From positions 1 through 17,056 of the forward strand of contig JBLIRN010000058.1 in the NCBI GenBank assembly GCA_049472315.1: DNA of 17,056 nt. Direction: 5' to 3'. Source of the stretch: a bacterium. Lineage in GTDB: Bacteria; SZUA-182; DTGQ01; JAFGSM01. The stretch's first letter is position 1. Every line of letters starts with the position of its first letter. Made by a program: the position numbers and the translations under genes. The notes under the pieces are model-generated. The model worked only from the letters and a program-made list of their open reading frames with translations. It ran no database searches and was not told where the DNA came from. Shown here one piece after another: positions 1 through 17,056 of the stretch.

Positions 1-272
1 GGGAAATTCGTCTTAAAAAAGAAATATGTAATTCCATGTAGATAAAATCCATCACCACAAACCCGATGTAATACCACTATCTAATCGAAGTGGTATATCG
101 TATCCTATCCCATGAAGCGTTTAAGGGAATTATTATTTTCCCATTGGGACTGGGAGGGAAAATCACGTAAAGGGGGGTGATACAACGCACTATTTCATCT
201 AACAATTATTGATAATTCCGACTTCTGAGAAATTTACATCTTTGATTGGATTGATAGGGGGTTTAGAGCATA

Positions 273-875
273 ATGAAAAGAGGTAATACTACGTTATTCC
301 GGTTCCTGGGCCTGTGTGTAACAGCGTTATTAATTGCGTTTCTTTCCGCATCTCCTTGCGCCTTTGCAAGAGGCGGTGCCGTTGGTGGCCTCGGCGGCGG
401 CCTCGGCGGGGTGATGGTCAGTCCTGTGATGGCCGGAGCCGGTGCTGCCACAGGTCAGCTCGGTCTCATGGCGGGCGCCGGATTAATGGGCGGCGGTCTT
501 ATGGCCATGGGCACGGGATATATGAACCAGTATGGCGCGCAGGCTGCCGGATTAATGGGCGCAGGCGCAGGGTATATGAGCCAGTATGGCGCAGGTCCCG
601 GTGCCGCGATGGCGGGCATGTACGGCACCATGGCCGGGTACGGCCCAATGTTTCAGGCCTCTGCAGCGGGCGCCGGACTCATGGGCGCGGGTTACATGAA
701 TCAGTATGGCGCAGCTCAGGGTGCAGGCTATATGAATATGGGACAGGGCGCCATGTACCAGTACGGAGCAAACGCCGGCAATTGGATGAACCAGAGCGGA
801 TATATGATGCAGAACATGATGCAGAATATGTATAACTGGAACTACCAGAATGCCATCCCATACGAGGTGGAATAG
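273..875 (+). CDS. Secreted low-complexity Gly/Ala/Met/Tyr/Gln repeat protein (hypothetical)
   Basis: ATG preceded by a G-rich RBS-like tract. Sec-type signal peptide (MKR, hydrophobic core, AFA cleavage site). Mature part is nearly uncharged with repeated GLMG and YM(N/S)QYGA units. Followed by a strong hairpin. Confidence 0.8.
   Translation: MKRGNTTLFRFLGLCVTALLIAFLSASPCAFARGGAVGGLGGGLGGVMVSPVMAGAGAATGQLGLMAGAGLMGGGLMAMGTGYMNQYGAQAAGLMGAGAGYMSQYGAGPGAAMAGMYGTMAGYGPMFQASAAGAGLMGAGYMNQYGAAQGAGYMNMGQGAMYQYGANAGNWMNQSGYMMQNMMQNMYNWNYQNAIPYEVE
477..770 (+). repeat. Intragenic imperfect repeats encoding AGLMG and YMxQYGA
   Basis: gccggattaatgggcg at 477-492 and 546-561. ta(t/c)atga..cagtatggcgc at 519-538, 573-592 and 693-712. 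Diverged copy (MYQYGA) at 753-770. Confidence 0.85.
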
Positions 876-919
876 GCCCGTTGATTGAAAAAAATTATCG
901 TATGTTTTGATGGTTTCGA

Positions 920-969
920 GGGGATTTCCCCGGGGTGCACCCCGGGGAAATCCCCCTTATTTCTTTTCT
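920..969 (+). terminator. Intrinsic terminator candidate: 36-bp perfect palindrome plus T-rich tail
   Basis: ggggatttccccggggtg|caccccggggaaatcccc (920-955) is a perfect inverted repeat 45 nt after the stop at 875, followed by cttatttcttttct. Confidence 0.75.
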
Positions 970-1314
970 CCTTCCATTGAATGGAAAGATTTCTCCCCCG
1001 CCGGGCATTTCCTCAGAACATTGGACAATAAAGGCAATCATGGATACCTGTATCGGTCACCATCAGGCTGGGGATGAATGTGAAGGTTATTTTTATAATT
1101 TAAGGATTCACCTCATGAGATCGAAACGCTGAAGCACATGTGCCGCAGCGCCGGCATGGCCGAGAGTGTCCTTACAATGGCCGCGCAGGGACGACATAAA
1201 TATTTACAATAAAAACAAATTATTTTAATATCATATACAGCAGTGGACTTAGATAGCCGATGTTTGTATGATCCTCGTAATGAACATGCGATATTGAAAA
1301 GGAAGAAAACAATT

Positions 1315-2334
1315 ATGCACGCACCTGATGGTTTCTATAACACGGGCCTTTGTATCGTAATGGATGGGGTCTGTTTGGGCGTCATCGCCTATAGTGTAAA
1401 AAAGGTATTGAAGAAGCTCGATCGCAAAGTGGTGGCCCTTGCTGCGACAGTCGGCGCCCTTGTCTTCGCGGTCCAGATGGCGAATTTTTGCGTGAGCAAG
1501 GGCTCCTCCTGCCATTTCATGGGAGGTGTGTTTGCCTCCATCATCCTGGGTCCCTATCTGTCAACCATCATGGTCAGCATTATGCACCTTGTCCAGGTCT
1601 TTGTTTTCCAAGACGGAGGGGTGCTCAGCCTTGGGCCGAATCTCCTCACCATCGTCATCATAAGCACATTCCTGGGATATTACCTCTATCGCATCTTCAA
1701 GTCCCTGGTCATCGAACCCTACGGCACCTATATCGGCGCCTTCATCTCTGCATGGCTCACCCTTTTGATCACGGCGATTACCGTTTCCACAATGCTCGCC
1801 TTGTCGGGTGTTGACTCCATGGCGGCAACCCTTGGCCCCATGGTGGGCCCGCATGTTCTGGTGGGGGCGATGGAGGGTCTCGTTACGGTACTGCTGCTGC
1901 TTGTTGTTCAACGGATGAGCCCCGATCTCCTCAATGCCTCCCGGTATTACACCGGGAAGGTCATGCCGGCGGGATACGGAAAAAGCCGGATAAAGACACA
2001 GCATCTTCTTTTGCTCATTGCCCTCTTCGTCGGGATCATCTTCTCTCCCTTCGCATCCCGCAATCCTGACGGATTGGAGAAGCTTGCCCTTGACCGTGGC
2101 TTTTCAGAGACCCACACCACCCTCTATTACCATGCCCCTCTGGCGGATTATTATATCCCGGGCGTGGAAAATGAGCGTATGTCCAGGGGATGTGCCGGAT
2201 TCTTGGGAACGTTGATCACCTTTTCGATTTGTTGGGGTATCGGGATGATGCTGGCGCGTAGGGGAAAGGAACTCACCGGTGCGTCGAACATGCGATGCGG
2301 GAGCGAGGTCGTTGGATACGAGAAAAAAGGGTAA
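1315..2334 (+). CDS. cbiM: Ni/Co ECF-transporter S component (CbiM/NikM) fused to a PDGLE (NikN-type) domain
   Basis: True start is ATG 1315, giving the family N-terminus MHAPDGF. His falls at position 67 (SSCHFMGG). Conserved LGP and QxFxFxDGGxxxLGxN motifs. C-terminal FASRNPDGLE motif between two TM helices. CbiM versus NikM specificity cannot be resolved from sequence alone. Confidence 0.88.
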   Translation: MHAPDGFYNTGLCIVMDGVCLGVIAYSVKKVLKKLDRKVVALAATVGALVFAVQMANFCVSKGSSCHFMGGVFASIILGPYLSTIMVSIMHLVQVFVFQDGGVLSLGPNLLTIVIISTFLGYYLYRIFKSLVIEPYGTYIGAFISAWLTLLITAITVSTMLALSGVDSMAATLGPMVGPHVLVGAMEGLVTVLLLLVVQRMSPDLLNASRYYTGKVMPAGYGKSRIKTQHLLLLIALFVGIIFSPFASRNPDGLEKLALDRGFSETHTTLYYHAPLADYYIPGVENERMSRGCAGFLGTLITFSICWGIGMMLARRGKELTGASNMRCGSEVVGYEKKG

Positions 2335-5272
2335 GATTGCCCACAAGATCCTGTGGCCCTTTCTGATCATTTTTGCACTGCTCATCATCTCGCTTGTAGG
2401 GTCTCTGGGGAATTTCGTCAATGAGCAGGTCCGCCTGATCATTCTGCATCAAGCAGAGACAAAGCTCAACGTGGCCCGGCAGCATTTTGAAAACAGCAAG
2501 CAGACAATGCTTTCGGAGATGAGAGAGCTTTCCTCTCTTATCAGCCCCATGCTCCTTGAGCAGGCGCCCCTGCCGATCATTAAAAATGTTCTGAGGTCCA
2601 TCACGAGATTTCACCGGTATTCGATCATCCAGGTGTACGACCCTAACGGAGGTATTATTATGGAAACCGGCCAGGATGAAACGGGGGGGGAAGGGCACCT
2701 GTGTTTTGATTCATTTTTGCAGCATTTCGAGGGATCGGCATCGGAGTGGGTATCGATCAAGGGATGCGACACCGATCTTGCAATCAACCTCTTCATGCCC
2801 ATCCAGGAACAGGGGAAATCGATCGGTTTTGTCAGGCTCTTCCGCCAGTTCGGCCATCACCTCTGTCAGGAGATACAGCGGGAGGTGCAGGTGCCGGTGT
2901 ATCTCTTTATTAACGACAGGGTAATACCCTTCCCTGATACGCACATAAAGGGTGCATCCATCAATCTTCCGCCCTATGTTTTTGATACCGCCCTCCAAAA
3001 GCAGCCGAAGATTGTCGAGCGGGTGTATATCGAGGATAAGGAACATATAGCGGGTTTTCTGCCCTTCGAGGACCCGCACAGCAGGAACGTGGAGGCGCTC
3101 CTTATGATCCTCATGGATACCTCCCTGATCCGGCAGCTTTCCGCAGGAATCATACGAACAGGCGGCTTTTACGGTCTGGTGGGCATTTGTATCCTGGCCT
3201 TCATGGGTATCCTCATTGCCAAGGGGCTCACCCTTCCCCTGGTTGATCTTGTCGGGATGACCAGAAGGGTGGGAGAGGGGGATCTCGATGTGACGATTAG
3301 CACCGGATCCAATGACGAGCTTGGAGAGCTTGCAGAGGCCTTTAACAGGATGGCTAAAAGATTGAATGAAACAACGGTTTCAAGGGATTTCGTAGACAAT
3401 ATTATCGAGAGCATGATGGACCTCTTGTTCGTTGTTGACCGGGATGGGCGGATCCAGATGGCCAACAAGGCGGTGGGCGGTGCATTGGGGTACGGGCGGG
3501 ACGAGATCATCGGGATGATGATCGGGGATCTTTTGCAGGACAAGGAGGACATTTCCCTTTTGCCTTGCGGGGTGCACGGCCAATGCACGGAAGCAGAGGA
3601 TATAAAGGATTACGAGACCTATATGACGGGGAAGGACGGGAAATCATTCCCCGTACTCTTCAGCAAGTCGGTGATGCAGGATAAGGCAGGCGGCGTGATG
3701 TGCGCCGTGTGCACCGCCAAGGATATCTCCCTTCAGAAGTTGGCCGAACAAAAGATACGGGAAAATCAGGAATACCTGAAACGAATACTGGACTCCATTC
3801 AGACAGGCATCATGATCATTGAGGGGGATACCGATACCATATTCGATGTCAATCCGGTTGCCGCCGAAATGATCGGAGCAGCCAAGGAGGCGATTGTCGG
3901 CTCACCGGGGCGTGACTATTTTACACAGGATAATTGGAGTGCCCAGGAGAAGGGAATAATCGGTGTGGAATCCCTGCTCGTAACCTCACAGGGTACAAGG
4001 GTGCCGATCCTCATGTCCCAGAACAACATCGTGTTGAACGGCCGCGGGTATCTCCTCAGGGCCTTTCTGGACATCACCGAGCGGAAACGCATCGAGGAGG
4101 CGGTTCGCCAGAGCGAACTGGCCAAGGCGGAACGGGAAAGGCTTTTTTCACTCCTCGAAACGATGCCCGCGTTGATGTTTCTTCTGGCGCCCGATTATTC
4201 GGTTCCTTTTGCAAATCGTACATTCAGGGAGGTGTTCGGCGAGCCGGGAGGAAGACCCTGCTATGAGATACTTCACGGACGAAAGGAGCCGTGTGAAACA
4301 TGCACATGTTTCCGGGTATTTGAAAAAAATGAGATGATAAAATGGGAATGGACGAATGCACGCGGACGTTCCTATGAGTTTTATGACTGCCCCTATACCG
4401 ATATCGACGGCTCCCCCTTGGTGATTGAGTTGGGGATCGACATCACGGACCGAAAAGAGGCGGAGGAGGCGCGAAAACAGGTTGAGCGCAAGCTTGAGGA
4501 ACAAAGGGCAAAGGCAATCCTTTCGGATCGTTTAAGGTCCTTGGGTGAGATGGCAACCGGGATCGCCCATGAGCTGAATCAACCACTTTCCGGTGTGCGG
4601 GGGCTCGCCGAACATATCCTGATCGGTTTCAACCGGGGCTGGCGCCATTCGGAGGAAACGATCAGGGAAAATGTTGAAATGATTATCGAGCAGACCGATC
4701 GGATGACGCATGTGATCGAGCACACCCGGCTTTTTGCACGGGGTGCGGAGGATTCAGAGCTTGTTCCGGTTCAGGTGAATGAGGTGATAGGTTCGGCGCT
4801 GGGGCTTATCGGCGCGCAACTGCGAGCACGGGGGCTCGTCGTGCAATGCGAATTGGGAGCAGGATTGCCGGCCGTGCTGGCAAATCCCTTCTCCCTTGAA
4901 GAGGTGATACTGAACCTGCTCAACAACGCCAGGGACGCGCTTATGGAAAAGGAAGGGGAGGGCACCCCGGACAATACCCCTCAGGTCATGATACGCACCG
5001 GTGAGACAGGAAAGGATTCGTTGCGCTTCGTCAGCATCGACGTCATTGACCAGGGAACGGGAATACCTCGGGAGGTGCTCGGCAAGGTCTTCGACCCCTT
5101 TTTCACCACCAAGTCTCCTGACCGAGGAACGGGTCTGGGTCTTGCCGTTTCAAAGTCGATTGTCGAGGGGTTCAAGGGAAGCATCGCCATCCGTTCAAAA
5201 CCAGGCAAGGGGACGACGGTCAGCGTTTACCTGCCTGCAATTCAAGAAAATAAGGAACAGGACAATGGCTGA
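2312..5272 (+). CDS. Membrane sensor histidine kinase (2 TM, extracytoplasmic domain, HAMP, three PAS/PAC, HisKA, HATPase)
   Basis: HAMP (DELGELAEAFNRM), PAC-type endings (DIS, DITERK, DITDRK), H-box GIAHELNQPL, N-box NLLNNARDA, DQGTGI, FDPFFTTK, GTGLGL. Start uncertain: TTG 2312 has an upstream GGAG/GAGG; the ORF track uses GTG 2279. Confidence 0.93.
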   Translation: MDTRKKGKIAHKILWPFLIIFALLIISLVGSLGNFVNEQVRLIILHQAETKLNVARQHFENSKQTMLSEMRELSSLISPMLLEQAPLPIIKNVLRSITRFHRYSIIQVYDPNGGIIMETGQDETGGEGHLCFDSFLQHFEGSASEWVSIKGCDTDLAINLFMPIQEQGKSIGFVRLFRQFGHHLCQEIQREVQVPVYLFINDRVIPFPDTHIKGASINLPPYVFDTALQKQPKIVERVYIEDKEHIAGFLPFEDPHSRNVEALLMILMDTSLIRQLSAGIIRTGGFYGLVGICILAFMGILIAKGLTLPLVDLVGMTRRVGEGDLDVTISTGSNDELGELAEAFNRMAKRLNETTVSRDFVDNIIESMMDLLFVVDRDGRIQMANKAVGGALGYGRDEIIGMMIGDLLQDKEDISLLPCGVHGQCTEAEDIKDYETYMTGKDGKSFPVLFSKSVMQDKAGGVMCAVCTAKDISLQKLAEQKIRENQEYLKRILDSIQTGIMIIEGDTDTIFDVNPVAAEMIGAAKEAIVGSPGRDYFTQDNWSAQEKGIIGVESLLVTSQGTRVPILMSQNNIVLNGRGYLLRAFLDITERKRIEEAVRQSELAKAERERLFSLLETMPALMFLLAPDYSVPFANRTFREVFGEPGGRPCYEILHGRKEPCETCTCFRVFEKNEMIKWEWTNARGRSYEFYDCPYTDIDGSPLVIELGIDITDRKEAEEARKQVERKLEEQRAKAILSDRLRSLGEMATGIAHELNQPLSGVRGLAEHILIGFNRGWRHSEETIRENVEMIIEQTDRMTHVIEHTRLFARGAEDSELVPVQVNEVIGSALGLIGAQLRARGLVVQCELGAGLPAVLANPFSLEEVILNLLNNARDALMEKEGEGTPDNTPQVMIRTGETGKDSLRFVSIDVIDQGTGIPREVLGKVFDPFFTTKSPDRGTGLGLAVSKSIVEGFKGSIAIRSKPGKGTTVSVYLPAIQENKEQDNG

Positions 5273-6632
5273 TGACCAATCGCTCAGGATCCTTATTGTC
5301 GACGATGAAAGGATCCTCCATCAGACCCTCTCCAGGTATCTTCATGACCTGGGACACCTCGTGGACAGCACCTTTGAAGGCACTACCGCCCTGGAGATGA
5401 TCACGTCGCGCGAATACCACCTCGTTCTTCTCGATATTCTCATGCCGGGGATGGATGGAATGTCCCTTTTGCCCAAAATCGCCCAGATGCGTCCCGATCT
5501 GCCCATTGTCATGATCACCGGCCACGGAAATATGGACATGGCCATACAGGCCCTGCGATCCGGGGCAGCGGACTTCCTCAGGAAGCCGATCAAGCTGCTC
5601 GAACTGGACGCGGTATTGGAGAAGACATCCCACATCCGTCACCTGAGAGAGGGACAGCAGCACCTCAGGAACACCATACGGGGCATACAAACCGCTGAGG
5701 ACATCCGGCTCAGAAATCGCTCGTTGATCGGACGGAGCAAACAGACGGCGGCGGTGCGCAGGCAGATCCGGCTTGCCGTGGAAGGGGGATGCGATACCAT
5801 CCTGATTACCGGTGAGACCGGGGCCGGCAAGGAGATCGTTGCCCGCGAGATTCATTTTTCCTGCGGTGACGACAGGAGGCCATTCATCGCGGTAAGCTGC
5901 CCAGCCATCCCCGACACCCTTGTCGAGAGTGAGCTTTTCGGCCATGTCAAGGGGGCGTTCACCGGGGCCACCCAGGACAAGGCCGGTGATTTCGAGCTTG
6001 CAGACGGCGGCACCCTCTTTCTCGATGAGATTGCGGATCTTTCCCTTCCTGCGCAGGCAAAGATCCTTCGGGTATTGGAGACGAGGAAATTCAGGAGGGT
6101 GGGGGGATCACGGGAGATTCATACCAGTGTGCGCGTCATTGCAGCCACGAACGCCACGCTGGAAGAATTGGCGGAATCATCCGGATTTCGCAAGGATCTC
6201 TTCTACCGGCTCAATGTCTTTACCATTCATCTTGCCCCTCTCAGGGAGCGCCGTCCGGATATCCTCCCCCTGGCTGAGCACTTCCTCGCCATGTATACTG
6301 TCGGTCGCGGGCTTTGCATCAGCGGTTTTTCAGAGAAGACACGGGAGGCACTCCTCAATTATGATTTTCCGGGAAATGCCCGCGAATTGCGCAATATCAT
6401 TGAGCGGGCGGCAATCTTATGCAGGTCCGGAGAGATCCGGCCCGAGCATCTTAACCTCCCGTCACGAAACGGGAAGCCGGCAATGTTCTTCGATCAGTGT
6501 AATGGGCAAGACGAAAGGGCACGGATTATATCCGCACTTGAAAGGGTGAAATGGAACCGTCGCAAGGCGGCGGAGACCCTCGGCATCCCTTACTCGACAC
6601 TCAATTACAAGATACGAAAATTTGGCATATAG
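5265..6632 (+). CDS. Sigma54-dependent response regulator (NtrC/AtoC family: REC, AAA+, Fis-type HTH)
   Basis: Start ATG 5265 (MADDQSLRILIVDDE) overlaps the kinase stop. Phospho-acceptor in LLDILMPGMDG, Walker A GETGAGKE, intact GAFTGA, Walker B LFLDEI, FPGNAREL, and HTH WNRRKAAETLGI. Confidence 0.95.
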   Translation: MADDQSLRILIVDDERILHQTLSRYLHDLGHLVDSTFEGTTALEMITSREYHLVLLDILMPGMDGMSLLPKIAQMRPDLPIVMITGHGNMDMAIQALRSGAADFLRKPIKLLELDAVLEKTSHIRHLREGQQHLRNTIRGIQTAEDIRLRNRSLIGRSKQTAAVRRQIRLAVEGGCDTILITGETGAGKEIVAREIHFSCGDDRRPFIAVSCPAIPDTLVESELFGHVKGAFTGATQDKAGDFELADGGTLFLDEIADLSLPAQAKILRVLETRKFRRVGGSREIHTSVRVIAATNATLEELAESSGFRKDLFYRLNVFTIHLAPLRERRPDILPLAEHFLAMYTVGRGLCISGFSEKTREALLNYDFPGNARELRNIIERAAILCRSGEIRPEHLNLPSRNGKPAMFFDQCNGQDERARIISALERVKWNRRKAAETLGIPYSTLNYKIRKFGI

Positions 6633-6788
6633 ACGGCTCATTGCAGAGAACGTGACGGGTCTTTGATTAATCATCTGATCGTGGGCGGTTTTTTCAAACA
6701 GTAGACACTCGACCCCTCGAGGACTGGGCGTGTTCCCATCCGACACGGAGTAAAGGATACCCTTTTAAGCCTTTTCTACGAAGTTTTT

Positions 6789-7025
6789 TCAGGCGATCTG
6801 CGCTATGCTCTGGGATATTCCCCTCGCCGAATCCGAACCCAAAAACACGATCAGGCCCTTTTCGATGCCGGCGGCCAGCGCGGGAAGATCCTTAATGCCG
6901 AGGGTATCCTCCGCGATTCCCAGCCTTTTGAACTGCACGGTCAGGGCTGCCGCGGCCATTGATGCACCGATCAAGGGCTCAAGTAACGAATAGACCTTTT
7001 GAACCAACGTATTTGTGTAACTCAT
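6789..7025 (-). CDS. Small helical hypothetical protein (78 aa), translationally coupled to the upstream membrane protein
   Basis: ATG at 7025 forms an ATGA overlap with the TGA of the upstream gene (7022-7024). Sequence MSYTNTLVQK...SIAQIA looks like amphipathic helices. The longer 7226 start overlaps the upstream CDS in another frame. Confidence 0.7.
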   Translation of the reverse strand: MSYTNTLVQKVYSLLEPLIGASMAAAALTVQFKRLGIAEDTLGIKDLPALAAGIEKGLIVFLGSDSARGISQSIAQIA

Positions 7026-7846
7026 GCCTCTCTCCTTGTTGTGCAGGATTGGATCAGCTCCATCTGGTAGAAACCTCCCAGTCCGATCAGAAGATACCCT
7101 GCATTCCATGCCACATCGATGTACGTTGATGGATTCCCGGCACCATACAATCCCACCCAGCCAAGATAGGAGTAAAGGATATCCGCTATGGTCATGGCGA
7201 TAAAGCCCGCTGCGATATACTTCCACGGCCTGGACACGCTTCCCTTACCGAATAGGTAGGTGATATACAGCAAGAAGCCGGCAGGAATGATGAGAAACAG
7301 GTCGCCGATCGGATAGAAAAGGTATACGAATTTCGCAAATACGCTTGTTTCCGGGTCCTTGATGATGGGAATGAGCAACAGGTAGATCAATCCGCCGGTG
7401 ATCACGATGAATACCGCGGAAAGAATCGTATAAGCCTTTGTATTGCCTAATGGAAATCCACTTTTCTTATAGCCGTATATCAACATCGCCAGGCCGGCGA
7501 ACAGGGGAACATACCCTGCAAGCCATGAATAATCCGCAATGGTGGGGAATGTCTCGTTCATATCGAATTTGAAGATGAGTTCCAGGATGGCGTAAATGCT
7601 TTCCCCGCCGAAGAAGAGTATAATGCCGACAAGAAGCAGCATCCATGAGATTTTGGTGGCATCGAATTCCTGGAAGCTTTTGAATGCGGCGGCAAGTCCG
7701 ATACCCGCCACAATGACCGTGATTATCGGGAAAAGGTCGCTCACCACTGCCAGGACATTCTCCCCGCCTATACCAAAAAAATAGAACAACACGTTGATAA
7801 CGACCAAGAACAGCCCCACAATCCATATGGTTTGAGATTTTTTCAT
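7022..7846 (-). CDS. Multi-pass (about 7-8 TM) membrane protein resembling integral-membrane sensory domains
   Basis: Start MKKSQ at 7846 with G-rich RBS. Alternating hydrophobic helices. Motifs FPTIADYSWLAGY, YPIGDL, W..IAAG...IAD..Y and D..W..GY recall membrane input domains of GGDEF proteins and kinases. No cytoplasmic output domain. Confidence 0.75.
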   Translation of the reverse strand: MKKSQTIWIVGLFLVVINVLFYFFGIGGENVLAVVSDLFPIITVIVAGIGLAAAFKSFQEFDATKISWMLLLVGIILFFGGESIYAILELIFKFDMNETFPTIADYSWLAGYVPLFAGLAMLIYGYKKSGFPLGNTKAYTILSAVFIVITGGLIYLLLIPIIKDPETSVFAKFVYLFYPIGDLFLIIPAGFLLYITYLFGKGSVSRPWKYIAAGFIAMTIADILYSYLGWVGLYGAGNPSTYIDVAWNAGYLLIGLGGFYQMELIQSCTTRREA

Positions 7847-8185
7847 CCCTATTCCCCCATTGGTGTGAATGTTTTCATGGACGATTCGCAATCCGTGAGC
7901 ATATGTAGGTATGCATCCTGATTTTCATAGATTATCCTTCGGCATTTTTTGAATGGGGGAACTATGAGGGGATTCTGAGGATTTCCATGCGGCACGGGCC
8001 ATCCGGATGTTTACTATCTTTAGGGTTAGTTGCCCGATTTGTTTTGATAAAAGATATTTTTACACAAGACGCGCCGCAGCCTGCTGTGGGGAGGATTCAT
8101 TGATCCGGTTGTGAAACAATACCGGAACCGTTCTTATGGAATCGGTCATGATCCATATCTGCGGGCGGCGAAAATACGCACCGAT

Positions 8186-8974
8186 TCAGGGCACGAACCA
8201 GCGCAGGAGCCCAGCTATTAGGCGAATCATCCGCACAAACTGGTTCGAAAGGCAACCGCTTCGCATAAACCGTGAAAGCATAGAGAAAAACGGAAGGGCC
8301 TCATTATCCAGAAGAAGGAATGCGAAGCCGAACTGATGCGGGCATTTTTTCAATCCATGCATGATTGAGCCCAGGGGGTCGTTTTTCCTGGGGGGCGGAA
8401 ATCCATCAGCCTGTTCATCGGTATCCGGTTGCAGTGTGCATGCCTCATCCATGACGAGATCCTCGAAGATTTCGTCCCCGCACTTATTGAGGACCTCGAC
8501 GATATCCCGGCTGATCAGGAACAGGGAGCCGCACATATCACAGGCGAGCAGGTGATCTTCGAACAATCCCTTGACCTCTTCGTTGAGTTCATCGGCCAGA
8601 TAGTCATCGATATATCCCCTGAACAACCTGTGGGACATATGGGGGTCAGAAAAGGATGCCTTGTGGCTGATCAAGCGGGGCTCTTTCCTGAGCATTCCCC
8701 GGCAGACTGTTTCAAGTGCCCTTTCCCTGTATCCGCGGATATCTTCGAGGTCGACATCAGGTGTCGATTGCCGCGATCCCTGAGTATAGTAGCTCTTGAA
8801 GAGGGCATATCGTTCCGAAGGAGGCAGCGTTGAAACAAGCTCGAATACACCATCCAGACTCATCGAGCCGATTGCATAGAGATGGACCTCTTCAAGCCTC
8901 TGATCCGCGCAGTCATGCCCGGCATTGGCGCATCTTCTGATAATAAAGAATTGTTTTCTCATTGTCGATCTCAT
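8186..8974 (-). CDS. Zinc-binding anti-sigma-like (zf-HC2/ZAS) protein with an N-terminal degenerate sigma region-4-like segment
   Basis: IDDYLADELNEEVKGLFEDHLLACDMC matches the ZAS pattern YLxxEL...FExHLxxCxxC (H141-C148, nt 8531-8554). Residues 43-90 (LVSTLPPSERYALFKSYY...RERAL) resemble sigma70 region 4. Start could also be ATG 8962. Confidence 0.7.
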   Translation of the reverse strand: MRSTMRKQFFIIRRCANAGHDCADQRLEEVHLYAIGSMSLDGVFELVSTLPPSERYALFKSYYTQGSRQSTPDVDLEDIRGYRERALETVCRGMLRKEPRLISHKASFSDPHMSHRLFRGYIDDYLADELNEEVKGLFEDHLLACDMCGSLFLISRDIVEVLNKCGDEIFEDLVMDEACTLQPDTDEQADGFPPPRKNDPLGSIMHGLKKCPHQFGFAFLLLDNEALPFFSMLSRFMRSGCLSNQFVRMIRLIAGLLRWFVP

Positions 8975-9135
8975 CCCCTTTCCGTCTAAAGAGAAAAAAG
9001 ACCCATAAATCCATCACCTCTCTTTTTGATAGAATGAAAATAAGAACGGATTAAATGTAATAATAAACCGGTACCCTTTTATGATTATTTAAAATAGTAG
9101 GCAAAAAATGTATTTTTTTTAATTTCCCTACCCAT

Positions 9136-9174
9136 TATAGTCGAGCAGGTCAGGATTTTTTTGCACGTTTTTTT
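9136..9174 (-). promoter_or_regulatory. Putative ECF-sigma promoter, copy 1 (upstream of the ZAS gene)
   Basis: Minus strand reads AAAAAAA CGTGCAAAAAAATCC TGACCTGC TCGACTATA. Near-identical to 11235-11274 with identical spacing (TGCAAA-N16-CGACTATA). Confidence 0.65.
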
Positions 9175-9224
9175 CCGGTCGATACAATGCGCGTCCCAAA
9201 CCGTACCCGGGTCCGTGAAATGGT

Positions 9225-10973
9225 CTAAAATCGCTGATTGAACATTACGGTTAATTGAGGAAGCACCTTCTTGAATGTGTCATCATACCTGACCAGATTT
9301 TTTTTAAGTAATTCGTCGGCCCATGTTTTTGTCCTCACCATTAATTCCTTTTCTTGGCAATGGCTTCTTTCCTTTTGTGAATCAATTCGTTTTCCATGGT
9401 GAGGGACTGTGCATGCCATGCAGTTGCTGATGATCTTACGAATTTCCGGGGGATACTGGAGACAGGGGAGAATATGATCCGCCTTTTCCACAATCGTATC
9501 GATGAACCGCCTTCCTTCACCATCATATCTGCCCCTTAATTCATGACACAAGGCGCATAACTGCTCATGCCCCTCATTGCAGGTTGTGCATGCAAGGATT
9601 TCTTCAAGACCCACGCAAAAAAGGTGCTGATCGGCATCCGAAAGGAATTTCCGTGCCTTTTGCCGGAGACCGTTCAGGGAGAATTGGTAGTCTACCTTGG
9701 GGAAGAAATGCTCGATACAGTGCTCCAATTCAGGATAATCCTCAGTGGTTACCATAAGTACCCGCATCATCCCGCGTTCCTTCATTGCGCGCAGTTCATC
9801 CAACCAGAGGGTGAGACCGTTGTATTCCCGATAGGTCTTTTCCACGACAATCCTTTTCCCTGCGCTGGCGGTAAGACCATATGCGATGAGGTGCATGGAT
9901 CGTCTCTTCCTATTATGTTTATTATGCTGATGTAACCCCTTGAGATGATTCAGGTCCAGGAACAAAAACAGCCAGTCGGACTCAAGGGGACTCGAATTCA
10001 ACTGTTTCATCATTCCAATGATGGCATCTATGTCGAATGGTGCTCTGGCCAAGTCCTGCTTGATTATTTCGAGCAGCCTCTGCAACCTCCGGCTGATCGA
10101 TGCGATGGACATGTCCTTGCCGAACTGCTCATGCACCTCCCGTTGTATCGCGGCCTGGTTGAATTCCTCGAGGAAGTAAGCCCTGAAGATGAATCCGTCA
10201 AGGGTGCTGATGTGGGGATAGAACCGGTTACGCAGGTATGCGCCCACCTGCTTGTTATGAATTATCCTTTCGATAACATCCCTGCCGTAAGGGGATTCGA
10301 AGAAATCAAAGATATCGCTGGAAAATATGCAGACGGGGCGGTTTCTTGCCTTCTCATTATTGATCCTTGAGGAGATTATCTTGAGGATGTAGGCATAGTA
10401 ATTCTCGATAGGGTCCCCTTTATTGTCATGTGTCCCATTCCGGATCACCTGGTTGATAAGCTGATCAATGGCCTTTTTCGCTATCCTGGTGTGGTCGCAA
10501 AATTCTCTATCCCGTTCAAATAAGCGATTCGTGATATTGAGGACATTGATCTCATAACTCCTCAGGCGTTTTTCTGCTTCATCTGCGAGTATACCGTGGG
10601 GCCCTTGTGTGTCGAGAACATTCTGGTAGAGCGTATGGCAATCCATGGTGATGGTCTGATGGAGACGTTTTCTGACGTATCTCCTGGCCCCTGATTTGAG
10701 CGCCTGGGCAAGGAGTGACCTTTCAGGGATCTCATTCTGCCCAAGATTGTCAATGAATTCCCGGAGGAATTCCTCAGACAGGCGGAACGGAGTGGGAAGT
10801 TTGTCGAAAAAGTCCCGGTATACCTCATAGTGCTCAATGATCACCGCAATCCGTTCCCTGAATGCGCTGATGAATCCCTTTGTGCCGTCATCGTCTGAGC
10901 CTTTTTCCTGTGTGGAATCCCTTTTTATCACCACGCCCACCCCCCTCCAAAAGGTGCTTAGGTGAAACAACAT
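9225..10973 (-). CDS. Sigma70/ECF-like protein fused to a degenerate IS256/Mutator-family transposase domain
   Basis: aa ~130-212 resemble sigma region 2 (NYYAYILKIISSRINNEKARNR). aa ~255-305 form an HTH (ISTLDGFIFRAYFLEEFNQAAI...SIASISRRLQR). aa ~326-582 follow IS256 transposase motifs in order: SPLESDWLFLFLD, IAYGLTASAGKRIV, WLDELRAMKERGMMRVLMVTTED, IEHFFPKVDYQ, YPPEIRKII, and C-terminal LPQLTVMFNQRF. Start may be GTG 10934 (GGAGG 9 nt upstream). Confidence 0.75.
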   Translation of the reverse strand: MLFHLSTFWRGVGVVIKRDSTQEKGSDDDGTKGFISAFRERIAVIIEHYEVYRDFFDKLPTPFRLSEEFLREFIDNLGQNEIPERSLLAQALKSGARRYVRKRLHQTITMDCHTLYQNVLDTQGPHGILADEAEKRLRSYEINVLNITNRLFERDREFCDHTRIAKKAIDQLINQVIRNGTHDNKGDPIENYYAYILKIISSRINNEKARNRPVCIFSSDIFDFFESPYGRDVIERIIHNKQVGAYLRNRFYPHISTLDGFIFRAYFLEEFNQAAIQREVHEQFGKDMSIASISRRLQRLLEIIKQDLARAPFDIDAIIGMMKQLNSSPLESDWLFLFLDLNHLKGLHQHNKHNRKRRSMHLIAYGLTASAGKRIVVEKTYREYNGLTLWLDELRAMKERGMMRVLMVTTEDYPELEHCIEHFFPKVDYQFSLNGLRQKARKFLSDADQHLFCVGLEEILACTTCNEGHEQLCALCHELRGRYDGEGRRFIDTIVEKADHILPCLQYPPEIRKIISNCMACTVPHHGKRIDSQKERSHCQEKELMVRTKTWADELLKKNLVRYDDTFKKVLPQLTVMFNQRF

Positions 10974-11038
10974 GAAAGCCCCTTATTTCGAAACACTACG
11001 GAAACCTTCTTCGGATACTGATGTGCCTTTCCTACAAA

Positions 11039-11131
11039 GAACGTGTGTTCTGAACTGGGATGAGAGTGAAGGTTGAGCGGGAGCCGCCTGTAACTTCTCT
11101 CCATTGATTGAACGTGTGAATTGAGCGGGAG
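11039..11131. repeat. Two interleaved short direct repeats in the leader of the sigma-transposase gene
   Basis: gaacgtgtg at 11039-11047 and 11110-11118. gtgaa(gg)ttgagcgggag at 11066-11083 and 11116-11131. Confidence 0.6.
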
Positions 11132-11234
11132 GTTTTTTTCGATGGTATTTTTATTACAGTAGACGATGAGGGATAATTTTACTTATGTATATTTTAAAAA
11201 GTATTTATATCTATAATTATATATTCATATTTTA

Positions 11235-11274
11235 TATAGTCGAATAAGCAAGGGATTTTTTGCACGATTTTTTT
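11235..11274 (-). promoter_or_regulatory. Putative ECF-sigma promoter, copy 2 (upstream of the sigma-transposase gene)
   Basis: Minus strand reads AAAAAAAT CGTGCAAAAAATCCC TTGCTTAT TCGACTATA. Same two boxes and spacing as 9136-9174; the spacer differs. Confidence 0.65.
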
Positions 11275-11573
11275 GAATTGATTTTTTTATTGACGAAGAT
11301 GGAGAGTATACGCGCTATTGAGGGGGGGGAATAAAAATGCCGCAGGGTTTTTGAAATTTTTCCCTTTATAAGGCAACAAGGGGGTAGAGATGAGAGATTG
11401 GATGGATGTAAAAAAATCGATTTATTCAGGCATTGACAGCTCGGATAGAAAAAGGAATTTCTTCCTTGGCCAAGGGTATATTGCTGAGTATAGAGGTGAT
11501 GGACAGTGATTCACTCCCGCACCTTTGTTGGTTTTATTGAAACAACCTATGTTTATATCAATGGAGGTATACA

Positions 11574-12086
11574 ATGAGGTACTTGAATACGGTTTTAGTC
11601 ATCATAAGCTTCACCGCCCTTGTCTTGGTATTGATGATGGCCTATGGGTTTCCCTCGTTTCCATATTATATGCCCTCATCGTCGGGCATTTCAGGCAATT
11701 GGAATGCATATGCCGAAAGTGATAATCAAGGATATGCAAATGTTCTCAGGAGTCTGACCGGATCGCTGCCGGATACGCTTCCCGCAATCGAGATGGTTCC
11801 CGTTGACCCATCGATGGGCGCCTATCCATTCGGCCTTTCCCTTGGATGGATGGGAATTAGCCCGGGCGGATTCGGGATGCCGGGGTATGGATTCCCTTGG
11901 GGTTCCTTCTTTCCCGGATATGGCATGTTCGGAATGTATGGGTCGGGCTATGGAACAGGCTATGGATCAGGCATGCCATACGGCACTGATGCCGTTACCG
12001 TTACCACCCAGACTTTTCACAAGTTCTGCTTTCCCGGGGGATTTTGCTTCTATGCGATTGTTGATTCGGAGCAGGAAGCCGATTAA
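11574..12086 (+). CDS. Exported or membrane-anchored Gly/Tyr/Met/Pro-rich hypothetical protein
   Basis: Strong RBS (ggaggt) before ATG 11574. N-terminal hydrophobic segment. Low-complexity GYG/GMYG/GFP tract. C-terminal FCFPGGFCFY followed by an acidic tail. Confidence 0.8.
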   Translation: MRYLNTVLVIISFTALVLVLMMAYGFPSFPYYMPSSSGISGNWNAYAESDNQGYANVLRSLTGSLPDTLPAIEMVPVDPSMGAYPFGLSLGWMGISPGGFGMPGYGFPWGSFFPGYGMFGMYGSGYGTGYGSGMPYGTDAVTVTTQTFHKFCFPGGFCFYAIVDSEQEAD

Positions 12087-12105
12087 GACGAATGAACATA
12101 AATCC

Positions 12106-12142
12106 ACACAAGCGGGCACGATGCGCACGTGTCCGCTTGTGT
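12106..12142. terminator. Hairpin between convergent genes, possible bidirectional terminator
   Basis: acacaagcgggcacg-atgcgca-cgtgtccgcttgtgt: 15-bp stem with one G-U pair and a 7-nt loop, between stops at 12086 and 12152. No clear U-tract. Confidence 0.55.
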
Positions 12143-12151
12143 ATATGCCTC

Positions 12152-13204
12152 TCAAGCCAGGGTGATTTGCTCCTTAACCTCCTCGAGCCCCTTGAGGCCG
12201 AGGCCCTTTATGATCACCACCCATCCGGCAAGCACCCACAGATAGGCGATGAAGAATCTCCAGAGGATCAACAGTATCCCCAGGAGATGCTTGGGCACAA
12301 AGGGATAGAAGAGCACGTAGAATCCCCCTTCCGCAAATCCACTCCCGCCCGGGGTCGGGGTCAAATAGAGGAGGAAATAGAGCACAATCTGTATGGCCAG
12401 CACCTTGAGGAAATGGATATCATATGAGAGTCCCTTGAGCAGGACATACGCAACCGAGTAATTTGCCAGCATGGTGAGGATCGTCAATATCCCCGTATAC
12501 ACGACGCTCATCTTTCGTTTTTGAAACAGATACTTGAAAGAGGATATAAACTCCTCAATCCACCAGTATATGTGTCGCATCCACACCGTGGGGCTGGAGT
12601 GCCTTTGGAAGATCCTGAATCGGTATAAAAATCCGATCACCTTTTCGAGCATGGTGTGAAGCTTGTCCAGATTCAGGAAGCCATAGATGATGATCCCGAC
12701 AATTACCAGGAATAGAATGGCCATATAATCGAAGAGCGATTTCATGAGGGAGGTCTTGAGATATTCGCGGTGATAAAGGAGGACAACAGGCCCGGCAACG
12801 GCAATGATGAAGATGAGGAAGATGCCCCGTACGATCGCAATTGCCGTTGCCTTTTGGGTATCGATACCCGTTTTCTCGGTGAGCAGGTATATGAGGACAG
12901 GCTCGCCTCCCATTGCCGAGGGGGTGATGTTCGCCAGGAAGTTGTAGGCGAGTATAGCCTTCAATCCCTCCCAGAAGGGAAGGTGGAAGCCGAATGCCTG
13001 GCAGAGTGTCTGTATCCTCATGGAATCGAAGCAGTTGGCAAGCAGGCCCAGGATGAATGAAAGGAATATGTATCGGAGGCGCACGTGCTGGAGTGCTTCC
13101 CATGTCTTCTGCCCTACGGTGAAGAAGAGCACGGCGCCGATGATGGTCACACTGATGAGGAGCGAGGCAACAAGGAGAAATCTGAGTGAAAATCCTTTGC
13201 GCAT
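12152..13204 (-). CDS. Lysylphosphatidylglycerol synthase TM-region (UPF0104, flippase-like) membrane protein
   Basis: Polytopic membrane protein with family motifs NITPSAMGGEP, PTPGGSGFAEG and LLILWRF. Confidence 0.85.
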   Translation of the reverse strand: MRKGFSLRFLLVASLLISVTIIGAVLFFTVGQKTWEALQHVRLRYIFLSFILGLLANCFDSMRIQTLCQAFGFHLPFWEGLKAILAYNFLANITPSAMGGEPVLIYLLTEKTGIDTQKATAIAIVRGIFLIFIIAVAGPVVLLYHREYLKTSLMKSLFDYMAILFLVIVGIIIYGFLNLDKLHTMLEKVIGFLYRFRIFQRHSSPTVWMRHIYWWIEEFISSFKYLFQKRKMSVVYTGILTILTMLANYSVAYVLLKGLSYDIHFLKVLAIQIVLYFLLYLTPTPGGSGFAEGGFYVLFYPFVPKHLLGILLILWRFFIAYLWVLAGWVVIIKGLGLKGLEEVKEQITLA

Positions 13205-13424
13205 AGAAGCATGCCTATCTATCCGATTTGAACATGGACATTCCTTCGCCTGATGAGGATGGAATATACAACGGAAGGCTGATATTATATTAACGATAAA
13301 CTATAGCAGATGCCCGTCTTGTTTGTCAAAAGGTCTCTCCACCGCGGAGGGAATAAGAGTTGGTCCTATTCTTTTTGAGCGAAAGGCTCACGAACATTTT
13401 ATTGTAAAGGAGCGGGAAGGGATC

Positions 13425-14174
13425 ATGAAACAATGTGTGCTCTTGAGACATGGTGAAAGTACGTGGAACAAGGAGAATCGTTTTACCGGATGGACCGATG
13501 TGGATCTTTCGGAGAAGGGTATCGCGGAGGCTCACCAGGGGGGAATATCCCTCAGGGAGGCCGGGTTCCTTTTTGACGTTGCTTACACCTCGGTGCTGAA
13601 GCGGGCCATTCGAACACTGTGGATCGTTCAGGATGAGATGGACCTCATGTGGATCCCTGTCCATCGGTCCTGGAGATTGAACGAGCGACACTACGGCGCA
13701 CTCCAGGGGCTCAACAAGGCGGAGATGGCGGAAAAATTCGGTGAACGTCAGGTCCAGATATGGCGCAGGAGCTACGATGTCCAACCCCCTTCCCTTGAAG
13801 AGACGGATGAACGGTTTCCCGGCCGTGATCCCCGCTACAGGGAGGTGGATACAAAGGACCTGCCCAGGGCGGAGAGTTTGAAGGACACGGTGAGACGGTT
13901 TCTGCCTTACTGGCACGAGGTGATCGCCCCTTCCTTGCAGTCGGGAAACAGGGTCCTCATCGCGGCCCATGGAAACAGCCTTCGCGCACTGGTCAAGTAT
14001 CTTGACAATGTATCCGACGAGGAGATCGTGGGCCTGAACATCCCCACAGGGATACCACTGGTGTACGAATTGAATGATGATTTGAGCCCGATGAGACATT
14101 ACTACCTTGCCGATGAGGAGCAGGTTCGCCAGGCTGCACAGCTCGTGGCGAACCAGGGGAAGGCAGCACAATAG
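13425..14174 (+). CDS. gpmA: 2,3-bisphosphoglycerate-dependent phosphoglycerate mutase
   Basis: [47 protein letters not shown] and [12 protein letters not shown]. True start ATG 13425 after a purine-rich RBS. Confidence 0.97.
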
Positions 14175-14252
14175 CGTAATCCTCGCTTCGTTGTTTGCGG
14201 TGCGTTCAGCGCAACGACAGTAAGCTGTTGTGCATTCACAAAGGGGGTAACC

Positions 14253-14579
14253 ATGAAGAAGGGATATTTCATTTGTGTCCTGCTCTGTGTCGTTCTTCTT
14301 GTCTGTGCCGGTTGTTTGACCGTGGGGCACGATTTCCCGGTCGATCCGGTCAGCCGGATCCAGATCGGGAAGACTACCAAGGGGGAGGTGCTCAGCCTGT
14401 TCGGGCAACCATGGAGGACAGGCATCGAGAATGGCATGAAGACATGGACCTACGGCCTTTATCGATACAGCATGTTCGGTGAGTCAAGGACGCGCGACCT
14501 CGTGCTCCGTTTCGATACGAACGACACGGTGGCATCATTTTCATTCAATTCCAATTATCCGGAGGACATGTCGCCGTAA
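14253..14579 (+). CDS. Small outer-membrane lipoprotein, BamE/SmpA-OmlA-like
   Basis: Signal peptide with lipobox (CAG-C). IQIGKTTKGEVLSLFGQP, WTY and LVLRFD...V match the SmpA/OmlA fold pattern. Confidence 0.8.
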   Translation: MKKGYFICVLLCVVLLVCAGCLTVGHDFPVDPVSRIQIGKTTKGEVLSLFGQPWRTGIENGMKTWTYGLYRYSMFGESRTRDLVLRFDTNDTVASFSFNSNYPEDMSP

Positions 14580-14607
14580 TGCCATTTCCTGATGAGTGTA
14601 GTCCCCA

Positions 14608-16437
14608 ATGGGAACGGTGAGCCTCAGGCAATCCCGCTTATCCTCCTGCATTTTCCCTGTATATATGTGCCTGTTCTGTATCGTGTGTTTGGTGCTGCAT
14701 CCTTTCTTCCAGACAAACATTCATGCGGATCCGGGCATTTCCTATCAGGTAAAAATGGAGGGGGTGCGCGACAGGGGTCTGCGCAATCTTCTGGAGGGGG
14801 TTTCCTCCACTATTGCCCGGCGGAAGATTCCTGCCGCTTCGCTGAATCTTCTCAGAAAGAGGGCGGAGCGAGACATCCCCGGCCTTGTGAAGGCGCTCAA
14901 ATCCCAGGGCTATTTCGGCGGCAGCGTGTCCGTGGAGGTCGATGCCGGTGCCAAACCGGCAGCGGTCATCTTTCGCATCACCCCCGGCCCCCCCTTTCTC
15001 CTGGAATCGGTGGACATACGCTTAGGCGATGAAGGCGCGGCATTCGATCGAACACTCCCCGGACCCCGCGAGATTGGGCTGGTCCCGGGAGAAAGGGCTC
15101 ACAGCAAGGCCATCCTGGATGCCCAGAAGTACCTCATCCACCGCCTCATGACCAAGGGATATCCCTTTGCCGCCGTTTCCCGCCGCGAGGTTGTGGCGGA
15201 CCATGCAACGCAGAGGGTCTCCGTGCGTTTCCTGGTTGACCCCGGGCCGGTGGCGTGGTTCGGCCCGACGCGGATCGAAGGGCTGCATTCGGTTGATGAG
15301 ACCTTTGTCCGAGGGAGAATCCCATGGGAGGTGGGGGACCGCTACAATGAGGCCCTTGTGGCCGGGCTGCAGAACCGGCTCGTCGAAACCGGCCTGTTTG
15401 CAGTGGTGAACGTGAGGAAAGGGGAGACCCTCACCGGTGAGGGGCGGTTGCCGGTGGCGGTCACAGTGAAGGAACGGAAACATCGCACCATCAAGGCGGG
15501 GGTGAAATATACCACGGATGAGGGGGCTGGGGCGGGGCTCTCCTGGGAGCACCGGAATCTCTTCGGACGAGGGGAGCGGTTGAGCCTGGGAGTGGAAGCA
15601 ACCGAGATCGATCATTCAGTGGAGGGGACATTTCGAAAGCCTGCATTCTTCCACCCCGACAGGACCCTTATCCTGAGAGGCGGGATTGCTGAGGAATACC
15701 CCGATGCGTATACCAGTCGCGCTGCAAGGGGCGAGGCACTTGTGGAGCAAAGGTTTTCCAGGGGGGTGAAGGTGGGGGGAGGTGCAGCCGTCAGGACCTC
15801 GCAGGTCATCCAATTCGACCGGAGGGAGGGCTTCAACCTGGTGTACCTCCCTGTGTATCTTGACTGGGACACCAGCAATGACATCCTCGATCCGGCCAGG
15901 GGAGGCCGCCTGACCTTCCAGGTGGCGCCCTATTACGATGTCTATGGAGCGGATCTGGGTTTTGTGAAGGGGGATCTCAGGTACAGCCGGTATGCCACCA
16001 TTGCCAGGCACCCCATGACCGTTTTTGCTGGCCGGATGGCATTCGGTGCCGTCGACGGGGCAGGACGAGAGGCCATTCCCGCCGATATCCGGTTTTATGC
16101 CGGAGGCGGGGGGTCCATCCGGGGATATGCCTTTCAGTCGGTGGGCCCTCTTGCTTACGGCGAGCCCATCGGAGGAAGATCGCTCATCGAGATCTCCGCG
16201 GAGGTCAGGGTAAAGGTGACGGACACCGTGGGTCTGGTGACCTTTCTCGACGGGGGGAGCGCCTTCAGTGAAACGGTTCCGCATTTCGAGGAGGACCTCC
16301 GGTGGGGAACCGGGGTGGGGGTCCGCTATTATACCCCGGTCGGCCCTTTACGCCTTGACGTGGGTGTTCCGCTGAATCGCCGGGAAGGGGTCGACAGACG
16401 GCTCCATATATATATAAGCCTCGGACAGGCATTTTGA
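14608..16437 (+). CDS. tamA: Translocation and assembly module outer-membrane Omp85 protein TamA
   Basis: POTRA-like repeats (SQGYF, KGYPFA, TGLF), WEHRNLFGRGE, barrel lid motif RFYAGGGGSIRGY, YYTPVGPLRLDVG and C-terminal SLGQAF. Directly followed by tamB. Confidence 0.9.
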   Translation: MGTVSLRQSRLSSCIFPVYMCLFCIVCLVLHPFFQTNIHADPGISYQVKMEGVRDRGLRNLLEGVSSTIARRKIPAASLNLLRKRAERDIPGLVKALKSQGYFGGSVSVEVDAGAKPAAVIFRITPGPPFLLESVDIRLGDEGAAFDRTLPGPREIGLVPGERAHSKAILDAQKYLIHRLMTKGYPFAAVSRREVVADHATQRVSVRFLVDPGPVAWFGPTRIEGLHSVDETFVRGRIPWEVGDRYNEALVAGLQNRLVETGLFAVVNVRKGETLTGEGRLPVAVTVKERKHRTIKAGVKYTTDEGAGAGLSWEHRNLFGRGERLSLGVEATEIDHSVEGTFRKPAFFHPDRTLILRGGIAEEYPDAYTSRAARGEALVEQRFSRGVKVGGGAAVRTSQVIQFDRREGFNLVYLPVYLDWDTSNDILDPARGGRLTFQVAPYYDVYGADLGFVKGDLRYSRYATIARHPMTVFAGRMAFGAVDGAGREAIPADIRFYAGGGGSIRGYAFQSVGPLAYGEPIGGRSLIEISAEVRVKVTDTVGLVTFLDGGSAFSETVPHFEEDLRWGTGVGVRYYTPVGPLRLDVGVPLNRREGVDRRLHIYISLGQAF

Positions 16438-16441
16438 TTCC

Positions 16442-17056
16442 ATGACACGGCACAGGAGAATCACAAAGGCGGTTGCATGGATTGCCGCTGCTGCGGTTAT
16501 CCTCGTGCTCCTCGCCGTTATCCTCTTTGGTCTTCTCCAGACCGGATTCGTACGGCGGAAACTGGCATCCCTGGTTTCCTCTATGCTGAGCGCACGCACC
16601 GGTCTGCGGTGGGACATCGGGGAAATCGAGGGGCTGATACCCTTCGATATTCACTTGCAGCAGCTCGCCATCGCGGATGGTAAGGGGGAATGGCTTAAGG
16701 CGGAGGCCGCCACCCTTCGCTGGTCTTTTGCCGCGCTTTTGCAGGGGCGCATCCATGTGAACGAATGCAGCGCAGTATTGCTGAGGTTACATCGAATCCC
16801 TGAGCGCCCGGAACAAAAAAAACAGAAGAAAGGGCGGGCGGTCCCCTGGCCCCCACGGGTGCCACCCCTTATTGTGGAGAAGGTGGCGATCGGCAGATGT
16901 GAGATGGGGGAGTCCGTTCTGGGCCGCACGGTTGCCTTCATGCTTGAAGGCGGAATGGTGGTGTCGGATCAGGACAAGGCGATAGATACCTCCCTGCGCA
17001 TCGAGCTGCTTGACGATCCCCGGACGGAGATCACGCTCGTCTCGCGCCTTGCCGGA
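16442..17056 (+). CDS. tamB: TamB-like translocation/assembly module protein, 5' part (runs off the window)
   Basis: Open frame from ATG 16442 to the window end, absent from the ORF track. MTRHRRITKAVAWIAAAAVILVLL signal anchor, then IGEIEGLIPFDI, IADGKGEWL and LRWSFAALLQGRIHV, typical of a TamB N-terminus. Starts 4 nt after tamA. Confidence 0.85.
   Translation, partial: MTRHRRITKAVAWIAAAAVILVLLAVILFGLLQTGFVRRKLASLVSSMLSARTGLRWDIGEIEGLIPFDIHLQQLAIADGKGEWLKAEAATLRWSFAALLQGRIHVNECSAVLLRLHRIPERPEQKKQKKGRAVPWPPRVPPLIVEKVAIGRCEMGESVLGRTVAFMLEGGMVVSDQDKAIDTSLRIELLDDPRTEITLVSRLAG

What the first reader, a model, noticed from the sequence alone, without database searches (positions are those of the whole stretch)
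1315..6632. Orphan Ni/Co S component coupled to a two-component sigma54 system: transporter subunit as possible co-sensor
Known: cbiM/nikM normally lie with T (Q) and ATPase (O) genes. Seen: here the M-PDGLE gene overlaps a histidine kinase gene, which overlaps an NtrC-type regulator, and no Q or O gene is in the window. The NikM metal ligands (Met1, His2, His67) are retained, with extra cysteines beside the site (NFC59, SC66H). Inference: the S component serves as a membrane Ni/Co receptor for the kinase, giving a metal-responsive sigma54 pathway.
Basis: partly seen in the sequence, partly recalled or inferred. Interest (0 to 1): 0.7.

Follow-up and report, generated by a model that had tools for sequence, protein, structure and literature searches.

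The report
Nickel-transporter subunit repurposed as signal receptor
In a group of uncultured sediment bacteria, the metal-binding subunit of a nickel/cobalt importer has left its transporter partners and travels with, or is fused to, a family of membrane signalling proteins, so it probably works as a metal receptor, a role I did not find described.

Summary
Window 1315-2334 encodes a NikM+NikN (CbiM-PDGLE) fusion with Met1/His2/His67 intact. It overlaps a TM-dCache-TM-HAMP-PAS kinase gene, which overlaps an NtrC-type regulator. The genome has a separate nikKMLQO-type operon. The gene belongs to a distinct subfamily found in 10 of 13 genomes of its order. Of 16 His2-intact copies, 15 lie directly before a member of one sensor family, and none of 18 copies lies next to cbiQ (ordinary M genes: 13 of 15). 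The output varies: kinase plus NtrC, hybrid kinase, or a membrane-anchored sigma54 activator. Ten database proteins fuse NikMN to the same sensor family in one chain, and their M groups with this subfamily (99/98). Best reading: NikMN is an accessory metal receptor for the sensor (about 0.6). Against: 3 of 18 sensors have no M upstream, one in a genome lacking the subfamily; the sensor has its own Cache domain; EcfT homologs exist in all 13 genomes; no complex model or assay. Cys59 is not conserved, and Cys66/His91 are absent from the fusions. I found no description in nine literature searches.

The parts
1315..2334 (+). NikM-NikN (CbiM + PDGLE) fused S unit of the sensor-linked subfamily, 339 aa
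   Evidence: Pfam and NCBIfam; 4M58 alignment; AF2 model pLDDT 80 and Foldseek to 4M58/5X3X; 31 proteins at 314 bits or more, then a drop to 184
1315..1320 (+). Met1-His2 codons, the N-terminal metal ligands
   Evidence: ligand roles from PMC3945884; His2 invariant in 18 of 18 linked loci
1510..1515 (+). Cys66 (subfamily-specific) and His67 (fourth metal ligand)
   Evidence: C66 in 37 of 37 subfamily rows versus Gly in 33 of 33 comparison M; H67 in 36 of 37
1585..1587 (+). His91, subfamily-specific, one helical turn before the second-shell Gln94
   Evidence: 37 of 37 subfamily rows, 0 of 33 comparison M, Leu in the fusion-clade row; closeness to the metal is inferred
2312..5272 (+). Sensor histidine kinase, TM-dCache-TM-HAMP-PAS(x3)-HisKA-HATPase, 986 aa from the inferred TTG start (longest frame from GTG 2279); phospho-His753 at 4568
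2312..3373 (+). Membrane input module (TM1, double-Cache domain, TM2, HAMP) that defines the partner family and recurs in the fusions
   Evidence: AF2 pLDDT 91 and dCache fold matches; 24% identity over 363 columns, E 2e-28, to residues 327-677 of fusion P0132; family branch 99/95
5265..6632 (+). NtrC-type response regulator (REC, sigma54 AAA+, Fis HTH), 455 aa; Asp57, GAFTGA at 230
   Evidence: rpoN present in the genome

Best explanation
The NikMN protein is an accessory receptor subunit of the neighbouring membrane sensor. It binds Ni2+ or Co2+ from the periplasm at the Met1/His2/His67 site. It sits against the sensor's transmembrane or juxtamembrane region, and its metal-dependent change is passed through TM2-HAMP-PAS to whichever output is attached. 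[quoted passage not shown] SHOWN: gene arrangement, domain content, intact metal site in sequence, conserved linkage, fusions, purifying selection. INFERRED: contact between the two proteins, metal-dependent control, which metal, direction of control, and target genes. The targets may be the lineage's secreted envelope proteins, which often follow sigma54 motifs. The protein may still move some metal.
For: Linkage: 15 of 16 His2-intact genomic copies are directly followed by the sensor, spacing -23 to +90 nt. The same holds in 5 of 5 metagenome loci that extend past M, of 7 fetched. 0 of 18 subfamily genes have a CbiQ hit within 8 kb, versus 13 of 15 ordinary M genes with same-strand Q within 750 nt in the same 13 genomes. 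Outputs differ among the 15 pairs: 4 kinase + NtrC, 2 hybrid kinase, 1 HAMP-HisKA cut by a contig end, 8 one-component sigma54 activators. Fusion: 10 full-length 1080-1084 aa NikMN-sensor-kinase proteins in three 90% clusters, plus a 322 + 755 aa split pair in one of those clusters. Split and fused M form one branch, 99/98, against 26 other M including M-Q fusions. Split and fusion-clade sensors form one branch, 99/95, against 22 other Cache sensors. The fusion linker joins two cytoplasm-facing ends, NikN last TM to sensor TM1, about 20 aa (topology inferred from PMC3945884). Between kinase-type and activator-type loci the M core is 57% identical with 52 invariant positions of 205. The sensor's periplasmic domain is 17% identical with 3 of 242, all Gly/Pro, which argues against a conserved ligand pocket in the Cache domain. 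M core dN/dS is about 0.07-0.11 in 5 of 5 pairs. The host has NiFe hydrogenases and a CODH-type protein.
Against: 3 of 18 sensor matches have no M upstream. Two are in G010, whose single subfamily M sits on another contig without a sensor. One is in G006 (98% complete), which has the kinase + NtrC pair and no subfamily M; that sensor nests among M-linked ones, so a sensor can be kept after M is lost. The sensor has its own double-Cache domain of a fold that commonly binds small molecules. All 13 genomes carry EcfT/CbiQ homologs. The small-residue face of helix 2 (positions 44/48/52), which I take as the counterpart of the AxxxA T-binding motif, is kept, whereas 5TMR kinases lack that motif (PMC11109136). 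M+N alone give basal uptake (PMC3945884; PMC7689651). In CbrA the kinase can work independently of its fused transporter (PMC7096432), so fusion does not prove coupling. Tree congruence (Mantel r 0.78, 10 of 18 splits) is expected from physical linkage alone. All genomic evidence comes from one order, so the loci are not independent, and profiles A1/A2 were built from these loci. No Ni/Co gene set is consistently adjacent, and no strong sigma54 motif lies in the window.
Confidence: 0.6

Rival explanations
1. Solitary importer in a shared operon. NikMN imports Ni/Co without Q/O, and the sensor responds on its own (Cache ligand, or cytoplasmic metal via PAS), as in CbrA where transport and kinase activity are separable.
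For: M+N are the minimal transporting unit. NikN and the second-shell residues Q94, G101, G102, N109, H180, E187 are kept. Sensors without M exist. CbrA precedent.
Against: The genomes mostly have dedicated MQO importers. It does not explain why M stays with one sensor input family through output swaps and duplications and fuses to it, nor the very low conservation of the Cache domain.
Confidence: 0.17
2. Flux sensing with borrowed motor. NikMN docks on the resident NikQO or another EcfT-ATPase module in trans, and the sensor reads the transport cycle (BceAB-BceS-like).
For: EcfT/CbiQ homologs in 13 of 13 genomes. AxxxA-like face retained. A canonical nik operon lies 8.7 kb from one cassette in G012.
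Against: Metal ECF transporters are described as type 1, with all parts in one operon (PMC3945884). The window M is only 23% identical to the resident M. Residues invariant in 33 of 33 comparison M, such as Pro41, Gly44 and Arg202, are largely lost in the subfamily; their role at the T interface could not be checked. A covalently attached kinase should hinder toppling (inference).
Confidence: 0.1
3. Partner subunit, but not a Ni/Co sensor. The new Cys/His residues (C13, C20, C66, H91) have shifted it to another metal or to redox sensing, or it is a structural subunit of the sensor.
For: C66 and H91 are invariant in 37 of 37 split-subfamily rows and absent from comparison M. No consistent Ni/Co genes lie nearby. 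Two G007 copies have lost His2 and gained a Cys-rich loop.
Against: The whole square-planar site and second shell are kept, and the fusion clade has the ordinary Gly66/Leu91.
Confidence: 0.1
4. Accidental neighbours inherited together in one lineage, with no functional link.
For: Genomic evidence is from one order. The link is broken in G006 and G010.
Against: Overlapping or abutting stop/start in 9 of 18 loci, retention across deep divergence of the sensors, and in-frame fusions in a separate clade.
Confidence: 0.03

Closest known systems
NikMNQO / CbiMNQO group I ECF transporters (TtNikM2 4M58; RcNik(MN)QO; CbiMQO 5X3X)
   Same: S-component fold, N-terminal Met1-His2 plus His67 site, second-shell residues, natural M-N fusion.
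   Different: No Q or O in the operon in 18 of 18 copies; linked or fused to a Cache-HAMP sensor; subfamily-specific Cys/His residues; loss of several residues invariant in comparison M.
5TMR-LYT sensor kinases with S-component fold (BtsS, YpdA; PMC11109136)
   Same: An S-component fold used as the input of signalling proteins.
   Different: There the link is structural only, the fold is the kinase's own membrane domain and lacks AxxxA. Here a sequence-recognisable NikMN is a separate or N-terminally fused subunit added to a sensor that keeps its own TM-Cache-TM-HAMP. The paper does not mention CbiM, NikM, cobalt or nickel.
Trigger transporters / co-sensors: UhpC-UhpB, DctA/DcuB-DcuS, LysP-CadC, BceAB-BceS (named in PMC7096432 and PMC11109136)
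   Same: A transporter or transporter homolog controls a membrane sensor. DcuS has its own periplasmic ligand domain and CadC is a membrane-integrated one-component activator (both recalled).
   Different: Those are secondary carriers or whole ABC exporters for organic solutes. None is an ECF S unit or a metal-binding subunit, and none feeds a membrane-anchored sigma54 activator.
Transporter-kinase fusions CbrA/CrbS (SLC5-STAC-PAS-HK)
   Same: Transporter domain fused N-terminally to a kinase; CbrB is a sigma54 activator (recalled).
   Different: Different transporter family; no STAC domain here; a full TM-Cache-TM-HAMP lies between the two parts.
Solitary S components BioY and BtuM
   Same: S component encoded without an ECF module.
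   Different: Those transport vitamins and are not described as tied to a sensor; PMC11109136 calls them candidate intermediates between transporters and receptors.

Membership tests
CbiM/NikM S-component protein family | PF01891 match and 7-TM NikM fold | tested here: met
   150 bits versus cut-off 23; Foldseek 4M58 E 1e-7, target TM-score 0.83. Below every NCBIfam CbiM equivalog cut-off.
CbiM/NikM S-component protein family | Free N-terminal Met1-His2 and His67; Gln94, Gly101, Gly102, Asn109 and late His/Glu | tested here: met
   start codons directly before His2, most with a ribosome-binding site, in relatives
CbiM/NikM S-component protein family | Binds Ni2+/Co2+ | not testable with these tools
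   inferred from the ligand set only
NikMNQO group I ECF transporter (system) | Auxiliary N (or K+L) subunit | tested here: met
   PDGLE domain 231-315, weak CbiN/NikN-type NCBIfam hits
NikMNQO group I ECF transporter (system) | Dedicated Q and O genes in the same operon | tested here: not met
   0 of 18 subfamily genes with CbiQ within 8 kb; 13 of 15 ordinary M have it within 750 nt
NikMNQO group I ECF transporter (system) | Intact surface for T-subunit docking | tested here: inconclusive
   small residues at 44/48/52 kept; Pro41, Gly44, Arg202 largely lost; the CbiMQO paper was not held
5TMR-LYT S-fold sensor kinases | PF07694 domain as the kinase's own membrane domain | tested here: not met
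   no PF07694 hit in the window proteins or in 15 partner sensors
Trigger transporter / co-sensor pairs | Conserved genetic link or fusion between transporter homolog and sensor | tested here: met
   15 of 16 linked; 10 fused proteins
Trigger transporter / co-sensor pairs | Physical interaction and substrate-dependent control of the sensor | not tested
NtrC-type two-component sigma54 system | HisKA/HATPase kinase with phospho-His; REC Asp, Walker A, GAFTGA, Fis HTH; rpoN in genome | tested here: met

The most novel reading that the evidence does not exclude
A family of ECF metal S units has given up ATP-driven transport and become a modular Ni/Co receptor subunit. It plugs into a Cache-HAMP membrane transducer whose own ligand pocket has decayed, and drives kinases or membrane-anchored sigma54 activators. 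Split and fused forms would be a sequence-level record of the transporter-to-receptor transition so far proposed only from fold similarity.
Probability: 0.45. Interest if true: 0.88.

Novelty: new variant of a known kind. Interest (0 to 1): 0.75.

Why it matters
ECF S components are known as transporter subunits. Their link to receptors rests on fold similarity with 5TMR kinases, and the authors could not resolve the history (PMC11109136). Here a clearly homologous NikMN is tied to a sensor as a separate gene and as a fusion, which makes that transition directly testable with point mutants of known ligands (His2, His67). If true, it is a new way to sense periplasmic nickel or cobalt, using an uptake-type binding site, in anaerobes that depend on Ni enzymes. 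It also points to an overlooked class of membrane-anchored one-component sigma54 activators and a possible part for Ni/Co biosensors.

Tried and rejected
Complex prediction of M with the sensor dimer was not available, so there is no structural evidence either way. Genomic context of the fusions and of the near sensors P0129/P0133/P0134/P0135 was not obtained: profile A2 found nothing in three other phyla (0 of 13, 0 of 13, 0 of 38 genomes, centres picked by dsrA), and these searches had no positive control, so they show nothing. The fusions' host taxon is unknown. A 'longer' search with profile A3 returned 6 proteins, all M-Q or M-Q-O types, and missed the known fusions, so it is insensitive. 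Hidden fusion in the window through an assembly frameshift: rejected (separate starts in relatives). Programmed frameshift at the overlap: considered and rejected, since the A-run is only 6 long and a TTG start matches relatives. Riboswitch control: no Rfam riboswitch in the window or 6 loci. A shared operator upstream of M: none seen by eye in 20 upstream regions; no formal motif search was run. Sigma54 target in the window: no strict motif. RNA runs: only short contigs on the three genes (1844-2022, 4745-4960, several in the regulator), and contigs cannot show transcription or level. ESM Atlas for the fusion returned only generic Cache/HAMP clusters. The statement in PMC2667541 that NikMNQO and NikKMLQO exclude each other was not used, because PMC11247825 reports both in one order. 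Earlier scan notes: five look-ups, nothing bearing on this. Rows left out: the M tree used 41 of the 98 rows and omitted long-branch P0032; the sensor tree dropped 5 linked and about half of the far rows and the HAMP columns.

Full report
What is in the window. The window is all of contig C56 of genome G000 (97.6% complete), an uncultured bacterium whose DNA occurs in marine, estuary, mangrove and soil metagenomes of 7 studies. Bases 1315-2334 encode a 339-aa protein with CbiM (2-205) and PDGLE (231-315) domains, i.e. NikM fused to NikN. Its model matches TtNikM2 and CbiMQO chain M. It overlaps by 23 nt a 986-aa kinase (TTG 2312 inferred from relatives' starts; TM-dCache-TM-HAMP-PAS-HisKA-HATPase), which overlaps by 8 nt a 455-aa NtrC-type regulator with Asp57 and GAFTGA. 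A contig from another study covers the M/kinase junction with no differences. The genome has rpoN, NiFe hydrogenases and a CODH-type protein (the CODH call rests on recalled motifs). It also has a separate nikR / DUF4198-M-L-Q-O operon on C4, whose M is 23% identical to the window's.

Metal site. Yu et al. (PMC3945884; abstract and parts 1-2 of 5 read) show Ni held by Met1, His2 and His67, with Gln94, Gly101, Gly102, Asn109 and a late His/Glu in the second shell. All are present; the H180/E187 equivalence is inferred, as the 4M58 alignment ended at residue 164. Cys66 and His91 are in 37 of 37 subfamily rows and 0 of 33 comparison M proteins, but the fusion-clade row has Gly and Leu, so they are not needed for the sensor link. 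The 33 comparison proteins are the next-best database hits; their operon context was not checked.

A distinct subfamily tied to one sensor family. The protein search gave 31 proteins at 314 bits or more, then a drop to 184. A profile found 18 copies in 10 of the 13 genomes of the order and none in 7 other genomes of the class. Sixteen keep His2, and 15 of these are directly followed by a TM-dCache-TM-HAMP protein. The other two (G007) have Arg in place of His2 and no sensor behind them. Of 7 metagenome loci, 5 extend past M and all 5 carry the sensor or its start (L058 read by eye). In the same 13 genomes, 13 of 15 ordinary M genes have a same-strand cbiQ within 750 nt, against 0 of 18 subfamily genes within 8 kb.

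The output varies, the input does not. Among the 15 genomic pairs, 4 are kinase + NtrC, 2 are hybrid kinases, 1 is HAMP-HisKA cut by a contig end, and 8 are one-component membrane-anchored sigma54 activators (PAS-PAS-AAA-HTH). So M tracks the membrane input module. M and input trees agree (Mantel r 0.78, 0 of 5000 permutations; 10 of 18 splits), which linkage alone would also give. Between the two deep types the M core is 57% identical, with 52 of 205 positions invariant across 18 loci (Met1 by construction). The Cache domain is 17% identical with 3 of 242 invariant, all Gly/Pro. M is under purifying selection (dN/dS about 0.07-0.11 in 5 of 5 pairs, lower than the sensor's in each).

Natural fusions. 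A profile of the input module run over 1.84 billion representatives found P0132, a 1081-aa NikMN-TM-Cache-TM-HAMP-PAS-kinase in one chain. Ten full-length proteins in three 90% clusters from several independent assemblies have this form. One cluster also holds a 322-aa M and a 755-aa sensor that look like the split form; that they share a contig is inferred from equal sources and contig length. Fused and split M proteins form one branch (99/98) against 26 other M proteins including M-Q fusions (both stems are long, so some caution). Their sensors form one branch (99/95) against 22 other Cache sensors. The host and neighbourhood of the fusions were not obtained.

What speaks against. Three of 18 sensor matches have no M upstream: two in G010, whose one subfamily M lies elsewhere without a sensor, and one in G006, a 98% complete genome with the kinase + NtrC pair and no subfamily M. 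That sensor nests among linked ones, so M can be lost while the sensor stays. The sensor has a well-folded double-Cache domain. EcfT homologs are in 13 of 13 genomes, and the small-residue face at 44/48/52 is kept, although Pro41, Gly44 and Arg202 of comparison M are largely lost. The CbiMQO structure paper was not held, so the T interface was not tested. M+N alone transport weakly, and CbrA shows a fused transporter need not control its kinase (PMC7096432, passages). Neighbouring genes are mostly lineage-specific secreted proteins, not Ni/Co genes. Sigma54 motifs follow the cassette in L044, L045, L052 and L068, of 20 loci scanned, with no chance control, and none lies in the window.

Mechanism. 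Most likely (0.6) NikMN is an accessory receptor: metal binds at its N-terminal site, and the change passes in the membrane to the sensor's TM-HAMP and on to a kinase or AAA+ output. Rivals are a solitary importer beside an independent sensor (0.17), flux sensing with borrowed Q/O (0.10), a partner with another ligand or a structural role (0.10), and accident (0.03). Arrangement, conservation and fusion are shown; contact, metal, sign and targets are inferred.

Comparison and novelty. The protein is a member of the CbiM/NikM family, but the locus fails the operon test for a NikMNQO transporter and is not a 5TMR kinase. It works most like the trigger-transporter pairs (UhpC-UhpB, DctA-DcuS, LysP-CadC) and the CbrA fusion. 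Partipilo and Slotboom (PMC11109136; parts 1-3 of 8, term search, and 3 supplement files searched, one scanned file unreadable) link S components to kinases by fold only and never mention CbiM, NikM, nickel or cobalt. Nine searches of the held library showed no CbiM/NikM-sensor pair or fusion; most results were seen as listings only. Passages were read in PMC7689651, PMC6828968, PMC2667541, PMC11247825 and PMC13737181. Subscription reviews on ECF transporters were not searchable and could mention such fusions. Verdict: real, conserved, apparently undescribed; a new variant of transporter co-sensing; interest 0.75.

Noticed in passing
L049, L051, L052, L053, L055, L056, L067, L068, L059, L060, L062, L063 (gene after M): Membrane-anchored one-component sigma54 activators (TM-dCache-TM-HAMP-PAS-PAS-AAA-HTH, 936-1019 aa, GAFTGA intact). 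One literature search listed nothing on this architecture.
   Followed up: partly
L065:7440-8399 and L066:1442-2404 (G007): Two degenerate subfamily copies with Arg in place of His2 and a Cys-rich insertion before His67; no sensor downstream. One shares a contig with a TonB receptor, DUF4198 and a tetrapyrrole methylase.
   Followed up: partly
window 273-875 (+) and genome-wide: Gly/Met/Tyr-rich protein with a signal-peptide-like start and no Pfam hit. Many of the 45 printed (of 58) strict sigma54 motifs in G000 precede similar low-complexity secreted proteins, suggesting a large sigma54 regulon of envelope proteins. No chance control was run.
   Followed up: partly
window 7025-7846 (-) and 6789-7025 (-): Multi-TM protein without Pfam hit, matching unnamed Atlas clusters at 0.96 (about half bacterial, archaeal phyla commonest among named members), followed by a 78-aa protein. 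Not seen in the other cassette loci.
   Followed up: partly
window 9225-10973 (-) and 8186-8974 (-): 582-aa ORF with an IS256/Mutator transposase-like middle (E 3e-19, below cut-off), followed by a 262-aa ORF with an H-x3-C-x2-C motif that recalls anti-sigma zinc fingers (recalled, untested).
   Followed up: no
G000:C47:58341-62040 (-): Close paralog of the kinase C-terminal half (54%) and regulator (68%) with a different membrane input and no M gene, so cross-talk is possible.
   Followed up: partly
P0288, P0282-P0284, P0273-P0281: Other CbiM fusions in the database: with a sulfate permease/STAS protein (P0288), with an ATPase, and with CbiQ.
   Followed up: no
P0032: 225-aa M without PDGLE that branches with the sensor-linked M proteins on a long branch; context unknown.
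   Followed up: no
L055:8533-10069, L059:12171-13689, L052:600-3874: cobS and a cobC-like phosphatase lie near two cassettes and a canonical nik operon near a third; a weak hint of a cobalt/nickel link.
   Followed up: no
window 12152-17056: Ordinary genes: flippase-like LPG synthase TM protein, gpmA, BamE-like lipoprotein, TamA-like and TamB-like proteins.
   Followed up: no

Follow-up and report, generated by a model that had tools for sequence, protein, structure and literature searches.

The locus described here raises the question of what a sigma factor fused to a transposase could be doing in a bacterial genome and whether the gene beside it encodes its partner. It lies in a 17,056-nucleotide stretch of DNA (the window) from an uncultured bacterium with a genome of 3.05 Mb. 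A sequence-only reading had proposed an autoregulated switch in which a dead, domesticated transposase extends an ECF-type sigma factor, with a zinc anti-sigma partner encoded next to it and the same promoter motif ahead of each gene. The two open reading frames are adjacent and co-oriented on the minus strand, as claimed (9225–10973 for gene 1 and 8186–8974 for gene 2), and the pair is adjacent in all six genomes with a full-length family member among 20 genomes of the phylum. Within this small uncultured phylum, the family was found in a single order. Gene 1 probably starts at a GTG at 10934 or 10931 with a GGAGG site in front, giving a protein of 569 residues (P0001); residue numbers below are counted from the 10934 start and are 13 lower than in the sequence-only reading. 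In design the locus appears to be a form, not described before, of a well-known type of gene switch. The reading preferred here, held with reasonable if incomplete confidence, is an autoregulated switch of an ECF-type sigma factor and a zinc anti-sigma factor of unusual build, with the transposase tail as an accessory extension.

Table 1. Features of the locus, in positions of the window
Feature	Position	Strand	Remarks
P1, ECF-type promoter candidate	11235..11265	-	-35 TGCAAA 11264-11259, 16-nt spacer, -10 CGAC 11242-11239, then TATA
Gene 1, 569 aa	9225..10934	-	sigma2' - sigma2 - sigma4 - dead IS256 core
sigma2', residues ~14-92	10659..10895	-	extra N-terminal four-helix domain; moderate support
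sigma2, residues ~92-200	10335..10661	-	2.3-2.4 signature kept; region 2.2 basic, not acidic
sigma4, residues ~222-297	10044..10271	-	sigma-derived HTH with a 5-6 residue insertion
IS256-derived tail, residues 298-569	9225..10043	-	last HTH helix, RNase H-like catalytic domain, helical insertion domain, native C-terminus
P2, ECF-type promoter candidate	9136..9166	-	-35 TGCAAA 9165-9160, 16-nt spacer, -10 CGAC 9143-9140
Gene 2, 258-262 aa	8186..8974	-	start 8974 or 8962; sigma4' - ZAS - linker - amphipathic C-terminus
sigma4', residues ~37-97	8684..8866	-	degenerate sigma4; HTH part unmodelled
ZAS domain, residues ~115-177	8444..8632	-	HxxxCxxC at 8554-8531
C-terminal hydrophobic and amphipathic helices	8189..8341	-	candidate membrane anchor
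Terminator-like hairpin at gene 2 end	8177..8205	-	weak: 4 such sites found vs 4.0 by chance

The sigma2-like and HTH segments that had been proposed for gene 1, and their fusion to an IS256-like domain, are recovered in the predicted structure (pLDDT 81) and in family searches. Residues 92–201 of the model align to SigW sigma2 (Z 9.1, rmsd 2.8, 89 aligned), structure matches for this segment being mostly sigma factors, and residues 222–300 align to the sigma4 of 3mzy (Z 8.5, rmsd 2.2, 72 aligned). The Z values for gene 1, between 7 and 11, are modest for a helical protein. There is no sigma3, and the linker between sigma2 and sigma4 is about 20 residues long. By hhalign the sigma4 matches ordinary ECF sigma4 at 94.9% probability, and residues 240–297 score 17–24 bits on a profile of the unfused sigma factors against 4.5–7.4 on an IS256 profile. 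The gene 1 protein itself has no match to a Pfam sigma family or to TIGR02937, and at most a weak one to SigI. A sigma fold had been expected at residues 130–305 in the older numbering, and it is found both in the model and by TIGR02937, with matches in 8 of the 12 family members (E up to 1, 3e-13 at best); an unfused relative, P0004, is named a sigma-70 family factor by NCBI. Foldseek searches of the PDB with the models of both proteins returned nothing at E 0.001, and sigma and ZAS profile searches of solved-structure sequences gave weak or unrelated matches alone. The C-terminal half matches Pfam Transposase_mut (E 6e-12, 45.6 bits against a 21-bit cut-off), the ISCth4 transposase TnpA (6xg8, E 9e-9) and, at 69 bits, the IS256 model NF033543, whose cut-off is 150. 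The sequence-only reading missed the extra sigma2-like domain of gene 1 (sigma2') and the sigma4-like domain of gene 2 (sigma4').

Gene 2 carries the predicted zinc motif as H141-x3-C145-x2-C148, invariant in 5/5 homologs, and scores 16.4 bits against Pfam zf-HC2, below the 22.2 cut-off. The four helices of its ZAS domain align weakly to RsiW (Z 4.3, rmsd 3.5, 67 aligned) and RslA (Z 4.2). The alignment of sigma4' to region 4 of sigmaE is also weak (Z 4.7, rmsd 3.0, 63 aligned); against the family's own sigma4, hhalign gives 36% probability, which exceeds 40 of 40 shuffles. A comparison with clusters of sigma4 and zf-HC2 fusions (TM 0.62, feature score 0.88) provides a lead. The C-terminal end shows a hydrophobic moment of 0.52–0.69 in all five homologs and contains no clear transmembrane helix; judged by these features, it may possibly anchor the protein at the membrane.

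Each gene is preceded by the same bipartite motif. P1 lies about 300 nt upstream of the gene 1 start, the two copies are 79% identical over 39 nt, and the strict form TGCAAA-N16-CGAC occurs at just these two places in the genome. The motif stands at fixed spacing upstream of both genes in all five family genomes with the pair, in 13/14 upstream regions examined and in 12/12 within family f1; the short gaps upstream of the first sigma and ZAS genes of one genome, G010, contain no strict motif. When a matrix was trained on only the six sites of three other genomes (G002, G004 and G005), the two sites of the window ranked first and third of 6,091,586 positions. A similar form, TGCAAG / CGACA, is predicted for ECF218 subgroups in a supplement to PMC7826278. 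The gene 1 sigma factor very probably reads this motif ahead of its own gene and of gene 2, to judge from conservation and genome context. Several other readings of these sites were rejected. A sigma-70 reading of P1 (TCGACT-16-TATAAT, 11243–11216) has a downstream hexamer that the other sites do not share, and nine sites of this kind occur where 6.7 would be expected. The motif is not an IS-end remnant: the copies are direct repeats and are present in the tail-less G004 and G005. Over 20 genomes, a looser pattern lacks the strength needed to delimit a regulon; the control used for it differs in its dinucleotides. No Rfam family matches in the region.

The proposed mechanism begins with the gene 1 product as a sigma factor recognizing the motif at P1 and P2. 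The zinc domain of gene 2, pre-packed on its own degenerate sigma4', would dock on sigma2' and prevent the sigma factor from reaching RNA polymerase; the amphipathic end might hold it at the membrane. The sigma factor would be set free by proteolysis or when zinc is lost, the signal and the tether being conjectural, and P2 would restock the partner in a negative feedback loop. Within a single subclade, an IS256 element became joined in frame to the end of sigma4; it shed its dimerization and DNA-recognition domains as well as catalysis and has been kept by purifying selection.

What the tail contributes to this switch is the part held most loosely. Both interfaces of the TnpA dimer are missing, with the DD, the NDB and most of the HTH absent and the sigma domains in their place, which disfavors the earlier suggestion of a role in oligomerization. 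A role in extra DNA targeting next to the promoter is likewise disfavored, the motif being identical with and without the tail (G004 and G005 lack it). The tails stay basic (pI 8.1–9.1). In TnpA, the HTH and catalytic domain contact the terminal DNA (PMC7780238), and sigma4 now occupies the position of the transposase HTH beside these DNA-contacting domains. This suggests, tentatively and at somewhat less than even odds, that the tail is an accessory extension of sigma4 that makes sequence-independent DNA contacts and tunes promoter engagement allosterically. The strongest alternative keeps the same switch and makes the tail a protein-binding or autoinhibitory regulatory domain that senses a partner, metal or redox state and makes no DNA contact, like SnoaL in ECF41 and TPR in ECF42; most of the C-terminal extensions described in PMC8999054 work by conformational change, interaction or proteolysis. 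The unchanged promoter motif fits this, as do two cysteines, C449 and C463, that are invariant in 3/3 tails, and the long stem branch of the sigma part in the fused clade. However, the loci show no conserved partner gene that only the fused clade has, and the total number of cysteines varies from 3 to 10 between tails. A regulatory-domain tail is therefore possible, though rather unlikely.

The second alternative concerns how the two proteins meet. A model of the complex scores 0.78 (best of three controls, 0.02); the mark for this score, which 116 of 157 solved pairs attain compared with 2 of 215 mismatched ones, is roughly valid for the alignments used here. Contacts agree completely (100%) between runs, with partner pLDDT at least 80. 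Sigma/ZAS complexes are among those already solved, so the pass may reflect likeness to them. On this modeling, gene 2 is likely to bind gene 1. With sigma2 and sigma4 present in the same chain, the interface in three runs falls at gene 1 residues 24–80, which places the zinc domain on sigma2' and not on the DNA-reading sigma2 and sigma4, and it uses ZAS helices 2–3. In canonical class I complexes, ZAS helix 1 lies on sigma4 and helix 4 on sigma2 (PMC7406223). Binding of the classical kind, with the zinc domain on the working sigma2 and sigma4, would make sigma2' a helical extension, either resembling region 1.2 or unrelated, and sigma4' a structural relic. It would preserve the dual interface of the class, and many group 1 sigma rows begin at model residues 43–45, the position of region 1.2. 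None of six isolated N-terminal domains has a sigma match in Pfam or NCBIfam; taken on their own, sigma2' and sigma4' gave no match to any sigma family, and a profile self-comparison returned the diagonal alone. Set against this are the agreement of all three complex runs, the alignment of SigR sigma2 (1h3l) over 76 of its 78 residues to residues 9–92 (Z 6.5, rmsd 3.9) and an acidic pattern like that of region 2.2 within sigma2'. The hhalign probability of sigma2' against sigma2 is 7–9%, which exceeds 40 of 40 shuffles, and the interface residues of sigma2' show no excess conservation over the remainder of the domain (p 0.62). The domain is probably a degenerate duplicate of sigma2, weak as the sequence resemblance is. 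Docking via sigma2' is favored by the models by a little over an even chance, and classical binding appears unlikely.

A further alternative is that gene 1 does not encode a working sigma factor at all: another ECF would read the motif, and gene 1 would be a repressor, a decoy or an anti-anti-sigma factor. The reason to consider it is region 2.2 of sigma2, whose charge is reversed: it has a DHxR pattern and a net charge of +1 or +2 for 9 of the 12 members, whereas all eight ordinary ECFs lie between -1 and -4. The acidic DAED-type motif is not present there, and this acidic motif is needed for core binding (PMC8999054). Ordinary holoenzyme formation by gene 1 can therefore not be taken for granted. 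Candidates for another reader exist, the genome holding five other ECF-like genes and one FliA-like gene. However, the motif is absent ahead of all five ordinary ECF genes, where the best matrix scores are at most 3.5 against 34.9 and 21.4 in the window; the 2.3–2.4 signature and the sigma4 recognition helix are conserved; and both the -35 and the -10 are held at fixed spacing. Members of ECF43 also lack the acidic 2.2 motif (PMC8999054), so its absence lowers the case for a canonical ECF and not the case for a protein that works like one. A non-sigma gene 1 is accordingly improbable. The acidic region 2.2-like pattern sits in sigma2' (-1 or lower in 10 of 12 members, in a register that rests on a weak alignment), which lacks a region 2.4 signature. 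In a bolder version of the preferred switch, which we consider doubtful, the tasks of the factor would be divided over two sigma2 copies and two genes: sigma2' would supply the core-binding face lost by sigma2 and would form, with sigma4'–ZAS, a closed pseudo ECF–ZAS complex in trans that leashes the factor to the membrane; once freed, the domesticated DDE core would serve the holoenzyme as a DNA-gripping arm.

The history of the tail bears on whether it matters. The fused proteins are monophyletic (support 100/100) and found in three species of one genus. The same gene pair occurs without a transposase in relatives, which indicates that the tail is one later addition in a single subclade. It has stayed in frame at 34–68% identity across the fused proteins and at 34–39% across the deepest split. 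The tail gives a dN/dS of 0.17 between the window and G001 (bootstrap 0.10–0.25), a value lowered by the raised dS of the same tail (1.24 against 0.44–0.61 elsewhere, permutation 0/1000). In the second comparison, G002 against L027, dS is equal in head and tail, and the tail shows 13 synonymous and 11 nonsynonymous changes (dN/dS 0.195, binomial p 1.6e-4 against neutrality). With purifying selection of about 0.17–0.20 in two independent comparisons, the tail is, with high confidence from sequence evolution, domesticated and not decaying. In principle it could be a mere passenger: an IS256 read-through, either recent or neutral, or else a chimera of the assembly. Its presence in just one genus and the raised dS of one comparison would suit that view, but a single 2917-base contig from another run crosses the fusion junction with one difference; the 270-codon tail stays open in all three species and in additional members of the cluster, although one stop near codon 300 would suffice to restore the ancestral sigma factor; the deepest split shows saturation at synonymous sites; and selection holds in the second pair. 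A passenger tail is thus largely refuted and very improbable.

The tails group beside the L069 / L047 subgroup, the nearest of the IS256 elements sampled, which includes the Thermus thermophilus plasmid IS256 L069, with moderate support; the intact IS256 copies of G002 (L029 and L037) were rejected as donor. Word-based searches for homologs were insensitive, returning 2, 3 and 1 proteins, and the third, which missed even P0001 and P0002, is hardly informative on further carriers of the tail. Of the four runs compared with the window, X13 and X18 gave no cover over most of it, and in an attempt at a species tree RpoB and RecA were each found in just 3/5 genomes. An origin of the pair by insertion of a second ECF into an ECF–ZAS fusion is less favored by G010, which has sigma2' and a ZAS without sigma4'. 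This arrangement tentatively favors, from gene content, duplication of the promoter and sigma factor followed by fusion of a second sigma4 to the ZAS.

Loss of catalysis is graded across the fused lineages. With D175, D241 and E348 as the DDE triad of the reference TnpA, the first Asp is retained in all four fusion proteins aligned (D327), the second is Glu (E398) in the window and Lys in G002, the Glu is lost in the window and G001, and the CxxH motif (C/DxxH) is lost in 4/4. These losses support a catalytically dead tail, as had been read from the sequence. Continued activity as a transposase or nuclease, directed by the sigma domains, is extremely unlikely: an invariant Asp adjoins the position of the lost second Asp and the Glu is kept in G002 and L027, but the dimerization domain is among those gone and the gene is present as a single copy. 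No long inverted repeat was found flanking the gene, and by eye the 3' ends of three fusion genes show no clear repeat remnant against L069.

Overall, the proposal of a sigma/anti-sigma switch with a transposase extension is supported, and homologs retaining the fusion, the gene pair and the motif are found. The tail as its defining part does not stand, since the pair and its promoter are shared by relatives without the fusion. The closest known systems are SigW–RsiW, SigR–RsrA, SigE–ChrR and SigL–RslA, which have the same sigma2 and sigma4 folds, an adjacent HxxxCxxC partner and a bipartite promoter with a 16-nt spacer before the sigma gene (PMC7406223). Unlike these class I systems, the present one has an extra sigma2-like domain, a basic region 2.2, a sigma4-like domain on the anti-sigma factor, a promoter copy before the anti-sigma gene itself, a predicted noncanonical interface and a transposase tail. 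ECF groups with C-terminal extensions (SnoaL in ECF41/56/205/294/295, TPR in ECF42, WD40 in ECF57 and a Cys-rich domain in ECF238) likewise place a domain behind sigma4 (PMC7826278, PMC8999054). They typically lack an anti-sigma factor, whereas here one is kept and the extension is an IS256 RNase H-like core. The word Transposase is absent from the main text of PMC7826278 and appears once in the part covered of one supplement file, for an unrelated ECF43 neighbor.

Gene 2 shares its sigma4–ZAS layout with the ECF–ZAS fusions (ECF48/52/53 and the sigma4 and zf-HC2 clusters of Acidobacteriota and Myxococcota), but it has no sigma2, and the completing sigma2-like piece lies on the neighboring protein. 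PhyR–NepR–EcfG also uses a degenerate sigma-like domain as an anti-sigma binding site (PMC8999054); here the decoy-like domain is in cis, and the loci have no receiver domain or kinase. With IS256 transposases such as ISCth4 TnpA, the tail shares the catalytic, insertion and C-terminal domains and their motifs, in contrast to its reduced domain set, lost catalytic residues, single copy and identity of 12–24% to 15 intact IS256 proteins. The dCas12f–sigmaE system, in which dCas12f works with an ECF sigma factor (PMC12259090), and TldR are likewise dead or derived transposon proteins in gene control, and the plant proteins FHY3/FAR1 derive from Mutator-like transposases (PMC4890758). The present case differs in being a bacterial DDE core, with no RNA guide, covalently fused to a sigma factor.

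Plants are known to have turned a DDE transposase into a transcription regulator, and bacteria to have done so with TnpB/Cas12f nucleases. In the present case neighboring genomes display the steps, with unfused relatives, one fusion, graded catalytic loss and ongoing selection, so the value of the captured domain can be tested by deletion. A doubled sigma2 with apparently divided labor and an anti-sigma factor that bears a sigma4 would be a new switch design. If true, the bolder version, with its trans assembly of sigma2' and sigma4'–ZAS and its DNA-gripping arm, would mean that ECF factors can be controlled in a new way and that the Mutator-derived transcription factors have a counterpart in bacteria.

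The fusion gene (gene 1) and its ZAS partner (gene 2) lie next to each other in the same orientation, each in a minus-strand ORF of the window. The sequence-only reading had described such a pair, with an IS256-like domain on the first gene, an HxxxCxxC motif in the second and one bipartite motif before both, and all of these elements were recovered. Translation of gene 1 most likely begins at GTG 10934 or 10931, with a conserved G-rich ribosome site upstream; residues are numbered on the 569-aa product, P0001. Its C-terminal half matches the IS256-type family in Pfam (E 6e-12) and ISCth4 TnpA (E 9e-9), with an NCBIfam IS256 score of 69 bits, below the cut-off of 150. Gene 2 contains the HxxxCxxC motif, and a 39-nt direct repeat (79% identity) has one copy upstream of each gene. 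Each gene is single copy in the 3.05-Mb genome. An assembly artefact as the source of the fusion is excluded by a 2917-base contig of another run, which spans the sigma–transposase junction with one difference.

Features of the fusion locus and of related loci (window coordinates unless a contig or locus is named)
Feature	Position	Strand	Description
Gene 1	9225–10934	−	ORF 9225–10973
Gene 2	8186–8974	−	ORF of same extent
P1, candidate promoter	11235–11265	−	before gene 1
P2, candidate promoter	9136–9166	−	before gene 2
Leader	10935–11235	−	~300 nt between P1 and gene 1 start codon
Short ORF	8987–9025	−	strong ribosome site, 6 codons, possible hairpin; before gene 2 in window and G001
Divergent gene	11574–12086	+	small Gly/Tyr/Pro-rich protein, hydrophobic N terminus
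Downstream genes	7022–7891 and 6789–7226	−	multi-pass membrane protein and small ORF, downstream of gene 2
Tail stretch	9228–10043		synonymous divergence, compared with L012
Extended fusion ORF	L027:169–555		~140 unrelated codons upstream, where G002 identity ends
G010 locus	L016:6643–11849		CHAT-type gene, sigma, ZAS with TPR region
G010 second sigma copy	L016:5196–6372		two ORFs, split between sigma2 and sigma4
G009 locus	L023:1186–3313		ordinary ECF, ZAS-like gene, cut ORF
Intergenic matrix matches, own genome	C19:38777, C8:47537, C17:38076, C5:69162		possible regulon members
Tandem repeat, own genome	C1:1082–1200		44-nt unit with CGACTA, from motif scan

The gene 1 product belongs to the sigma-70 family and carries an additional domain. 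Its Pfam search gave no sigma family match. A full HMMER search with the N-terminal half found 11 proteins, relatives without the tail exist, and 8 of the 12 aligned family members match TIGR02937 at E values up to 1 (best 3e-13). A sigma fold had been expected here from sequence, and the model of residues 1–300 (pLDDT 81) bears it out, aligning over residues 92–201 with sigma2 of SigW (Z 9.1, rmsd 2.8, 89 aligned) and over residues 222–300 with sigma4 (Z 8.5, rmsd 2.2, 72 aligned); for a helical protein such Z values are modest, and sigma factors dominate the structure lists. Foldseek returned nothing for the model at E 0.001.

Residues 14–92 form an additional four-helix domain in all full-length members, which is probably sigma2-like (sigma2'). 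Its alignment with SigR sigma2 covers 76 of 78 residues (Z 6.5, rmsd 3.9). Its profile reaches 7% probability against the family's own sigma2 and 9% against ordinary ECF sigma2, each above 40/40 shuffles, and the true sigma2 of the family itself reaches just 14% in the same comparison. Isolated pieces of the domain matched no sigma family, and a region-1.2-like identity remains the alternative to the sigma2-like one. In the register of the sigma2' alignment, region 2.2 of sigma2' has a net charge of −1 or lower in 10/12 members, against +1 or +2 in 9/12 for the DNA-reading second sigma2 and −1 to −4 in 8/8 ordinary ECFs. The 2.3–2.4 signature is kept in the second sigma2 and absent from sigma2'. 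In this register the second sigma2 of gene 1 lacks the canonical acidic region 2.2. Binding to the polymerase beta' subunit is ascribed to that acidic motif, and EcfP, lacking the motif, is described as intrinsically inactive (PMC8999054).

The gene 2 product extends beyond its ZAS. Residues 37–97 resemble sigma4, and an Atlas model matches clusters of sigma4 plus zf-HC2 fusions (TM 0.62; feature score 0.88, counted as a lead). The gene 2 profile reaches 36% against the family's own sigma4 (score 24, shuffle maximum 13) and a weaker 6% against ordinary ECF sigma4. The top VIA rows, sigmaE region 4 (Z 4.7) and RsiW (Z 4.3), are both weak. The C terminus is amphipathic in 5/5 homologs, with no clear transmembrane helix among them.

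The orthologous ZAS of G010, another genome of the phylum, lacks the sigma4-like domain and is extended by a hydrophobic segment and a region with TPRs; it sits between two sigma genes, behind a CHAT-type gene. The split second sigma there is a pseudogene, an assembly error or a split gene. At the G009 locus the ECF weakly matches a type III-E CRISPR sigma model, and the cut ORF looks CHAT-like. The family may derive from CHAT-linked sigma modules. The window's own genome also holds four paralogous ECF-like genes (contigs C1, C9, C10 and C11) with a common insertion in sigma2.

A complex of gene 1 residues 8–300 with gene 2 residues 28–180 was modelled with a score of 0.78 (best of three controls 0.02), full agreement of contacts between runs (100%) and a partner pLDDT of at least 80. 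The mark applied is reached by 116/157 solved complexes and 2/215 mismatched pairs, and is roughly valid here, where our own alignments were used. Because sigma/ZAS complexes are already solved, the pass may reflect likeness only. The partner is predicted to bind gene 1 wholly on sigma2' (residues 24–35, 48–50 and 72–80) through ZAS helices 2–3 (residues 139–144 and 152–156), which differs from the canonical contacts of helix 1 with sigma4 and helix 4 with sigma2 (PMC7406223). The ZAS side of this interface is highly conserved; the sigma2' interface residues are no more conserved than the remainder of sigma2' (p 0.62).

The shared motif is a candidate promoter, of a form that fits ECF promoters. 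GCA-N17-TCGAC, read as TGCAAA-N16-CGAC, has fixed spacing in 13 of the 14 upstream regions examined, including 12/12 in family f1 (both genes of five genomes, plus L027 and L028); the sites come from kindred genomes and so are not independent. The strict form occurs twice in the genome, both times at this locus. With a matrix built solely from G002, G004 and G005, the window sites come 1st and 3rd among 6,091,586 positions, and the best scores before the five ordinary ECF genes of the same genome are 3.5 or less. In G010 a degenerate copy precedes the second sigma, the first sigma and the ZAS have no strict match upstream, and the short stretch before the CHAT gene lacks the motif. The motif also resembles the Bacillus sigma-W and sigma-X consensus. 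Of the further intergenic matrix matches, for which A-rich sequence can account, C17:38076 is upstream of an HTH-type regulator gene and C19:38777 precedes a gene whose product resembles a PaeR7I-type restriction enzyme. The leader is well conserved in G001 and L028 and had no Rfam match. For ECF218 subgroups, the supplement of PMC7826278 predicts TGCAAG and CGACA, and autoregulation is described as the usual case for ECFs (PMC7776599).

Full-length family members occur in 6/20 genomes of the phylum, all of one order; among 401 genomes just two others matched, over the sigma2–sigma4 or sigma4 part alone. Homologs retaining the fusion do exist, in G001 (70%) and G002 (41%) as well as in L027 and three more cluster members with the full tail, and the fused proteins form a single clade (support 100/100). 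G004, G005 and G010 have an unfused member, and G003, 63% complete, gave no family match. The upstream extension of the L027 ORF possibly reflects a chimeric contig.

The junction lies near residue 298. Residues 240–297 score 17–24 bits as sigma versus 4.5–7.4 as IS256, and the residues that follow score as IS256; sigma4 therefore replaces the transposase's own HTH. In TnpA the corresponding residues are D175, D241, E348 and C262/H265, and the dimer interfaces are DD and HTH helices 3–4 (PMC7780238). The first catalytic Asp is kept (D327, versus TnpA D175), the second is replaced by Glu or Lys in the tails, the CxxH is lost in 4/4 and the catalytic Glu is retained in G002 and L027 alone. Both dimer interfaces are missing from the fusion proteins. 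Compared with IS256, gene 1 is not an active transposase.

Tail and sigma part are conserved to the same degree: window–G001 identity is 68% versus 70–73%, and window–G002 identity 39% versus 39–43%. Window–G001 tail dN/dS is 0.17 (0.10–0.25), with an unexpectedly high tail dS (1.24 vs 0.44–0.61; 0/1000 permutations); with the head's dS the ratio would be ~0.4. The head may be under synonymous constraint, or a more distantly related genome may have recombined here. Synonymous divergence climbs along gene 1, the tail having about twice that of the head or neighbouring genes. In the independent pair G002–L027, dS is equal in head and tail, and the tail has 13 synonymous versus 11 non-synonymous changes (dN/dS 0.195, binomial p 1.6e-4). 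The lost catalytic residues and both ratios agree with the dead, domesticated transposase proposed from sequence. Identity of the tails to 15 intact IS256 proteins is 12–24%, and a long stem places the tails, with moderate support, near the T. thermophilus-type subgroup. This is what is expected of a domain that was captured, changed fast and was conserved thereafter.

The divergent gene is single copy and has a homolog in the equivalent position in G002, G005 and L028 but in neither G001 nor G004; its product, which matched no family, may serve the switch as an output or a signal. A site similar to the short ORF starts gene 2 itself in G004 and G005, and the ORF is possibly a relic start or a translational coupling device. 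The downstream genes, syntenic in G001 only and without family matches, are probably outside the system.

From the observed domains, adjacency, motif, catalytic loss and selection, a switch can be proposed. The gene 1 sigma would transcribe both genes. The gene 2 product would hold this sigma in an inactive state, possibly at the membrane, and release it upon loss of zinc or upon proteolysis; P2 would supply negative feedback. The tail is tentatively viewed as a sequence-independent DNA-contact and allosteric element beside sigma4: DNA contact is favoured because the tail stays basic and retains the two domains, catalytic and insertion, that in TnpA contact DNA next to the HTH site, and sequence independence because the promoter motif does not differ between fused and unfused members. 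A protein-binding or auto-inhibitory role ranks close behind. Historically, sigma2 was likely duplicated in the order's ancestor; promoter plus sigma were then likely duplicated in family f1, with the second sigma4 fused to the ZAS, and the IS256 fusion likely followed in one subclade. Tandem sigma copies are also found in G010 and in the consecutive accessions P0004, an unfused relative, and P0006.

The system is genuine, is under selection and has a long history within its lineage. The sequence-only reading knew of no ECF group with a transposase extension, and the literature searched, with most subscription papers outside it, held analogues only and no description of such a fusion. The main text of the ECF re-classification does not use the word "transposase", and the searched part of one supplement file has it once, in an unrelated context (PMC7826278); group assignment was compared by text alone, and the other tables and group HMMs of that source could bear on it. 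Gene 1 would work like ECFs with C-terminal extensions, and the pair like ECF/ZAS pairs, but the second sigma2 of gene 1 departs from the canonical region 2.2. The system belongs with ECF/anti-sigma pairs and adds three features not described in the literature searched: a dead DDE tail, a probable doubling of sigma2 and a sigma4-like domain on the anti-sigma.
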